A model generated the notes under the pieces. It was not told where the DNA came from and ran no database searches. It was given only the letters and a program-made list of their open reading frames with translations. Shown in pieces: positions 1 through 64,000 of a DNA stretch of 64,000 nt. The first letter of the stretch is position 1, and every line of letters starts with the position of its first letter. This DNA comes from Candidatus Adlerbacteria bacterium (GTDB taxonomy: Bacteria; Patescibacteriota; Minisyncoccia; Phycocordibacterales; SBAW01): assembly GCA_903819895.1 (NCBI GenBank), contig CAIJFH010000027.1, positions 1,675 through 65,674 of the forward strand, given 5' to 3'. Both the position numbers and the translations under genes were made by a program.

Positions 1-630
1 GTTGCTGCTCGACGCGCCCAGCACTTGGCCGGTTTTTTTGTTGTTCACCTGCTGTTTAGACCATGCGATGCCACTGTCGAGTATTTTTGCTGCGCCAACG
101 CGCGCCGAGTCGAGTGTCGAGAAGACGGGTTTGGAGGTGTTGGCGACGACGGGTGAAAAACTTGCGATGCTGTTTTGTATGTTCTGTGACGTGTCGACTG
201 CTCCGCCACCAAGCAGGTTGCCTGCGTTGGCTGCTGCTGCAGTGTTTTCAGTATTTTTTGCAGCTGGCTGCGGCTTGGTGTTGATGTCGAATGTTGCCTG
301 TTCTTGGCCTACCGAGGCGCCACTGCTGTCGGTCAACTCGGCGACGATGGTGTGCGACCCCGCAGTCGGCTCCCACGAGACAGACACCGTGCTTGCCTTG
401 CCAGCGGCCAGCGCGACCGGCACCGTGCCAACGGCCTTTCCTGCGTCAGTAAAGACAAGCGTGCCCGCAAATTTGTGCGCCGGGTCGTCGTTGGAGACAA
501 CGGTGTAGATGAGCACCGTGTCGCCCTCGGTCACGGTCGATTGGGAGAGAAAGAGCGACTGCTTGGCAAAGCCCGCGCCAAAGGCGATGCCTGGTAGCAG
601 CAACAAACCAACAATATAGAGAAAGCGCAT
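1..630 (-). CDS. Secreted CARDB-like (Ig-like beta-sandwich) domain protein, 5'-partial in window (start ATG at complement 628-630, gene runs off the window start)
   Basis: Reverse-complement translation from 630 gives MRFLYIVGLLLLPGIAFG (signal peptide), then TVTEGDTVLIYTVVSNDD...STVSVSWEPTAGSHTIVAELTD, a CARDB-like pattern. It is not in the ORF track because it has no in-window stop. The plus-strand ORF 2..508 is its shadow. Confidence 0.7.
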   Translation of the reverse strand, partial: MRFLYIVGLLLLPGIAFGAGFAKQSLFLSQSTVTEGDTVLIYTVVSNDDPAHKFAGTLVFTDAGKAVGTVPVALAAGKASTVSVSWEPTAGSHTIVAELTDSSGASVGQEQATFDINTKPQPAAKNTENTAAAANAGNLLGGGAVDTSQNIQNSIASFSPVVANTSKPVFSTLDSARVGAAKILDSGIAWSKQQVNNKKTGQVLGASSSN

Positions 631-815
631 ACCCGCAGTATACCTTTTTTTGCTGTGCTATACTCTTTTTATGCACAGATTTAGTCGCAATGCGCTGTTG
701 GTCGTGTTCGCGCTCGTGTTTACTATCGAAGGGTTTTTGATGACGGGGTTGGTGACGCGCCAAAGTGGGGAGCAATTTCTTGCGTCGGTTGTCTCTGCGT
801 TATAATATGAGCAGT

Positions 816-1298
816 ATGAGACCTATATCACTACAAACCGCTATCGCCATTGCTGCTGGGTTGGCAGTGGTGGCGTTATTTTTCTTTTTTCTGCGACCAG
901 CAACAACTGGCGAAACAACACAGGCAGGCGCTGCTCAAGCACAAGGAGGTGCACAGTTGATCGCACAGGATGAGGAGGTGGGCACCGGCGCGGTCGCAAC
1001 ATCCGGCAGTTTTGTCACCGTCAATTACACGGGCAAGCTGCAGGATGGCACCGTGTTCGACAGCACCACCGGGCGTGGGCCGTTCCAATTCCAACTGGGT
1101 GTCGGCAAAGTAATCCCTGGTTGGGACCAAGGTCTGCAGGGGATGAAAGTAGGTGGCCGCCGCTTGCTGATTATCCCACCGTCGCTTGCGTATGGATCAC
1201 AAGCGAATGGCCCGATCCCAGCCAACTCGACGCTTATTTTTGATGTGACGCTGCTGGGTGTCTCGGCAACCGCAGCGACCACAACCGCCACTCAGTAA
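816..1298 (+). CDS. FKBP-type peptidyl-prolyl cis-trans isomerase with N-terminal membrane anchor
   Basis: VTVNYTGKLQDGTVFDST...FQFQLGVGKVIPGWDQGLQGMKVGGRRLLIIPPSLAYG is a classic FKBP fold signature. The start is ambiguous (ATGs at 765, 807, 816). TATAAT at 801-806 directly abuts the ATG at 807, so 816 (MRPISLQ...) is preferred as a possible leaderless start. Confidence 0.85.
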   Translation: MRPISLQTAIAIAAGLAVVALFFFFLRPATTGETTQAGAAQAQGGAQLIAQDEEVGTGAVATSGSFVTVNYTGKLQDGTVFDSTTGRGPFQFQLGVGKVIPGWDQGLQGMKVGGRRLLIIPPSLAYGSQANGPIPANSTLIFDVTLLGVSATAATTTATQ

Positions 1299-2672
1299 AT
1301 GCGACCAATCCGGCTGGATATAGAAAAAGAGGCACCTCGCTCGGGCGGGGGCCTCGACGCGCGTGCAGGTGTGCTGCATACGCCACACGGTGACATCAAG
1401 ACGCCGGCGTTTGTTGGTGTTGCCACCAAGGCGACTATTAAAGGGGTGTCGTCGGCGCAGTTTGCCGAGCTGGGGCTGCAAACGGTCATCGCCAACACCT
1501 ATCATTTGTACCTCTCGCCCGGCGAGGAGATGGTGCAAAAGGCGGGCGGTGTCGCCACGTTTATGAATTGGAGCGGCCCCACCATGACCGACTCGGGCGG
1601 GTTTCAAGTGTTCTCACTTGGCACGGGGTTTGGTAAAAAGGTCTCGAAGTTTGGACAATCTTCAAAATCGGAAGAGGGGAAGGAGGAAGAAACGCAGCAG
1701 GAGAACGATCTTCTCCGGAGAGATGAATGGGAGCCCAACTCCTCCGAAGAGCGTTCTCCTGCTGCTGAGCGCAAAAATCATCCGCTGCCGACGCAATACG
1801 ACGAAGATCTTGCTACGTCACATGGCAAGCTTGCCATTGTCGATGACGACGGCGTGACCTTTACCTCGCACCTCGACGGCACGATGCATCGCTTTACGCC
1901 CGAGCGCTCGGTCGAGATCCAACACAAGTTGGGTGCCGATATCTTTTTTGCATTCGACGAGTGCACCGAGCCGACCGCAACCTACGAGTATCAAAAAGAG
2001 GCGATGGAGCGCACGCATCGTTGGGCCAAGCGCAGTGTCGCCGCACATCGACAAAATTTTGATGCCAACAATACGCAGGCAATCTACGGCATCGGCCAAG
2101 GCGGGCAGTTTGATGATTTGCGGCAGGAGAGCGCGCGTGCCATCGGCGACATGGGATTTGACGGCTTCGGGCTTGGTGGCTCGTTTAGTAAAAAGTATGG
2201 CGACAACTCGCTCCAGTCGGCGCTCAACATGCTCGAATTTTTGCCAAAAGAGATGCCCAAGCATGGGCTTGGGGTGGGCGAGCCGGAGGATTTGTTTTTG
2301 GGTGCTGCGTACGGCATCGACACGTTCGACTGCGTGATCCCGACACGCAATGGTCGCACGGGCACGATCTTTACCCACCAGGGCAATATTAATATCGAAA
2401 ACGCGCAGTACAAGCACGACCTTTCGTCGCTCGACCCCGAGTGCGACTGCGTGGTTTGCATGGGAAGTGTTGCAACTGGTGGTGTGGGGTTTACTAAATC
2501 GTACATCCATCACCTCTTCCGCACCAAAGAGATGCTGGCGCCGATGCTCGCGAGCCAGCACAACATCCGCTTCCTCACCCGTCTTATCGACCGCATCCGC
2601 GAGTCCATTCTTGATGGCAGGTTTGATGATTTTCGCGACTCTTTTTTGCGTCGGTATAAAAATAAACAGTAG
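1299..2672 (+). CDS. tgt: Queuine tRNA-ribosyltransferase (tRNA-guanine transglycosylase) with an ~80 aa acidic low-complexity insertion
   Basis: LHTPHGDIKTPAFVGVATKATIKG, TDSGGFQVFSLG and the zinc motif CDCVVC...HHL are present. The start codon follows the FKBP stop directly. The insertion GFGKKVSKFGQSSKSEEGKEEETQQEND...ERKNHPLPTQYDEDL interrupts the canonical fold. Confidence 0.9.
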   Translation: MRPIRLDIEKEAPRSGGGLDARAGVLHTPHGDIKTPAFVGVATKATIKGVSSAQFAELGLQTVIANTYHLYLSPGEEMVQKAGGVATFMNWSGPTMTDSGGFQVFSLGTGFGKKVSKFGQSSKSEEGKEEETQQENDLLRRDEWEPNSSEERSPAAERKNHPLPTQYDEDLATSHGKLAIVDDDGVTFTSHLDGTMHRFTPERSVEIQHKLGADIFFAFDECTEPTATYEYQKEAMERTHRWAKRSVAAHRQNFDANNTQAIYGIGQGGQFDDLRQESARAIGDMGFDGFGLGGSFSKKYGDNSLQSALNMLEFLPKEMPKHGLGVGEPEDLFLGAAYGIDTFDCVIPTRNGRTGTIFTHQGNINIENAQYKHDLSSLDPECDCVVCMGSVATGGVGFTKSYIHHLFRTKEMLAPMLASQHNIRFLTRLIDRIRESILDGRFDDFRDSFLRRYKNKQ

Positions 2673-2678
2673 CGAGAA

Positions 2679-3860
2679 CTACGGCAAAAACTTTTTAAAC
2701 CAGCGGAAGAAGTTTTTGAGGAGTTCTTTCAACTCGCTTTGGTGTGTCGGCTCGCCCATATCGCCACCTTGGGTGATGCCCCAAATGGTGAGCCCATAGG
2801 CGACTGCCCACGTGCCGTCTTTAAGCTGCACCTTGCTCCCTGCGCCATCCTCAAACGAGGCGAGCCGCGATGGGAGATGCAAAATGGTTTTGGCGAGGTC
2901 GGATGCGGTTTGGATCGCCGAGCCGCCGCCGGTGAGGATGATACCCGCGGGGAGCAGCTCATTTTTGCCGATCTTTTTTAAATGTGCCTCGATGAGTTTA
3001 AACATATCCGACACGCGCTTGGCGATGAGGTCGTCGATTTTCTTTTTGGGGAATGGTGCGCCCAGGACAGCGCCCTGCTTGAGTTGCTCGGCGTCCTCGG
3101 GTGCAATGCGCAAACCAAGTGCCAAGTCATTGGTGATATCGGACGCGCCGACCGGGAACACTTTGATAGAGATGGGTGTGGTGTCCTCAAACACCGCGAT
3201 CGACAATGTTTCGGCGCCGATGTTGGCGAGCACGCAGCCGACGCGTTTTTGCATCTTCGACAGTGTGACAAAGCTCGCGGCGATGGGTGCGGCGACGACG
3301 TCCTCGACCTCAAACCCGGCCTCCTCGACTGCCGAGACCAAATCGTTGACGTGCCGCTCGAGGCAGGTGATAAACAGTGTCTCGACCGCGATGCGCACAC
3401 CTTTCATCCCGATGGGGCTGCCGCCCATGACGCGTTGTCCATCGACCGCGTAGCGCAGAGGGATGGTGTGGATGATTTTTCGATTGAGAATGAGTGCTGG
3501 TGCGAGCGCCTTCTCGCTGGCGGCGATGGCGTGGGGGATGTCACGCTCGGTGATCTCGGCATTGCCTTTCTCGACAATCGACTCGCCGCGGCCAAACGCC
3601 TCGTCGAGCCCGATGCCGCCAAGCCCCAAGTAGACGCGCTTTACTTTGACATGTGCGGCTTTGGACGCTTGTGCCACCGCGGCCGCGACGGAGCGTGACA
3701 CCTCGGGGATCGAGGTGATGTAACCATTTTTAAGCCCGCGCGACTCGGCGTATCCGGTCGCCAAAATACGCGGCAGTTGCCGCGGATCTGCTGCTTGCTC
3801 GGCGATGACCACTTTGACATGGTAGGTGCCGACATCTATGCCAGTGACGATGGTGCTCAT
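2679..3860 (-). CDS. ftsA: Cell division protein FtsA (actin-like ATPase)
   Basis: The N-terminus MSTIVTGIDVGTYHVKVVIAE and the motifs GAETLSIAVFED and ILTGGGSAI are actin/FtsA signatures. The C-terminus has an amphipathic tail (KNFFRWFKKFLP). No ftsZ is adjacent. Confidence 0.9.
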   Translation of the reverse strand: MSTIVTGIDVGTYHVKVVIAEQAADPRQLPRILATGYAESRGLKNGYITSIPEVSRSVAAAVAQASKAAHVKVKRVYLGLGGIGLDEAFGRGESIVEKGNAEITERDIPHAIAASEKALAPALILNRKIIHTIPLRYAVDGQRVMGGSPIGMKGVRIAVETLFITCLERHVNDLVSAVEEAGFEVEDVVAAPIAASFVTLSKMQKRVGCVLANIGAETLSIAVFEDTTPISIKVFPVGASDITNDLALGLRIAPEDAEQLKQGAVLGAPFPKKKIDDLIAKRVSDMFKLIEAHLKKIGKNELLPAGIILTGGGSAIQTASDLAKTILHLPSRLASFEDGAGSKVQLKDGTWAVAYGLTIWGITQGGDMGEPTHQSELKELLKNFFRWFKKFLP

Positions 3861-4252
3861 TACGCGCGGAGCGCGAATTGTTTTAAGATTCGACGCTCTT
3901 CACGTTCCATTGTATCACCATGATCCAATCCTCGTAAGTGCAGTAATCCGTGGATAAATAAATACGCGATGAAGATGCGCGGCGTCATCGAAAATTCTTT
4001 GCACTCGCGTCGTGCAGTCGCCGGGCAGAGCAAGATCTCGCCCGATGTTTCGCTGAGGGGGAAGGAAAGTACGTTGGATGCTTTGTCTTTATGTTTTACT
4101 TCTTGTGTCACACGCGTCGCCTCGGCTGCGGTGAGCAGCGCCAGCGACAGCTCGTACTCCTCGCCGAGCACGGCGTTTTTGAGTGCTAAAAACGGAACTC
4201 GCGGCACGGCGCCGCGGGTCTTGTTGGTGAGAGAAAAATTCTTGGTGCTCAT
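3860..4252 (-). CDS. ybeY: Endoribonuclease YbeY (rRNA maturation factor)
   Basis: HGLLHLRGLDHGDTMEREERRIL matches the HGxLHLxGxDH zinc motif. The start is chosen at ATG 4250-4252 (MSTKNFSL) to avoid overlapping rpsU. The longer ORF extends to 4336. The stop overlaps the ftsA start (ATGA). Confidence 0.8.
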   Translation of the reverse strand: MSTKNFSLTNKTRGAVPRVPFLALKNAVLGEEYELSLALLTAAEATRVTQEVKHKDKASNVLSFPLSETSGEILLCPATARRECKEFSMTPRIFIAYLFIHGLLHLRGLDHGDTMEREERRILKQFALRA

Positions 4253-4268
4253 GTGAGCAAAGAGATGC

Positions 4269-4523
4269 CTAGCGGCGGCGAGGGCCACGGGTGGTGCGCT
4301 CCTCCATTTTGCCGAGTTTGATCTGCTCTTGGACATCCTCGCGGCGCTTGATGACCTTGAGTGTCTGCTTGCGACGGACTTCGCGCGACTTGATGCGCGA
4401 GTAGTAGCGGCGGCTGCGCATACCTTGGATCAACCCCGAGCCCTGGACGCGCTTGCTAAAACGGCGGATCAAATTGACCGCCGACTCGCCCTCGTTTTTC
4501 GATACTTCTGCATTGGTAGCCAT
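4269..4523 (-). CDS. rpsU: 30S ribosomal protein S21
   Basis: The basic small protein ...AVNLIRRFSKRVQGSGLIQGMRSRRYYSRIKSREVRRKQ aligns with the S21 pattern (ALRRFKR..AGVL.E.RRR.FYEKP). The ATG at 4521-4523 (MATNAEV) is preferred over the upstream GTG. Confidence 0.8.
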   Translation of the reverse strand: MATNAEVSKNEGESAVNLIRRFSKRVQGSGLIQGMRSRRYYSRIKSREVRRKQTLKVIKRREDVQEQIKLGKMEERTTRGPRRR

Positions 4524-4590
4524 GTAAAAAGATACTACCACACCGCACTATTGCGTGCAACCAACTACATAGGACGGACCTATGTAGTGG

Positions 4591-5742
4591 TTACCGCAGT
4601 GTCTTAAGGAGGCGGGGGAGGGCGTCGATGCGGAGGGTAGTTTGGGACGAGTTGGTGGTCGAACGCAGGATGATGGTGCCATCGAGCGCCTCGCGCTGGC
4701 CCATGATGAGCAGGTGCGACACACCCATCTGCCGCGCGTTGGCGAGCTGTGGCGCTAAACTTTTTGCATCAAACGACTGCGACATTGGCACCTGCGCTTG
4801 GCGCAGCATGTCGACGACCGCGAGCCCTTGGAGTTTGGCGCGCAGCCCCAATTGGACAAAGTAGACCTTGGGCACCGCTGGTTGGGGCGGGGTGGCATAG
4901 CTCGTGCGGTCGGCACCTTTTTTGCGAAAGAAGATGCTCGCCGACACTGCGGCGGTATCTTTTTTGTTGAGCGTGCGACGCAAGTACTCGTCGTAGCGGC
5001 CGCCAACGCTGCTCATGATGGTGCCGTCCCCTTCGGGCAGGTCGATTGCAAACAGGATGCGCGGCTCGCGCTCGTCACCCACCAGCAAATCATCCAGCTC
5101 GTAGGGGAAGCCGAGTCCTTCGATATGCTCGAGCACCTCGCGAAAGTGCGCGCGGCTTTTCTCGGAGAGAAAGTTCATCGCGCGTGGGCCGCCCTCGAGC
5201 ACCTCGCGGCACACATCGTTGGTGCAGGTGTATGTGGCGCAGGGCGCTTGGCCGATGCGGGCGCGACAGGCGTCGTCGAGCTCGTGCGCATGGCGGCGCA
5301 GGTAGGCGGTCAACTCGCGCTCAAAGCGTGCCTTGGAGTCGCGGTCGCCCAGCGCGTTGATCCGGATGCGCGGCGCTTTGACGCCCCACTCGGTGAGGAT
5401 CGCAAACAATGTTTTGATGATAATCACCTCGCCGATGCTCTCGGGCGAGCCGATTACCTGCAGGCCAAACTCGGCTATCTCGCGTGGCAGGTGGGCAGGT
5501 GGCAGGTGGGTTGGCGATGGTGTCGCATAAAACGCGAGCACCGGCTCGCCTGCGCGTGCTTGCATCAGCGCTGCGCAGGTTTGCGCGGCGGTAGCAAAGG
5601 TGTGCGGCCCGCGCGGGCGCAGTGTTGCAGGGATGCCACGCTCGATCTCTTTAATGGGGCGAAATCCGTAGAACGTCGCCACATCGCCGGCACGTCGAAT
5701 AAAGGTGATGGGTGAACCTTGGGTGATTGGACTCATAGTCAC
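4591..5742 (-). CDS. hisS: Histidyl-tRNA synthetase-like class II aaRS protein (HisRS or HisZ-like paralog) with anticodon-binding domain and possibly degenerate motif 2
   Basis: GGRYDEYL (HisRS motif 3 GGRYD) is present. The central region is collinear with E. coli HisRS (FERELTAYLRRHAHELDDACRARI..., NFLSEKSRAHFREVLEHIEGLGFPYELDDLLVGDEREPRILFAIDL). The C-terminus VYFVQLG...LLIMGQREALDGTIILRS is a class II anticodon-binding fold. The motif-2 arginines are not evident (PSPTHLPPAHLPREIAEFGLQV). Confidence 0.65.
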   Translation of the reverse strand: MTMSPITQGSPITFIRRAGDVATFYGFRPIKEIERGIPATLRPRGPHTFATAAQTCAALMQARAGEPVLAFYATPSPTHLPPAHLPREIAEFGLQVIGSPESIGEVIIIKTLFAILTEWGVKAPRIRINALGDRDSKARFERELTAYLRRHAHELDDACRARIGQAPCATYTCTNDVCREVLEGGPRAMNFLSEKSRAHFREVLEHIEGLGFPYELDDLLVGDEREPRILFAIDLPEGDGTIMSSVGGRYDEYLRRTLNKKDTAAVSASIFFRKKGADRTSYATPPQPAVPKVYFVQLGLRAKLQGLAVVDMLRQAQVPMSQSFDAKSLAPQLANARQMGVSHLLIMGQREALDGTIILRSTTNSSQTTLRIDALPRLLKTLR

Positions 5743-5750
5743 GCTAATGA

Positions 5751-6311
5751 TTATTGCGGCTCGGACGCACTACCAGGGAAGATGCCGATCGATTGTGGGG
5801 GAAGCAGGCGGAGGAAGACGTGTCCGACAATGTCGCCTTGCGGCAAAAATCCCCAAATGCGCGAGTCGGACGACTCGGGTCGGTTGTCGCCCATGACAAA
5901 GTAGTTGCCTGCGGGGACGACGTAGGTTTGGTTGCCGCCGTTGCCGTGGTTGACGACGTACTGTTCGTTAACGGTAACTGTTGATGTGCCGTCTGTGTGC
6001 GTGACGGTCACGCCAGTGTCGGTGATGTGCACGGTCTCGCCAGGGAGCCCAATGATGCGCTTGATAAAAAATTGTGATGGATCTTTGGGGTAGCGAAAGA
6101 CGATGACATCGCCGCGTCTTGGCTGCTCAAAATGGTACGAGAGCTCGTCGACAATGAGGTATTGGTCGTTTTGAAAGGTGGGAACCATCGACTCGCCCGA
6201 GACGATAAACGGTTGCGCAACAAAAAGACGCACCGGAACCACAATCACCAATGCGATGATTGCAAATTTGAGGAGTTCGGTGAAAAAGGTATCACGTTTC
6301 TCCTCTTGCAT
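5751..6311 (-). CDS. lepB: Signal peptidase I
   Basis: A TM anchor is followed by FIVSGESMVPTF (catalytic Ser box), RGDVIVFRYPKD, GLPGE and YFVMGDNRPESSDSR. The start is taken at ATG 6309-6311 (MQEEKRD). The longer ORF extends to 6395. Confidence 0.88.
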   Translation of the reverse strand: MQEEKRDTFFTELLKFAIIALVIVVPVRLFVAQPFIVSGESMVPTFQNDQYLIVDELSYHFEQPRRGDVIVFRYPKDPSQFFIKRIIGLPGETVHITDTGVTVTHTDGTSTVTVNEQYVVNHGNGGNQTYVVPAGNYFVMGDNRPESSDSRIWGFLPQGDIVGHVFLRLLPPQSIGIFPGSASEPQ

Positions 6312-6389
6312 GTGCACATTGTATACTGCTAATACAATCGCGCAAGTCGAGACGCTACACATCGTATAAAAAAGGAGTATGCTGAGTAT

Positions 6390-6983
6390 ATGCAATGGAT
6401 TTTAGTCGGCTTAGGCAACCCAGGGAGCGAGTATGTCGGCACGCGGCACAATGTCGGGCGCGAGATGTTGCAACACATCGTGCACGAGGCGGGCATTGGC
6501 GAGTGGAAGGTGGATAAAAAACTCCATGCGCAAGCGACCAAGGGCGAGATTGATGGCAAAAAAGTGCTCGTCGTGCTGCCCGATACCTACATGAACAGCT
6601 CTGGCGGCTCGCTCAAGACGCTTGTGCTGTCCAAAAAGCAGGCCGAGCAGACGGTCGTCTTGCACGACGACCTCGATATCCCGCTCGGCAAAATCAAACT
6701 CTCGTTTGGTAGTGGTGCCGGCGGGCACAAAGGTGTTGAGTCAATTCACAAAGTGATTAAGACAAAAGATGTGGTGCGCATCCGCATCGGCATATCTCCC
6801 GCAACACCAAAGGGGAAGTTGAAGAAGCCCGACAGCGCGGACATTGTCGACTTTGTGCTCGGGACGTTTAAACCCAGCGAGCGCGCAAAGTTGGAGACCG
6901 CAAAAAAGAATATCCACGACGCAATCACCCTGCTCCTTAGTGAGGGCAGGGCGAAGGCGATGACCGAAATCAATTCGCGATAA
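6390..6983 (+). CDS. pth: Peptidyl-tRNA hydrolase
   Basis: MQWILVGLGNPGSEYVGTRHNVG is a canonical Pth N-terminus. The RBS aaggag lies upstream. Confidence 0.92.
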   Translation: MQWILVGLGNPGSEYVGTRHNVGREMLQHIVHEAGIGEWKVDKKLHAQATKGEIDGKKVLVVLPDTYMNSSGGSLKTLVLSKKQAEQTVVLHDDLDIPLGKIKLSFGSGAGGHKGVESIHKVIKTKDVVRIRIGISPATPKGKLKKPDSADIVDFVLGTFKPSERAKLETAKKNIHDAITLLLSEGRAKAMTEINSR

Positions 6984-6987
6984 TTTT

Positions 6988-8079
6988 TTACTTCTTCTCT
7001 CCGGTGAAGGCGAGTGCCATGCGCATCTCTTTGGGGTCAAAGAGCGAGATGGTGAATGGGTAGCGCTTGCCGAGCTCGAGTGCGGCGCTGAGTTTCTCCT
7101 CGCTGCCAAACTCCGACACGTGCACCAAGCCAGCAATGCCCTCCTCTATAGACGCGAGCGCGCCGTGCTTGTTGAACTTGATGACCACGCCCTCGACCTT
7201 GTCGCCCTTGTTGTATTTCTTTGCGGCTTCGCTCCACGGGTTGCTCTTGAGCGCCTTGACCGACAGCGACACTTTGCCATCTTTGATGTCGATAATCTTG
7301 ACCTGCGTCTTGTCGCCAACTTTAAAGAAGTGGCGCGGGTCGTCCACCAAGCCCCAGTCGATCTCCGAGATATGCACCAAGCCCTCGAGGCCTTCCTGCA
7401 GTTTAACAAAGACGCCAAAGTCGACCATGCCGGTCACCTCGCCGTCGACGACGTCGCCAACCTGGTAGTTTTGCACGATCTGCTTCTTCTCTTTATCATC
7501 CGAGCCCTTCTCCGAGAAGATAAGCTTGCCCTCCTTCGGCGTTGCCGAGATGAGCATCACCGGCAACTTTTGCCCGACAAACTTGCGCAGCTCATCGAGG
7601 ATGCGATCCTTATCGCCGTCGGACACGCGCGGGTAGTGCTCGGCTTTGAGCTGCGACGCAGGAAGGAAGCCGACGATACCCTGCCACTCGAGCATGAGCC
7701 CGCCCTTGTTTGCCTCCTTGACCACCAACTCGAAGAGCTGCTTGTTTTTGACCGCGTCCTCGGCCTCGGCCCAGAGCACCGCTTGACGTGCCTCCTTGAG
7801 CGAGAGCTCGATGTAGCCGTCTTTGGTGTCGGTCGCGATGACCTTTGCCTGCACCGTGTCGCCGACGTTGGTGCGCTTAATCACCTCGCGGGCGTTCATG
7901 TACTCGCGGCCATAAATAACGCCCGTACCAAACGGCGGCAGGTCGATGTACAACTTCGCGCGGTCCAGAGCCAAGACCTTGCCCTCGATAATGTCACCCG
8001 CTTTGGGTGGCATCGGTGCCTGCTCCGCAAACGCGGTCATGAGACGCACAACACCATCCTTCTCGATTGTTTCTGTCAT
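6988..8079 (-). CDS. rpsA: 30S ribosomal protein S1 (short 4-domain form)
   Basis: Repeated S1 domains are present (GDIIEGKV..., GDVVDGEVTGMVDFGVFVKL, GDKVEGVVIKFNKHGALASI). A TTGCTA-17-TATAGT promoter and a structured leader lie upstream on the minus strand. Confidence 0.9.
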   Translation of the reverse strand: MTETIEKDGVVRLMTAFAEQAPMPPKAGDIIEGKVLALDRAKLYIDLPPFGTGVIYGREYMNAREVIKRTNVGDTVQAKVIATDTKDGYIELSLKEARQAVLWAEAEDAVKNKQLFELVVKEANKGGLMLEWQGIVGFLPASQLKAEHYPRVSDGDKDRILDELRKFVGQKLPVMLISATPKEGKLIFSEKGSDDKEKKQIVQNYQVGDVVDGEVTGMVDFGVFVKLQEGLEGLVHISEIDWGLVDDPRHFFKVGDKTQVKIIDIKDGKVSLSVKALKSNPWSEAAKKYNKGDKVEGVVIKFNKHGALASIEEGIAGLVHVSEFGSEEKLSAALELGKRYPFTISLFDPKEMRMALAFTGEKK

Positions 8080-8226
8080 ATAATCTATTGATTTGTACGA
8101 TAGGGGCTCTTTGGCTCGCCCCGAGCGACTCCTAGGAGTCGAAGGGCTGTTCCGCAGAGTTTACTCCTACGCGATTTCTCTAATAATTACCCGCCCACCG
8201 AAAGAGCGACGGGATAATTGCTCGAA

Positions 8227-8255
8227 ACTATAGGGGATTTGCTGAAAAATAGCAA
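8227..8255 (-). promoter_or_regulatory. Sigma70-like promoter for rpsA (TTGCTA-17nt-TATAGT on minus strand)
   Basis: The minus-strand sequence TTGCTATTTTTCAGCAAATCCCCTATAGT has correct -35/-10 spacing and sits about 150 nt upstream of the rpsA ATG. Confidence 0.5.
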
Positions 8256-8257
8256 GT

Positions 8258-8300
8258 ATAAAAAGCAAAACCACCCGAAAGCATGGGTAGCTTTGGGTGG
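8258..8300 (-). terminator. Rho-independent terminator (minus strand) downstream of small ORF 8386-8559
   Basis: The minus-strand hairpin CCACCCAAAGC...GCTTTCGGGTGG is followed by TTTTGCTTTTTAT. Confidence 0.55.
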
Positions 8301-8385
8301 GAGTGGGGGAGCCGAAGCTCCCCCGTAGACGGTTGATGGAGCTTGATTTGGTCGGGAAATCCCGACCCTTCGTCGTTGACTGCCG

Positions 8386-8559
8386 TTACGCGCTGCCGCC
8401 CTGGTGCGCCTCGGCGGTGATCTGGCCGGCCTGGGTGATGTGGCCGACGCCGTCCGACGAGTGGTGCTGCGCCGCATCGAGGGGCGGGGCGGTCTGACTG
8501 GCGACGGTGGCGGGCGGAGCAACGGCCGTCGGGCGCGGAATCGAATGGCATCCGGGCAT
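8386..8559 (-). CDS. Candidate small protein (57 aa, Pro/Ala/His-rich) with strong Shine-Dalgarno, own promoter and terminator; function unknown
   Basis: On the minus strand AAAGGAGGA is followed by a 7-nt spacer and then ATG. The product is MPGCHSIPRPTAVAPPATVASQTAPPLDAAQHHSSDGVGHITQAGQITAEAHQGGSA. The region is locally about 70% GC. The call is ab initio only. Confidence 0.3.
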   Translation of the reverse strand: MPGCHSIPRPTAVAPPATVASQTAPPLDAAQHHSSDGVGHITQAGQITAEAHQGGSA

Positions 8560-8666
8560 TGGAAGTCCTCCTTTGTTTCCCCGCGGCATTATGCCGACAG
8601 GGTCGAAGCCGCTCAAGAGTCAGCGAATCTTGTCCGGACAGTGTTTCGCACAAGAACGGCTACCAG

Positions 8667-8699
8667 CAAATCTATAAAATCTCCGTTTTGCTGTCAACT
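8667..8699 (-). promoter_or_regulatory. Candidate promoter (perfect -35 TTGACA, 16-17 nt spacer, TATAGA/TAGATT -10) on minus strand
   Basis: The minus-strand sequence GTTGACAGCAAAACGGAGATTTTATAGATTTGC lies about 115 nt upstream of the small ORF ATG. Confidence 0.4.
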
Positions 8700-8731
8700 A
8701 CTCAAAACGCGGGAGGTGTGGATAGGGTGAA

Positions 8732-8779
8732 GATAAAAAGAGAGTGCGGGCGAGATTCCTGTAAGGAATTCCCGCCCGC
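8732..8779 (-). terminator. Rho-independent terminator (minus strand) ending an upstream ORF-free transcript
   Basis: The minus-strand hairpin GCGGGCGGGAATTCCTTACAGGAATCTCGCCCGC is followed by ACTCTCTTTTTATC. Confidence 0.55.
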
Positions 8780-9075
8780 TTCCTACTTCACGCAGTTTCC
8801 CACGTGAGGGACGCCAAAATCGAGGCGTCCCTAGTCGTCAGCCGTTGGTACTCCGCCAGCTGACGGTGGTGGGCGGATCAACGTTGTTCCGCTCGACACC
8901 CGGCCCTCGGTGGCCACTCCGGAGGGCAGGCCGAAAAAGGGTCTTTTGCACGTGCATCCCTTTCGTGTTTGCCAGAGCGACGATGCTCTGGCGCGGCTGG
9001 TGCACCCAATAAGATTTAGACAGTGCACCCACCTAAACAGTACGTTCATTCACTCTTCATGTCAACAACAGATCT
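8780..9075 (-). ncRNA. Candidate structured non-coding RNA (identity unresolved) in ORF-free region between rpsA and MBL hydrolase gene
   Basis: The minus strand shows serial perfect hairpins (GCCAGAGC-GACGAT-GCTCTGGC; CGTCAGC...GCTGACG; GGGACGCC-TCGATTTT-GGCGTCCC). The segment is bounded by a TTGACA-containing promoter-like sequence near 9060-9080 and the terminator at 8732-8779. No ORF is present. No RNase P, tmRNA or SRP consensus was recognised by eye. Confidence 0.3.
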
Positions 9076-9133
9076 TGGATTGTTTGGATAGGGAAGTGGT
9101 GGAGAATGGTCGGGTGTGATAAAATACTGCTAT

Positions 9134-9781
9134 ATGGTGATCAGCTACCTCGGCGGTGAGTGTTTTAAAATTACCCAAGGCGATTTGACGATCGCAGTTA
9201 ACCCGCCCTCCAAGGACTCGACGCTGAAAGGTGTTAAGTTTGGCGCGGATATCACGCTCGTGTCGCAGGATCACCCCGACTTTAATGGTGTCGAGAGCAA
9301 CATTTTTGGCGAGCGCGAGCCGTTTGTCGTGCGCGGCCCCGGCGAGTACGAGGTGCGCGGCGTGGCGATCCGCGGCTTTGCGTCTGAGTCGCACTATGGC
9401 TTTTCTAATGGCAAGGCGGGGGCAGTGGAGGAATCTCATGTGAATACTATATATAGTATCGTCTTGGAGGGGATGAACCTCTGCTTTTTGGGTGCGCTCG
9501 GCTCGGCAACACTCCCCACTGCCGCCAAGCAGGAGTTGGATGATATTGATATACTATTTCTACCAATTGGAGGAGACGGCATTATCGACTACGCCGAGGC
9601 GTACAAATTGGCGGTGCAGTTGGAGCCCCGGGCAATTATCCCGATGCACTATACTCCCGAGACGCTCAAGCATTTTCTGAAGGAGGCGGGTGCAGACACG
9701 GTCGAGCCGCAGGAAAAACTGACGGTCAAAAAGAAGGATTTGGAAGGGAAGGAAAATGAGATTGTCGTGCTCGCATCGTAG
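9134..9781 (+). CDS. Metallo-beta-lactamase-fold hydrolase (UPF0173-like)
   Basis: The pattern MVISYLGGECFKI...GADITLVSQDHPDFNG...DILFLPIGG...IIPMHY matches the MBL fold of Zn-dependent hydrolases. The start is taken at the internal ATG (ORF from 9116). Confidence 0.75.
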   Translation: MVISYLGGECFKITQGDLTIAVNPPSKDSTLKGVKFGADITLVSQDHPDFNGVESNIFGEREPFVVRGPGEYEVRGVAIRGFASESHYGFSNGKAGAVEESHVNTIYSIVLEGMNLCFLGALGSATLPTAAKQELDDIDILFLPIGGDGIIDYAEAYKLAVQLEPRAIIPMHYTPETLKHFLKEAGADTVEPQEKLTVKKKDLEGKENEIVVLAS

Positions 9782-9807
9782 TTACTTGTAGTGAGCGAAG
9801 TCGAACT

Positions 9808-10134
9808 ATGAAAAAATATTTGCATCATATAAAATCCAAGCCGACCCACGAGCGCCGCGAGCATGCGATGCGTGTTGCGGGCGTGGTGACCGCGCTGGTC
9901 TTTTTTGGGTGGATCAGTACACTGGGTGTGCGCTTGGCGATCCACAGCTCGGCTGCGTCGGTCGCGAGTGCAGGTGATTCGACCGCGAGTGGCGACAGTA
10001 CGAGCGCCAACCAAACGCAGTTGGCGGGCGTTGCCGCGGCAGACCAGACAACCAACACCGCGCAAGGTGGAGGCGACACCGACCCAAACGCCAACCATCT
10101 GGAGGTGGCGACAACCAGCGTCTTTGCGCAGTAG
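9808..10134 (+). CDS. Hypothetical small membrane-anchored protein
   Basis: The ORF has an N-terminal TM helix (VAGVVTALVFFGWISTLGV) and a Ser/Ala/Thr-rich tail. There is no recognisable domain. Confidence 0.45.
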   Translation: MKKYLHHIKSKPTHERREHAMRVAGVVTALVFFGWISTLGVRLAIHSSAASVASAGDSTASGDSTSANQTQLAGVAAADQTTNTAQGGGDTDPNANHLEVATTSVFAQ

Positions 10135-10164
10135 GTTCTCATCCCGCACACTTTTTCTATCCGT

Positions 10165-12753
10165 ATGGCTGATAAAAATACAAAAAAAATTGAAGAATCG
10201 GCGCCAATGCCCGAGCGTGTGAACGTGATAGATCGCAACATTTCAACCGAGATGCGCGAGTCGTACCTCGATTACGCAATGTCGGTGATTACGACACGTG
10301 CGCTCCCCGATGTGCGCGATGGTTTGAAGCCCGTGCACCGCCGCATCCTCTACGCGATGCATCGCATGGGGCTCACCCCGGGCGCACGTTTTCGCAAGTC
10401 GGCGGCAGTGGTTGGTGATGTGCTGGGTAAGTACCATCCGCACGGCGATATTTCTGTATACGATGCAATGGTCAAGATGGCGCAAGAGTTCTCGATGCGC
10501 TACCCATTGGTTATTGGCCAAGGAAACTTCGGCTCAATCGACGGCGACTCGGCAGCAGCGATGCGCTACACCGAGGCAAAGATGTCGTCGATGGCGTCGC
10601 TCTTGTTGAACGATCTCGAGAAGGAGACCGTCGACTGGCGCCCCAACTACGACGGCACACTCAAAGAGCCCGAGGTGCTGCCCGCTGCGGTGCCAAATAT
10701 TTTGCTCAACGGTACACTCGGCATCGCCGTTGGTATGGCGACCTCTATCCCGCCACACAACCTCACCGAACTCACCAACGCGCTCACGCATTTGATAGAA
10801 AACCCCGATGCGACGGTCGAGGATTTGATGGAGCATGTCTCGGGCCCCGACTTCCCCACAGGCGCGGTCGCGTTTAATAAAAAGGATTTGCTGCACGCCT
10901 ACACCACCGGCAAGGGCGGCGTCGTGGTGCGCGGCCAGGCCGAAATTGTCGAGGATAAAAAAGGCAACTTCCAAATTATCATCACCTCCATCCCATACCG
11001 CGTCAACAAGTCCGACCTCATTGTCCGCATCGCCGATTTGGTGCGCGATAAAAAAATCGATGGCATCAGAGGGCTCCGCGATGAATCAACCCGCGACATC
11101 CGCGTCGTGGTCGACCTCAAGGTTGGTGCGCATCCACAAAAGGTGCTCAACTTTCTCTACAAGCACACGGCGCTCGAGGACACGTTCCACTTCAACATGG
11201 TCGTCTTGGTCGACGGCGTGCCGCAAACGCTGTCACTCAAAGGGATCCTCCAAGAGTTTATCAAGCACCGCAAGGTGATCGTGAAGCGTCGCACTGAGTA
11301 CGATTTGCGCAAAGCGCAAGAGCGCGAGCACATTTTGCTTGGCCTCACCAAAGCCCTCGATCATATCGACGAGGTGATCAAGACGATTCGCGCGTCCAAG
11401 GATGTGCCGGACGCAGCAGCCAACCTCATCAAAAAGTTTAAATTTTCCGACCTGCAAGCGGCAGCGATTTTGGAGATGCGCTTGTCGCGTCTTGCAAACC
11501 TCGAGCGCAAGAAGGTCGAAGACGAGTTAGCAGAAGTACAGGCGATGATCGCTGAGTGGACCGCGCTCTTGGGGAGTGAAAAGAAGATGCTCAGTGTCGT
11601 CAAAACAGAAATTGTCGCTGCGGGCGAGAAGTTTGGCGATGATCGCAACACCAAAGTCATTAAGGGTGCCGCAGGTATCATCAACGTCGAGGACTTGGTG
11701 CCCGAGGAGGAGCAGGTGCTCGTCCTCACCTCCGGCGGCTACGTCAAACGCACCAACCCCGAGGAGTACAAACGCCAAAAGCGCGGCGGCGTTGGTGTGA
11801 TTGACCTTGATACAAAGGAGGAGGATTTTGTCACCACGGTCCTCACCACCTCGAGCCACAGCGACCTGCTCTTTTTTACCGACCTTGGCAAAGCGTATCA
11901 AATCAAGATGTACGAGCTCCCCGAAGGGAAGCGTTCGACCAAAGGCAAGGCGATCGTCAACTTTTTGTCGATTGGTGACAACGAAAAGGTCACGAGTGTC
12001 TTGCCGATGCGCCTCTCTGCACACTCGACCAAGGGTAAAAAATCTGCCAAGGCGGATGGTGCGTCTGGCAAGGATGATGCTGCCGAGGGATCGCAGTCGC
12101 TGTACATGATCACCAAGTTGGGTGTCGCCAAGAAAGTTGATGCGACCGCGTTCCACGATGTGCGAAGATCGGGGCTCATCGCGATGCGGCTCGACGCAGG
12201 CGACCAGCTCATCGCAGCGCTGTTGGTGGGTAAGGGGGATGAAATTGTCCTCACCTCGCAGCGTGGGCAAGCGATCCGCTTTAAAGAAAGTGACATCCGC
12301 TCGATGGGTCGGACAGCCGGCGGCGTGCGCGGTATGAAGCTCGACAAAGACGATGTTATTGTCGGCGCCGATGTGGTGCGCCACGGCGACAAGGGGGCAG
12401 AGATCCTCGTCGTGACAAAGAATGGCTACGGCAAGACGACGCCTGCGAAAGAATATAAAACGCAGAATCGCGGCGGCTCGGGAATCAAGACGGTCAAAGT
12501 AACGCCAAAGACGGGGCAGCTGATCGCCGCGCGCGTGGTCTCAAAAGTTGGCGGCAATGCAAAGTCGTCTGGCAACGGCGACACGTCCGCCGACAACATC
12601 AACGACATGAGCGAGCTCGTCGTCGTCTCGCAAAAAGGCCAAGTGATCCGCACCGAGCTCTCCGAGATCCCATCCCTCTCGCGCGACACCCAAGGCGTCC
12701 GTATCATGAAACTCCGCGACGGCGACGCCATTGCGAGCTTTGTTTGTTTGTAA
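10165..12753 (+). CDS. gyrA: DNA gyrase subunit A
   Basis: [26 protein letters not shown], the catalytic Tyr region [11 protein letters not shown], GyrA-box and C-terminal beta-pinwheel repeats are present. The product is 862 aa. Confidence 0.95.
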
Positions 12754-12760
12754 AATCTTT

Positions 12761-13012
12761 ATGCTTGATAGAGAAAGTGACAATAAAATTATTGGTACAT
12801 TAGGTGCAACCAATACGAATCTCTTTCAAATACAGGGTACTCTTTCTAGTTTAGCGAGACAGTTTTCAGACTTAAACAAAAATCTGAGGGATTCGGCTGA
12901 ATCGTCCACAAAACTTACGAAAGCAATTAAAAACGTAACATTGTTTGGTGTCGGTGTCGCCGTTCTTTCTTTATGTTGGGATATTTACAAGACACTGTTT
13001 CTTCATGCCTAA
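12761..13012 (+). CDS. Hypothetical small protein with C-terminal TM helix, in AT-rich islet
   Basis: The ORF is AT-rich (about 38% GC against a host of about 58%). The product is MLDRESDNKIIGTLGATNTNLFQIQ...VTLFGVGVAVLSLCWDIY. Confidence 0.4.
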   Translation: MLDRESDNKIIGTLGATNTNLFQIQGTLSSLARQFSDLNKNLRDSAESSTKLTKAIKNVTLFGVGVAVLSLCWDIYKTLFLHA

Positions 13013-13020
13013 ATAGTCAT

Positions 13021-13302
13021 ATGAGGCAAGGACCAAAAAATATTTGTTCTCCACTGGAGCGTAAAACCCCCACACAATATTCAGGGCTGCAGCCAGATAG
13101 TGTAGATTTTCAGGAGTATTTTGATGCCTGGAGTTTGGAGGAACAGATAATGTGTGTGCGTTATGTAGAAAGAGATGCTTTTCGCTACGCATTTAAATTT
13201 GCGTTAGTTGTGGGCTTGATAATTGGTTTTTGCTTTGGCTTTCTTCTCGCTCAGAATCATTATTCTCGTGTGTTGATTGAGAAAGTCTTTGCTGGTCAGT
13301 AG
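13021..13302 (+). CDS. Hypothetical small membrane protein, AT-rich islet
   Basis: The product is MRQGPKNICSPLERK...FKFALVVGLIIGFCFGFLLAQNHY (C-terminal TM). It sits immediately upstream of the Fic/DOC gene. Confidence 0.35.
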   Translation: MRQGPKNICSPLERKTPTQYSGLQPDSVDFQEYFDAWSLEEQIMCVRYVERDAFRYAFKFALVVGLIIGFCFGFLLAQNHYSRVLIEKVFAGQ

Positions 13303-13408
13303 AAAATAGGTGCCAAGTATTTCTTCTGGCGCGTGTAGTAAGCAAGGCGTCGCCTTGCTAAAAAGCAAAAAAGCAAACCGTTGTCGAATTTTTTGCTATA
13401 CTTACGGT

Positions 13409-14392
13409 ATGGTACAGGCGAAGAAGAAAACAGGCGGGGTGGTGCTGTATCAGGCAAAGAACGGAGCGATTGAGCTGCGGGGTGATGCGTCACGCGAGAC
13501 GATTTGGGCGAACCGTATGCAGATGGCAGAAATCTTCGGCGTTAATCCACAGGCGATAACCAAGCATATCCAGCATATCTATGAGGAAAAAGAGTTGGAT
13601 CGAAAGGCAACTAGTTCCAAATTGGAACTAGTTCAAAACGAGTCTGGCAGAACAGTAAAACGACAGGTTGATATCTACAACTTGGACGTTATTATTGCTG
13701 TCGGCTATCGAATCAACTCGGTGATGGGGACAAACTTTCGCATCTGGGCGACCAAGACGCTGCGGGAGCATATTACAAAGGGGTACACCATCAACCGCAA
13801 GCAGATTGCCAAGAACTACGACGCGTTTATGAAAGTGGTTGGCGATGTGCAGGCGCTCTTGCCCGAGCATGTCGCACTCGACCCCAAAGGCGTGCTCGAA
13901 CTTATCAAAGAGTTTGCGGGCACGTGGGTGTCGCTCGACGCATACGACAAAGAGACACTCTCGACCAAAGGTGTCACCAAGAAGAGTGTGCGGCTTACTG
14001 GCGAGGAGTTGCGCACAGCGATTAGTGATCTCAAAAAAGAGTTGCTGCGCAAAGGCGAGGCAACAGAGCTCTGTGCTGCCGAGCGCGCGGCGGGGAGTGT
14101 CGAGGGAATTGTCGGCAACGTGATGCAATCCTTCGGCGGCAAGCCGGTTTACGCGACCGTCGAGGAGAAGGCAGCGCACCTCTTGTACTTTATGGTCAAA
14201 AATCATCCCTTTACCGACGGCAACAAGCGGTCGGGCGCTTTCGCGTTCGTGTGGTTCTTGCGAAAGACAGGCAGCCGTGGGAGCCGCAACATCAACCCAG
14301 CAGCGCTCACGGCACTGACATTACTTATTGCCGAAAGTAACCCGCACAAAAAAGATCAGATGGTCGCTCTGGTGACGCAGATGCTCAAATAG
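13409..14392 (+). CDS. Fic/DOC family protein with RhuM-like N-terminal domain
   Basis: The Fic motif HPFTDGNKRSGAFAFVWFL (HPFx[DE]GNxR) is present. The N-terminus (LYQAKNGAIELRGDASRETIWANRMQMAEIFGVNPQAITKHIQHIY) resembles virulence protein RhuM. The start is ATG 13409 (ORF from 13310). Confidence 0.75.
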   Translation: MVQAKKKTGGVVLYQAKNGAIELRGDASRETIWANRMQMAEIFGVNPQAITKHIQHIYEEKELDRKATSSKLELVQNESGRTVKRQVDIYNLDVIIAVGYRINSVMGTNFRIWATKTLREHITKGYTINRKQIAKNYDAFMKVVGDVQALLPEHVALDPKGVLELIKEFAGTWVSLDAYDKETLSTKGVTKKSVRLTGEELRTAISDLKKELLRKGEATELCAAERAAGSVEGIVGNVMQSFGGKPVYATVEEKAAHLLYFMVKNHPFTDGNKRSGAFAFVWFLRKTGSRGSRNINPAALTALTLLIAESNPHKKDQMVALVTQMLK

Positions 14393-14415
14393 ATAGTTGA
14401 TGGTATAGTACACTC

Positions 14416-14940
14416 ATGTCGTCGACGCATCGGCCCAAGGAGGATCAGAACGCGTGGAATATCTTTTTCTCTCTCGTCTTTGGCGGGATAGTGGTTGCTG
14501 CGCTGTGGTGGGTGTGGGGCAGGGGAGGCACCTTCCCACATGCGATACCGCTCTTTGACGCGCTACTCCTCTCGCTCGCGGCGTTTCGCATCACACGGCT
14601 GGTGGTGTATGACAAAATCATGCGCTGGTTCCGCGAGTTGTTTGTCGACGCGCGCGAGTATGACAAAGATGGTGCGACCTGGGTCGAGCTGGTGCCGCCT
14701 CGCGGTGGTGTGCGTCGCACGGTGCACGACTTGCTCGGCTGCCCATGGTGCATCGGCTTTTGGTCGGCGCTCATCGTCACTTGCTGCTACTACCTCTTTG
14801 CGTGGGCGTGGGTGGTGATTCTCTTTCTTGCGATCGCAGCGATGGGCTCGCTCTTTCAAATCATCGCCAATTTGGTTGGCTGGACAGCCGAAAACGGCAA
14901 GCTCGACGCGCACCGCAAAGAGCGCGAGCAAGAGCAGTAG
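14416..14940 (+). CDS. DUF1360-like membrane protein
   Basis: Multiple TM helices and the LLGCPWCIGFWSAL motif are typical of the DUF1360 family. Confidence 0.55.
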   Translation: MSSTHRPKEDQNAWNIFFSLVFGGIVVAALWWVWGRGGTFPHAIPLFDALLLSLAAFRITRLVVYDKIMRWFRELFVDAREYDKDGATWVELVPPRGGVRRTVHDLLGCPWCIGFWSALIVTCCYYLFAWAWVVILFLAIAAMGSLFQIIANLVGWTAENGKLDAHRKEREQEQ

Positions 14941-14999
14941 TATACAAAGGACAGTCCTTGGCATGCCGCCCGCGCGATTTTCTTTGCTACAATAGACGC

Positions 15000-15650
15000 A
15001 TGCAATCCATACGCGCATTCCAAAAACAAGTGCGCCGTGGGGTCGCGCGCCGCGTTGCACGAGTCAAACATTTTGCGGGGCTCATTCTCTTTCTCTTTAT
15101 CTCGCCCATCGTGATCCTCTACTTTGGCATCATCCCGTTTTCTGCACGGCTGTGGATACTCGGGCTGTACATGCTCGTTGCAATCAGTATTGTCATCCGC
15201 CAAGAGCGCTCGCTGCGCAGTTTGGGGATGCGCAGCGACAATCTCAAGACAACCGTCGTGCCCTACACCATCTTTACCTTGGTGAGCGTGCTGCTCTTGC
15301 TCCTCTTTGCACACATTCTCGGCAAAGAGCCGATACCCGAGTGGACACACAACTCGAGCTTGCTCTTTCTCTTTATCCCGATCAGCTTTACGCAGGAGTT
15401 TCTCTACCGGAGCGTCCTCATGACCGAGCTGCGCCGATTTTATGCATCAATCATCTCGGTGATTATCGTCAACTCGCTGCTGTTTACCTTTCTCCACATC
15501 ATCTACGGCGAGCCGTTTATCACGCTGCCCTTGGCGCTGGTCGCGGGGGTCGGCTTCTCGTTTATGTATTACAAATATCCCAACTTGTGGATGATCGCCC
15601 TGTCGCACAGTATCCTCAACTTTGTCGCCGTGCTGTACAGCTTTTTTTAG
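15000..15650 (+). CDS. CPBP (CAAX) family intramembrane metalloprotease
   Basis: The motifs FTQEFLYRSVL (EExxxR-like), FTFLH and LSHSILN lie in polytopic membrane context. The start is ATG 15000, just after an extended -10 TGCTACAAT (probably leaderless). The ORF-track N-terminal extension from 14745 was rejected. Confidence 0.7.
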   Translation: MQSIRAFQKQVRRGVARRVARVKHFAGLILFLFISPIVILYFGIIPFSARLWILGLYMLVAISIVIRQERSLRSLGMRSDNLKTTVVPYTIFTLVSVLLLLLFAHILGKEPIPEWTHNSSLLFLFIPISFTQEFLYRSVLMTELRRFYASIISVIIVNSLLFTFLHIIYGEPFITLPLALVAGVGFSFMYYKYPNLWMIALSHSILNFVAVLYSFF

Positions 15651-15690
15651 GGTCGATTTCGTGGTACGGTAGTGGAGTTCGCACAGCAGT

Positions 15691-15768
15691 CGCACCCTTA
15701 GCTCAGTTGGTAGAGCACACCCTTCACACGGGTGGGGTCGCAGGTTCGAGTCCTGCAGGGTGCACCAC
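15691..15768 (+). tRNA. tRNA-Val (anticodon CAC), CCA encoded
   Basis: The acceptor GCACCCT/AGGGTGC, D-arm GCTCAGTTGGTAGAGC, anticodon stem-loop CACCC-TTCACAC-GGGTG, T-arm GCAGGTTCGAGTCCTGC and a 3' ACCA are present. By my reading there are 2 extra nt between the D-stem and anticodon stem, possibly a transcription artefact of mine. Confidence 0.8.
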
Positions 15769-15914
15769 CCTGAGCAAGCAACCTGCGTTGCTTGCGTCAG
15801 GACGAGAAAGGCGGAGCATGTCGAGCCCAGCAGGGCGAGGCAGCGAGCCGGGGTCGCGGTCGAGGATGCGCGACGGCGCAGACGAGAACCGTGACCGAGT
15901 CGTTAGCAATAGTG

Positions 15915-15985
15915 CGGGCTGTAGTATACCGGTAGTACGCGCGCTTCGGGTGCGTGAAGACCGGGTTCGATTCCCGGCAGCCCGA
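15915..15985 (+). tRNA. tRNA-Pro (anticodon CGG), CCA not encoded
   Basis: The acceptor CGGGCTG/CAGCCCG, anticodon stem-loop CGCGC-TTCGGGT-GCGTG (G37) and T-arm CCGGGTTCGATTCCCGG are present. Confidence 0.75.
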
Positions 15986-16013
15986 CAAGTAGTGTAGAGT
16001 AAGTGAGACCGAG

Positions 16014-16055
16014 TTCGACCCGCCTGCCGGCGGGCAGGTTCCCGGCAGCCCGACA
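16014..16055 (+). terminator. Hairpin plus T-run after tRNA-Pro; contains second copy of tRNA-Pro 3' end (TTCCCGGCAGCCCGACA)
   Basis: The hairpin CTGCCGG-cgggcaggttc-CCGGCAG is followed by CCCGACAGAG and then TTTTTTT (16049-16055). Confidence 0.4.
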
Positions 16056-16102
16056 GAGTTTTTTTGTGTTACATTAATACGCGTGCCACATCGGCACGTT
16101 AG

Positions 16103-16173
16103 GGCCCATAGTTAAGTGGTAAAACGCTGCATTCGCATTGCAGAGGCGCGAGTCCGATTCTCGCTGGGTCCAC
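16103..16173 (+). tRNA. tRNA-Ala (anticodon CGC), G3:U70 present, CCA not encoded
   Basis: The acceptor GGGCCCA/TGGGTCC has a G3-U70 wobble. The anticodon stem-loop is CTGCA-TTCGCAT-TGCAG and the T-arm is GCGAGTCCGATTCTCGC. Confidence 0.8.
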
Positions 16174-16257
16174 AAATCATTGACAGATAAGAACATTCTG
16201 TTCTACATTGTTTGTAGACGATCTCCGACACAACCTCGCAAGAAAGGATTCTGCGTT

Positions 16258-17553
16258 ATGTACAGAGAGTTAAAGTCTCCTGTTGCGGTCCAACTGGAAC
16301 TAACGACAGGATGCAATGAAAGGTGCGTCCATTGCTACAACCACTGGAGAAGATCCTCCGAAGAAGACAGGACTTTGACCGAGGATGACGTCCGGCGAAT
16401 CATCGAGAACCTCAAGGATAGCGAAGTTCCAAACCTGCTCATCACAGGCGGAGAACCGATGCTCTACCCCGACCTATTGATCCGCACACTTGAACTTGGG
16501 AGGGAAGCTGGCCTCAAGTGCTCGCTGAACTCCAATTTGACGCTCGTGACGCCAGAGCTTGCTCGAGAGCTGAAAAGGCTCAAGGTCGGCATACTGACAT
16601 CGATCCTATCTTTTGACGAGAGACTGCACGATAAGCTCACAACCGTGCCTGGTTCCTTCGACATGCTCGTCAAGGGAATCAGGTTGGTCAGGGAATACGA
16701 AATCCCCGTTGGCGCGAACATGGTCGTGATGCAAATGAATGTGGACCAAATCTACGAGACGGGTAGGTTTATTCATAGCATGGGCGTGACTGCGTTTCGG
16801 GCAACGAAAGTACATCCCGCCCAAGGATCCCCATGCTTCGAGAGGATCAAGCTCCCTTCGGAACGCATTGTCGACATTTTCGACACCTTGATTAGGTTGC
16901 GGGATGAGCTCGGACTCGACGTCGATTCTCTGACTACCTACCCCACCTGCCTCCTCAAGGATATGAGCCGCTACGGCCAATTCGTCTCGAGAAGGAGCTG
17001 TAGCGCTGGAAAGACTGGCTGCACAATCGGCGCGGACGGACAAGTTCGCCCGTGCGGTCATTCCGACAACACCTACGGCAACTCTATTGTCGAGCCGCTT
17101 CTCGAAATCTGGCCTAGATTGCGGGAGTGGCGAGACGGCTCGCTGTTACCAACGGAATGCAAAGAATGCAAGCATGTTATTCAATGCAGCGGCGGCTGTC
17201 GTATGGATTGCAAGCACTACGGCAACATCAGTGGGATGGATCCATACGCCCCGGGCAAAGACTTCGCGTACACACCCCAACAACGAGAGGAGGTCACGCC
17301 TCTTGATCCTGAATCGGAGCTGGTCGTTAACTCGACCCTTCGCCTGAGAATCGAGACATTCGGCACAGCACTGATTGTCGATGGGAACTTCAAATCTATC
17401 GTCACCTCTGACACGGCCGAATTGTTGGAGCAGCTACGGAATGCAACTTTCACGCTCGGCTCAATCTCTGAGGAGTATGGTCTTGAGGTGGACATGCTGT
17501 GCAAGTTCTTTGCCAGCTTGCACGCCTTGAGAGTCGTCTACTTTGCCAGCTAG
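16258..17553 (+). CDS. Radical SAM enzyme with C-terminal SPASM domain (peptide-modifying or AnSME-like maturase)
   Basis: The ORF has a GGAG-type RBS (gaaagga). LELTTGCNERCVHCYN carries the CX3CX2C motif and LLITGGEPML the GGEP SAM-binding motif. A C-terminal Cys cluster (CSAGKTGCTIGADGQVRPCGH...CKECKHVIQCSGGCRMDC) matches SPASM. The start is ATG 16258 (ORF from 16138 overlaps tRNA-Ala). GC is lower than the flanking DNA. Confidence 0.85.
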   Translation: MYRELKSPVAVQLELTTGCNERCVHCYNHWRRSSEEDRTLTEDDVRRIIENLKDSEVPNLLITGGEPMLYPDLLIRTLELGREAGLKCSLNSNLTLVTPELARELKRLKVGILTSILSFDERLHDKLTTVPGSFDMLVKGIRLVREYEIPVGANMVVMQMNVDQIYETGRFIHSMGVTAFRATKVHPAQGSPCFERIKLPSERIVDIFDTLIRLRDELGLDVDSLTTYPTCLLKDMSRYGQFVSRRSCSAGKTGCTIGADGQVRPCGHSDNTYGNSIVEPLLEIWPRLREWRDGSLLPTECKECKHVIQCSGGCRMDCKHYGNISGMDPYAPGKDFAYTPQQREEVTPLDPESELVVNSTLRLRIETFGTALIVDGNFKSIVTSDTAELLEQLRNATFTLGSISEEYGLEVDMLCKFFASLHALRVVYFAS

Positions 17554-17661
17554 CACTTGTACTAAAATTGTGCTAGAAACAAACAAGAAAGGAGGCATCC
17601 TAGGAGTTCCCGAGAAGGTTAAGCCGACCACTAAACAACGTAAACAGCGAGGAGATAAGCC

Positions 17662-17778
17662 GTGAAGACACTGAATCTGGGTTTCGTCTCGATGACCACT
17701 ATCAAGGGGCGGGAACCCCAACCCATCCTTGGTCTGGATAGTTGCGACTGTTGGTGTGACTACGACAAGGGGAACTAA
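17662..17778 (+). CDS. Candidate RiPP precursor peptide, 38 aa from GTG (or 28 aa from ATG 17692): MKTLNLGFVSMTTIKGREPQPILGLDSCDCWCDYDKGN
   Basis: This ORF is not in the provided track. GAGGAG lies 7 nt before GTG 17662, and an in-frame ATG is at 17692. The C-terminus is Cys-rich (CDCWC). It sits 109 nt downstream of the rSAM/SPASM gene and is followed by two hairpins (17790-17859). Confidence 0.45.
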   Translation: MKTLNLGFVSMTTIKGREPQPILGLDSCDCWCDYDKGN

Positions 17779-17789
17779 TCCCCCAATGA

Positions 17790-17859
17790 CTGCGCATGAA
17801 TCCTTATGCGCAGAACCGCCGGCTAACGGAAACGTTAGCCGGCTTTCCATTTAATTTTA
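17790..17859 (+). terminator. Tandem hairpins (CTGCGCAT-gaatcctt-ATGCGCAG; CCGGCTAACG-gaaa-CGTTAGCCGG + T-rich) after candidate precursor peptide; possible attenuator/terminator
   Basis: Two perfect inverted repeats are seen directly. The second is followed by CTTTCCATTTAATTTTA. Confidence 0.4.
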
Positions 17860-17881
17860 TATATCATATACTGGAATATCT

Positions 17882-18730
17882 ATGAAAAAGATTATTTTAA
17901 AGGAGGATTTTGATGCAGAGATGCGTATTTTCCTTAATTTCTTGAACAGCAAAGAATATCCACAACATCGGAATATCATATTTTCTTGCTTCCCTGCATT
18001 GAAAGAAAAACTCGAGGCGAATGTCACAGATGAAAAATCGGTTGTTACGGCATTCATACAAGAGAAAAGGACACACAACGAACAAGCTATCCGGCAATCG
18101 GTTGCCTTTGTTAAGCATGAGCTAGAACAAAAAGGAGAGAAGACGTTAGAAATACTCGCCCAGCTGATGGATTATGTATGGGAATCTCAAGAGGATCCCT
18201 ACTTCTTGGTACCAACCATTTTCCCTCTGTCTCCCTTTAATAAGGATACATTCTTTTTCTCGATATACCCATCACTGCAAGGCAAAACAGAATATCCGAG
18301 AGTGCTGGCAGTTTCAGCTCACGAGATATCTCACATGATACTTCTCGACATCTTGAAAGAGCGAAACATACAGATGGGACAAGAACTGGTCTATTTTGTA
18401 AAAGAACTGATTGCTCCGGTGTTGGTATATCAAGATGATTTCGACGGTATGTTCAAGAAACAAATCGTGGGAAACTACAACGTGTTGGAGGTCTATTTTG
18501 AAGAAGGCGGAAAGTCGGTAACGGCTTTCGATTATTTTCTTGCTATGTTCGCAAATAACAGAGCTGAGGGCAAGAAATTCAATGCATTCCTCGATAATAT
18601 GATCTCTGTTTGTAGAAAAATAGAGCAGGAGATACAGGACAAGAGAGCGTTTGATGACGAATACGGCACACGAATACTAAAAGAGCCGGAACTACTGGAG
18701 AAATTTAGGGAGCCTATCGTGTTGATGTAA
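17882..18730 (+). CDS. HExxH-motif protein (putative zinc metallopeptidase), AT-rich gene
   Basis: The motif AVSAHEISHMILLDIL is present in the product. GC is about 38%, far below the host. No other recognisable domain is present. The gene is co-located with the rSAM/SPASM and peptide genes. Confidence 0.55.
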   Translation: MKKIILKEDFDAEMRIFLNFLNSKEYPQHRNIIFSCFPALKEKLEANVTDEKSVVTAFIQEKRTHNEQAIRQSVAFVKHELEQKGEKTLEILAQLMDYVWESQEDPYFLVPTIFPLSPFNKDTFFFSIYPSLQGKTEYPRVLAVSAHEISHMILLDILKERNIQMGQELVYFVKELIAPVLVYQDDFDGMFKKQIVGNYNVLEVYFEEGGKSVTAFDYFLAMFANNRAEGKKFNAFLDNMISVCRKIEQEIQDKRAFDDEYGTRILKEPELLEKFREPIVLM

Positions 18731-18990
18731 AGGGTTTTCACCACTCTAATCCAATACACTCATTGTGTATCTCTTGTTGCGCATCCGCTAGGCGCACTCT
18801 AGGGCTTTTCGTAGCATAGAGCTGCTCTGGTAATACTCCCAGAATCGGGAAATATAGCTTTTTACAGAGTCCAATGTTTTAATGGCTGTGTCCACTACTT
18901 CGCTCACTGTTTACAGACAGTCGCCGTGTTTCTTTTTTGGCGTAATTCATGTACGCTGCCATCGGCTACGCACAAACAAGGAGAAAAACG

Positions 18991-19224
18991 ATGCTGCAAC
19001 ATCCGGAACCGAAGCAGGTATTGTACCTGGACTATCCCCTTGGTGATTCTAGGGACGCGCCCGAAGTGATCGAATACGTCGCGCGCATGTTCTCTGAACG
19101 AGGACTGCCCGTTGTGTTTTCTTTCTGCGGGATTGCCTACGAATTCAACGGCACAGAGACCGTGCCCGAATGTCTCGAAAAGTGGAGGTATCGGTACCAC
19201 GTCTCCATGGATCTTGATGATTGA
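18991..19224 (+). CDS. Hypothetical protein (78 aa)
   Basis: The RBS aaggag lies before ATG 18991. The ORF is followed by a strong terminator. Confidence 0.45.
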   Translation: MLQHPEPKQVLYLDYPLGDSRDAPEVIEYVARMFSERGLPVVFSFCGIAYEFNGTETVPECLEKWRYRYHVSMDLDD

Positions 19225-19234
19225 GACGCGAAAG

Positions 19235-19288
19235 ACCGCCGCTAAGCACGCTGTGCTTAGCGGCGGTTCGCTGTATTTATTTTTTAAG
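19235..19288. terminator. Bidirectional rho-independent terminator
   Basis: The hairpin ACCGCCGCTAAGCACG-CTG-TGCTTAGCGGCGGT is followed by TCGCTGTATTTATTTTTT. Its complement is A-rich, serving the convergent minus ORF. Confidence 0.7.
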
Positions 19289-19453
19289 CGTACTAAACAC
19301 CGCGCCCACACCTGCTACTTGTTTGGCGACTTGGTCGACGATGGCGGTCTTGATGGGGTAGAGGAGGGAAGTGGGGGTCGCGTGGCTGGCGACCGCGGCG
19401 CTGCCGTAGCCGATGGCGGATAGGAGAATGAGCGAGCCGATGATTGTTGGCAT
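19277..19453 (-). CDS. Hypothetical small hydrophobic protein (58 aa)
   Basis: The product is MPTIIGSLILLSAIGYGSAAVASHATPTSLLYPIKTAIVDQVAKQVAGVGAVFSTLKK (signal/TM). Confidence 0.35.
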   Translation of the reverse strand: MPTIIGSLILLSAIGYGSAAVASHATPTSLLYPIKTAIVDQVAKQVAGVGAVFSTLKK

Positions 19454-19513
19454 ACAGCTAGTATATACCAACTTTCGCCAAGGGCTCTGGTGTGCTAGGA
19501 TGGGCGCATTGGT

Positions 19514-20329
19514 ATGGAGAAAAGCGGTTTACATATATCGCTCGCGGCGGAGCGGCTTGGTACGTTTTTGACGATACCAATCACCAACACGCTCGTTGCC
19601 GAGTTGACGGTCACGGTCGTGCTGCTTGCCACCGCCTTTTTGGTTGGGCGCCGTCCTACGTTGATCCCCGGCGCAGTGCAGAATTTTTTTGAGTCACTTG
19701 TCGAGTTTGTGCTCGGCTATATGGAGGGCGTGCTCGGCTCGCGTGCGCTCGCCGTCAAATTCTTCCCACTCGTCATCACCATCTTTCTGTTTATCGCGAC
19801 CTCCAACCTCTTCGACTTTTTGCCATTTGTTGGCAGTGTCGGCTTTATCCACCCGGGCAGCGAGTTTGTGCCACTCTTCCGCCCCGTCAACACCGACCTC
19901 AACGTCACGCTCGCGCTCGCGATTATTGCGGTAATCTCGATCGAGGTGTCTGGCATCGTCGCCGTGGGCTTTTGGCGCTACGCGGGCAAGTTCTTCAACT
20001 TCTCCTCACCGCTCAACTTTGTGGTCGGCATCATCGAGTTTGTTTCCGAGATGTCGCGATTCATCTCCTTCTCCTTCCGTCTCTTTGGCAACATCTTCGC
20101 GGGCGAGGTGTTGCTTGCGGTCGCGGGCTACTTTATGCCCTACCTCTTGCCGGTGCCCTTGATGGCGTTCGAGACCTTTATCGGCGTTGTCCAAGCGGCA
20201 GTGTTTGCACTCCTCACGCTCTTCTTTATCAAGCTGGCGATTGCTATGCCACACGGAGCAGAGGAGAGTCACCACCACACATCGAACGAGGCACCTGTCT
20301 CGGTCGAGGGTGCGGTTGTGAGCCAGTAG
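19514..20329 (+). CDS. atpB: F0F1 ATP synthase subunit a
   Basis: A polytopic protein with the conserved FSFRLFGNIFAGEVLL (essential Arg) is encoded. Confidence 0.9.
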   Translation: MEKSGLHISLAAERLGTFLTIPITNTLVAELTVTVVLLATAFLVGRRPTLIPGAVQNFFESLVEFVLGYMEGVLGSRALAVKFFPLVITIFLFIATSNLFDFLPFVGSVGFIHPGSEFVPLFRPVNTDLNVTLALAIIAVISIEVSGIVAVGFWRYAGKFFNFSSPLNFVVGIIEFVSEMSRFISFSFRLFGNIFAGEVLLAVAGYFMPYLLPVPLMAFETFIGVVQAAVFALLTLFFIKLAIAMPHGAEESHHHTSNEAPVSVEGAVVSQ

Positions 20330-20390
20330 CTGCGTGTTTTTAGTGAGGAAGTGTGTTAGAGTGGGCGCATTAGGAGATTAGTTCGCGTAA

Positions 20391-20633
<243 letters not shown>

Positions 20634-20654
20634 CCAGTTTACTTCGCATCCCGT

Positions 20655-21098
20655 ATGAACGCATTACTTGCTGCATTTGGTATCGATTGGCGCTTGCTGC
20701 TGATTAACCTGCTCAACTTTGGCCTGCTCTTTTGGCTATTGTCGCACTACTTGTACGGGCCGCTCACGCGGATGCTCGAGAGTCGCCGCGAGAAGATCGC
20801 CGAGGGTGTGCGCAATGCGGCCGAGGCCGAGCAAAAGCTGGAGGAGATTGCTGGCCTGCGCGCAGCGATGCTTGCTGACACGGGCAAGCAGGCCGACCAG
20901 TTGCTTGCCGACGCACGCGCCGTTGCTGCAGAAAAAGAGCGCAAAATCATCGCCGATGGCGAGGCAAATGCTGCGGTCATCATTAGTGACGCCAAGCGCC
21001 AAGCAGATGAGCTCCAGGCACAAGCGTTGGTCGAGAGCAAAAAAGAGGCGGCAAAGCTCATTGTGCTCGGGATGGAAAAACTCGCGCTCGGTAAATAA
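20655..21098 (+). CDS. atpF: F0F1 ATP synthase subunit b
   Basis: An N-terminal TM helix and a long charged Ala-rich coiled coil are encoded, in operon position. Confidence 0.85.
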   Translation: MNALLAAFGIDWRLLLINLLNFGLLFWLLSHYLYGPLTRMLESRREKIAEGVRNAAEAEQKLEEIAGLRAAMLADTGKQADQLLADARAVAAEKERKIIADGEANAAVIISDAKRQADELQAQALVESKKEAAKLIVLGMEKLALGK

Positions 21099-21103
21099 CC
21101 ACT

Positions 21104-21376
21104 ATGCACTACTCCGCCTATTATGCCCGCGCACTCTTTGACCTCGTCACCCGAGGTGGCGGGGCGAGCGAGCAGCAAGGGAGCATGTATCTCGAGAATC
21201 TCAAGCAGGTGCTCGCGCGACGCGGGCATCAATCGCTCTTGCCAAACATTTTTGCGGAGTATCAAAAGCTCGTACAACGCCGCGAGCGAGCCGCAAACCA
21301 GGCAAAGATAACCCCCGAGCGCGAGCGCACCAGAGTGCTGCTCGAGCTGTACCGCCGATTAGTAGCGACCCACTAG
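21104..21376 (+). CDS. atpH: F0F1 ATP synthase subunit delta, truncated (90 aa, N-terminal domain only)
   Basis: YARALFDLV matches the delta/OSCP N-terminus, and the gene is in operon position. It is about half the usual length. Confidence 0.7.
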
Positions 21377-21383
21377 ACCAGTT

Positions 21384-22949
<1,566 letters not shown>

Positions 22950-22989
22950 TGCGTGCTGTACTGGTTGGCAGATAGAGTAGAACAAACGT

Positions 22990-25342
<2,353 letters not shown>

Positions 25343-25363
25343 TACGGAGGACGGACCTCCGTA
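25343..25363. repeat. Palindromic intergenic hairpin family with core GGACGGACC (copy after atpD; other copies 4565-4587, 42713-42733, 43423-43441, 49526-49546, 60637-60655; degenerate 45184-45202, 61659-61679, 62172-62188)
   Basis: The form is TACGGA-GGACGGACC-TCCGTA. The arms co-vary (CTACATA/TATGTAG in two copies) while the 9-nt core is constant in either orientation. Confidence 0.7.
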
Positions 25364-25372
25364 GTAGAAACT

Positions 25373-25621
25373 ATGAAAGTAATTATTGCAAAAGTTGATG
25401 AGACACTCTTCTCCGGCGACGCCGTGTCACTTACCGTGCCGGGGAGCGAGGGCGAGATGACGGTGCTCGGCGAGCACGAGCCGCTGGTGACGACACTGCG
25501 GCCAGGTGTCGCCATTATCCGCAGCACGCAGGAGGGAAGCAGTGAGTTTGCTGTGCGCGAAGTCGCGATCCCTGGTGGTCTGCTCGAAGTTCGCCGCGAT
25601 GGCGCGACCATCATCCTTTAA
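25373..25621 (+). CDS. atpC: F0F1 ATP synthase subunit epsilon, short form (82 aa, beta-sandwich only)
   Basis: The ORF is in operon position. The N-terminal beta-sandwich pattern is present. The C-terminal helical hairpin is absent. Confidence 0.75.
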   Translation: MKVIIAKVDETLFSGDAVSLTVPGSEGEMTVLGEHEPLVTTLRPGVAIIRSTQEGSSEFAVREVAIPGGLLEVRRDGATIIL

Positions 25622-25648
25622 TCGCCCCGTTCAATTTTATTTGCGCGT

Positions 25649-26386
25649 ATGCTACAACCAATCATCCTGGTCGCAGGCAAGGGGACGCGGATGCAGACCG
25701 CCGAGCCAAAGACCCTGTTCCCCCTCAAGGGCAAGCCGATGATCAACTGGCTGCTTGATATGCTCGCCGAAGTCGAGGGCGCAAAGTCGCCACTGATTGT
25801 CATCGGCCACAATGGCGACATGATCCGCGAGCGCGTGGGCGATGCCTACACCTATGTGACCCAGACCGAGTTGACCGGCCCCGCGTCGGGTGTGGCAGTG
25901 TGCGCGCCAATTTTTTCTACACAGAGCGACCCTGTCGTCATCCTCTATGGCGACAATCCATTTGTTGCCGCGGACACTATCCGTGCTGCAGAAAATATTT
26001 TCAATACCGAAAAAGCGACACTGGTGTTTGGTGTGGTCGAGGTGCCACACTTTGCCGACGAGTATGCAGCGTTCTACAAATTTAGCCGGATACTGCGCAA
26101 GGCGGACGGTACGCTCGACAGGTTGGTGGAGTATAAGTACACCACCGAAGAGCAGCGCCAACTGCGCGAGGTGAGCCCGGGTGTTTTTTGTATCGACCCT
26201 GTGTGGCTCGCAGGAGCACTCCCGCGTGTGGTGCCTGCGGGCGAAGGTGGCGAGTACTACCTCACCGACCTGATCCGCATTGCGCTCGAGGACGGAGTCA
26301 CGATCGCGACTGTACCACTCGCGCCGCGCGAAGGGGTAGGCATCAATAGTATCGAGGATGCCGCCTGCGCACAGTTTTTCCTTTAA
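25649..26386 (+). CDS. Sugar-phosphate nucleotidyltransferase (NTP_transferase fold)
   Basis: ILVAGKGTRM matches the GxGTR(M/L) pyrophosphorylase motif, and the topology is GlmU-N/RmlA-like. Confidence 0.7.
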   Translation: MLQPIILVAGKGTRMQTAEPKTLFPLKGKPMINWLLDMLAEVEGAKSPLIVIGHNGDMIRERVGDAYTYVTQTELTGPASGVAVCAPIFSTQSDPVVILYGDNPFVAADTIRAAENIFNTEKATLVFGVVEVPHFADEYAAFYKFSRILRKADGTLDRLVEYKYTTEEQRQLREVSPGVFCIDPVWLAGALPRVVPAGEGGEYYLTDLIRIALEDGVTIATVPLAPREGVGINSIEDAACAQFFL

Positions 26387-26443
26387 ATCCCAAACAACTT
26401 GCGAGTACTGTAATACAGTGCTAGCATATGAGTATTAACCTCA

Positions 26444-26480
26444 CTGCCCCTGCCGCAAGGCAAGGGCAGTTTCCGTTTTG
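26444..26480 (+). terminator. Rho-independent terminator
   Basis: The nested hairpin CTGCCCCTGCC-gcaa-GGCAAGGGCAG is followed by TTTCCGTTTTGG. Confidence 0.6.
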
Positions 26481-26496
26481 GCAGTATACTATTTGA

Positions 26497-27045
26497 ATGC
26501 TAAACATCGAGGATCGAGTTTCTGTATATATCGACGGCGGGAATTTCTTTCGACGAGTGCGTGAAGCCGGTCTTGCAAAAGGGAGTAGAATGGACTATCC
26601 GGCATTGATTAACTTTCTTTTGCGTAAGCGAACCCTTGTAAGCAAAGCGTACTATATCGGCGTGGTTAGAAATCATGACCAAACAGAGCAAAGTCAGCGC
26701 ATGGTGGAAGACCAGCAAAAATTTCTTGCAAAACTCGAAGCAGAAGGGTTTGGTATAAAACGAGGGAGAATCGTGTATGACCACAAGATTCGTGAAAAAG
26801 GAGTCGATGTGCAACTCGCAATCGATTTGGTAATTGGAGCAGCAGAGAATCAGTATGATACCGCCATTGTTGTGAGCTCTGATACTGATCTCATTCCTGC
26901 CATACGATATGTTCGCAGCAAGGGTAAGCAAGTGGAGTATGTAGGATTTTCGACCCACCCTTCTCTTGGTATGGCCAAGGAGAGTTCATTGAGCATTCTG
27001 TTGCTGCCTGAAGATATACAGCAAAAATTCGTGCTACACTTTTAG
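26497..27045 (+). CDS. NYN/LabA-like (PIN-fold) domain protein
   Basis: The motifs VYIDGGNFF, KGVDVQLAIDLV and VVSSDTDLIPAI are present. Local GC is lower. Confidence 0.7.
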   Translation: MLNIEDRVSVYIDGGNFFRRVREAGLAKGSRMDYPALINFLLRKRTLVSKAYYIGVVRNHDQTEQSQRMVEDQQKFLAKLEAEGFGIKRGRIVYDHKIREKGVDVQLAIDLVIGAAENQYDTAIVVSSDTDLIPAIRYVRSKGKQVEYVGFSTHPSLGMAKESSLSILLLPEDIQQKFVLHF

Positions 27046-27046
27046 T

Positions 27047-27268
27047 ATGTTTGCGTCGTTGTTTGGACATAAAAAATCAGGCCGCCCGCCGATACCGCCC
27101 GCACCGCGGCCAAACGTTAGTGCCGCAGTTGCTACAGACGCCCATGCAGTTGCCATGGCTGCGCCACCACCTCCGCCACCATCGGGCGCGTCGGCAACAG
27201 GGTCGGAGCATTCTGGCCTGCGTGGGGTGACGGTGATGCCGCGCAATCCAGCCGAATTAAAAAAGTAA
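27047..27268 (+). CDS. Hypothetical Pro-rich small protein
   Basis: The ATG lies 1 nt after the NYN stop. The product is PPIPPAPRPN...APPPPPPSGASA. There is no homology basis. Confidence 0.3.
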   Translation: MFASLFGHKKSGRPPIPPAPRPNVSAAVATDAHAVAMAAPPPPPPSGASATGSEHSGLRGVTVMPRNPAELKK

Positions 27269-27295
27269 CAATACGCACCGCTTATCGTATCTACC

Positions 27296-27910
27296 ATGCA
27301 GCTCTTTCGCGACTATCCAAAAAAGAAAATTGTACTCTTGTTGGGGCATCCCGACGCATCACCGACACTCTGCAGTGAGCTCGCGTTGCTGTACGAGACC
27401 GCAGCAAAAAAGGCGGGCCACGAGGTGCGGCGATTCAACCTGGCCGAGATGCACTTTGACCCGATTTTGCATCAAGGGTACAAAGCGCGCCAAGAGCTCG
27501 AGCCCGACCTGCTCGCGCTGCAGGAGGCAGTGCGCTGGAGCGAGCATGTGGTGATTATCTACCCCACGTGGTGGTGCTCGATGCCAGCGCTGCTCAAGGG
27601 TTTGTTTGACCGCGCATGGCTCCCAGGGTTTGCATTCGCGATGTACAAGACCGGTTGGCGAGCCAAGTTGAGCATGAGTGCGCCGCTCTTGTCGGGCAAA
27701 ACCGCGCGTGTCATCACCACGTCGGCCGGGCAGCCGTTGCTCCTCGCACTCTTCCAAGCAAATCACACCGCTGTAATCCGCAATAGTATTTTGCAACTGG
27801 CGGGCATCAAGACGCGCGTGTTGCGGATCGGCCCGGCACTACTCGCGCCCGAGTGGCGACGCCAAGAGTGGCGCAAGCACGTTGCCTATTTGGGGCGCTT
27901 GGGCGAATAG
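27296..27910 (+). CDS. Flavodoxin-like NAD(P)H-dependent oxidoreductase (FMN reductase/quinone reductase family)
   Basis: KIVLLLGHP...GHEV...HVVIIYPTWW shows the Flavodoxin_2/NAD(P)H dehydrogenase (quinone) topology. Confidence 0.65.
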   Translation: MQLFRDYPKKKIVLLLGHPDASPTLCSELALLYETAAKKAGHEVRRFNLAEMHFDPILHQGYKARQELEPDLLALQEAVRWSEHVVIIYPTWWCSMPALLKGLFDRAWLPGFAFAMYKTGWRAKLSMSAPLLSGKTARVITTSAGQPLLLALFQANHTAVIRNSILQLAGIKTRVLRIGPALLAPEWRRQEWRKHVAYLGRLGE

Positions 27911-27945
27911 TGCAGCGCTTTACAAACCAAGAGTAGGAGTGTAGC

Positions 27946-28392
27946 GTGTGCCTAATGGTGAGAAATGGCATGCTTTTTTTGGGTTGCATCGTCTGTATTG
28001 TGGTATGCGCTGCTGCCTATTTTCATGCAGCGATATATGCCGAGATGGATTCGTGGTTGCTCATCCCGCGCCCCGAGCATTTTACCGAGTTGTCGTTTGA
28101 TAACTACACCGCTACTGCGGCGCATATTCCAAAACATGCCGCGCGGGGTCAACGTATCCCGTTTTCGTTCACCATCCACAATGTCGAAGGGCGCACCATG
28201 ACCTACACCTACGACGTGTTTGTTGTCGTGGGGCACAGCACAACAACAATCAATAGTGGTACGATCGCGGTGCCAGATGGCGCGGCGGTGCATATCCCTG
28301 AGGTGTATGTCGTGCGGGGGGCAGGTGACGCAGTGGTGTCGGTGTCATTACCCGAGCAGCAAGAATCGCTGCACTTATCGGTGCCGCAATAG
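27946..28392 (+). CDS. Hypothetical membrane-anchored protein
   Basis: An N-terminal TM helix (LFLGCIVCIVVCAAAYF) is followed by a beta-rich domain. No motif is recognisable. Confidence 0.45.
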   Translation: MCLMVRNGMLFLGCIVCIVVCAAAYFHAAIYAEMDSWLLIPRPEHFTELSFDNYTATAAHIPKHAARGQRIPFSFTIHNVEGRTMTYTYDVFVVVGHSTTTINSGTIAVPDGAAVHIPEVYVVRGAGDAVVSVSLPEQQESLHLSVPQ

Positions 28393-28400
28393 ATGTTGCC

Positions 28401-31391
28401 ATGGAACAGAAACGCAAAAAGATTGTCGCTCTCATCCCTTGCTATAACGAAGAGCGCGGTGTGGCCGCCGTGTTGCAGCGATTCCCGCACGACAAAATTG
28501 CTGCGCAGGGTTTTGATCTAGAAAGTATTGTTATCGACAACAACTCGACCGACAACACCGCCGCGGTTGCGCGCTCGCTTGGTGCGACAGTAATCCACGA
28601 GCCAAAAAAAGGGAAGGGCAATGCGATGCGGCGTGGATTTTATGCGATACCCGATGACGCCGACTACATTGTGATGCTCGATGGCGACGACACCTACCGC
28701 CCCGAAGAGATGTTGCGCCTGGTTGAGCTGCTCGACTCGGGGTTCTGCAGCGTAGCGATTGGCTCGCGGCTGGGTGGCCGCGTAGTCGAGGGCTCGATGC
28801 CGTTTGTAAATCGTGTAGGCAATTGGATTTTTTCGCACCTGGTGCGTTTTTTCTATCGCGCCAATGTTACCGATGTGCTCACAGGTTACTTTGCCTGGGA
28901 TCGTCGCGCACTCGAGCGGCTGCGGCCACACTTGGTGTCCGAAGGGTTTGCGATAGAGATGGAGATGGTGACCAAGCTGGCGCGGCTCGGCGAGGATATC
29001 TACTGCGTCCCCATCACCTACGTCTCCCGCGAGGGCAAGAGCAATTTGCGACCGTTCTACGATGGGCTGCGCATCTTGTGGATGGGTACCAAAAACTTTT
29101 TTTGGCGACCACCGGTTGAACAATTGGTGCCGCCTAGGTTGACACGCAAGCGTCTCGTTGTTGTTGCGCCTTATTTTTATCCAAAGATCGGCGGGCTCGA
29201 GAAGTATGCGCACACCGTTGCTACGGGTATGGCCGCAAGTGGCGAGTGGGAGGTGAGCATCGTCACCAGCAATCACGAAGGACGCGCGTACAAGAAAGAA
29301 GTTGTTGACGGCATGACTGTGCACCGACTGCCAGCGTGGTGGATACTTTCAAACACACCCATCAACCCGCTGTGGTTTTTTTGGCTGCGCCGATTCTATC
29401 GCCAAGAGCGTCCCGACCTAATTCATGTGCATTCGCCCGTGCCGTTTATTGCGGACATGGCGACCTTTGCTGCGGGCAGTATACCTGTGGTGATGACATA
29501 CCATGCCGGCAGCATGGCAAAAGGTCGTACGAGTATTGATCTGCTCATCCGTTTGTATGAAAAGACAGTGTTGCGCGCGGTATTTCGTCGTGTCGACGCG
29601 ATTGTTGCTGTGTCTGCGGCCGCAGCGCCGCAGGAGTTGGCATCGGTACAACACAAGGTGCACTACATATCCCCCAGCGTCGCCATCGAGTCGTTTACTC
29701 CCACACCGCTGCCGACACGGCGCGAGAAAGTAGTGCTGTTTGTGGGGCGGATCGAGCAGAGTTCTGCCTGGAAAGGGATTGATCCGCTATTGCAATCGAT
29801 TGCACTGCTGCGCCAACAGATGCCACAGGTGCGGCTGCATTTGGTGGGGAGCGGGGACGCAGTCGAGCAGTATCGTGCGCGAGCAACTGCGCTTGGTATT
29901 GGCGATTATGTTTCGTTTGCGGGCACCCAACGAGGCGCTGATTTGGCACAGCAGTATGCAAACGCCGATGTTGTCGTCTTGCCCTCAACTTCGGCGTCCG
30001 AGTCGTTTGGCACGGTACTCATCGAGGCAATGGCCTCGGGGCGGCCGGTGGTGGGCTCGCGTGTGGGCGGCATCCCGCAAGTGATCGACCACGAAGAGAC
30101 CGGGTTGCTGGTGCCACCCAACGACCCGCGTGCGCTGGCAGATGCGCTCGCGCGTATCTTGTCTGACACTTCGCTCGCGACACGTCTTGCCACGGCAGGG
30201 CTCCACAAAGCGCAAACAACCTACACCACACAGATACAACATGCACGTTACCGTTCGCTCTATGCGAATATGCTGCAACAAACACAGAGCGTGCCGGTGG
30301 TGCACCTTTCGGCATATTACCCACCACACACGGGTGGGCTCGAGCGGGTCGCACAAATGTGCGTTGAGGGGCTCGCGGCGCGCGGATACCCAACACGCAT
30401 CATCACCACGACGCAAAGCGGATTAGCACCTGGCACCACCACGACTGGCAATATCACCACCACCGTGCTGCGCAGTGTCGAAGTCGCGCATACGCCCGTG
30501 GCACCGGGGTTGGTGTGGGAGTTGTGCATGCTTCCGCGCGGCTCCGTCTTGCATATCCACCTGGCGCAAGCATTTTTCCCCGAGGTGCTGCTGATGGTGG
30601 CGTGGCTGCGCGGGATGCGGTACGTCGTGCACTTTCATCTGGACGTAGCGCCGTCGGGCACCTTTGGTCGTGTGTTTGTGCTCTACAAACGCATCGTGTG
30701 GCACGCGCTGTTGCAGCATGCTGCGCATGTTATTTCCTGCGCACAGGATCAGGTTACTATTCTCGAACAAAAATTTGGCGTACCGCCCGAGCGCGTCACC
30801 GTTATCCCAAACGCCGTTGGCACCGACTTTTTTAGCAATCGCGTGTATCAACCGTCGGATGATACCCTGCGCATCTTGTCTATTGGGCGACTCTCGGCAC
30901 AAAAGCGCATCGACCGATTACTCGAGGCATGTGCATTGCTCACCATCCCGTACACACTTACTATCACAGGTGATGGCGAAGAGCGTGCAGCACTCGAGGA
31001 GTTGGCCACGCGGCGCGGTCTCACCAACGTGGTGTTTGTGGGGAAGAAAACTGACAGGGAGATGCAAGCATTGCATCGCACACACGACCTGTTTGTCGTG
31101 CCGTCCGACAAAGAGGGGATGCCGCTTGCAGTGCTTGAGGCGATGGCAGCGGGACTGCCTATCCTAGCAACACGAGTCGAGGGTTTGGCCGAGCTGCTCG
31201 ACGGCGTTGGCGTGCTGGTTGATGCGCCCTACGAGCAAGCGCTCGCGCGTGCGATAGAACAGCTGTGGCACGACAAGACACAACTGGTCGCTCTGTCCCG
31301 CAAAAGTATTGCCAAAGCAGCTACCTATCGCTGGGAGCGTTTTATCGATTCGCTCTTGTCTGTTTATACTACCTACGTATGCGCACATTAA
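28401..31391 (+). CDS. Tri-domain glycosyltransferase fusion: N-terminal GT2 followed by two GT4 (GT-B) modules, 996 aa
   Basis: The GT2 module has IALIPCYNEERGV, DNNSTDNT and the DxD-like MLDGDD. The first GT4 module has ESFGTVLIEAMASGRPVVGSRVGGIPQVI...GLLVPPND. The second has EGMPLAVLEAMAAGLPILATRVEGLAELL. Confidence 0.85.
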   Translation: MEQKRKKIVALIPCYNEERGVAAVLQRFPHDKIAAQGFDLESIVIDNNSTDNTAAVARSLGATVIHEPKKGKGNAMRRGFYAIPDDADYIVMLDGDDTYRPEEMLRLVELLDSGFCSVAIGSRLGGRVVEGSMPFVNRVGNWIFSHLVRFFYRANVTDVLTGYFAWDRRALERLRPHLVSEGFAIEMEMVTKLARLGEDIYCVPITYVSREGKSNLRPFYDGLRILWMGTKNFFWRPPVEQLVPPRLTRKRLVVVAPYFYPKIGGLEKYAHTVATGMAASGEWEVSIVTSNHEGRAYKKEVVDGMTVHRLPAWWILSNTPINPLWFFWLRRFYRQERPDLIHVHSPVPFIADMATFAAGSIPVVMTYHAGSMAKGRTSIDLLIRLYEKTVLRAVFRRVDAIVAVSAAAAPQELASVQHKVHYISPSVAIESFTPTPLPTRREKVVLFVGRIEQSSAWKGIDPLLQSIALLRQQMPQVRLHLVGSGDAVEQYRARATALGIGDYVSFAGTQRGADLAQQYANADVVVLPSTSASESFGTVLIEAMASGRPVVGSRVGGIPQVIDHEETGLLVPPNDPRALADALARILSDTSLATRLATAGLHKAQTTYTTQIQHARYRSLYANMLQQTQSVPVVHLSAYYPPHTGGLERVAQMCVEGLAARGYPTRIITTTQSGLAPGTTTTGNITTTVLRSVEVAHTPVAPGLVWELCMLPRGSVLHIHLAQAFFPEVLLMVAWLRGMRYVVHFHLDVAPSGTFGRVFVLYKRIVWHALLQHAAHVISCAQDQVTILEQKFGVPPERVTVIPNAVGTDFFSNRVYQPSDDTLRILSIGRLSAQKRIDRLLEACALLTIPYTLTITGDGEERAALEELATRRGLTNVVFVGKKTDREMQALHRTHDLFVVPSDKEGMPLAVLEAMAAGLPILATRVEGLAELLDGVGVLVDAPYEQALARAIEQLWHDKTQLVALSRKSIAKAATYRWERFIDSLLSVYTTYVCAH

Positions 31392-33736
31392 GTACAAGAG
31401 TGGGCTTGGTCGTACTGGTGGCCATACTGTGGTCGCTGTTTGTCTGTCTGTGTGTGTCTGGCAACAACACGCTCCAGCTCGAGACACTGCTTGGTGTTGT
31501 GTTGTGCGGGTTCGTGCCCGGGTGGTGTTTGTTGCTTGGGTTTCGATTGCAATTCCCTCCATGGATACTACTCGCCTTGTCGGTCGCAGGGAGCATTCTC
31601 GCGCTGATGCTGGTGGTGCTCACGGGCAACACCGTGCTGCCATGGGTGGGCGTTGCCGCGCCGCTGGATGCGCCCGTGGTCTTGGTTGAGATCACCGCAC
31701 TACTCGCAGCGTCGCTCGTGTGTGCATGGTTTCAAATTAATGATTGGCAGTTGAGTATCAGCACCTGGGTGCGCACCGTCTACCCGCGCGGGCGGGATGT
31801 GTGGCTGTCGCTCCTGCCGCTTTTGTTTGTAGTGCAGGCAGTGTACGGCGCGTTTGTGCTCAACAATGGTGGCAGCGAGTACCTCACGCTCGCGCTCTTG
31901 GGCGAGATACTCATCTACTTCTCGGTGTTGGTGCGCATGGCGCCTTCGGTCGAGGACAACACCATCGCGACCGGCATGTCACTGGTTGGCGCGGCACTGC
32001 TGTTGATGACCAGCATGCGCGGGTGGCATATCACCGGCCATGATATCCAACGCGAGTTCGCGGTCTTTCAACTCACCAAAACCAATGGCGTGTGGAGCAT
32101 GGCTGCCTACCGCGACGCGTACAACGCATGTCTCAGCATCACCCTGTTGCCAACAGTGTTTGCCAACGTGCTGCGTCTCCCCGATGTGTATATTTTTAAA
32201 TTGCTCTTCCAGCTCTTTTTTGCGCTCGTGCCCGGGGTGGTCTACCTGACTAACCGATTTTGGCTACGCCGAGAGTACGCTATTTTGGCGACGATATATT
32301 TTGTTGGCTTTCCCACCTTTTTTCTCGATATGCCATTTTTGGTGCGGCAAGAAATCGCCTTCCTCTTTTTTAGTTTGATGCTCTATGTGCTGTTTGAGCC
32401 GACGCTTGGGCTGCGTGCGCGACGCCTGCTATTTATACTCTGTGGTGTTGGCGTAATTTTATCGCACTACTCGACCACCTACACCACGCTGTTTGTGCTG
32501 CTCTTGGCAACACTGACCTACCCGCTGCTTGTGCGCGCGCTCACCAGTACGTGGATGCCAAACCGGATTCGCGCCGCACCAGTGGTGGCGGCACTGTTGC
32601 GTGAGACGGCGCTGCGCGGTCGGCAACTCACCTTTGGTATGGTTGCCTGTTTGATCGCCCTCAGTTTGGTGTGGACATCGTCGGTGACACACACGGGTGG
32701 CAGCGTGACCCGCGTGGTGCTCGAGACACTGGGCGCAGTGCGCGATGGATTTACCGAAAATAGTCGATCGGTTGATGTGGTCAATCTATTTACGTTTAGC
32801 AAAGCGAGCCAACAGCAAGAGCTCGATGCATATATCAAAGACACCGTCGTACCAACACGCAACAGTGCTGTGCCAAGCACCTATGTGGCAACCTCAACCT
32901 ACGCGGCCTACACCTACACCGCGCTACCCGATGAAAAGCGCCCCGACACCGCGCTGAGTGTCAGCATCAAACAAGCGGTGGGCATTGACGCGGGCACCAC
33001 CAGCGCGCTGTTGGGACAATTGGTGGCAAAGTTGATGGAGTTGCTCGCGCCGCTTGGGCTTCTGTGTGTGTTGTGGCGGCGGGAGAGTGTGCGACGTATT
33101 AATTTGGAGTATCTGCTCTTGGTGATATTCTCTTTTGTATTTATTGCAATGAATATCATTCTGCCGGTGTTGTCGACCGAGTATGGCATCCTCCGCGCGC
33201 TCCTCCAGTCGTTGTTTATCATTGGTCCATTAATTGTCATTGCAACGGTGTTGCTCGGTGATGCACTCGCAACAATATCGACTACACACAGCTGGAGATC
33301 AAGCACTATCCCGCTCATCATCGCGCTGCTCTTCTTTGCTTACAGCACCGGGTTTGTGTCGCAGTTGTTTGGAGATAATGCGCCGCTCCTGCATCTCAAC
33401 AACAGTGGGCGCTACTACGACTCGTACCTGGTCCAGGGCGCAGGCATCGCTGCCGAGCGTTGGCTGCTCGCACAAAACAGAGGGGCAAGCACCATCGCGG
33501 TTGACCACAACTTCGCGCAGCAGTTTGCGCTGACAGATGTCTCGTTTGCAGATGGGATATTTCCCGGGCTTGTCCGCCGCGACGCGTTTGTGTTTGTGAC
33601 ACAACCCACCTACACAGATGGTCGCGCGTCGCTGCTCTACAACGGCGACCAGGTGGTGTACTCCTACCCGACGCAATTTCTCGACGCAACAAAAGATCGC
33701 ATCTACGACAACGGGTTTGCACACATATACCGATGA
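31379..33736 (+). CDS. Large polytopic membrane protein, putative GT-C-type glycosyltransferase/polymerase
   Basis: The start ATG 31379 (MRTLSTRV...) overlaps the GT stop by 13 nt. There are more than 12 hydrophobic helices, then a soluble C-terminal domain. The functional call is from architecture only. Confidence 0.5.
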   Translation: MRTLSTRVGLVVLVAILWSLFVCLCVSGNNTLQLETLLGVVLCGFVPGWCLLLGFRLQFPPWILLALSVAGSILALMLVVLTGNTVLPWVGVAAPLDAPVVLVEITALLAASLVCAWFQINDWQLSISTWVRTVYPRGRDVWLSLLPLLFVVQAVYGAFVLNNGGSEYLTLALLGEILIYFSVLVRMAPSVEDNTIATGMSLVGAALLLMTSMRGWHITGHDIQREFAVFQLTKTNGVWSMAAYRDAYNACLSITLLPTVFANVLRLPDVYIFKLLFQLFFALVPGVVYLTNRFWLRREYAILATIYFVGFPTFFLDMPFLVRQEIAFLFFSLMLYVLFEPTLGLRARRLLFILCGVGVILSHYSTTYTTLFVLLLATLTYPLLVRALTSTWMPNRIRAAPVVAALLRETALRGRQLTFGMVACLIALSLVWTSSVTHTGGSVTRVVLETLGAVRDGFTENSRSVDVVNLFTFSKASQQQELDAYIKDTVVPTRNSAVPSTYVATSTYAAYTYTALPDEKRPDTALSVSIKQAVGIDAGTTSALLGQLVAKLMELLAPLGLLCVLWRRESVRRINLEYLLLVIFSFVFIAMNIILPVLSTEYGILRALLQSLFIIGPLIVIATVLLGDALATISTTHSWRSSTIPLIIALLFFAYSTGFVSQLFGDNAPLLHLNNSGRYYDSYLVQGAGIAAERWLLAQNRGASTIAVDHNFAQQFALTDVSFADGIFPGLVRRDAFVFVTQPTYTDGRASLLYNGDQVVYSYPTQFLDATKDRIYDNGFAHIYR

Positions 33737-34920
33737 AAATTTTATGGATTACATCGTCCGGGTGGAAGGAGGGTGGTGTCGAGAACTACCTCGCACTCCT
33801 GCGTCCACAGCTCGAGGGGCTGGGGCACACAGTGCGCATCCTGTCGAGCAACGATCGCCCCGACATGCCGCACTTTAGTGATGTCGAATACGCAACCCCG
33901 TCGGGGCCACTGCGGCCACTTGGCTACAGCATCAACCCGAGCGCCTATCGGACACTGCGCCGCGTGCTCGCCGAGTATGCACCAGACCTCGTGCATATCC
34001 ACACTATTGGCCATGCATCGCCCGCGATACTGTTTGCGTTGCGCGATGTGCCAACCGTGTTGACGGTGCATGGGCCAGAAGGATTTATCAAAAGTTTGCT
34101 GGTGCATTGTCTCCCGATGTCCGACTTTGTTGGCGCCGTACGCAGTAAGCGCCACTTGCGATTTGTTGGATGGGCGAAATATGTGTACCACCGCTGCGTC
34201 AATGGGCCGCTCTATTGGTTGGGGTTCCGCAATGTCGATCTGGTGATTACGCCAAGTGTATACATGCAAACATTGGTTGCTCGCGATGGGTACGCCAACG
34301 TATGTATCCCCAACGGGACAGCATTGTTTGCGCATCATCCACTGTCTGCAACAGAACTCACGCCAACGGTTGTGTTTGCGGGGCGGCTCGAGACCTACAA
34401 AGGAGTCGATTGTTTATTGCGCGCGTTTGCAGAGGTACTCAAGACCATTCCCGATGCGCGGCTGATTATTGCGGGCGATGGCACCGAGCGAGAACATCTC
34501 GAGCAGTTGACGCGCGATCTCTCGCTTACTGCGGCAGTTGAGTTTGTAGGTCACGTGGGACGTAGCGAGGTAGAGAACATATATCAGCGTGCGGCGTTGG
34601 CCGTGATGCCATCCACCTGGGTTGAGGCGTTTGGACTCTCGGGTATCGAGGCGATGAGTGTTGGCCGCCCGGTCGTTGCGTCGCGGGTTGGTGGCATACC
34701 GGATTGGTTAATCGACGGCACAACCGGCTACTTGGTGCCGCCACAAGATACACGCGCGTTGGCAGGGGCGATCATCAAACTGCTTGCGAACCCTGACACG
34801 CTGCAAGCGATGATGCACAACGCGCGAGCGCGAGCAGAAGCGTTTGGTATCGAGCAGCACGCCGTGCAGATACTCGACCTTTATGCCGCTGTGGTGCGGC
34901 AGGTGCGCAGCAAGAGGTAG
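33733..34920 (+). CDS. GT4 family glycosyltransferase
   Basis: EAFGLSGIEAMSVGRPVVASRVGGIPDWLIDGTTGYLVPPQD matches the GT4 E-x7-E region. The start overlaps the previous stop (ATGA). Confidence 0.85.
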   Translation: MKILWITSSGWKEGGVENYLALLRPQLEGLGHTVRILSSNDRPDMPHFSDVEYATPSGPLRPLGYSINPSAYRTLRRVLAEYAPDLVHIHTIGHASPAILFALRDVPTVLTVHGPEGFIKSLLVHCLPMSDFVGAVRSKRHLRFVGWAKYVYHRCVNGPLYWLGFRNVDLVITPSVYMQTLVARDGYANVCIPNGTALFAHHPLSATELTPTVVFAGRLETYKGVDCLLRAFAEVLKTIPDARLIIAGDGTEREHLEQLTRDLSLTAAVEFVGHVGRSEVENIYQRAALAVMPSTWVEAFGLSGIEAMSVGRPVVASRVGGIPDWLIDGTTGYLVPPQDTRALAGAIIKLLANPDTLQAMMHNARARAEAFGIEQHAVQILDLYAAVVRQVRSKR

Positions 34921-36128
34921 CTCACAACACTCGCGACCACGTGGCCGGCAAGCCAGGCGACACCAATGCCAGCGAGGCCAAAGGGGAGCAGCACGTATCC
35001 GAGCCCGCATATCGTGCCCATATAAAAAATATTGATGATGATAAGCCAGTTAGAGTTGCCCACGACACGGAAGTAGGTCTCGAGCAGCGACAGCGCACAC
35101 ACCGCGAGCCCGGTTACGGCGACCAGTTGCAAAAAGCGAAAGCCCTCGACCGAGTACGCCTTCCCAAACATGCTCAGCAGCAACCCGCCGCCAACACACA
35201 GCACCACGACTGCGGGCACCATCACGGCGGCCATGAGTTTGAGCGATTTGCGCACATTGGCTGCAAGCGTCTCTGGGTCGCGCGACCCTTCGGCAAACAG
35301 CGAGCGCGTGGTTGTCCACGGCACGGCATAGAGCAAGTTGCCGATCATCATCGCAATACTAAAGAAGGCGGCTTTGGCCGGCCCGAGCGTGTCGATAATC
35401 ATAATCGGTAGTATCGTTGCTGGCAGGAGGTTGAGTATGCCCGCGACATAGTTGCCCGCCGAGTAGCCGCCGACGCGCCGGAGCACCTGGGCATCAATCT
35501 GCACCGCTGGCACGTAGGCAAAGGAGCGCAGCAGCACCAACACACTCAGCACTAGGCCAATGGTTTGTGACACGCCAACTGCAAGAAAGATACCAACCGT
35601 GCCGCTGTGTACAAAACACAACAGGAGCACAATCCGCGAGGCAGAAAAGAGCGTGTTGATAATGAACGTATACTTTGCCGCGCGATGTGCGAGAAAGATC
35701 GAGTCGGTAAGAATGTTAAGCGCCGTCGCTGCGCAGAGAAAGATAAAAATAAGTGGCAGCACGACGCCAGCGCGAATAAACAGCAGCACGGGTGCCAACA
35801 CACCAACAAGCGCAAGAAACACGCCCGCAATGAGCACCGCGGCGGCGGCAACCACCAGCATACCCGTGTTGATTGTCGCGTCTTTGTGTGTGGTACTAGG
35901 GAGAAATCGCACCAGCGCGGTGTCGAAGCCAAGCAAACTAAGCATCGCGATCAGGTTCATCACCGCGATGAGTGTGGTGGCGAGCCCAACGTCGGCAGGT
36001 GAGAAGATGCGCGATGCCAATAGCCAAAAAAAGAAACCAAACCCTGCCATCACTCCTGTGGCGAGCAAGAGGTAGAGCGAGTTGCGAAAGAGTCCATCAG
36101 CGTACCAAGCAAGAAAGCGTTTCTTCAT
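34881..36128 (-). CDS. Polysaccharide biosynthesis flippase (Wzx/MOP superfamily)
   Basis: The 415-aa product has about 12 predicted TM helices and a PST/Wzx-like N-terminus (FLAWYADGLFRNSLYLLLATG). Its 3' end overlaps the convergent GT4 by about 40 nt. Confidence 0.7.
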   Translation of the reverse strand: MKKRFLAWYADGLFRNSLYLLLATGVMAGFGFFFWLLASRIFSPADVGLATTLIAVMNLIAMLSLLGFDTALVRFLPSTTHKDATINTGMLVVAAAAVLIAGVFLALVGVLAPVLLFIRAGVVLPLIFIFLCAATALNILTDSIFLAHRAAKYTFIINTLFSASRIVLLLCFVHSGTVGIFLAVGVSQTIGLVLSVLVLLRSFAYVPAVQIDAQVLRRVGGYSAGNYVAGILNLLPATILPIMIIDTLGPAKAAFFSIAMMIGNLLYAVPWTTTRSLFAEGSRDPETLAANVRKSLKLMAAVMVPAVVVLCVGGGLLLSMFGKAYSVEGFRFLQLVAVTGLAVCALSLLETYFRVVGNSNWLIIINIFYMGTICGLGYVLLPFGLAGIGVAWLAGHVVASVVSYLLLRTCRTTAA

Positions 36129-36197
36129 ACTTCTATAGTGCGCATACTGGCATGCTTGGCACTATTTGTCGACTCGTGCATCTGCTATAGTGTACAT

Positions 36198-37370
36198 ATG
36201 CGTATCCAGCGAACAGTGTTCGCATTGGTGATGGTTGCCGTACTTGTGGCGACCGCTGCGGTGCTGTTTGCTGTAACAAATCATACAGCAACTGTCTTGA
36301 GTGTCTCTGCCAACGGACGAAGCGCAACGACGCGACAACACGCGGTCGCACAACCCAACCAGGAGGTGGGGTTGTCGGTAGGGAATACGCTTGAGTATGC
36401 AAACGACGCCAACCGCGATGCGGCACTCGACGACATACAGTCGCTTGGCGTCACCTGGCTGCGCTTTGATGTCGCATGGAGCGATGTGCAGAGCGACAAC
36501 AGCACCACCTACGATTGGACATCCGTCGACAACGTGGTTGCTGCAGCGCAGGCACGCGGGTTGCATCTCTTGCCGATTTTGGTTTATACGCCCACGTGGG
36601 CTCGGTTGCCAAGTTGTGCCAACACCGCATATTGCGCGCCTGCCGACCCCGACCAATTTGCCGCGTTTGCGCGCACTGCCGCAGAGCGTTATGCGCCGCA
36701 AGGCGTACACGACTGGGAGATTTGGAACGAGCCCAACATGGGTAGGTACTGGGGGAGCGCGGGCAATATCGTTGGGTATGCAACATTGCTTACCCACGCC
36801 AGTACTGCAATCCGCGCTGTTGACCCATCTGCAGTTGTGGTCACCGGCGGGTTGAGCCCTGCTGCAACCCGCGGCGCCGACATTTCCCCCACCGACTTTT
36901 TGGAGGGGTTGTACGACGCCGGCGCAGGCAACTCGTTTGATGCGGTGGGCGATCATCCCTACAGCTACCCGGTGCCACCCAGCTACGCCGAGGATTGGAA
37001 CGCGTGGCAGCAGATGGACGCGACACCAACGAGCATCCGCAGCGTCATGGCCGCACACGGCGACGCGGCGAAACAAATTTGGATTACCGAGTACGGCGCA
37101 CCAACCAACGGCCCAGGCACAGAGGCAACCGAGAACAACTACCAACTTGATAACGCGCCCGACCACGTCTCGGAGGCGCTCCAAGCGCGCATGTTGTCCG
37201 AGGCGCTCCAAGCGCACGCAGAGGATCCGTGGGCAGGGCCACTGTTTTGGTACTCATACAAAGACCTGGGCATCACGACCGATACCAACGAGAATTTTTT
37301 TGGATTGATTCGTTTTGACGGCAGCAAAAAGCCGTCTTACGCAATTCTTCAGCAAAACTTCATACAGTAA
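36198..37370 (+). CDS. Clan GH-A (GH5-like) glycoside hydrolase, secreted/anchored, paralog 1
   Basis: WEIWNEPN (acid/base NEP) and IWITEYG (nucleophile) are present. The start is ATG 36198 (MRIQRTVFALVMVAVLV signal anchor). The ORF begins at 36138. Confidence 0.75.
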   Translation: MRIQRTVFALVMVAVLVATAAVLFAVTNHTATVLSVSANGRSATTRQHAVAQPNQEVGLSVGNTLEYANDANRDAALDDIQSLGVTWLRFDVAWSDVQSDNSTTYDWTSVDNVVAAAQARGLHLLPILVYTPTWARLPSCANTAYCAPADPDQFAAFARTAAERYAPQGVHDWEIWNEPNMGRYWGSAGNIVGYATLLTHASTAIRAVDPSAVVVTGGLSPAATRGADISPTDFLEGLYDAGAGNSFDAVGDHPYSYPVPPSYAEDWNAWQQMDATPTSIRSVMAAHGDAAKQIWITEYGAPTNGPGTEATENNYQLDNAPDHVSEALQARMLSEALQAHAEDPWAGPLFWYSYKDLGITTDTNENFFGLIRFDGSKKPSYAILQQNFIQ

Positions 37371-37379
37371 TGCTAGTGT

Positions 37380-39437
37380 TTGGGTGTTATCTACCCATTA
37401 CACACGCTTTTTATCTTTTCATCCGTCATGATTAGTTCTTCACACGCAGCTCGTCGCATGTTTGTCGCCACGGTTTCATCTGGTGTATTGGTCGTTGCGC
37501 TCGCACTACTCGCGACACCACAGCGCTCGTTTGCTGCTGGGTCGGGATGTTCGTTGCACAACACGGTTGTCTATACCGTAGCGCACGAGGACGACTCGCT
37601 CTTGTTTCAAAGCCCCGACCTGTTGCACGACATTCAAAATGGCGATTGTGTCCGCACGGTGTTTATGACCGCAGGTGACGCAGGACAGGGCTCGACCTAC
37701 TGGCTTGGTCGCGAACAGGGTGCGCTGGCTGCATACGCAACGATGGCAGGCGTGTCCGACACATGGGCACAATCCGACGCAGGTGTTGCTGGCCGATCGA
37801 TCCCTTTGTTTACTCTTTCAAATAATCCAAAAATATCGGTTGCATTTTTGCGATTGCCAGACGGCGGTGTCGACGGGAGCGGGTTTGGCCACGGGAGTAT
37901 GCAACAGTTGTGGACCGGTGCCACCTCGACCTTGTCGACGGTTGATGGGCTCAATACGTACTCCAAGCAGGACATCGTCAACACACTCGCGACATTGCTC
38001 ATTGCCTATCAACCATCGCGCATCAACACGCAGGACTTTGTGGGCACCTTTGGCGGCGGCGACCATAGCGACCACTACGCGACCGGGCTCTTTACACAGA
38101 GCGCGCAAGCGGCATACCCCACGCCGCACACGCTCTATGGCTATGTGGGCTATTTGTCGGCGCTCCAACCTGCAAACGTGTTTGGTGCCGACCTTGCGGC
38201 AAAGATCCAAGCGTTCTTCGCATATACACCGTTTGATACAGACGCTTGTCAAAATTACGCGAGTTGCGGCGGTGCCTACGATGATTGGCTTAATCGCCAG
38301 TACTACGCGGGCTCCCAAGCAGGCGGCACGGTTGACCAATGCCCCAACCTCGATGGCATGCAAACCACAATCCCGAACGGGTATCAGCTCAACAGTGCTG
38401 GCAACTGTGTGCCGAACCCAAACATCTGCGAGTCGGTGGTGAGCGATACGACTGACCTTGCCAACGGTTTGCCCGTAGTCGCGGCCTTTGTGTCGCCCTT
38501 GTGGACAGCGGGTGCAAATATCCCAGGTGCCACATGGATCTGGAACGCATACCATGTCACCGACCCAGCAAACGGCGAGACGGTCACCTTTAGCAAAACC
38601 GTCTTTGCCACCACCACACCCACAAACGCATCCATTGTTGTTGCGGCAGATGATACCTTTACTGCGTCGCTCAATGGGACACAATTTGCCTCAAGCTCGG
38701 CAGCGGGGTTGTACTTGGCGGGCAATGAGCAGACCTACGACGTCACCGCGCTTATGCACGCGGGGTCAAACACATTGACCTTTGCGGTGCACAACATGGC
38801 AACCGGCGACACCAACCCCGAGCTAAACCCCGCAGGTCTTCGCTATAAACTTGATATCACCGAAGCATCGTGTGTTGCCACTTCGACCGCAACCTCGACA
38901 CCCGTCGTGCCGGCCCCAACCCCAGCACCCACGCCGGCCCCGGTCATCTTCCCAATAATCCCGCCAGTGTCTGGTGGCGGCGGCGGGATTCTCTCCGGCC
39001 CGCTGTCGTTCGGATACCATATACCAGCGCCCGTGGTCGCACCAACCACACCAACAGGCCAAGTGCTCGGCGCCTCGGCATACAACTTTACCGTTGACCT
39101 TTCGCTCGGATCCAACGGGGCGGCAGTGACGGCGCTGCAGCAACTGCTCTTGCAGGGCGGATTCTACAACGGCCCGATTACTGGCTACTTTGGCCCGATG
39201 ACGCTCGCGGCAGTAAAGAAGTTTCAGATTGCGCACAAAATTACTCCGGCAAACGGCTACGTTGGCCCAACCACCCGCACGATACTCAACCAAGGTGTAA
39301 CACCAAAAACAGCTAACGCCGGGTCGTCTACACCGCTCACGGCGGCACAAATCCAGTCGCTCGTACTCCTCTTGCAATCCCTCGGTGCGGACGCAACAAC
39401 AATCAACATCGTCAACACAGCGCTGAGCACTCGATAA
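37380..39437 (+). CDS. Secreted PIG-L/LmbE-family N-acetylglucosaminyl deacetylase fused to beta-sandwich and C-terminal peptidoglycan-binding domain
   Basis: VAHEDDSLLF and GGGDHSDHYATG are LmbE motifs. The Pro/Thr linker is APTPAPTPAP. The PG_binding_1-like segment is AAVTALQQLLLQGGFYNGPITGYFGPMTLAAVKKFQ. The start may be internal (37428). Confidence 0.75.
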   Translation: MGVIYPLHTLFIFSSVMISSSHAARRMFVATVSSGVLVVALALLATPQRSFAAGSGCSLHNTVVYTVAHEDDSLLFQSPDLLHDIQNGDCVRTVFMTAGDAGQGSTYWLGREQGALAAYATMAGVSDTWAQSDAGVAGRSIPLFTLSNNPKISVAFLRLPDGGVDGSGFGHGSMQQLWTGATSTLSTVDGLNTYSKQDIVNTLATLLIAYQPSRINTQDFVGTFGGGDHSDHYATGLFTQSAQAAYPTPHTLYGYVGYLSALQPANVFGADLAAKIQAFFAYTPFDTDACQNYASCGGAYDDWLNRQYYAGSQAGGTVDQCPNLDGMQTTIPNGYQLNSAGNCVPNPNICESVVSDTTDLANGLPVVAAFVSPLWTAGANIPGATWIWNAYHVTDPANGETVTFSKTVFATTTPTNASIVVAADDTFTASLNGTQFASSSAAGLYLAGNEQTYDVTALMHAGSNTLTFAVHNMATGDTNPELNPAGLRYKLDITEASCVATSTATSTPVVPAPTPAPTPAPVIFPIIPPVSGGGGGILSGPLSFGYHIPAPVVAPTTPTGQVLGASAYNFTVDLSLGSNGAAVTALQQLLLQGGFYNGPITGYFGPMTLAAVKKFQIAHKITPANGYVGPTTRTILNQGVTPKTANAGSSTPLTAAQIQSLVLLLQSLGADATTINIVNTALSTR

Positions 39438-39461
39438 TACTAGTGGTGCTATCATATACGT

Positions 39462-40406
39462 ATGACGGCAAAAAAAGGAGGTAGTCGTATCCGGCACCTA
39501 CTGCGCTACGAAGTCGTTGCTGGTGTACTCGTGTGTGTCCTGCTGGTCGAGGTGTTTGGGGTGCTGCAATCGTTTCGACTACAAAACTCTGCAACGCAAA
39601 TTGGTGTCGTGTTGCCAGCGGTGATTGTCGACATAACCAACGCACAACGTACGTCCAATGATCTCGGCACACTGACCCCAAACGCGACACTCGCCACAGC
39701 GGCACAAGCAGCGGCAGATGACATGGCAACCGAAGGGTACTTCGCGCACGTGAGCCCCAATGGGACAACGCCCTGGGATTGGCTCGCGCAGGCGGGGTAC
39801 TCCTACCAGTACGCGGGGGAGAATCTTGCCGTTAATTTTGATGATTCGCGACAACTGGTCGACGCGTGGATGAGCTCGCCCACGCACCGTGCCAACATCT
39901 TGGGCCAACACTTCACGGAGATCGGTGTTGGCATGGCGACCGGCACCTACCAAGGTCACATCGCGGTGTTTGTCGTGCAATTTTTTGGCTCACCGCTGCT
40001 TGCGACCCCATCAACATCTGCCAAACACGCCAGCCCGGTCGGGCACAATTCAGTCACCACATCTACACAACATACCGCTGCCCAAGATCTTGCAGTGGCG
40101 ACTCCACAACCAATACTTCCTGCGCTGCCAGCTGTTGCTGCTGCCGAGACCGAGGTTGCTACATCCCCGCACACCTACGCCACCGACGTGCTTGTTGCTA
40201 TCGGCACCGTGTTTGCGCTACTCCTCGTTGCTGGTGTCGTCCCCACACTGCGCCGCCTCCTTCATCCACATGCGCTTATCAACGGTGCAGCTCTGGTTGT
40301 GGTTATTATCGGATTATTGGTGCTCAACGAGCAGGTTCTCTTTGCAAACGTCACACTTCCTGCTGATACACAGAGTGCTAGTGTCGTCATGCAACAATCA
40401 CAGTAG
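39462..40406 (+). CDS. CAP/SCP (PR-1-like, YkwD-type) domain membrane protein
   Basis: GYFAHVSPNG...YAGENLAVNF...WMSSPTHRANIL...EIGVG is a CAP-domain signature. There are N-terminal and C-terminal TM helices. Confidence 0.75.
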   Translation: MTAKKGGSRIRHLLRYEVVAGVLVCVLLVEVFGVLQSFRLQNSATQIGVVLPAVIVDITNAQRTSNDLGTLTPNATLATAAQAAADDMATEGYFAHVSPNGTTPWDWLAQAGYSYQYAGENLAVNFDDSRQLVDAWMSSPTHRANILGQHFTEIGVGMATGTYQGHIAVFVVQFFGSPLLATPSTSAKHASPVGHNSVTTSTQHTAAQDLAVATPQPILPALPAVAAAETEVATSPHTYATDVLVAIGTVFALLLVAGVVPTLRRLLHPHALINGAALVVVIIGLLVLNEQVLFANVTLPADTQSASVVMQQSQ

Positions 40407-40424
40407 GTAGGGTATACTGGGGAG

Positions 40425-41735
40425 ATGAAAGGACGCTCCGCGTATCGTCGTCTCTTGTTTGTTGGGCTGGGCGCCTCGGTGGTGTTGGTGGGGCTCGTTG
40501 TAGCATATGCACGCCTCAGCACCAACCAACCAATACTGCTAACCGGATTGTTCCACGGGCCGCGCTACGACTCGTCGACATTACTGCCCGACACCTCCAT
40601 CGTGGCGAGTGTCGTGCACAGCATTTCTCACCGACAAACTCGGCCGACCACCACTCGCGGGCAAACCGGCGGTAGCACCGCAACAACCACCACAGGTAGC
40701 ACAAGCACAACGACACCAACACAAACAACGTCCGCATCAAAAACAGTGGCGTTTGGTATCGCCGCGGGTGGCGGGCTTACCGACCTCGACCAGCCAGCAC
40801 TCAACACCTACTTTCAAGCGCTCAAGACGCTGGGTGTCCAATGGGTGCGTTGGGATATCGATTGGGGAGTGGTACAACCAGATGATGCGACGCACTACAA
40901 CTGGGCAGCAATCGACCGCGTCGCAGCGACCGCCAAACAATATGGCATCAACTCGCTCGCGATCCTGACCTACACCCCTGCGTGGGCATACCCCAGCGGC
41001 TGCACTATGAGCCAGTGCCTCCCAGCCGACCCGAGCGCGTTCGCTACATTTGCTGGTGCTGCCGCCGCACGCTACAAGGACACCATCCACACCTGGGAGA
41101 TTTGGAACGAGCCCAACGTCGCACCAAATGCAAATGTTGCTGTCTATAGCACCGTGCTGCGCGGCAGCTACAGCGCCATCAAAGCAGTCGACCCAAGCGC
41201 CATGGTGCTGAGCGGTGGGCTCGCGCCAGCAGCCGACGGGGGTGGCAACATCGCTCCTGCAACATTTGTCCAAGCGCTCTATGCCGACCAAGACCGCGCC
41301 TACTTTGACGCGCTTGCGCTCCACCCTTACACCTACCCTGTGTCGGTTGGCTATCAAGCGATATGGAACAGCTGGTTGCAAATGGCGATTATTCAAAACA
41401 GTATGCAGGCCAACGGCGATGGCGCTAAAAAAATATGGATTACCGAGTTTGGGTCGCCAACCAACGGGCCGGGCTCGCTCCGACAGCAAAACCAACTCAC
41501 CTTTGTGTACGGGTCGGACTATTTGTCCGAACAAACACAGCAGACACTCCTGCAAGATGCGCTCGCGTACTACATACAAAACAGCGCATCCTTTGGGCCG
41601 TTCTTTTTTTACAGTTTGCATGACAACGGCACCAACACCAACACGCCAGAAAACTTTTTTGGCCTGCTGCGCTACGACTGGAGCCAAAAACCCGCGTATC
41701 AAACCTTCCAGCAAACCATCGCGCAGTATAAGTAA
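40425..41735 (+). CDS. Clan GH-A (GH5-like) glycoside hydrolase, paralog 2
   Basis: WEIWNEPN and IWITEFG are present. A Thr-rich linker follows the TM anchor. The product is collinear with the 36198-37370 protein. Confidence 0.75.
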   Translation: MKGRSAYRRLLFVGLGASVVLVGLVVAYARLSTNQPILLTGLFHGPRYDSSTLLPDTSIVASVVHSISHRQTRPTTTRGQTGGSTATTTTGSTSTTTPTQTTSASKTVAFGIAAGGGLTDLDQPALNTYFQALKTLGVQWVRWDIDWGVVQPDDATHYNWAAIDRVAATAKQYGINSLAILTYTPAWAYPSGCTMSQCLPADPSAFATFAGAAAARYKDTIHTWEIWNEPNVAPNANVAVYSTVLRGSYSAIKAVDPSAMVLSGGLAPAADGGGNIAPATFVQALYADQDRAYFDALALHPYTYPVSVGYQAIWNSWLQMAIIQNSMQANGDGAKKIWITEFGSPTNGPGSLRQQNQLTFVYGSDYLSEQTQQTLLQDALAYYIQNSASFGPFFFYSLHDNGTNTNTPENFFGLLRYDWSQKPAYQTFQQTIAQYK

Positions 41736-41832
41736 TCATTCTTGCCACATATAAAAAGAGAAGCGCCGAGGTTTAACCTCGGCGCTGATTGCTGCGTCCT
41801 TCTGTTTGAGATACTAGCGTGCGTATGGCTCG

Positions 41833-42420
41833 TTACGCGACCTCTGTCATCCTCGTTGCAAGATACTGCTCCCACCGTGGGCGCCACCTGTCTGCGGTTA
41901 CGATGAGGTGCACTTCATCTACAAACGTACCGTCTTTGGCGCGAATCCACTGCGGCAGCCGCCCAACTTCTTCGTACCCACACTTGCGTGCATAGGCGAT
42001 ACTCCGCTCATTAAACGCAAAGACGGGCGATAAGATGCACCGTAAGCCGAGCGTGTTGAACGCAAAGTCGAGCAACAGCATCTTCGCTTCGGTGCCGTAC
42101 CCCTTGCTGTACGCTGTCTTGTCCCAAATTACGCTCCCTGTCTTTGCGGTACCGTCCTTCCAGTTGATAGCATGCAGACCCATGGTGCCAATGAGTGCTT
42201 CGGTATTGTTGAGCATAATACCAAAGACGAAGTTTTTGTCGCTTTTGTTGAGTCCTGCAAGAACCTCTTCCTCTTCCTGCAAACTAATAGGCATCCAGCG
42301 TGCCAAGTACTGGGTGATGTCTGGGTCGTTCATAGCGATACATGCCGCACGCGCATCCGACTGCTCGACGATGCACAGCGACACGGCGATATGCCCGCGA
42401 CGAAAGATAATCCTGCTCAT
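41833..42420 (-). CDS. GNAT family N-acetyltransferase (RimJ/RimL-like)
   Basis: The Acetyltransf_3 pattern is present (FGIMLNNTEALIGTMGLHAINWKDGTAKTGSVIWDKTAYSKGYGTEA). Confidence 0.75.
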   Translation of the reverse strand: MSRIIFRRGHIAVSLCIVEQSDARAACIAMNDPDITQYLARWMPISLQEEEEVLAGLNKSDKNFVFGIMLNNTEALIGTMGLHAINWKDGTAKTGSVIWDKTAYSKGYGTEAKMLLLDFAFNTLGLRCILSPVFAFNERSIAYARKCGYEEVGRLPQWIRAKDGTFVDEVHLIVTADRWRPRWEQYLATRMTEVA

Positions 42421-42757
42421 GTGTTTTCTCCATAGTGTGTGTTGCTGTCAAAGATCTGCCGGAATACAAAAAACCCTCGGGCTTTGTATCCAGCCGAGGG
42501 GTTTCTAGGAGTGTGGTTTTCTAGTTCGATTACGAGGTCATACAAAATCCACGGCTGTATACAAGCTGGCTCTGCTCCTGCTTGTCGGAGACGACAGCAA
42601 AGAGCGCCCGGGTAGTCGGGGCAATAGCGCACGTATACATCTGGTGGACTGCGTATTTCATACTCTTACAAACTACACAAATATAGCCGTTGTGTCAATA
42701 CCTCGCAAAATACATAGGACGGACCTATGTAGACGGAGAATTTGCTATACTGCCGCT

Positions 42758-43417
42758 ATGGAAATCGTATCAACCACTATGACCACCGAGGAACTGATAC
42801 AAATTGTCTGGGACTACCAGTTGATGCATCAAGAGTTGTGCAAGGCGGATGCTCTTGTCGTGCTCGGCAATCACGATGTCCAAGTTGCTGAGTATGCAGC
42901 CAAGCTCTATCTCGACGGATGGGCGCCGCTACTCGTCTTTTCGGGCGGGTCGGGGAGGTCAACCGAGCAGTGGCAAAAAACTGAGGCCGAGATATTTACC
43001 AACGCAGCTGTGCGACTTGGTGTGCCCGCGGAGAAGATCCTGCTCGAGCGTAAAGCCGCCAACACAGGCGAGAATATTTTGTTTACGAAGGCGCTACTTG
43101 AAGAGAAGCGCATCGAGGTGCGCCAGATTATCGTCGTACAAAAGCCCTACATGGAGCGTCGTTCGTATGCTACCTGCAAAAAGCTTTGGCCCGAGGTCGA
43201 CGTCGTGGTCACCTCGCCGCCGATAGCGTGCAAGGACTATGCGCCCGCGGGCGTGTCGCGCGACCAATGGGTGAGTATTATGGTCGGCGACCTTCAGCGC
43301 ATCAAACTCTATGCCGAAAAAGGATTTATGATCCCGCAAGAAATCCCCGCAGACGTCTGGGCAGCGTATGAGGAACTTGTCGCGCGCGGCTATGACGCAC
43401 ATGTACTAAAAGAGTAG
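42758..43417 (+). CDS. DUF218/YdcF-like (ElyC/SanA family) protein
   Basis: ALVVLGNHD...LVFSGG...GVPAEKILLERKAANTGEN is the YdcF signature. The start is ATG 42758 (ORF from 42644). Confidence 0.75.
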   Translation: MEIVSTTMTTEELIQIVWDYQLMHQELCKADALVVLGNHDVQVAEYAAKLYLDGWAPLLVFSGGSGRSTEQWQKTEAEIFTNAAVRLGVPAEKILLERKAANTGENILFTKALLEEKRIEVRQIIVVQKPYMERRSYATCKKLWPEVDVVVTSPPIACKDYAPAGVSRDQWVSIMVGDLQRIKLYAEKGFMIPQEIPADVWAAYEELVARGYDAHVLKE

Positions 43418-43488
43418 AGAATACGGAGGTCCGTCCTCCGTGGTGTGAGGAGGGTAGGAAAACTGGTGTATCGTGGTATACTGTTTGT

Positions 43489-43692
43489 ATGATTACTGCG
43501 GGATTTAAAAACGTCGTTTGGCGGGAAGGGGGGCAGTATGTTGCCCAGTCCTTAAACGTGGACGTATCAAGTTTTGGAAATACACGAACAGAGGCGCTGT
43601 CTAACCTCAAAGAGGCACTCGAGTTGTATTTTGAAGACGCTCCCGCTGGCGCTGCGTCTTCGGTCGAAGAGCCCGAGATTGTGTCCATCTAA
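43489..43692 (+). CDS. hicB: HicB-family antitoxin (UPF0150)
   Basis: GGQYVAQSLNVDVSSFGNTRTEALSNLKEALELYFED resembles the HicB N-terminal domain. Confidence 0.65.
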   Translation: MITAGFKNVVWREGGQYVAQSLNVDVSSFGNTRTEALSNLKEALELYFEDAPAGAASSVEEPEIVSI

Positions 43693-43696
43693 GTGT

Positions 43697-43909
43697 ATGT
43701 CGAGGTTGCACTCCTCAAACCATATTATTTCTGTGTTAGAGCAAAACGACTTCTATTTTGTTTCGCAAAAAGGAAGTCATGCAAAGTATCGCAAAGAAAG
43801 CAATGGCAAGACACTCACCGTCATTGTGCCAGTAGACAAAAAAGAAATCCCTCGCGGCACATTCCGATCAATATTGCGGCAATCGCAACTAACACCACAG
43901 GATTTTTAA
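43697..43909 (+). CDS. hicA: HicA-family mRNA interferase toxin
   Basis: QKGSHAKYRKESNGKTLTVIVPVDKKEIPRGTFRSILRQSQL matches the HicA (YcfA-like) motif. The ATG lies 5 nt after the hicB stop. Confidence 0.7.
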   Translation: MSRLHSSNHIISVLEQNDFYFVSQKGSHAKYRKESNGKTLTVIVPVDKKEIPRGTFRSILRQSQLTPQDF

Positions 43910-43917
43910 AAACTATT

Positions 43918-44358
43918 ATGAACCAGGACAAGAAGTTTGAGATACGCTGTCGCGGAGTGATTGTGCACGAGGGGAAGTTGCTTGTAGTCAAACACACACA
44001 TGACACCACGTTTGCCGCGCTCCCGGGCGGGCACTTGGAGTTTGGCGAGGATGTGCAGGAGTGCCTGCGACGCGAGCTGGTCGAGGAACTTGGTATCGAA
44101 CCCGAGATTGGACGATTGTTGTATGTCAACACATATATCGAGTCCTACGGCGCACAGCCAGTGGAGTTCTTCTTCGAGATTCTAAACGGCGACGCATATG
44201 CAAAAGGGAGCAATGTTGCAGCGACGCATGCACACGAGCTTGCGGCAGTTGTTTGGATGCACCCTTCCGACGACATCCTACTGCGCCCAACCCAGTTTGC
44301 CGATGACTTTCGCGCAGGGGAATTGTTTGCAGACGAAGTGCGGTATATCAAGAAGTAA
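43918..44358 (+). CDS. NUDIX hydrolase
   Basis: The Nudix box GGHLEFGEDVQECLRRELVEELGI is present. The start is ATG 43918 (ORF from 43693). Confidence 0.8.
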   Translation: MNQDKKFEIRCRGVIVHEGKLLVVKHTHDTTFAALPGGHLEFGEDVQECLRRELVEELGIEPEIGRLLYVNTYIESYGAQPVEFFFEILNGDAYAKGSNVAATHAHELAAVVWMHPSDDILLRPTQFADDFRAGELFADEVRYIKK

Positions 44359-44381
44359 GAAAATGAGCTCCCAATACTTTT

Positions 44382-45143
44382 ATGATTGGTGAAAGTCAGA
44401 CAGAAAAACACCTGTTAAATGAAATTTTGGCAGATTTTGTATTCTTTACAAATCCTGAGCTCATGAAAGATGAATTTCGCCTACTGGTCGATACTTCTTC
44501 CGCAGATATTTCCCAAATAGAGAAATACCGCACCCTTCTTTCAAATATCCAATATGCATGGCAGAAAACCTTGAAGTATAGCATTTATTTTGCAGAGTTT
44601 TATCCGCCAGAGTCTAGGATAGAAAAAATTGAGGCGCTGAATCACCACACACATGCATATTTGCAGGATGCTGATACTTTGAAAAACAAAATAGAAATCT
44701 TTTTACAAACACTCAAAAAGGATTTAACTAAAACTGCATTAAACAAAGATGACGTGCGAGATTTTGTTGATGCTGGGATAGAAAAAACATACGGAGTCTT
44801 CGAGAACATTCTTAAACATCGACACGCTCATGTCCACTATGGTATGCGTTTTGTGGATGGCGATTTACTTAAAGCTGAGAATGCTCAAGTGACTCTGGTG
44901 ATGTTTGAAAAACCACCTTTTAACTCAATGTTGAATCCAGATCGTAAACCTGAACTTGTTGCAAAACTAGAAAAACAAAAAGATGAGTCTTTTGAGGTTG
45001 CCAAGGTGCGCTGGGTATCGACCGCTCAGAGAAACGATGAACAGATATCTGGCTTTCTGCGCGCTCTCCTGTTTGCATTACGGCCCAGTTTCTATGAGTT
45101 TCTTGGCATTCGTTCTGTGAAAGAGTTAATTATCTCCGAATAG
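44382..45143 (+). CDS. Hypothetical AT-rich protein with HEPN-like Rx4HxH motif (KHRHAHVH)
   Basis: GC is about 38%. There is no clear family. The R-x4-H motif is consistent with a HEPN fold but weak. Confidence 0.45.
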   Translation: MIGESQTEKHLLNEILADFVFFTNPELMKDEFRLLVDTSSADISQIEKYRTLLSNIQYAWQKTLKYSIYFAEFYPPESRIEKIEALNHHTHAYLQDADTLKNKIEIFLQTLKKDLTKTALNKDDVRDFVDAGIEKTYGVFENILKHRHAHVHYGMRFVDGDLLKAENAQVTLVMFEKPPFNSMLNPDRKPELVAKLEKQKDESFEVAKVRWVSTAQRNDEQISGFLRALLFALRPSFYEFLGIRSVKELIISE

Positions 45144-45150
45144 AATGACA

Positions 45151-45171
45151 ATCCAAGGGTAACCCTTGGAT
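45151..45171. repeat. Palindromic intergenic element ATCCAAGGGTAACCCTTGGAT (copy 1 of 4; others at 45653-45673, 46538-46556, 62933-62952)
   Basis: The same 19-21 nt perfect palindrome (stem TCCAAGGG, loop TAA) recurs immediately 3' of stop codons. Confidence 0.7.
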
Positions 45172-45221
45172 TGTAGCGACCATGGATGTCCGTCCTCTGT
45201 AGAGTTTGCTATACTGCTGTT

Positions 45222-45650
45222 ATGGATGAAGAATATATGCGTCGTGCTATTGCGCAGGCGAAACAGTCCAAGCAATATATTGGCTGCGGCGTAGTGATAG
45301 TAAAAGACGGGCACATTCTCGCAGAGACATACAACAAACAAAAAGAGTCATGCGATGCCACTGCGCATGCGGAGATTTTAGCAATACGCGCTGCGGGTGG
45401 GCAGCTTGGGCAAAAAGATCTGGATGGTTGTACCGTCTACTGCACCTGCGAGCCATGCACGATGTGTCTGTCGGCAATCATCTTTGCAAAAGTTCCACGA
45501 CTGGTTTATGGCACCTCGATGCAGGAGACATTTCCCGATAACTTGCCAATTACGCTCACCAGCCAAGAGTTGCTCGCGCACGCGCCCCATCATATCGACA
45601 TTGTTTCAGGGTACTTGCACGACGAATGCGCGACATTGTTGAGCAAATAG
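45222..45650 (+). CDS. Cytidine/deoxycytidylate deaminase-family protein (TadA-like)
   Basis: HAEILAI and CEPCTMC zinc ligand motifs are present. The start is ATG 45222 (ORF from 45186). Confidence 0.8.
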   Translation: MDEEYMRRAIAQAKQSKQYIGCGVVIVKDGHILAETYNKQKESCDATAHAEILAIRAAGGQLGQKDLDGCTVYCTCEPCTMCLSAIIFAKVPRLVYGTSMQETFPDNLPITLTSQELLAHAPHHIDIVSGYLHDECATLLSK

Positions 45651-45701
45651 TCATCCAAGGGTAACCCTTGGATTGTGATAAAATACGCCCAGTTGTAGTA
45701 T

Positions 45702-46022
45702 GTGGTTATGGGGAAGTATAAAGTCGTGGTAACTGTTCCAGTAAGTCATGCCAATATGGTGCGTGAGGCGATTGGGCAAGCTGGCGGTGGCAGAGTCGGC
45801 AACTACTCTTTTTGTAGTTTTTCGGTGCGCGGTGTTGGGCGTTTTAAGCCGAACGAACATGCGCGTCCGTTCGTGGGCGGGACTGGATTGCTGGAGGAGG
45901 TCGAGGAAGAGCGGATAGAGGTAACTTGCGATGCTGCCGAGCTTGATGCGGTAGTTGCTGCAATCAAACGTGTGCATCCGTACGAAGAAGTTGTGCTGGA
46001 TGTGTATGAATTAAATTCATGA
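45702..46022 (+). CDS. Small NIF3-C-terminal-like/PII-like fold protein, function unknown
   Basis: GNYSFCSF...GRFKPNEHARPFVGGTG...RIEVTCDAAELDAVVAAIKRVHPYEEVVLDVYEL resembles the NIF3 C-terminal segment. Confidence 0.5.
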   Translation: MVMGKYKVVVTVPVSHANMVREAIGQAGGGRVGNYSFCSFSVRGVGRFKPNEHARPFVGGTGLLEEVEEERIEVTCDAAELDAVVAAIKRVHPYEEVVLDVYELNS

Positions 46023-46528
46023 GAATCACCATCATCGGACATTGTGGGAGTGGGAAGAGTACGCTCGCGGCACAAATCAGCGAGAAGTTGCATATCCCGT
46101 ACCTCCACCTAGACCGATTGTGGTTTGAGGCGGGTGGGCACGTCGTGCCCAAGAGTGACACCGTTGCTCGAAAGAAGATGGACGAGACGATTAGGGAGCG
46201 TGCGCAAGAGTTCGTACGACAAGATGCGTGGGTGTCCGACGGCTGGCACGGAACGATACAGCCCGTCATTGTCGAGCGTGCCGACCAGATTGTCTTTCTC
46301 GACATCCCGCTATGGCGACGAGTGTGGAATCATATCTATCGCATATTTTTTACGACACGACACGCAGAACTTACAAAGTGGCAGGATTTCAAATTTACGT
46401 GGCAGATTATCCGGCGCACCTACCGACACGGTCCCGCGATGCGCGCCTTTATCCACGAACATGCCGACAAGGTGGTCACCCTTCGCAACTATGCTGCAGT
46501 AAAGCGATATGTGGCGGGGTTGCAGTAA
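46019..46528 (+). CDS. P-loop NTPase (adenylate-kinase-like/topology modulation protein-like)
   Basis: The Walker A sequence IIGHCGSGKSTLA is present. Confidence 0.65.
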   Translation: MRITIIGHCGSGKSTLAAQISEKLHIPYLHLDRLWFEAGGHVVPKSDTVARKKMDETIRERAQEFVRQDAWVSDGWHGTIQPVIVERADQIVFLDIPLWRRVWNHIYRIFFTTRHAELTKWQDFKFTWQIIRRTYRHGPAMRAFIHEHADKVVTLRNYAAVKRYVAGLQ

Positions 46529-46627
46529 TTGAGCTGTACAAGGGTAACCCTTGGATTATACAAAGGACTGTCCTCTGTACGCAAAAAGGTAATGCGCTAA
46601 ACATCTTCACTGTGCTATATTTCCATC

Positions 46628-47236
46628 ATGCATATATTTTTTATCCGGCACGGCGAGACGACGGGTGACGTAGAGAATCGCTACGGCGGCACATACGACG
46701 ACCATTTGTCCGAAAAGGGGGTCGAGCAAGTGGGCGCACTTGCCGAGGCGCTGCGCGGCAAGGGGATACAAACAATTTTCTCTAGCCCGCTCATTCGCGC
46801 ACAAGAAACATCTCAGCTACTTGCTGGTGCGCTCGACTGCCCAGTACAAACCATTGCCGACTTGCGCGAGCGCAATCAGTACAGTTTTTTGTCGGGCATG
46901 AAAAAGGACGAGGCGCTAGAGCGCTACCCACAGGAGGTCGAGCTGCTCAAAAATCGATACAACACCATTGCTGGTGCGGAGTCGTACGAGGATTTTAGTG
47001 CGCGCATTGCAGAGGTGTTTCGATCAATTGCAAGCACTGTCGAGCATGAGTCCATCGCGATGGTCTCTCACGGTGGGCCGGTGCGCGTTTTGTTTCGCGA
47101 CATTCTACAATGGGGCGAGATGAAAGAGATTGGCGACTGCGCGTTTGTCGAATTACAAAAAACGGGCGACACCTATTCCTACATCACCTCGAGCGGATTG
47201 GTTCCCGCATTTGGTTTTGAGGAGCACACAGTGTAA
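46628..47236 (+). CDS. Histidine phosphatase family protein (phosphoglycerate mutase-like), paralog 1
   Basis: FIRHGET and the catalytic His (SHGG) are present. Confidence 0.8.
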   Translation: MHIFFIRHGETTGDVENRYGGTYDDHLSEKGVEQVGALAEALRGKGIQTIFSSPLIRAQETSQLLAGALDCPVQTIADLRERNQYSFLSGMKKDEALERYPQEVELLKNRYNTIAGAESYEDFSARIAEVFRSIASTVEHESIAMVSHGGPVRVLFRDILQWGEMKEIGDCAFVELQKTGDTYSYITSSGLVPAFGFEEHTV

Positions 47237-47314
47237 TTACCAACACGTATACAAAGGACTGTCCTTGGTAGTGATGTGGTAGTCAAACCGGCGGATTTCA
47301 GTTACTATGCGGCG

Positions 47315-48415
47315 ATGGCGCTACGCATCGGCATTGTTGGGCTCCCCAATGTGGGCAAGTCGACACTCTTTCAAGCACTCACTAAAAAGAGTGTCTTGGT
47401 GGCCAATTACCCTTTTGCAACCATCGACCCATCGGTTGGTGTTGTTGCTGTGCCCGACGAGCGGCTCGACCAGTTGGCAGCATTTTCCGAATCGGCAAAA
47501 AAGGTGCCCGCCGCTGTCGAGTTTGTCGACATTGCGGGGCTGGTCAAGGGTGCCTCCGAGGGCGAGGGGCTTGGCAACCAGTTTCTCTCGCATATCCGCG
47601 AGGTAGATGCGATCGCCCACATGGTGCGCATTTTTGACAACACGGACATTATGCATGTTGATGGCGAGGTCGAGCCGCTGCGCGATATCGAGACCATCAA
47701 CCTGGAGCTGATTTTGGCCGACCTCGAGACGGTCGAGAAGCGTCTATCATCCCTGGAGCGCGAGGTGAAGAGGGGTAATAAAGAGATTGCCACCGAGCAC
47801 GCGGCGATTCAAAAAGCACACGAGATGCTCCGCGACAGCAAGCTCGCACGTACTGCCGACTACACACCCGAGGAGCTACTCTCCATCAAAGGTCTCCACT
47901 TGTTGACCATGAAGCCGATGCTGTATGTGCTCAATCGCGAGGCGGGTGGGCATAATATCGACGAGCAGCGCGACGGCCGCTGGGAGAAAGTGCAGCATTT
48001 TTTTGAGACAACCGGCGCGTCGTACACCTTTGTGGATGCAAATATCGAAAATGAGTTGCGCGACCTGCACACCGAGGACAAAGCGACCTTTCGTCAAGAG
48101 TATGGCGTCGAGGATGACGGGGTCAATGGGCTGATCCGCGCGGGCTATGCGCTCTTGGGGTTGATGAGTTTTTTTACCACCGGCCCCGATGAGACGCGCG
48201 CATGGACAATCCCCGTTGGCTCGACTGCGCCCGAGGCAGGTGCGGCGATCCACACCGATTTTAAAGATAAATTTATCCGCGCCGAGGTGATCAACTGGCA
48301 GCAACTCATCCAATCGGGCTCCTATGCCAAAGCGCGCGAGCAGGGGTTGGTGCGCACCGAGGGCAAAGAATATGTTGTCCACAATGGCGATGTGATGGAA
48401 TTTTTGCACTCATAG
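47315..48415 (+). CDS. ychF: Ribosome-binding ATPase YchF
   Basis: IGIVGLPNVGKSTLF, the TGS domain and the C-terminus GDVMEFLHS are present. The start is ATG 47315. Confidence 0.92.
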   Translation: MALRIGIVGLPNVGKSTLFQALTKKSVLVANYPFATIDPSVGVVAVPDERLDQLAAFSESAKKVPAAVEFVDIAGLVKGASEGEGLGNQFLSHIREVDAIAHMVRIFDNTDIMHVDGEVEPLRDIETINLELILADLETVEKRLSSLEREVKRGNKEIATEHAAIQKAHEMLRDSKLARTADYTPEELLSIKGLHLLTMKPMLYVLNREAGGHNIDEQRDGRWEKVQHFFETTGASYTFVDANIENELRDLHTEDKATFRQEYGVEDDGVNGLIRAGYALLGLMSFFTTGPDETRAWTIPVGSTAPEAGAAIHTDFKDKFIRAEVINWQQLIQSGSYAKAREQGLVRTEGKEYVVHNGDVMEFLHS

Positions 48416-48496
48416 CAACACACTATATTCGTTTTTTGAAATGCAAAAGGTGTGGTATGCTAAGTTGACTTTAGCACTAACGCATCCTCTATCTCT

Positions 48497-49519
48497 ATGG
48501 ATAAACCAAAGACGACGCCGAAGGATTTCTTTTTGTGGGCAGGGGTAGTCGCCGCGCTCTATGTCAGCGTATTTAACTACATCGCGCTCGTGTGGGATTA
48601 CATCAACTACGCCTTCCCAACGCCAACGACCGCAACGTACTACGTCGACCCCTACCAAAACGGCATCAGTTGGGAGATGGCGACGCTCATCGTGCTCTCG
48701 CCCGTCTGTTTTGGCTTGTTGTTGCTGATCCGTCGCGACATTGTGCGCGACCCGGTGCGGCGCGAGTTGTGGGTGCGGCGCTGGGCGCTGTTTCTCACCC
48801 TGTTTATCGCGGGCGCAACAGCGGTGGTCGACCTCATCTACGTTTTGTACGCATTCCTCAACGGCACCGATGTGACCGCACAGTTTTTGCTCAAGGCGTT
48901 GGTGGTGCTGCTCGTTGCAGCGATGGTCTTTATGCACTTTATCGCCGATCTGTGGAACTATTGGGAGCAGTATCCGCGCCGCAACCGCTCGGTTGTTGTC
49001 GCCGTGGGCGCGCTGGTGTTGGTGACTATTGTTGCAGGGTTCTTTATTGTCGGCACACCACAGCAAGCGCGGACCTACCGCCAAGATGCACAGCGCGTGT
49101 CCGACCTGCAAACCATCCAGTATCAAATCACCAACTATTGGCAGCACACGCAGACACTCCCCACAACCCTGGCCGAGGTGCGCGACCCACTTTCGGGTGT
49201 CACCATCCCTGTCGACCCGGCAACCGGCGCGCCGTATGTCTACCAAGCAATGGGCGCAACCTCGTTTAAAATCTGCGCGACCTTTGGTGCCGTAAGCCAG
49301 CAGGGGCAGACATACCCCAACAGCCCGTATTCATTGCAATCTGCGCCGATTGCGCAACCAACAGCAACAGTACCAGCCGAGCCCGCGGGCCTTGGCGGCG
49401 GCGCAGAACTAACTGACACCTGGCAGCATGCAGCAGGGGAGGTGTGCTTTGCTCGCACCATCAACCCCAAGTTGTATCCACCGATTACCACCCAAGCCGC
49501 GATGCCAGCGGGGAAGTAA
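48497..49519 (+). CDS. Membrane protein with C-terminal pilin/pseudopilin-like domain (hypothetical)
   Basis: There are 4-5 TM helices. The C-terminus RQDAQRVSDLQTIQYQITNYW...LPTTLAEVRDP...PVDPATGAPYVYQ resembles a GspG/type IV pilin core. The call is inferential. Confidence 0.5.
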   Translation: MDKPKTTPKDFFLWAGVVAALYVSVFNYIALVWDYINYAFPTPTTATYYVDPYQNGISWEMATLIVLSPVCFGLLLLIRRDIVRDPVRRELWVRRWALFLTLFIAGATAVVDLIYVLYAFLNGTDVTAQFLLKALVVLLVAAMVFMHFIADLWNYWEQYPRRNRSVVVAVGALVLVTIVAGFFIVGTPQQARTYRQDAQRVSDLQTIQYQITNYWQHTQTLPTTLAEVRDPLSGVTIPVDPATGAPYVYQAMGATSFKICATFGAVSQQGQTYPNSPYSLQSAPIAQPTATVPAEPAGLGGGAELTDTWQHAAGEVCFARTINPKLYPPITTQAAMPAGK

Positions 49520-49558
49520 CATCACTACGGAGGTCCGTCCTCCGTATCTTGCATATAT

Positions 49559-52048
49559 ATGGAACAATACGATCACAAAAAAATAGAAAAAAAGTGGCAG
49601 CAGCGGTGGCGGGACACCAAGTTGTATCGCACTACCGAGGATTCGTCTAAGCCGAAGTCGTATGTGCTCGACATGTTCCCGTACCCATCCGGCGAGGGGC
49701 TGCATGTTGGTCACCCCAAAGGATACATCGCGACCGACATTTACTCGCGCTACAAGCGGATGCAGGGGCACAATGTACTGCACCCAATGGGCTGGGATGC
49801 GTTTGGTTTGCCTGCCGAAAATTACGCACTCAAAAACAAAGTCCACCCGCGTGTCGCGGTCGAGAAGAACATTGCCACGTTTAAAGACCAACTCGCGCAC
49901 ATTGGCTTTAATTATGATTGGGAGCGTGAGATCTCGACCACCGACCCGGCGTTTTACAAATGGACGCAATGGATTTTTTTGCAGATGTATAAAAAAGGGC
50001 TGGCGTTCCAATCCAACGAGCCGATTAACTGGTGCCCATCGTGCAAGACAGGGCTTGCCAACGAAGATCTTGACGGCAACACATGCGAGCGCTGTGGCAC
50101 CGTTGTCGAGAAAAAGCGCTTGCCGCAGTGGGTGCTCAAAATTACCGACTATGCCGACCGCATGCTCGCCGACCTCGACCTGCTCGACTGGCCCGAGCAC
50201 ATTAAAACCGCGCAGCGCAACTGGATCGGCCGCAGCGAGGGCGCAGAGATTGATTTTGCTATCGTTGGTTCAGATACAAAAATAAAAGTATTTACCACGC
50301 GCCCGGATACGCTGTTTGGTGCAACGTACATGGTGCTTGCGCCAGAGCACTCACTCGTCTCTTCACTCCTCAACGATACTGCGTCGGCAGTATCGAACAA
50401 GAAAGAGGTCGCAGCATATGTTGCGCAAGCCGCAAAAAAGACCGAGATTGAGCGTGGAGGCGATAAAGAAAAAACAGGCGTCGAGCTGCAAGGAATCAAG
50501 GCAATCAACCCAGCAAACAAAAAAGAAATTCCGATTTTTGTTGCCGATTATGTACTCGGCGGCTATGGCACAGGCGCCATCATGGCTGTGCCCGCGCACG
50601 ACGAACGCGATGCTGCTTTTGCTCGAGCCTACAAATTGCAAGCTAAAGCTGTGATAATTCCAAGAAATCTTGAAGTCCTGCACTCTTATGTGCCCAAAGG
50701 TCTGCCAGATAAAACAGATTCACAATATGACTCTGCACTAAGAGATCTTTCTTTGAAATATCTAGTGCACCCAATGGTGTTAGACGGAACTCTTATAAAC
50801 TCTGATCAATTTGATGGATTGTCAGTGGAGGAAGCAAAAAAGAAAATCACCGAGTTTGTTGGCGGGAAGATAGCGACGACGTACAAACTCAAGGACTGGG
50901 TGTTTTCGCGGCAGCGATACTGGGGCGAACCAATCCCGATCATCCACTGCCCAACACACGGTGCGGTCGCGGTGCCCGAGGAGCAGCTGCCGGTCTTGCT
51001 GCCCAACGTGGAGTCATATGAACCAAGCGGCACTGGCGAGTCGCCACTGGCGAATATGACTGAGTGGGTCAATACAACCTGCCCAACCTGCGGCGGCCCC
51101 GCCAAGCGCGAGACAAACACGATGCCGCAGTGGGCGGGCTCGTCGTGGTACTACCTGCGCTTTATGGATCCAAACAACAACACAGCGCTGGTTGGCAAAG
51201 ACAAAGAAAAATACTGGGCACCCGTTGATGTCTATGTCGGTGGCGACCACGCCGTGCGTCATCTCATTTATGCACGCTTTTGGCATAAATTTCTCTACGA
51301 TATTGGCACGGTGAGCACGGTTGAGCCCTTTGCGCGCCTCGAGTTCTTGGGTTTTATCCTTGCCGAAGACGGCCGCAAGATGAGCAAGCGCTACGGCAAC
51401 GTGATCAACCCAACTGAGGTGATTGCAAACTATGGCGCGGACGCATTTCGCATCTACGAGATGTTTATGGGTCCGTTTGAGAACACGGTCGCGTGGAACA
51501 TGGCGTCGATTGCAGGCACGACCCGTTTTGTCGAACGAGCGTGGGCGATACAAGACATGGTCACCAAGGATACATCTCCCGAATTGGAGGTGGTGTTACA
51601 TCAATCCATCAAGAAAGTGAGCGAGGACATCGAGGCGTTTAAATTTAATACCGCGGTGAGCCAACTCATGATACTGCTTAACGCGATAGAAAAGCAGGGT
51701 AGCATCGGGCGCGAGCAGTGGGACGTATGTCTGCGTCTTTTGGCACCACTTGCACCACACACCACCGAGGAGCTGTGGGAGAAATTGGGGCACACCGAGT
51801 CAATCCATGTTGCACCGTGGCCCACCTATGACCCAGCAAAGTTGGTGGCGAGTGTGGCAAAGGTGGCAGTGCAGGTCAACGGGAAGGTGCGCGCGGTGCT
51901 TGAGTTATCCACAACCGCGAGCGAGACGGAGGCGCTTGCAGCAGCGCGTGCCGAGCCCACAATCACCAAGTGGCTCAGCGAAGGGCGGGAGACAAAGGCG
52001 GTGTATGTGCCGGGCAAAATTATCAGCTTCGCGGTAGAGCCCCAGTAG
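49559..52048 (+). CDS. leuS: Leucyl-tRNA synthetase
   Basis: PYPSGEGLHVGHPKGY (HIGH) and KMSKR are present. The product is 829 aa. Confidence 0.95.
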   Translation: MEQYDHKKIEKKWQQRWRDTKLYRTTEDSSKPKSYVLDMFPYPSGEGLHVGHPKGYIATDIYSRYKRMQGHNVLHPMGWDAFGLPAENYALKNKVHPRVAVEKNIATFKDQLAHIGFNYDWEREISTTDPAFYKWTQWIFLQMYKKGLAFQSNEPINWCPSCKTGLANEDLDGNTCERCGTVVEKKRLPQWVLKITDYADRMLADLDLLDWPEHIKTAQRNWIGRSEGAEIDFAIVGSDTKIKVFTTRPDTLFGATYMVLAPEHSLVSSLLNDTASAVSNKKEVAAYVAQAAKKTEIERGGDKEKTGVELQGIKAINPANKKEIPIFVADYVLGGYGTGAIMAVPAHDERDAAFARAYKLQAKAVIIPRNLEVLHSYVPKGLPDKTDSQYDSALRDLSLKYLVHPMVLDGTLINSDQFDGLSVEEAKKKITEFVGGKIATTYKLKDWVFSRQRYWGEPIPIIHCPTHGAVAVPEEQLPVLLPNVESYEPSGTGESPLANMTEWVNTTCPTCGGPAKRETNTMPQWAGSSWYYLRFMDPNNNTALVGKDKEKYWAPVDVYVGGDHAVRHLIYARFWHKFLYDIGTVSTVEPFARLEFLGFILAEDGRKMSKRYGNVINPTEVIANYGADAFRIYEMFMGPFENTVAWNMASIAGTTRFVERAWAIQDMVTKDTSPELEVVLHQSIKKVSEDIEAFKFNTAVSQLMILLNAIEKQGSIGREQWDVCLRLLAPLAPHTTEELWEKLGHTESIHVAPWPTYDPAKLVASVAKVAVQVNGKVRAVLELSTTASETEALAAARAEPTITKWLSEGRETKAVYVPGKIISFAVEPQ

Positions 52049-52120
52049 GTCATCGTGTGCCGATGTGGCATAATTTGTTGACCAATAAAGTAATCCGTGA
52101 TACAACGTATTCACAACTAT

Positions 52121-53176
52121 ATGACACAACCAGTCGAGAAAACCGCCGACAAGACCAGCTTTAAGCCCAAAACAATCGTCAAAAAGCTCCTTTCTGCCTT
52201 GCCCGAGCGCTCGCGCATTGTGCTGGAGGCGCGTTTTGGCCTTGGTGCCGACACCGAGCGCGTCACGCTCGAGTCCATCGGCCAGCGCTACGGGATCACC
52301 CGCGAGCGTGTCCGCCAGATCGAAAACCACGCGATTGCCACTCTCAAAAAGTCGCCAACATTTGCCGACGCTGCAGTTGCCTTTGCCGAGCTGGAGCAGA
52401 TTATCGACTCGCTTGGCGGTATTGTCTGCGAGGATGACCTGTTGGCATTTATTACCAAAGACCGTTCGATGCAGAACCATATCTACTTCTTGCTTGTCTT
52501 GGGTGACCCGTTTAAATATCGCAAAGAGGATGATGAAATTGAGCGCTGCTGGTATGTCGACCAAGACCTCGCCAACAAGATCGAGAAATCGCTCCAGGCG
52601 CTCTACCACAGCATCTCCGACGAGGATCTGATCCCCGAGGGCGAAATGATCGACCGTTTTCTCAAACAGCTGGAGACCATCAACGACAAACACCACAACG
52701 ACGAGGTGCTCAAGCGCTGGCTTTCTATCTCTAAAAACATCGGCAAAAACCCGCTCGGCGAGTGGGGACATGCAGCGTCGCCAAACGTCAAAACCAAAGG
52801 CGTGCGCGACTACGCCTACCTTGCAGTCAAAAAGCATGGGAGCCCGCTCCACTTTCGCGAGGTGGCAAAGTTGATCGAGAAGACCTTCAACCGCGCGGCA
52901 CACGTGGCAACAACGCACAACGAGCTGATTAAAGACGACCGCTTTGTCTTGGTTGGTCGCGGCATGTACGCACTCAAAGAGTGGGGCTACACCTCGGGCG
53001 TGGTGCGCGACGTGATCCGCGAGATGCTCAAACGCGATGGTGCGCTCACTAAAGACGAGATCATCGACCGCGTGCTCAAAGAGCGTCACGTCAAGCCGGG
53101 CACGATTGTCGTCAACCTCCAAAACCAAAAATATTTTAAGCGCAGCAAAGAAGGGAAGTTCTCGGTAGTTCGCTAA
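52121..53176 (+). CDS. Sigma-70 region-4-like HTH domain protein with C-terminal winged-HTH-like domain; function unknown
   Basis: LPERSRIVLEARFGL...TLESIGQRYGITRERVRQIENHAIATLKK is a sigma70_r4 signature. There are no region 2 motifs. Confidence 0.6.
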   Translation: MTQPVEKTADKTSFKPKTIVKKLLSALPERSRIVLEARFGLGADTERVTLESIGQRYGITRERVRQIENHAIATLKKSPTFADAAVAFAELEQIIDSLGGIVCEDDLLAFITKDRSMQNHIYFLLVLGDPFKYRKEDDEIERCWYVDQDLANKIEKSLQALYHSISDEDLIPEGEMIDRFLKQLETINDKHHNDEVLKRWLSISKNIGKNPLGEWGHAASPNVKTKGVRDYAYLAVKKHGSPLHFREVAKLIEKTFNRAAHVATTHNELIKDDRFVLVGRGMYALKEWGYTSGVVRDVIREMLKRDGALTKDEIIDRVLKERHVKPGTIVVNLQNQKYFKRSKEGKFSVVR

Positions 53177-53210
53177 CAAACACTTCTCACCACAAACTAC
53201 AAAGCATCCG

Positions 53211-53600
53211 TTAGTGTCCACCACCAGCGGATGCTTTTGATTTAAAAAAGATAATCCAGATTGCAAGAAAGATGATGAGGAGGATGCTCACCACCGTGTT
53301 TGCCGTGTCGTAGCCAAACCAGGTTGCCACAAAGCGCAAAATCTCCCAAAAGATAAACGCTGCCGTGATCTGAAATGCGCCAGTCATTGCATCTATTTGC
53401 GCATGATGCTGGTGCTCGGCGTGGCCATCGTGGAGGAGTATGTAGCCCGACCCAGAGAGGAAGCCGCGCAAAAAGGTGGTAAACCCGTACGTTGCGAGCA
53501 CACACAAGCACGCGCCGATATAGAGGAGCGGATTGTCGAGCAGCGACTGCGAGAGCGTGTGGATCCAAATAGCAAAGTCGTTGAATGTTTGCATAGTCAT
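53211..53600 (-). CDS. Hypothetical membrane protein with His-rich segment (HDGHAEHQHH)
   Basis: The start is chosen at ATG 53598-53600 (MTMQTFND) to avoid overlapping the divergent gene. It encodes 3 TM helices. Confidence 0.45.
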   Translation of the reverse strand: MTMQTFNDFAIWIHTLSQSLLDNPLLYIGACLCVLATYGFTTFLRGFLSGSGYILLHDGHAEHQHHAQIDAMTGAFQITAAFIFWEILRFVATWFGYDTANTVVSILLIIFLAIWIIFFKSKASAGGGH

Positions 53601-53642
53601 GACTGGTGGATGTCCCGTATCGTACGGTATACTATACCATGT

Positions 53643-54989
53643 ATGTTTCTGCACACCGAAGCAGCAAAGACCGCCGACAAGCTCAGCAGCAAAGGTGTCG
53701 AGCCCATTGTCGCCGCGAGTGCGTACCTTGTACTGCTTTGCATTTTTGTGACCATCTACGACCCGGGTGCGGTGTACAACTTTGTATTTTCGACCGTTGT
53801 CACCGCGCCGTTTTGGTTGCCGTTTTTTATGCTCACGATTTTTTGGATTATCTGGATGCACTATGTCCGCTTTGTATTCTTTTTCTCAAATAGAAATGTC
53901 TTGCTGGAGGTGCAGCTCCCGCCCGAGGTAGAAAAATCGCCACTGACAATCGAGCTCTTTCTCGCCACGCTCAACAACTCCGGCGGCGAGGCGACCATTC
54001 TTGCCCGCGCATGGAGAGGTCAACATCGTGCCATCTGGTCGCTCGAGATCGCCAGCAACGAGGGGCGCATCGGGTTTTATATCCGCACACGCGATGGCTA
54101 CCGCCACATTATCGAGGCGCGCATCTATGGCCAGTTCCCCGAGGCAAAAGTGTTCGAGGTAGACGACTATGTCAACCAAATCCCACCCGACACCAAGGGC
54201 TACACGGTGTGGGGCAACGAGTTTAAAAAAGGCGAACCACAAGCGCTGCCGATCCGCACCTATGTCGACTTTAAAATGGATAAGGATCCGAAAGAGGAGT
54301 TTAAGATTGATCCGCTTGCCAACCTGCTCGAGCTCTTGGGCCAAATCGGCCCAGGCGAACACTTGTGGTTTCAAATTATTCTCAAAGCACGCAAAGCAGA
54401 CGAGTGGTACGGTTTCTATCTCGATGGGGACAGCTACAAAGACGCTGCCAAAAAAGAAATCAAAGCGATTATGGCAGGAGCGGCGGCACGCGCAAAAGAG
54501 GTGATTGCCGAAAATGACATCACCGAGGGCAAGACGTCGCTCCTCACCGATGGCGAAAAGCGCCGCATCGACGCCATCGAGCGTGCCATGAGCAAGCCAG
54601 TGTTTGAGTGCGGCCTGCGCGGCGTGTACATCGCAAAAAATGAACTGTTTAACGGCATCAACGTGCCTGGCGTCATCAACCTTCTTGGACAATTTAAAGG
54701 CGGGGTAGAGTACAACGGCTTTATCCCCACCCGCGGCTTGGCGTTTATGGATTACCCTTGGCAGGATTATAAAGATTATCGCAAGAGCCGCATCGCCAAG
54801 CAGGTGTTTTTCCACTACAAGCATCGTGCATACTTTTACGTGCCGTACGACCAAGTGCCGGTCTTTCTCAATACCGAAGAGATCGCATCGCTGTGGCACT
54901 TCCCGGGCTCGAGCATCCGCACACCGGGGTTGTCGCGCGTACCGTCGCGCCGCGGCGAGGCGCCGGTCAATTTGCCGACGGGGCAATAA
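53643..54989 (+). CDS. Hypothetical membrane-anchored protein (2 N-terminal TM helices plus large Lys-rich soluble domain)
   Basis: The start is ATG 53643 (MFLHTEAAKT). There is no recognisable motif. Confidence 0.5.
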   Translation: MFLHTEAAKTADKLSSKGVEPIVAASAYLVLLCIFVTIYDPGAVYNFVFSTVVTAPFWLPFFMLTIFWIIWMHYVRFVFFFSNRNVLLEVQLPPEVEKSPLTIELFLATLNNSGGEATILARAWRGQHRAIWSLEIASNEGRIGFYIRTRDGYRHIIEARIYGQFPEAKVFEVDDYVNQIPPDTKGYTVWGNEFKKGEPQALPIRTYVDFKMDKDPKEEFKIDPLANLLELLGQIGPGEHLWFQIILKARKADEWYGFYLDGDSYKDAAKKEIKAIMAGAAARAKEVIAENDITEGKTSLLTDGEKRRIDAIERAMSKPVFECGLRGVYIAKNELFNGINVPGVINLLGQFKGGVEYNGFIPTRGLAFMDYPWQDYKDYRKSRIAKQVFFHYKHRAYFYVPYDQVPVFLNTEEIASLWHFPGSSIRTPGLSRVPSRRGEAPVNLPTGQ

Positions 54990-55013
54990 TCAACAACGTC
55001 TTCTTGTATTTCT

Positions 55014-56018
55014 ATGGAACCGTCACGTTTTACGAACACGCAGTGGTATATCGAGCAGTGGCAGCGCTATAATCGCTTGCTGCCAACCGCATTTCTCTTT
55101 GGCATACTCTGTTTCCTGATTTATTTTGTGACTCTCGCAGCACCACTCGATTTCCCCACGGCGACCTACCTCAAAATTAGTCCGGGCGAAACGTCCGCGC
55201 AGGTGGCACAGGATCTGGCCGAGCGACAGATTATCCAATCGGCACCGATTTTTACCCACATCCTCGCGCTCTACAAAAAACAGGGCGAGCCCGCACCGGG
55301 CGAATACTTCTTCCCTGGGCCAGAGGGGGTGATTGTGGTTGCCAAGCGCATTGCCCGTGGCGACTTCGAGCTCACCCCTGTGCGCGTGACGATCCCCGAA
55401 GGCGCAAACTCGCACGAGATGGGGGATTTGCTCGCGCAAAAATTGCCCGACTTCGACGAGCCAGCATTCCTCCGTGACGCACAACCCAAAGAGGGGTACT
55501 TGTTTCCTGACACCTACTTTTTTCTCCCGGGGCAAAACCCCGACACCGTGTTGACCATGCTGTCCAACAATTTTGCCAACCATGTGGCACAGGCGCAGGT
55601 CGTGCAGGCAATCACCACGTTTGGAAAACCATTGCCCGATGTGGTCACGATGGCATCGCTGCTCGAAAAAGAGGCGCCGAAGACGGCAGATCGAAAGATT
55701 ATTGCAGGTATCTTGTGGCGGCGCATCGCGATCGGCATGCCGCTGCAGGTGGACGCGGTTTTTCCCTACATCATGGGCAAAAACTCCTTCCAACTCACGC
55801 GCGCCGACCTCCGGACACCATCGCCCTACAACACCTATGTCAACAAAGGTCTGCCCGTGGGGCCGATTACCAACCCGGGACTTGATGCGATTCTCGACGC
55901 AGTGACCCCAACCAAGACGCCATATCTCTACTACCTCTCCGACATGCACGGGAACATGCACTACAGCAAGACCTATGCCGAGCAGCTCGCCAACCAGAAA
56001 AAATATCTCTCCAATTAA
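55014..56018 (+). CDS. mltG: Endolytic murein transglycosylase MltG (YceG-like)
   Basis: An N-terminal TM helix, EGYLFPDTYFF and YNTYVNKGLPVGPITNPG are present. Confidence 0.88.
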   Translation: MEPSRFTNTQWYIEQWQRYNRLLPTAFLFGILCFLIYFVTLAAPLDFPTATYLKISPGETSAQVAQDLAERQIIQSAPIFTHILALYKKQGEPAPGEYFFPGPEGVIVVAKRIARGDFELTPVRVTIPEGANSHEMGDLLAQKLPDFDEPAFLRDAQPKEGYLFPDTYFFLPGQNPDTVLTMLSNNFANHVAQAQVVQAITTFGKPLPDVVTMASLLEKEAPKTADRKIIAGILWRRIAIGMPLQVDAVFPYIMGKNSFQLTRADLRTPSPYNTYVNKGLPVGPITNPGLDAILDAVTPTKTPYLYYLSDMHGNMHYSKTYAEQLANQKKYLSN

Positions 56019-56087
56019 AGGTGTCAGGAACCTTTTATACCTCTTTATCTCTTTGCGCCACAACGCAAAATGCGCTACTGTCGTGCT

Positions 56088-57197
56088 ATGAACGTGTTTG
56101 TCGGACTCTCGGGCGGGGTGGACTCCGCCGTATCAGCAGCACTGCTCCAGCAGCAGGGTTTTGACGTGGTCGGTGTGTTTATCCGCATCGCGCTGCCGGG
56201 CTACCCATGCACCGCCGGCACCGACAAGATCGAGGCGATGCGTGTCGCGGCACATCTCCACATCCCGTTTATCGAGATTGATTTGTCGAGTGAGTACGAG
56301 CAGGCAGTGTTCCAGACGAGCGTGCGCGAGTTTGCAAAGGGCAACACACCCAACCCCGACACCTTGTGCAACAAAGAAATCAAGTTTGGTGTCTTTTACC
56401 ACTGGGCGATGGCGCACGGCGCCGACCTGGTCGCCACGGGGCACTACGCACAATTGCAACACAACGCCGACGGCTCGGTCGAACTCTTGGCAGGCAAAGA
56501 TGCAGAGAAGGATCAAAGCTACTTTTTGTGGATGGTGCCCGAGGAGGCGCTGCGGCACACCCGCTTTCCGGTTGGTGGGATGGAAAAGCGCGAGGTCCGC
56601 GCACTGGCAAAAAAGTTTGCACTCCCCAACGCCACGCGCAAAGACAGTCAGGGCTTATGCTTTCTTGGTGACATATCAATCGCACAAATGCTCAACAAAG
56701 AACTGACTCTCGTGCCGGGTGATGTGTTGTCAGAGCAAGGGGAGGTGATTGGCACACACGATGGCGCAGCGCTCTACACTTTGGGGCAGCGGCACGGGTT
56801 TATGGTCACGGCACTTCCAACAAAAAATCAGACAAGAGAAAACGAGCAGGTGCATTCGAAAGAGTTACTGCCCCATTTTGTAATCTCAAAAGACATAGCA
56901 CACAACACAATTACTGTGTCGACCGAGCGATATCCAAAGAATAAAACCTGCACGAGTGTCTTGCTGCGTAACGTGCAGTGGATTGGTGACGTGGCACCCG
57001 GCGCATGCAGCGCGCGCTTTCGCTATCGACAAGAACTGATTCCCGCTACACTCGAGCACCCCACGAGCAATAGCGAGAACCGTGCGACCGTGATACTACA
57101 GGCGCCACACTATGTGCCCGAGGGCCAGTCGTTGGTGCTCTACCGAGGCGAGCGTTGCTTAGGCGGTGGGATCATCGAGCGCGGGGAATTGGGGTGA
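56088..57197 (+). CDS. mnmA: tRNA-specific 2-thiouridylase MnmA
   Basis: VGLSGGVDSAV (PP-loop) and CNKEIKFGVF are present. The start is ATG 56088. Confidence 0.9.
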   Translation: MNVFVGLSGGVDSAVSAALLQQQGFDVVGVFIRIALPGYPCTAGTDKIEAMRVAAHLHIPFIEIDLSSEYEQAVFQTSVREFAKGNTPNPDTLCNKEIKFGVFYHWAMAHGADLVATGHYAQLQHNADGSVELLAGKDAEKDQSYFLWMVPEEALRHTRFPVGGMEKREVRALAKKFALPNATRKDSQGLCFLGDISIAQMLNKELTLVPGDVLSEQGEVIGTHDGAALYTLGQRHGFMVTALPTKNQTRENEQVHSKELLPHFVISKDIAHNTITVSTERYPKNKTCTSVLLRNVQWIGDVAPGACSARFRYRQELIPATLEHPTSNSENRATVILQAPHYVPEGQSLVLYRGERCLGGGIIERGELG

Positions 57198-57248
57198 CGT
57201 GTTGATAACTTGCCACACGCGCCAAGAGAAAGAGCGTATACTCTGAGT

Positions 57249-57743
57249 ATGGCAAACGACAAGCGCAAGAGCCACCACTTGCTGGCAGGGTTGCTGGTTG
57301 TGTTGGTGCTCGCATTTTTGGCATTGTGGTATGTCGAGTCCACAACACAACACCCAAGCCCAACACCCGTGACAACCGCAACACCAACAAAGCCAGCACT
57401 CGTGCTCCCCGACGGATACACTTCTGACCCGACATACCAACAGCCGTCCACTCTCGCGCTGCGCCACACCAAGAGCAAACACGACCACATATATAGTGGT
57501 GCGTTGGTGGCATCTCCGTGCGACACATTCTCCAGCAGCGTGAGCACCCAGGGCGGGCCGCCCGCACACATCACACTTGGGCTGGTTATCCTGCGACCCG
57601 TGGGCACCTGTGTTGATGGTCCTGCAACCTCAACCCCATTTAGCTTTAGCGTCTCGGCAGCAGGCAGCTCGGCGACAAACCCGGTGTTTGACGCAGTCAC
57701 CATCAATGGCGAGCCAGTGACCATAACCACCACTGACCGATAA
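57249..57743 (+). CDS. Hypothetical membrane-anchored secreted protein
   Basis: A TM helix (LLAGLLVVLVLAFLALWYV) is followed by a Thr/Pro-rich linker and a small domain. Confidence 0.45.
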   Translation: MANDKRKSHHLLAGLLVVLVLAFLALWYVESTTQHPSPTPVTTATPTKPALVLPDGYTSDPTYQQPSTLALRHTKSKHDHIYSGALVASPCDTFSSSVSTQGGPPAHITLGLVILRPVGTCVDGPATSTPFSFSVSAAGSSATNPVFDAVTINGEPVTITTTDR

Positions 57744-57749
57744 TCACTC

Positions 57750-58577
57750 ATGGCCACTCTTGTTGCAAAAGCGGACGGCACCGCAGAACCGTTCGACCCA
57801 TCAAAGCTGCGCACCTCGCTGCGTCGCTCGGGTGCCGATGATGACGTCGCTGAAGAAATCTCCAAAGAAATCGAGACCGAGTTGTACAACAGTATCACCA
57901 CCAGCGAGATTTATCGCCGCGCATTTGCACATCTGCGCGATCATCGCCACAGCGCTGCCGCACGCTACTCGCTCAAGCGCGCGATACTCGACTTTGGCCC
58001 ATCGGGGTTCCCGTTTGAGGCATACCTCGCCGAGCTGTTTCGCACACAAGGGTACAGCGCAAGTATTGATCAAATCGTCAAAGGCGGCTGCGTCGAGCAC
58101 GAGGTAGATGTCGTGCTCAAGAAAGGGGATGAGACAACCTATGTCGAAGCCAAGTTCCACAACACGGCGGGATTTAAGACCGACCTCAAGACAACACTGT
58201 ATGTCAAAGCGCGCATCGACGACATCCGCGCTGCGCGTCCAAACGAGCAGGTGCGTGGGTTGCTGGTCACCAACACCAAATTTACGAGCGTCGCGATGCA
58301 GTACGCGCTGTGCGAGGGGTTGCCACTCCTGGGGTGGGAGTACCCCAACGAGCACAACCTCCATGACCAGATCGACGAAGCAAAGTTGTATCCGATTACC
58401 GCGCTCACCACACTCAGCAAACGTGAGAAAATGGCCCTACTCGGCGACAGAAAAGTCCTCTGTAGCGCCTTGTCGCACGACTCGGACGCGCTGTCGCGGA
58501 TTGGTATCCATGGCAAACGCGCCGACACCATACTCCAAGAGGTGGGGGCATTGTGCCTCCCCAAGAAGGAGCTATAA
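57750..58577 (+). CDS. ATP-cone domain fused to Mrr-like PD-(D/E)xK restriction-endonuclease domain
   Basis: The N-terminus LVAKADGTAEPFDPSKLRTSLRRSG...SEIYRRAFAHL matches the ATP-cone pattern (V.KRDG..E.FD..KI). The D...EAK core is VEHEVDVVLKKGDETTYVEAKFH, with Mrr_cat-like topology. Confidence 0.7.
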   Translation: MATLVAKADGTAEPFDPSKLRTSLRRSGADDDVAEEISKEIETELYNSITTSEIYRRAFAHLRDHRHSAAARYSLKRAILDFGPSGFPFEAYLAELFRTQGYSASIDQIVKGGCVEHEVDVVLKKGDETTYVEAKFHNTAGFKTDLKTTLYVKARIDDIRAARPNEQVRGLLVTNTKFTSVAMQYALCEGLPLLGWEYPNEHNLHDQIDEAKLYPITALTTLSKREKMALLGDRKVLCSALSHDSDALSRIGIHGKRADTILQEVGALCLPKKEL

Positions 58578-58620
58578 TACTAGTGATGGGCATTTTATAA
58601 ATCTTTAGCCGAACAAGCGT

Positions 58621-59349
58621 ATGCAAACGAACAGCAATCAGGGACAGGGGAGCAATCAGAATAATCAGCAAGGCGGACAGCAGAAGTCGACGCTTTCGTG
58701 GTCACAGCCAACCAATACACAAGGCAACAAGCCACAGCAGCAAAGCCAGCCAAGCCGCCCGCTGCCACCAACCGTGCCTGCCTCATCGGGCAGCAACACG
58801 CCGTGGGTTATCGCGGGTGTTATCATTGTTATCGCGCTCATCGTCTGGGGCTTTAACTCGGGACGCAACACAGGCGACCAGCAAGGTGCCGAGAACGCAA
58901 CCAGCACCAACTCGGTAGCAACCGAGACAACCTCCAGCACCACGCCGAGCACATCGGACACTACTGCGACAACCGACAATACCTCTGGTGCTGCAGCCAC
59001 TACGGCAACTACACCAACTACTGCGGGCACGATTGCTGGGCTCACTATTCCATCACCACAAACAGCTGGCATGCAAGTTGCAGTTGCTGCGGTTGATGTC
59101 AGCACCCCAACATGGGTGGTTGTCTACGAGGACAACAACGGCGTCCCGGGCAACGTGCTTGGCGCTGGTCTCTTTACCTCCAGCAACAAAAGCGGTGTTG
59201 TCGAGTTGCTCCGCGGCACGCTCCCGGGCCAGACCTACTTTGTCGGCGAGTCACGCGACGATGGCGACCGTATGTACTCGATGACCAACGACCCGGCAAC
59301 GCGCGACCAGAGCGGCAACCCCGTGTTGACCACCTTCCAAACCAAATAA
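58621..59349 (+). CDS. Hypothetical membrane protein with Q/N-rich N-terminus, Ser/Thr-rich linker and C-terminal beta domain
   Basis: The composition is low-complexity and there is a single TM helix (WVIAGVIIVIALIVWGF). Confidence 0.45.
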   Translation: MQTNSNQGQGSNQNNQQGGQQKSTLSWSQPTNTQGNKPQQQSQPSRPLPPTVPASSGSNTPWVIAGVIIVIALIVWGFNSGRNTGDQQGAENATSTNSVATETTSSTTPSTSDTTATTDNTSGAAATTATTPTTAGTIAGLTIPSPQTAGMQVAVAAVDVSTPTWVVVYEDNNGVPGNVLGAGLFTSSNKSGVVELLRGTLPGQTYFVGESRDDGDRMYSMTNDPATRDQSGNPVLTTFQTK

Positions 59350-59355
59350 GCATCT

Positions 59356-59838
59356 ATGGATACACTGCTGCACACTATATCGCCATTTGGGCTCGCTGAG
59401 TTTGGGTTTATCTGGCGACTCTTGGTGGCAGCGGTGCTGGGCACCCTGATGGGGCTCGAGCGATCCATCGCTGGCAAACATGCAGGCATGCGCACCTACG
59501 CACTCGTGGCGATGGGCTCATGCCTCTTTTGCTTGATCAGTGTCTTGGCGGGGTTTGAGCTCACCAGTTTTGCCGCAACCAACCCGCTTCTTATTGCATC
59601 CTCGGTGGTGGTTGGCATCGGCTTTATCGGCAGCGGGCTGGCGCTCACCCATGGCGAGAAGCTCGGCGAGCTGACCACCGCCTCGGGCGTGTGGGTCGTC
59701 GCTGGTGTTGGCATGGCGTGCGGCTTTGGACTGTTTATCACTGCAGCGGTTGCAACCATTCTCACTATCATCATCTTCTCGTTCTTCTCGCGGGTCGAGC
59801 GCTACCTGCGCATCACTTGGGGAGTTGATGGGCAATAG
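59356..59838 (+). CDS. MgtC/SapB family membrane protein
   Basis: LLVAAVLGTLMGLERSIAGKHAGMRTYALVAMGSCLF is the MgtC signature. Confidence 0.85.
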   Translation: MDTLLHTISPFGLAEFGFIWRLLVAAVLGTLMGLERSIAGKHAGMRTYALVAMGSCLFCLISVLAGFELTSFAATNPLLIASSVVVGIGFIGSGLALTHGEKLGELTTASGVWVVAGVGMACGFGLFITAAVATILTIIIFSFFSRVERYLRITWGVDGQ

Positions 59839-59873
59839 GGTACAATAGGAGCTCGCCTCGCGAGTACGATACT

Positions 59874-60746
59874 ATGAGCTCCTACTATAAACCACATCGC
59901 AACACGGGCTGGAACTATGGTGGCCGCAATTGGCGCCTCTCGCGCAGCAAAATCGCGCTCTTTGTCGAGTGCGCACGTTGCTTCTATATCGACAACAAGC
60001 TCGGCACGGCGCGGCCACCAGGGTTCCCCTTCAATCTCAACTCGGCGGTCGACGCATTGCTCAAGAAAGAGTTCGATATACACCGCACTGCTGCATCGTC
60101 ACACCCGATTATGCAGCAGTATGGCGTCGACGCGGTGCCGTACCAGCATGCCGAGATGGATATTTGGCGCGAGAACTTTAAAGGCATCGAGTTTCGCCAT
60201 CTGCCAACGGGCTTTACTATCGCGGGCGCGGTCGACGATGTGTGGGTCAACCCCCAAGGCGAGCTGATTGTCGTCGACTACAAATCGACCAGCAAGGATG
60301 AAAAAATCGATGCGCTCGACGCCGACTGGCACGACGGCTACAAGCGGCAGATGGAGACGTACCAATGGTTGCTGCGCCAGCGCGGGTTTAAGGTCTCCAA
60401 CACGGGCTACTTTGTCTATGCCAACGCGAGCAAAGATCGCCCCGCGTTCGACGGCAAGCTGGAGTTTGACCTCACGCTGATCCCGCATGTCGGCAATACC
60501 GACTGGATCGAACCAACCATTGCCAAACTCAAACTCTGCCTCGACAGCAACGCGCTCCCCGCCGCTGCACCCGACTGCGACTACTGCACCTACCGCCAAG
60601 CCGTCGAGGATGATTTGCGCGAACACGAGTCAAAACACGGAGGACGGACCTCCGTATCAAAAGAAGTAGAACCCACGCCAGCACCAGCCACAAAACCAGT
60701 AAGCAAAAAATCCAACAGCAGCGAACCAACGGGGCAGCTATTCTAA
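59874..60746 (+). CDS. Cas4/RecB-like PD-(D/E)xK nuclease with four-Cys cluster (orphan, no CRISPR context)
   Basis: N-terminal ECARCFY, the ELIVVDYKSTS core (D, E, K) and C-terminal PDCDYCTY are present. A palindromic GGACGGACC hairpin lies inside the 3' end (60637-60655), so the true stop may be earlier or the tail is a low-complexity extension. Confidence 0.65.
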   Translation: MSSYYKPHRNTGWNYGGRNWRLSRSKIALFVECARCFYIDNKLGTARPPGFPFNLNSAVDALLKKEFDIHRTAASSHPIMQQYGVDAVPYQHAEMDIWRENFKGIEFRHLPTGFTIAGAVDDVWVNPQGELIVVDYKSTSKDEKIDALDADWHDGYKRQMETYQWLLRQRGFKVSNTGYFVYANASKDRPAFDGKLEFDLTLIPHVGNTDWIEPTIAKLKLCLDSNALPAAAPDCDYCTYRQAVEDDLREHESKHGGRTSVSKEVEPTPAPATKPVSKKSNSSEPTGQLF

Positions 60747-60752
60747 CTACCC

Positions 60753-61406
60753 ATGGTTGAAACATCAACAGAAAAAATCATTTACCTTGTCCGACACGGG
60801 CAAACTCATGGGAACGTCGACCCAGTGTTTCAAGGTGTCGACTCAACGCTCAATACGACAGGACGCGAGCAAGCGGAACAAGTAGCGCAACGTGTTGCAA
60901 GATTATCTTTCGATACATTGGTTGCAAGCCCGCGCATGCGCACAAGGGAGACAGCTGAGATTATCGCCCGAGCAACTGGCAAAACTCCGGAATATGCGGA
61001 CGTGTTTGTCGAACGCACCAAACCAACACGCGTCGATGGCAGACCATACACAGACACCGAAGCAAATGCACTCTGGCAGTTATGGGAACAGAGCATCTAT
61101 ACACCGGGCATGCGCGCAGAGGATGGCGAAAATTTTGATGACATTATTGCACGTGCGGACAAGGCGCTCGATTTTCTCCAAAACCGATTCGAACAAGCGC
61201 TCGTGGTCGTAACACATGGACACTTTTTGCGCACACTTGTTGCCCGCATTTTGCTCGGCAGTTCTCTTACTGGCGATAATTTTAGACACTTCCAAGCGAG
61301 CATCAAAACAGAAAATACGGGTATCACTGTATTGAAGTATGACGCAGCACGAACAGAAGCGCCTTGGCGTTTGTGGATCTATAACGACCATGCACATCTT
61401 GGATAA
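60753..61406 (+). CDS. Histidine phosphatase family protein, paralog 2
   Basis: LVRHGQT and VVTHGHF are present. Confidence 0.8.
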   Translation: MVETSTEKIIYLVRHGQTHGNVDPVFQGVDSTLNTTGREQAEQVAQRVARLSFDTLVASPRMRTRETAEIIARATGKTPEYADVFVERTKPTRVDGRPYTDTEANALWQLWEQSIYTPGMRAEDGENFDDIIARADKALDFLQNRFEQALVVVTHGHFLRTLVARILLGSSLTGDNFRHFQASIKTENTGITVLKYDAARTEAPWRLWIYNDHAHLG

Positions 61407-61665
61407 ATCAACATCTTTCGCCGAGCGCGTCCGCGCGGTTGTGGCGCAAATTCCGAAAGGCGAGACAATGACATACCAGCAAGTGGCAACGAAGGCGGGG
61501 AACGCAAACGCTGCGCGAGCGGTTGGCACAGTGATGTCAAAGAACTTTGACCCGAACATCCCGTGCCACCGGGTCGTCCGCTCCGACGGCACACCTGGTG
61601 GGTACAACCGCGGCGGGAGTACTCGCAAAGCAGCACTCCTCCAAGCCGAACACTCGCACACATAG
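61390..61665 (+). CDS. Methylated-DNA-protein-cysteine methyltransferase DNA-binding domain protein (Ogt C-terminal domain only)
   Basis: The PCHRVV active-site motif and the ETMTYQQVA helix are present. The start ATG 61390 overlaps the previous gene by 17 nt. Confidence 0.75.
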   Translation: MHILDKSTSFAERVRAVVAQIPKGETMTYQQVATKAGNANAARAVGTVMSKNFDPNIPCHRVVRSDGTPGGYNRGGSTRKAALLQAEHSHT

Positions 61666-61691
61666 GTCCGTCCTTTGTGCTGCGAAACAAC

Positions 61692-62126
61692 TTACTCGCC
61701 TGACATCTCTGAAAACGCGACACCTTGTTTGATGAGGGGGAGTGCAGCGGCGACTTCTTCAACAACGTTTGTACCAAGCTCGGCGAGCGTCGCCCAGCGC
61801 AAGTCGCCGATTTTCTCTGGCTCGTTGTTGACGGGCTCGCCCTGCCACTTGGTGGTGGTGAAAAAATACTCAACAAGAATGTCCTCGCGATACAGCACAT
61901 GCACAAAACGTAGGTCGTCCGGAGCAATATCGATACCAACCTCCTCTTTTGCCTCGCGAATCATCGCCTCGGTTGGGAGCTCGCCCAGGTCGACATGTCC
62001 TGCGGGCAAGCTATAAAAACCCTCGTGGTAGTCGGTATTTTTCCGCTGTGCAAAAAGATATGTACCATCTTTCTCCAGCACCAAATACACCGCCACCCGC
62101 ACCCGGAGTCGCTCGGTTGTTGTCAT
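61692..62126 (-). CDS. NUDIX hydrolase
   Basis: The Nudix box GHVDLGELPTEAMIREAKEEVGI is present. Confidence 0.8.
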   Translation of the reverse strand: MTTTERLRVRVAVYLVLEKDGTYLFAQRKNTDYHEGFYSLPAGHVDLGELPTEAMIREAKEEVGIDIAPDDLRFVHVLYREDILVEYFFTTTKWQGEPVNNEPEKIGDLRWATLAELGTNVVEEVAAALPLIKQGVAFSEMSGE

Positions 62127-62209
62127 ACTTCAAAGATACCACATATCCATATTGCGACTATATGTCCGTCCTCTGTGCCCCTCTATACCAACTCTTGTAT
62201 ACTAACTGC

Positions 62210-62929
62210 ATGGATGCCAAGGATGTGAAGATGGAGGAGTCATGGAAACGGCGGCTGGCGGGGGAGTTTGAGAAGCCGTACTTTGCCGAGCTGTCGGCGT
62301 TTGTGCGGCAGGAGTACAAAAACGAGGTGGTGTATCCGCCGCCGAAATATATCTTCCGCGCGTTTGACTTGTGCCCGTTCGAGCAGGTGCAGGTCGTGAT
62401 ACTCGGGCAGGATCCGTACCACGGGCCAAAGCAGGCAAACGGCTTGTGCTTCGCGGTCGACGAGGGGACGAAACTCCCGCCCTCGCTGCAAAATATTTTT
62501 AAAGAGATTGCGAGCGAGTATTCAGCAACAGCGTCGGGAGGTGAAACCTCCCAACAAACGAAAGAAGAGCGCGAGGCGCGTGCCCTGCGTAGCTTTAGCG
62601 AAGTAGGGGTGCAGGGCGTATTACTTTTAAATGCGACGCTCACGGTGCGTGCGCATATGGCGGGCTCGCATCAGGGCAAGGGCTGGGAGGAGTTTACCGA
62701 CGCGGCGGTTGCGGCGCTCTCGCAGGAGCGCGAGCATCTCGTCTTTATGCTGTGGGGCAACTACGCAAAAGCAAAAGGCGCACACATCGACCGCACGAAA
62801 CACCTCGTACTCGAAGCGGCGCACCCATCGCCATTCTCTGCCTACAACGGATTCTTCGGCTGCGGACATTTCAAAAAAGCCAACGACTATTTGGTCGCGC
62901 ATGGCAAAAAGCCGATTGATTGGCTGTAA
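62210..62929 (+). CDS. ung: Uracil-DNA glycosylase (family 1)
   Basis: VVILGQDPYHG, GVLLLN and HPSPF are present. The start is ATG 62210 (the ORF extension from 61949 overlaps the Nudix gene). Confidence 0.88.
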   Translation: MDAKDVKMEESWKRRLAGEFEKPYFAELSAFVRQEYKNEVVYPPPKYIFRAFDLCPFEQVQVVILGQDPYHGPKQANGLCFAVDEGTKLPPSLQNIFKEIASEYSATASGGETSQQTKEEREARALRSFSEVGVQGVLLLNATLTVRAHMAGSHQGKGWEEFTDAAVAALSQEREHLVFMLWGNYAKAKGAHIDRTKHLVLEAAHPSPFSAYNGFFGCGHFKKANDYLVAHGKKPIDWL

Positions 62930-62994
62930 CTCATCCAAGGGTAACCCTTGGACAGCCGCTTTTTATATAGAGAGTTCTTCGGTATACTGCCCAC

Positions 62995-64000
62995 ATGAAA
63001 CTCAAGACCACGTGGGATTTGTCGAGGTTGTATTATCCGTCGCTCGGGGACAAAAAACTGATGCAAGATGTCGACACAGGGGACAAGGCGGTTGACGCGT
63101 TTGTCGAGACGTATAGCAAAAACAAAAAGTGGTTGAGCGATCCGAAGGAGCTCAAGAAGGCGCTTGCCGAATACGAAGGGTTGATAAAAAAAGTGTCGCC
63201 ATCGCCGCTGTACTACACAATGTACCGCAAGGAGCTCGACGCGACCGACAAAAAAGCCGAGGCGCTGCAGAACCTGCTCGACGAGCGCTACACCAAGCGC
63301 GGCAACAAGCTGCTCTTTTTTGATTTGGAATTAGCAAAAGTAAGCGCCGCGACGCAAAAGAAGTTTCTCGCTGCGAAAGAGTTGGAGGATTTGCACTACT
63401 GGCTCGAGAAGTTGTTTGAACACGCGCGACACAACCTTTCGGAGAGCGAGGAGCGGCTGCTCTCACTACTCGGCGATGTGTCGTTTGGCCGCTGGGTGCA
63501 GGCAGTTGATAACATTCTCAACACACGCACAGTCACTTGGGGCGGTAAGCAGATCCCGCTCAACGAGGCGCAAGAGACATTAAAGACCTTGCCGATGAAG
63601 CAGCGCCGCGCGCTACACCTTGTTGTTATCGCCGCATACAAGTCGGTCGCCGACATGGCAGAGAGCGAGCTCAACGCGATTGTCACAAAGAAGAAGATTA
63701 CCGACGAGCTGCGCGGCTACGCGGAGCCCTACGACGCGACGATTATGGGCTACGAGAACAATCGCGAAAGTGTCTTGGCACTCGTCGAGGCAGTGACCAA
63801 GCGGTTTGATATCTCCAAGAAGTTTTATCGTGTCAAAGCAAAGATGCTCAAGGAAAAAAAGTTGACCTACGCCGACCGCTCGGCACCGGTGGGCAAGATC
63901 GCCAAGAAAATCCCCTTTGACGAAGCAGCAAAAATCGTCGGCGAAACATTTGGCAAGCTGCATCCGCGCTACAAAGAGATTTTTGAACGACTGCTCCAAA
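62995..64000 (+). CDS. pepF: Oligoendopeptidase F (M3 family), 3'-partial at window end
   Basis: The N-terminal PepF pattern MKLKTTWDLSRLYYPSLGD...WLEKLFEHARHNLSESEERLLSL is present. There is no stop before 64000. Confidence 0.7.
   Translation, partial: MKLKTTWDLSRLYYPSLGDKKLMQDVDTGDKAVDAFVETYSKNKKWLSDPKELKKALAEYEGLIKKVSPSPLYYTMYRKELDATDKKAEALQNLLDERYTKRGNKLLFFDLELAKVSAATQKKFLAAKELEDLHYWLEKLFEHARHNLSESEERLLSLLGDVSFGRWVQAVDNILNTRTVTWGGKQIPLNEAQETLKTLPMKQRRALHLVVIAAYKSVADMAESELNAIVTKKKITDELRGYAEPYDATIMGYENNRESVLALVEAVTKRFDISKKFYRVKAKMLKEKKLTYADRSAPVGKIAKKIPFDEAAKIVGETFGKLHPRYKEIFERLLQ

What the first reader, a model, noticed from the sequence alone, without database searches (positions are those of the whole stretch)
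57750..58577. ATP-cone regulatory domain fused to an Mrr-like PD-(D/E)xK endonuclease domain
The N-terminal 85 aa match the ATP-cone (nucleotide-sensing domain of NrdR/RNR). The C-terminal half has an Mrr_cat-type nuclease core (D in VDVV, E-A-K in YVEAKFH). This suggests a nucleotide-pool-regulated DNA endonuclease, possibly an anti-phage or stress effector. It stands alone with no methyltransferase partner.
Basis: partly seen in the sequence, partly recalled or inferred. Interest (0 to 1): 0.55.

Follow-up and report, generated by a model that had tools for sequence, protein, structure and literature searches.

The report
ATP-cone fused to Mrr-type nuclease
This gene encodes a predicted DNA-cutting enzyme with an ATP/dATP-sensing domain at its front; it belongs to a large, catalogued but unstudied bacterial family that behaves like a conserved chromosomal stress or housekeeping gene, not like an anti-phage restriction enzyme.

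Summary
ORF 57750-58577 (+, 275 aa) has an ATP-cone (res 5-77, 43 bits, cutoff 25.8) and an Mrr_cat PD-(D/E)xK core (res 86-186, 34 bits, cutoff 21). D120 and E133-A-K135 are invariant in 45 diverse relatives. Residues 89-265 match the crystal structure of A. fulgidus AF1548 (1Y88, E=9e-24).

Five of six NrdR nucleotide-contact positions are kept.

The fusion is not rare. There are more than 7,500 90%-identity clusters, named 'ATP cone domain-containing protein' or 'restriction endonuclease' in databases. I found no paper on it.

The defence reading is poorly supported:
- No methyltransferase and no known defence system lie nearby.
- No homologues occur in phages or IMG/VR, and only 2 in 72,556 plasmids.
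- In 82 candidate-phyla-radiation (CPR, Patescibacteria) loci it keeps a fixed place (MnmA > gene > DUF7282 > MgtC > PDDEXK_1 > MGMT-like).
- It evolves about as slowly as MnmA.

In Bacteroidota and Chlamydiota it lies in a co-directional operon: USP, beta-CASP RNase, AMP-phosphorylase-like enzyme, PRPP-synthetase-like enzyme, P-type ATPase and glycolytic genes. This resembles low-oxygen stress islands.

Best reading: an adenine-nucleotide-gated nuclease for stress or housekeeping. Its substrate, ligand and switch direction are untested.

The parts
57750..58577 (+). Whole ORF, 275 aa: ATP-cone + AF1548/Mrr-type PD-(D/E)xK nuclease + (HhH)2-like C-terminal domain
   Evidence: ORF list. Identical protein P0001 on record from MAG GCA_903934455.1. 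AF2 model with pLDDT 82.6.
57762..57980 (+). ATP-cone domain (residues 5-77)
   Evidence: Pfam PF03477, 43.4 bits against cutoff 25.8. Foldseek matches NrdR ATP-cones 7p37 and 9fxk at rmsd 1.7-1.9 A over 71 residues. V5, K7, E13, F15 and K19 have the same spacing as the S. coelicolor NrdR nucleotide contacts V48, K50, E56, F58 and K62; the R51 position is A8.
57996..58019 (+). Linker motif GPSGFPFE (residues 83-90) joining the ATP-cone to the first nuclease helix. G83, G86, F89 and E90 are family-invariant.
   Evidence: This is the most conserved segment of the protein, 79.6% mean identity in the CPR set.
58005..58307 (+). Mrr_cat / AF1548-type PD-(D/E)xK nuclease core (residues 86-186). Catalytic candidates are D120 (58107-58109), E133 (58146-58148) and K135 (58152-58154). 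H117, E118, Y151, R155, D158 and N175 are also invariant.
   Evidence: Pfam PF04471, 34.2 bits against cutoff 21. phmmer to 1Y88, E=9e-24. Foldseek to 1Y88, E=5.8e-15, TM(target) 0.81, followed by MspJI, Can2/Card1 and NucS. Residue conservation.
58389..58550 (+). AF1548-like_C domain (residues 214-267), a five-helix (HhH)2/SAM-like fold that probably binds nucleic acid or mediates oligomerisation
56070..57197 (+). Context: mnmA (tRNA 2-thiouridine synthase), the conserved upstream neighbour in CPR relatives
   Evidence: Pfam families. Present upstream on the same strand in 77 of 82 loci.
57210..57743 (+). Context: small membrane-protein ORF of unknown family that ends 7 nt before the ATG. It evolves fast.
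   Evidence: no Pfam family. tblastn detects it in only 12 of 82 loci.
58621..61665 (+). Context: conserved downstream same-strand neighbours. DUF7282-like membrane protein (58621-59349), MgtC (59356-59838), orphan Cas4-like PDDEXK_1 nuclease (59874-60746), His_Phos_1 (60753-61406), MGMT-type DNA_binding_1 protein (61339-61665).
   Evidence: Pfam. Synteny counts out of 82 loci: DUF7282 77, MgtC 60, PDDEXK_1 72, MGMT-like 62, His_Phos 2.

Best explanation
The gene encodes a cytoplasmic, three-domain nuclease of the AF1548 (COG1787) branch of the Mrr_cat PD-(D/E)xK clan.

Shown:
- The three domains are an N-terminal ATP-cone, a nuclease core, and an (HhH)2/SAM-like C-terminal domain.
- The catalytic residues and the nucleotide-contact residues are conserved.
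- The gene is vertically inherited and syntenic in CPR bacteria.
- In other phyla it lies inside a stress and energy-metabolism operon.

Inferred mechanism:
- The ATP-cone binds an adenine nucleotide: ATP, dATP, or possibly ADP/AMP.
- As in ribonucleotide reductases and NrdR, this changes the oligomeric state or the packing of the cone.
- The change passes through the invariant GPSGFPFE linker to the first active-site helix (E90).
- This switches cleavage on or off.
- The C-terminal domain holds the nucleic-acid backbone or supports oligomerisation.

Inferred role: a housekeeping or stress nuclease coupled to energy or dNTP status, acting in DNA maintenance or nucleic-acid turnover. It is not a restriction or anti-phage enzyme. 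The substrate (DNA or RNA), the ligand and the direction of the switch are unknown.
For: Domains and fold:
- Both Pfam domains score above their curated cutoffs.
- Residues 89-265 match 1Y88 at E=9e-24.
- In the AF2 model, the nuclease plus C-terminal part matches 1Y88 and the cone matches NrdR cones.
- The C-terminal fold is (HhH)2/SAM-like.

Conserved residues:
- E90, D120, E133 and K135 are invariant in 45 diverse relatives. K7 is kept in 44 of 45, K19 in 43, F15 in 39 (the other 6 are Y) and E13 in 34.
- These cone positions correspond to residues whose mutation abolishes nucleotide binding in NrdR (PMC9110341).
- The linker is the best-conserved segment.

Family size and uniformity:
- 437 clusters at 50% identity with E<1e-30, nearly all 270-290 aa and full length.
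- More than 7,593 clusters at 90% identity.

Against mobility or defence:
-.
- Synteny in 82 CPR loci, with ~63% identity for this protein against ~60% for MnmA.
- Uniform GC content.

Stress context outside CPR:
- Annotated operons occur in Pontibacter and Criblamydia.
- Among 85 loci, a beta-CASP gene lies next door in 30 of 50 informative loci, and at least one island gene is present in 40 of 50.
- After de-replication at 70% identity the figures are 10 and 19 of 28 clusters.
- The partners are a tandem USP, an aCPSF1-like beta-CASP RNase, an archaeal-type (AMP-phosphorylase-like) phosphorylase, a PRPP-synthetase-like enzyme, type II GAPDH, PFK and a P-type ATPase.
- MBL, PRS and TP homologues are induced by microoxia in B. 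diazoefficiens (PMC6515984).
- The same gene categories make up the B. cenocepacia lxa low-oxygen locus (PMC3721108, PMC6127331).
Against: - No biochemical data exist for any family member, AF1548 included. No paper on the fusion was found.
- The Arg that contacts phosphate in S. coelicolor NrdR (R51) is Ala or Ser family-wide, so ligand affinity or identity may differ.
- The stress operon is absent from the 64-kb window and from all CPR loci. The CPR context (mnmA, MgtC, Cas4-like nuclease, MGMT-like, then NUDIX and UDG) points weakly towards DNA maintenance.
- After de-replication only about one third of non-CPR lineages have the beta-CASP gene next door.
- Part of the CPR synteny may reflect shared ancestry only.
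- No FNR/Anr box was found in any locus.
Confidence: 0.55

Rival explanations
1. Anti-phage or anti-MGE effector. A type IV-like restriction or abortive-infection nuclease that is released when infection perturbs the ATP/dATP pool.
For: - Mrr_cat nuclease domains are common in defence proteins. The only PADLOC hit is to the Mrr-like nuclease domain of ZorD, and it is weak (E=0.007).
- The structural neighbours include MspJI, AspBHI, McrBC and the ligand-gated CRISPR ancillary nucleases Can2/Card1, which share the sensor-plus-PD-(D/E)xK logic.
- The two plasmid copies lie on plasmids, and the Criblamydia one is 8 kb from an AbiE toxin-antitoxin pair.
Against: - No defence family reaches significance, and no defence genes lie next door.
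- Absent from phages and IMG/VR; present in only 2 of 72,556 plasmids.
- Slowly evolving, found at one fixed chromosomal position in 82 CPR loci among housekeeping genes, and compositionally native.
- No Mrr_N modified-DNA reader domain.
- Elsewhere it is co-transcribed with metabolic and stress genes.
Confidence: 0.08
2. DNA repair or recombination nuclease. A structure-specific endonuclease built like XPF/Mus81 or UvrC (nuclease + (HhH)2), or a Holliday-junction-resolvase-like enzyme, whose activity is tied to dNTP/ATP availability.
For: - NucS/EndoMS is among the Foldseek hits.
- The CPR neighbourhood carries an orphan Cas4-like PDDEXK_1 nuclease, an MGMT-type DNA-binding protein, NUDIX and UDG.
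- Some sources name homologues 'Holliday junction resolvase'.
- One non-island locus has Dps next door; this identification rests on my reading of the sequence.
Against: - No Hjc, ERCC4 or other repair-nuclease Pfam family is hit.
- The repair-flavoured neighbours occur only in CPR and may be plain synteny.
- Outside CPR the partners are metabolic and stress genes, not repair genes.
- (HhH)2/SAM-like folds also serve as protein-protein modules.
Confidence: 0.2
3. Energy-starvation nucleic-acid catabolism. When ATP falls, the nuclease makes the first cuts in RNA or DNA. The neighbouring beta-CASP exonuclease, AMP-phosphorylase-like enzyme and PRPP-synthetase-like enzyme then feed ribose-phosphate into glycolysis or phosphoketolase for substrate-level ATP. 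This is a specific version of the best explanation.
For: - The co-directional operon order is GAPDH-II, PFK, 2-hydroxyacid dehydrogenase, USP, this gene, beta-CASP, TP-family, PRS, P-type ATPase. The Criblamydia copy adds phosphoketolase, glycogen phosphorylase and acetate kinase.
- MBL, PRS and TP homologues are induced by microoxia.
- A metal-dependent RNase, USPs, PFK and a cation ATPase are found in the lxa low-oxygen locus.
Against: - This rests purely on guilt by association.
- The operon is missing in CPR and in about one third of the de-replicated non-CPR lineages.
- RNA cleavage by this branch of PD-(D/E)xK enzymes has not been shown.
- The TP-family protein scores just under the AMP-phosphorylase cutoff (506 against 535 bits).
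Confidence: 0.2
4. Non-catalytic regulator. An NrdR-like nucleotide-sensing DNA-binding protein in which the nuclease fold and the HhH domain only bind DNA.
For: The best-studied stand-alone ATP-cone protein, NrdR, is a repressor. PD-(D/E)xK folds are sometimes used as DNA-binding modules.
Against: E90, D120, E133 and K135, plus H117, E118 and N175, are invariant across 45 diverse sequences. That is not expected for a degenerate active site. There is no Zn-ribbon or HTH domain.
Confidence: 0.05

Closest known systems
AF1548 of Archaeoglobus fulgidus (PDB 1Y88; COG1787, 'HJR/Mrr/RecB family endonuclease'), a structural-genomics protein of unknown function
   Different: AF1548 (199 aa) has no ATP-cone. 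It has Q where this family has the invariant E90 and H117 (alignment). Neither protein has been characterised biochemically.
Mrr and other type IV modification-dependent restriction endonucleases (Mrr_cat, PF04471; MspJI, AspBHI)
   Same: The same Pfam catalytic-domain family, scored above its cutoff, with the PD-(D/E)xK fold and motif.
   Different: There is no Mrr_N or SRA-like modified-DNA reader domain; the N-terminus is an ATP-cone. The gene is not in a defence island, is not mobile and is slowly evolving.
NrdR and the ATP-cone activity sites of ribonucleotide reductases
   Same: The ATP-cone fold (rmsd 1.7-1.9 A to NrdR cones) and five of six nucleotide-contact positions. The expected logic is the same: adenine-nucleotide binding controls oligomerisation and activity.
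   Different: The output domain is a nuclease, not a Zn-ribbon DNA binder or an RNR catalytic subunit. The R51 equivalent is Ala or Ser. Ligand binding is untested.
Ligand-gated PD-(D/E)xK nucleases of CRISPR/CBASS signalling (Can2, Card1, Cdn1)
   Same: A two-part logic of nucleotide-sensor domain plus PD-(D/E)xK effector. The nuclease domains are structural neighbours (Foldseek E~1e-4).
   Different: The sensor is an ATP-cone that reads ordinary cellular adenine nucleotides, not a CARF or SAVED domain that reads cyclic oligoadenylates. There is no CRISPR or CBASS context.
Low-oxygen or dormancy gene islands (B. cenocepacia lxa locus; M. tuberculosis DosR regulon)
   Same: Outside CPR the operon around family members has the same gene categories: USPs, phosphofructokinase, cation P-type ATPase and an MBL-fold metal-dependent RNase.
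   Different: Those papers report no ATP-cone nuclease. No FNR/Anr box was found in the loci here. The window's own CPR locus lacks the island altogether.

Membership tests
ATP-cone (PF03477) | Profile score at or above the curated cutoff | tested here: met
   43.4 bits against 25.8, E=5.2e-11, residues 5-77.
ATP-cone (PF03477) | Beta-hairpin plus four-helix cone fold | tested here: met
   AF2 model: E4-6, E12-14, then helices 17-26, 31-44, 51-65 and 74-86. Foldseek to NrdR cones 7p37 and 9fxk, rmsd 1.7-1.9 A over 71 residues.
ATP-cone (PF03477) | Nucleotide-contact residues (S. coelicolor NrdR V48, K50, R51, E56, F58, K62) | tested here: inconclusive
   V5, K7, E13, F15 and K19 are present with identical spacing and conserved in the family. 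The R51 position is A8, and is Ala or Ser family-wide.
ATP-cone (PF03477) | Binds ATP/dATP and changes oligomeric state | not testable with these tools
   Needs purified protein (ITC, SEC-MALS, mass photometry).
Mrr_cat / PD-(D/E)xK nuclease (PF04471) | Profile score at or above the curated cutoff | tested here: met
   34.2 bits against 21, E=3e-8, residues 86-186.
Mrr_cat / PD-(D/E)xK nuclease (PF04471) | Catalytic D...(D/E)xK motif on the conserved alpha-beta-beta-beta-alpha-beta core | tested here: met
   D120 and E133-x-K135 align with D38/E51/K53 of 1Y88 and are invariant in 45 sequences. The fold matches 1Y88, MspJI, Can2 and NucS.
Mrr_cat / PD-(D/E)xK nuclease (PF04471) | Mg2+-dependent phosphodiester cleavage | not testable with these tools
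   No biochemical data for any family member were found.
Mrr proper / type IV restriction enzyme | N-terminal modified-DNA recognition domain (Mrr_N winged helix or equivalent) | tested here: not met
   The N-terminus is an ATP-cone. No Mrr_N or SRA family appears among Pfam hits up to E=1.
Restriction-modification system | Cognate methyltransferase or specificity partner encoded nearby | tested here: not met
   The gene list for +/-10 kb has no methyltransferase, and none appears in the conserved CPR synteny.
Known anti-phage defence systems (PADLOC-DB 2.0) | Significant match of the protein or its neighbours to a defence-system model | tested here: not met
   Only a ZorD nuclease-domain hit, E=0.0068, 12 bits. 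Neighbours give only Cas4-like hits for an orphan PDDEXK_1 gene with no other cas genes.
AF1548-like family (COG1787 branch; PF22357 C-terminal domain) | Homology to AF1548 across the nuclease core and the C-terminal helical domain | tested here: met
NrdR | N-terminal Zn-ribbon followed by an ATP-cone | tested here: not met
   There is no Zn-ribbon. The cone starts at residue 5 and is followed by a nuclease.
Archaeal Holliday junction resolvase Hjc (the name some sources give homologues) | Match to Hjc family PF01870 | tested here: not met
   PF01870 is not among the Pfam hits up to E=1. The name appears only as a source annotation.

The most novel reading that the evidence does not exclude
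The family is an adenylate- or dATP-gated nuclease that starts controlled breakdown of the cell's own nucleic acids when energy runs out. It would feed a beta-CASP exonuclease, AMP-phosphorylase-like enzyme, ribose-phosphate and then glycolysis/phosphoketolase route during hypoxia or dormancy. In reduced CPR bacteria it would be kept as a core enzyme linking nucleotide status to DNA/RNA turnover. This would be the first ATP-cone shown to control an enzyme outside ribonucleotide reduction, and the first nuclease switched by ordinary ATP/dATP levels.
Probability: 0.2. Interest if true: 0.7.

Novelty: new variant of a known kind. Interest (0 to 1): 0.42.

Why it matters
ATP-cones have been studied experimentally almost only in ribonucleotide reductases and NrdR. 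A nuclease under ATP-cone control would extend that allosteric module to nucleic-acid cleavage.

The family is large: thousands of sequence clusters in CPR/Patescibacteria, Bacteroidota and Chlamydiota. It has a solved homologue structure (1Y88), and it occurs in cultivable hosts such as Empedobacter, Pontibacter and Mucilaginibacter. The hypothesis is therefore directly testable.

The conserved operon with USP, a beta-CASP RNase, an AMP-phosphorylase-like enzyme and a PRPP-synthetase-like enzyme suggests a link between energy stress and nucleic-acid turnover. I did not find this link described in the library I searched.

For genome annotation, the practical point is that these genes should not be labelled restriction endonucleases or counted as defence genes.

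Tried and rejected
- **Four-cysteine metal or Fe-S site.** C114, C188, C238 and C269 are invariant in the CPR set. In 45 diverse sequences C238 and C269 are often replaced by V, I or L (33 and 25 of 45 are Cys). Only C114 and C188 are near-invariant. I rejected a four-Cys cluster.
- **Sequence search of the cone alone against PDB.** This gave only noise. The family profile aligns residues 3-58 to E. coli NrdA 5-62, but only at E~0.7-0.9. Support for the cone therefore rests on Pfam, the fold and the contact residues.
- **Literature.** Ten full-text searches found no paper on the fusion: ATP-cone or 'ATP cone' combined with restriction endonuclease, Mrr, nuclease, defense or endonuclease; AF1548; 1Y88; 'ATP cone domain-containing'. 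AF1548 appears only as a predicted nuclease.
- **Bradyrhizobium supplements.** Searching for an ATP-cone gene next to bll3115-3117 found nothing.
- **FNR/Anr box.** TTGAT-N4-ATCAA had 0 matches in 167 loci.
- **Promoter and terminator scan around the gene.** Not above shuffled expectation.
- **Island partners in the window and CPR loci.** tblastn with MBL, TP, PRS, phosphoketolase, GlgP and AckA found none. The only partner hit was a weak P-type ATPase match in one CPR locus, L046.
- **Metagenome scan with the 45-sequence alignment.** It failed because no stretch was conserved enough. I repeated it with a 9-sequence alignment.
- **Taxon names for ten distant representatives.** Only one cluster carried names, Empedobacter.
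Full report

Yes. The + strand carries an ATG-initiated ORF at 57750..58577 encoding 275 aa.

Pfam finds two domains above their curated cutoffs:
- ATP-cone (PF03477) at residues 5-77, E=5.2e-11, 43.4 bits against a cutoff of 25.8.
- Mrr_cat (PF04471) at residues 86-186, E=3e-8, 34.2 bits against a cutoff of 21.

**2. Anatomy.**

A sequence search of the PDB gives a single strong relative: the structural-genomics protein AF1548 of Archaeoglobus fulgidus (1Y88). The match is E=9e-24 and spans residues 89-265, that is, the nuclease core and the C-terminal domain. The family profile raises this to E=2e-36.

Two papers predicted AF1548 to be a PD-(D/E)xK nuclease with catalytic D38, E51 and K53 (PMC1821046; PMC1874628). 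A superfamily survey files 1Y88 with Mrr_cat and COG1787 (PMC3424549). In the alignment those residues are D120, E133 and K135 here.

An AlphaFold2 model built on 26 homologues has mean pLDDT 82.6. Foldseek against the PDB gives:
- 1Y88 first (E=5.8e-15, target TM 0.81).
- Then MspJI, Can2/Card1, Cdn1, NucS/EndoMS, AspBHI and McrC-type nuclease domains.
- The N-terminal part superposes on the ATP-cones of NrdR (7p37, 9fxk) at 1.7-1.9 A over 71 residues.

**3. Does the ATP-cone look functional?**

In S. coelicolor NrdR, K50, R51 and E56 contact the inner-site ATP and K62 contacts the outer-site nucleotide. F58 shapes the adenine pocket. Mutating V48, K50, E56 or K62 impairs nucleotide binding (PMC9110341). 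With identical spacing, the window protein has V5, K7, A8, E13, F15 and K19.

Conservation in 45 relatives that are 33-59% identical to the window protein:
- K7: 44 of 45.
- K19: 43 of 45.
- F15: 39 of 45, with Y in the other 6.
- E13: 34 of 45.
- The R51 position is Ala or Ser in most of the family.

So five of six contact positions are kept. Binding of an adenine nucleotide is plausible but unproven, and the ligand preference may differ from NrdR.

Family-invariant positions are G10, G83, G86, F89, E90, G112, H117, E118, D120, E133, K135, Y151, R155, D158, N175, W196 and P215.

The linker plus first nuclease helix (residues 81-100, motif GPSGFPFE) is the most conserved segment: 79.6% mean identity, against 61-71% for the three domains in the CPR set. 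This is what one would expect if the cone communicates with the active site through that segment. That step is an inference.

**4. How common is it, and where?**

The identical protein is already on record from a metagenome-assembled genome, GCA_903934455.1. The closest genomes are labelled Candidatus Adlerbacteria, Paceibacterota or Patescibacteria, that is, candidate phyla radiation (CPR).

The family is large and uniform:
- 1,175 clusters at 50% identity with E<=1e-3 and 437 with E<=1e-30. Nearly all are 270-290 aa and match end to end.
- A second search seeded with the Mucilaginibacter homologue returned more than 7,593 clusters at 90% identity, many from Bacteroidota.
- Source names are 'ATP cone domain-containing protein', 'restriction endonuclease', 'ATPase', 'HJR/Mrr/RecB family endonuclease' and 'Holliday junction resolvase'.

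The architecture is therefore catalogued. Ten full-text searches found no paper that discusses it.

**5. Context in CPR, the window's own lineage.**

In 82 loci from genomes the gene keeps one position on one strand:

mnmA, sometimes a small fast-evolving membrane ORF, this gene, a DUF7282-like membrane protein, MgtC, an orphan Cas4-like PDDEXK_1 nuclease, an MGMT-type DNA_binding_1 protein.

| Neighbour | Loci with it (of 82) |
|---|---|
| mnmA | 77 |
| DUF7282-like | 77 |
| MgtC | 60 |
| PDDEXK_1 | 72 |
| MGMT-like | 62 |

These counts come; domain identities come.

The protein's identity to the window copy (about 63%) is close to that of MnmA (about 60%). It therefore evolves like a housekeeping gene.

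Other checks:
- GC content is uniform across the region.
- Promoter- and terminator-like sites are no more frequent than in shuffled sequence.
- No methyltransferase and no defence gene is nearby.

**6. Mobility and defence tests.**

- PADLOC gives only a marginal hit to the nuclease domain of ZorD.
- tblastn finds nothing in 50,697 phage records and only two hits in 72,556 plasmids.
- Signature-peptide scans of 2.9 million IMG/VR contigs find none.

These results argue against a defence or selfish-element role. They do not formally exclude it.

**7. Context outside CPR.**

The two plasmid copies are informative because they are annotated.
- Pontibacter actiniarum: 2-hydroxyacid dehydrogenase, ATP-cone protein, MBL-fold hydrolase, thymidine-phosphorylase-family protein, ribose-phosphate pyrophosphokinase.
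- Criblamydia sequanensis: CusA, P-type ATPase, phosphoketolase, glycogen phosphorylase, ATP-cone protein, MBL-fold hydrolase, thymidine-phosphorylase-family protein, ribose-phosphate pyrophosphokinase, acetate kinase. All are on one strand.
- The same partners surround homologues in Mucilaginibacter and in three metagenomic contigs.

A metagenome scan returned 80 more loci. I called ORFs, clustered the neighbours and annotated cluster representatives. The recurrent co-directional order is:

type II GAPDH, PFK, 2-hydroxyacid dehydrogenase, tandem USP, this gene, an 84-aa ORF, a beta-CASP/RMMBL hydrolase, an archaeal-type phosphorylase, a PRPP-synthetase-like protein, a 219-aa unknown, a P-type ATPase.

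Annotation details:
- The beta-CASP hydrolase resembles the aCPSF1 core but scores below the equivalog cutoffs.
- The phosphorylase passes TIGR02645. It scores 506 bits against the 535-bit cutoff for AMP phosphorylase.
- The PRPP-synthetase-like protein falls in subfamily PRK07199.

| Neighbour | Raw count |
|---|---|
| beta-CASP directly downstream | 30 of 50 loci with at least 3 kb downstream |
| TP-family | 22 of 43 |
| PRS | 22 of 43 |
| P-type ATPase | 26 of 43 |
| USP directly upstream | 24 of 60 |
| at least one island gene | 40 of 50 |

Many of these loci are related, so I de-replicated the focal proteins by single linkage.

| Identity threshold | Informative clusters | beta-CASP next door | Any island gene |
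|---|---|---|---|
| 70% | 28 | 10 | 19 |
| 60% | 15 | 5 | 8 |

The association is real but not universal. Loci without the island show other neighbours. By my reading of the sequences, these include a Dps-like protein and a His-rich cation-diffusion-type transporter.

None of the island's beta-CASP, phosphorylase or PRPP-synthetase partners is present in the 64-kb window or in the CPR loci.

**8. What the island resembles.**

In Bradyrhizobium diazoefficiens the adjacent MBL-fold, ribose-phosphate pyrophosphokinase and thymidine-phosphorylase-family genes (bll3115-3117) are induced under microoxia. So are a phosphoketolase and a CusA-type transporter (PMC6515984).

The low-oxygen-activated lxa locus of Burkholderia cenocepacia contains USPs, a phosphofructokinase, a cation-transporting ATPase and a metal-dependent RNase. 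Its authors compare it with the M. tuberculosis DosR regulon (PMC3721108; PMC6127331).

The gene categories are the same as in the operon found here. Neither paper mentions an ATP-cone nuclease, and I found no FNR/Anr box in any of the 167 loci. The link to low-oxygen or energy stress is therefore an analogy supported by gene content, not a demonstrated regulon.

**9. Most likely mechanism.**

Shown:
- The three-domain architecture.
- Intact and co-conserved catalytic and nucleotide-contact residues.
- Vertical inheritance in CPR.
- Operon membership with stress and energy genes in other phyla.

Inferred:
- The cone binds ATP, dATP or possibly ADP/AMP.
- As in RNRs and NrdR, binding alters oligomerisation or domain packing.
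- This gates the PD-(D/E)xK site through the invariant linker.
- The (HhH)2-like domain positions a nucleic-acid duplex or supports assembly.

Biological role: a nuclease coupled to energy or dNTP status. Two sub-readings compete. One is nucleic-acid turnover feeding nucleotide and ribose catabolism under energy stress, which fits the non-CPR operon. The other is DNA maintenance, which fits the nuclease + (HhH)2 layout and the CPR neighbours: the Cas4-like nuclease, the MGMT-like protein, and NUDIX and UDG further downstream. I cannot separate them with these tools.

**10. Comparison with known systems.**

- The protein is a member of the ATP-cone and Mrr_cat Pfam families and of the AF1548-like branch.
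- It is not Mrr proper, because it has no modified-DNA reader domain.
- It is not part of an R-M system.
- It is not NrdR, because it has no Zn-ribbon.
- It is not Hjc.
- It is not a known defence system.
- In logic it works like the ligand-gated PD-(D/E)xK nucleases Can2 and Card1 (sensor plus nuclease), but the sensor reads ordinary adenine nucleotides.

**11. Verdict.**

The domain interpretation is right. The anti-phage suggestion is unlikely, and the 'stress effector' suggestion is the better one.

The gene is an ordinary member of a large, already catalogued but uncharacterised family, so the window itself holds nothing unique. The family is moderately interesting for two reasons. It would extend ATP-cone allostery to a nuclease. 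And its conserved operon partners give a concrete, testable hypothesis.

Interest 0.42. Novelty: a new variant of a known kind, namely a sensor-domain-gated PD-(D/E)xK nuclease.

Noticed in passing
window 59874-60746 (+): An orphan Cas4-like PDDEXK_1 nuclease (290 aa) with no other cas genes nearby. It has Cys motifs 'ECARCF' near the N-terminus and 'CDYCTY' near the C-terminus, reminiscent of the Cas4/AddB iron-sulfur 'staple'. It is conserved two to three genes downstream of the ATP-cone nuclease in 72 of 82 CPR loci.
   Followed up: partly
window 59356-59838 (+); L081, L083, L085, L087 and many of L088-L167: A cation-transport theme recurs next to family members. CPR loci carry MgtC (60 of 82). 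Bacteroidota and Chlamydiota loci carry P-type ATPases (26 of 43) and CusA/CusB RND efflux genes. Two loci carry a His-rich CDF-like transporter. From memory, MgtC is known from mgtCB operons with a P-type Mg2+ ATPase. Whether this is meaningful or coincidental is unknown.
   Followed up: partly
L087 (Criblamydia sequanensis plasmid NZ_LK031773) against L083 and L086 (Bacteroidota): The operon partners on the Criblamydia plasmid are 54-65% identical to their Bacteroidota counterparts (beta-CASP 56%, TP 53-60%, PRS 54-65%). This suggests the whole island moved horizontally between phyla.
   Followed up: no
L093, L100, L102, L104, L105, L109, L110, L113, L116, L126, L128, L135 (about +880 nt from the gene start): A conserved 84-aa ORF with no Pfam family sits between the ATP-cone nuclease and the beta-CASP gene in 18 loci. 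A conserved 219-aa unknown follows the PRPP-synthetase-like gene in 20 loci. They may be small partners or regulators.
   Followed up: partly
window 57750-58577, residues C114, H117, C188: C114 and C188 are near-invariant (44 of 45) and H117 is invariant in the ATP-cone-fused family, whereas AF1548, which lacks the cone, has Q at the H117 position. This could be a redox-sensitive pair or a metal site.
   Followed up: partly
window 60753-61406 and 61339-61665 (+): The His_Phos_1 gene and the MGMT-type DNA_binding_1 ORF overlap by 68 nt if the longest ORF is taken; the gene call on record starts the latter about 50 nt later. The His_Phos_1 gene is found at this position only in the window's own genome (2 of 82 loci), so it looks like a recent insertion into otherwise conserved synteny.
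   Followed up: no
window 15692-16173 (+): A cluster of three tRNA genes: Val-CAC, Pro-CGG and Ala-CGC. These are the only Rfam or ARAGORN hits in the 64-kb window.
   Followed up: no
window 58621-59349 (+): The downstream neighbour is a 242-aa protein with a Q/N-rich N-terminus, one predicted membrane helix, a long T/S-rich low-complexity linker and a C-terminal DUF7282 domain (25.5 bits, just under the cutoff of 27). The C-terminal domain is conserved in 77 of 82 CPR loci.
   Followed up: partly
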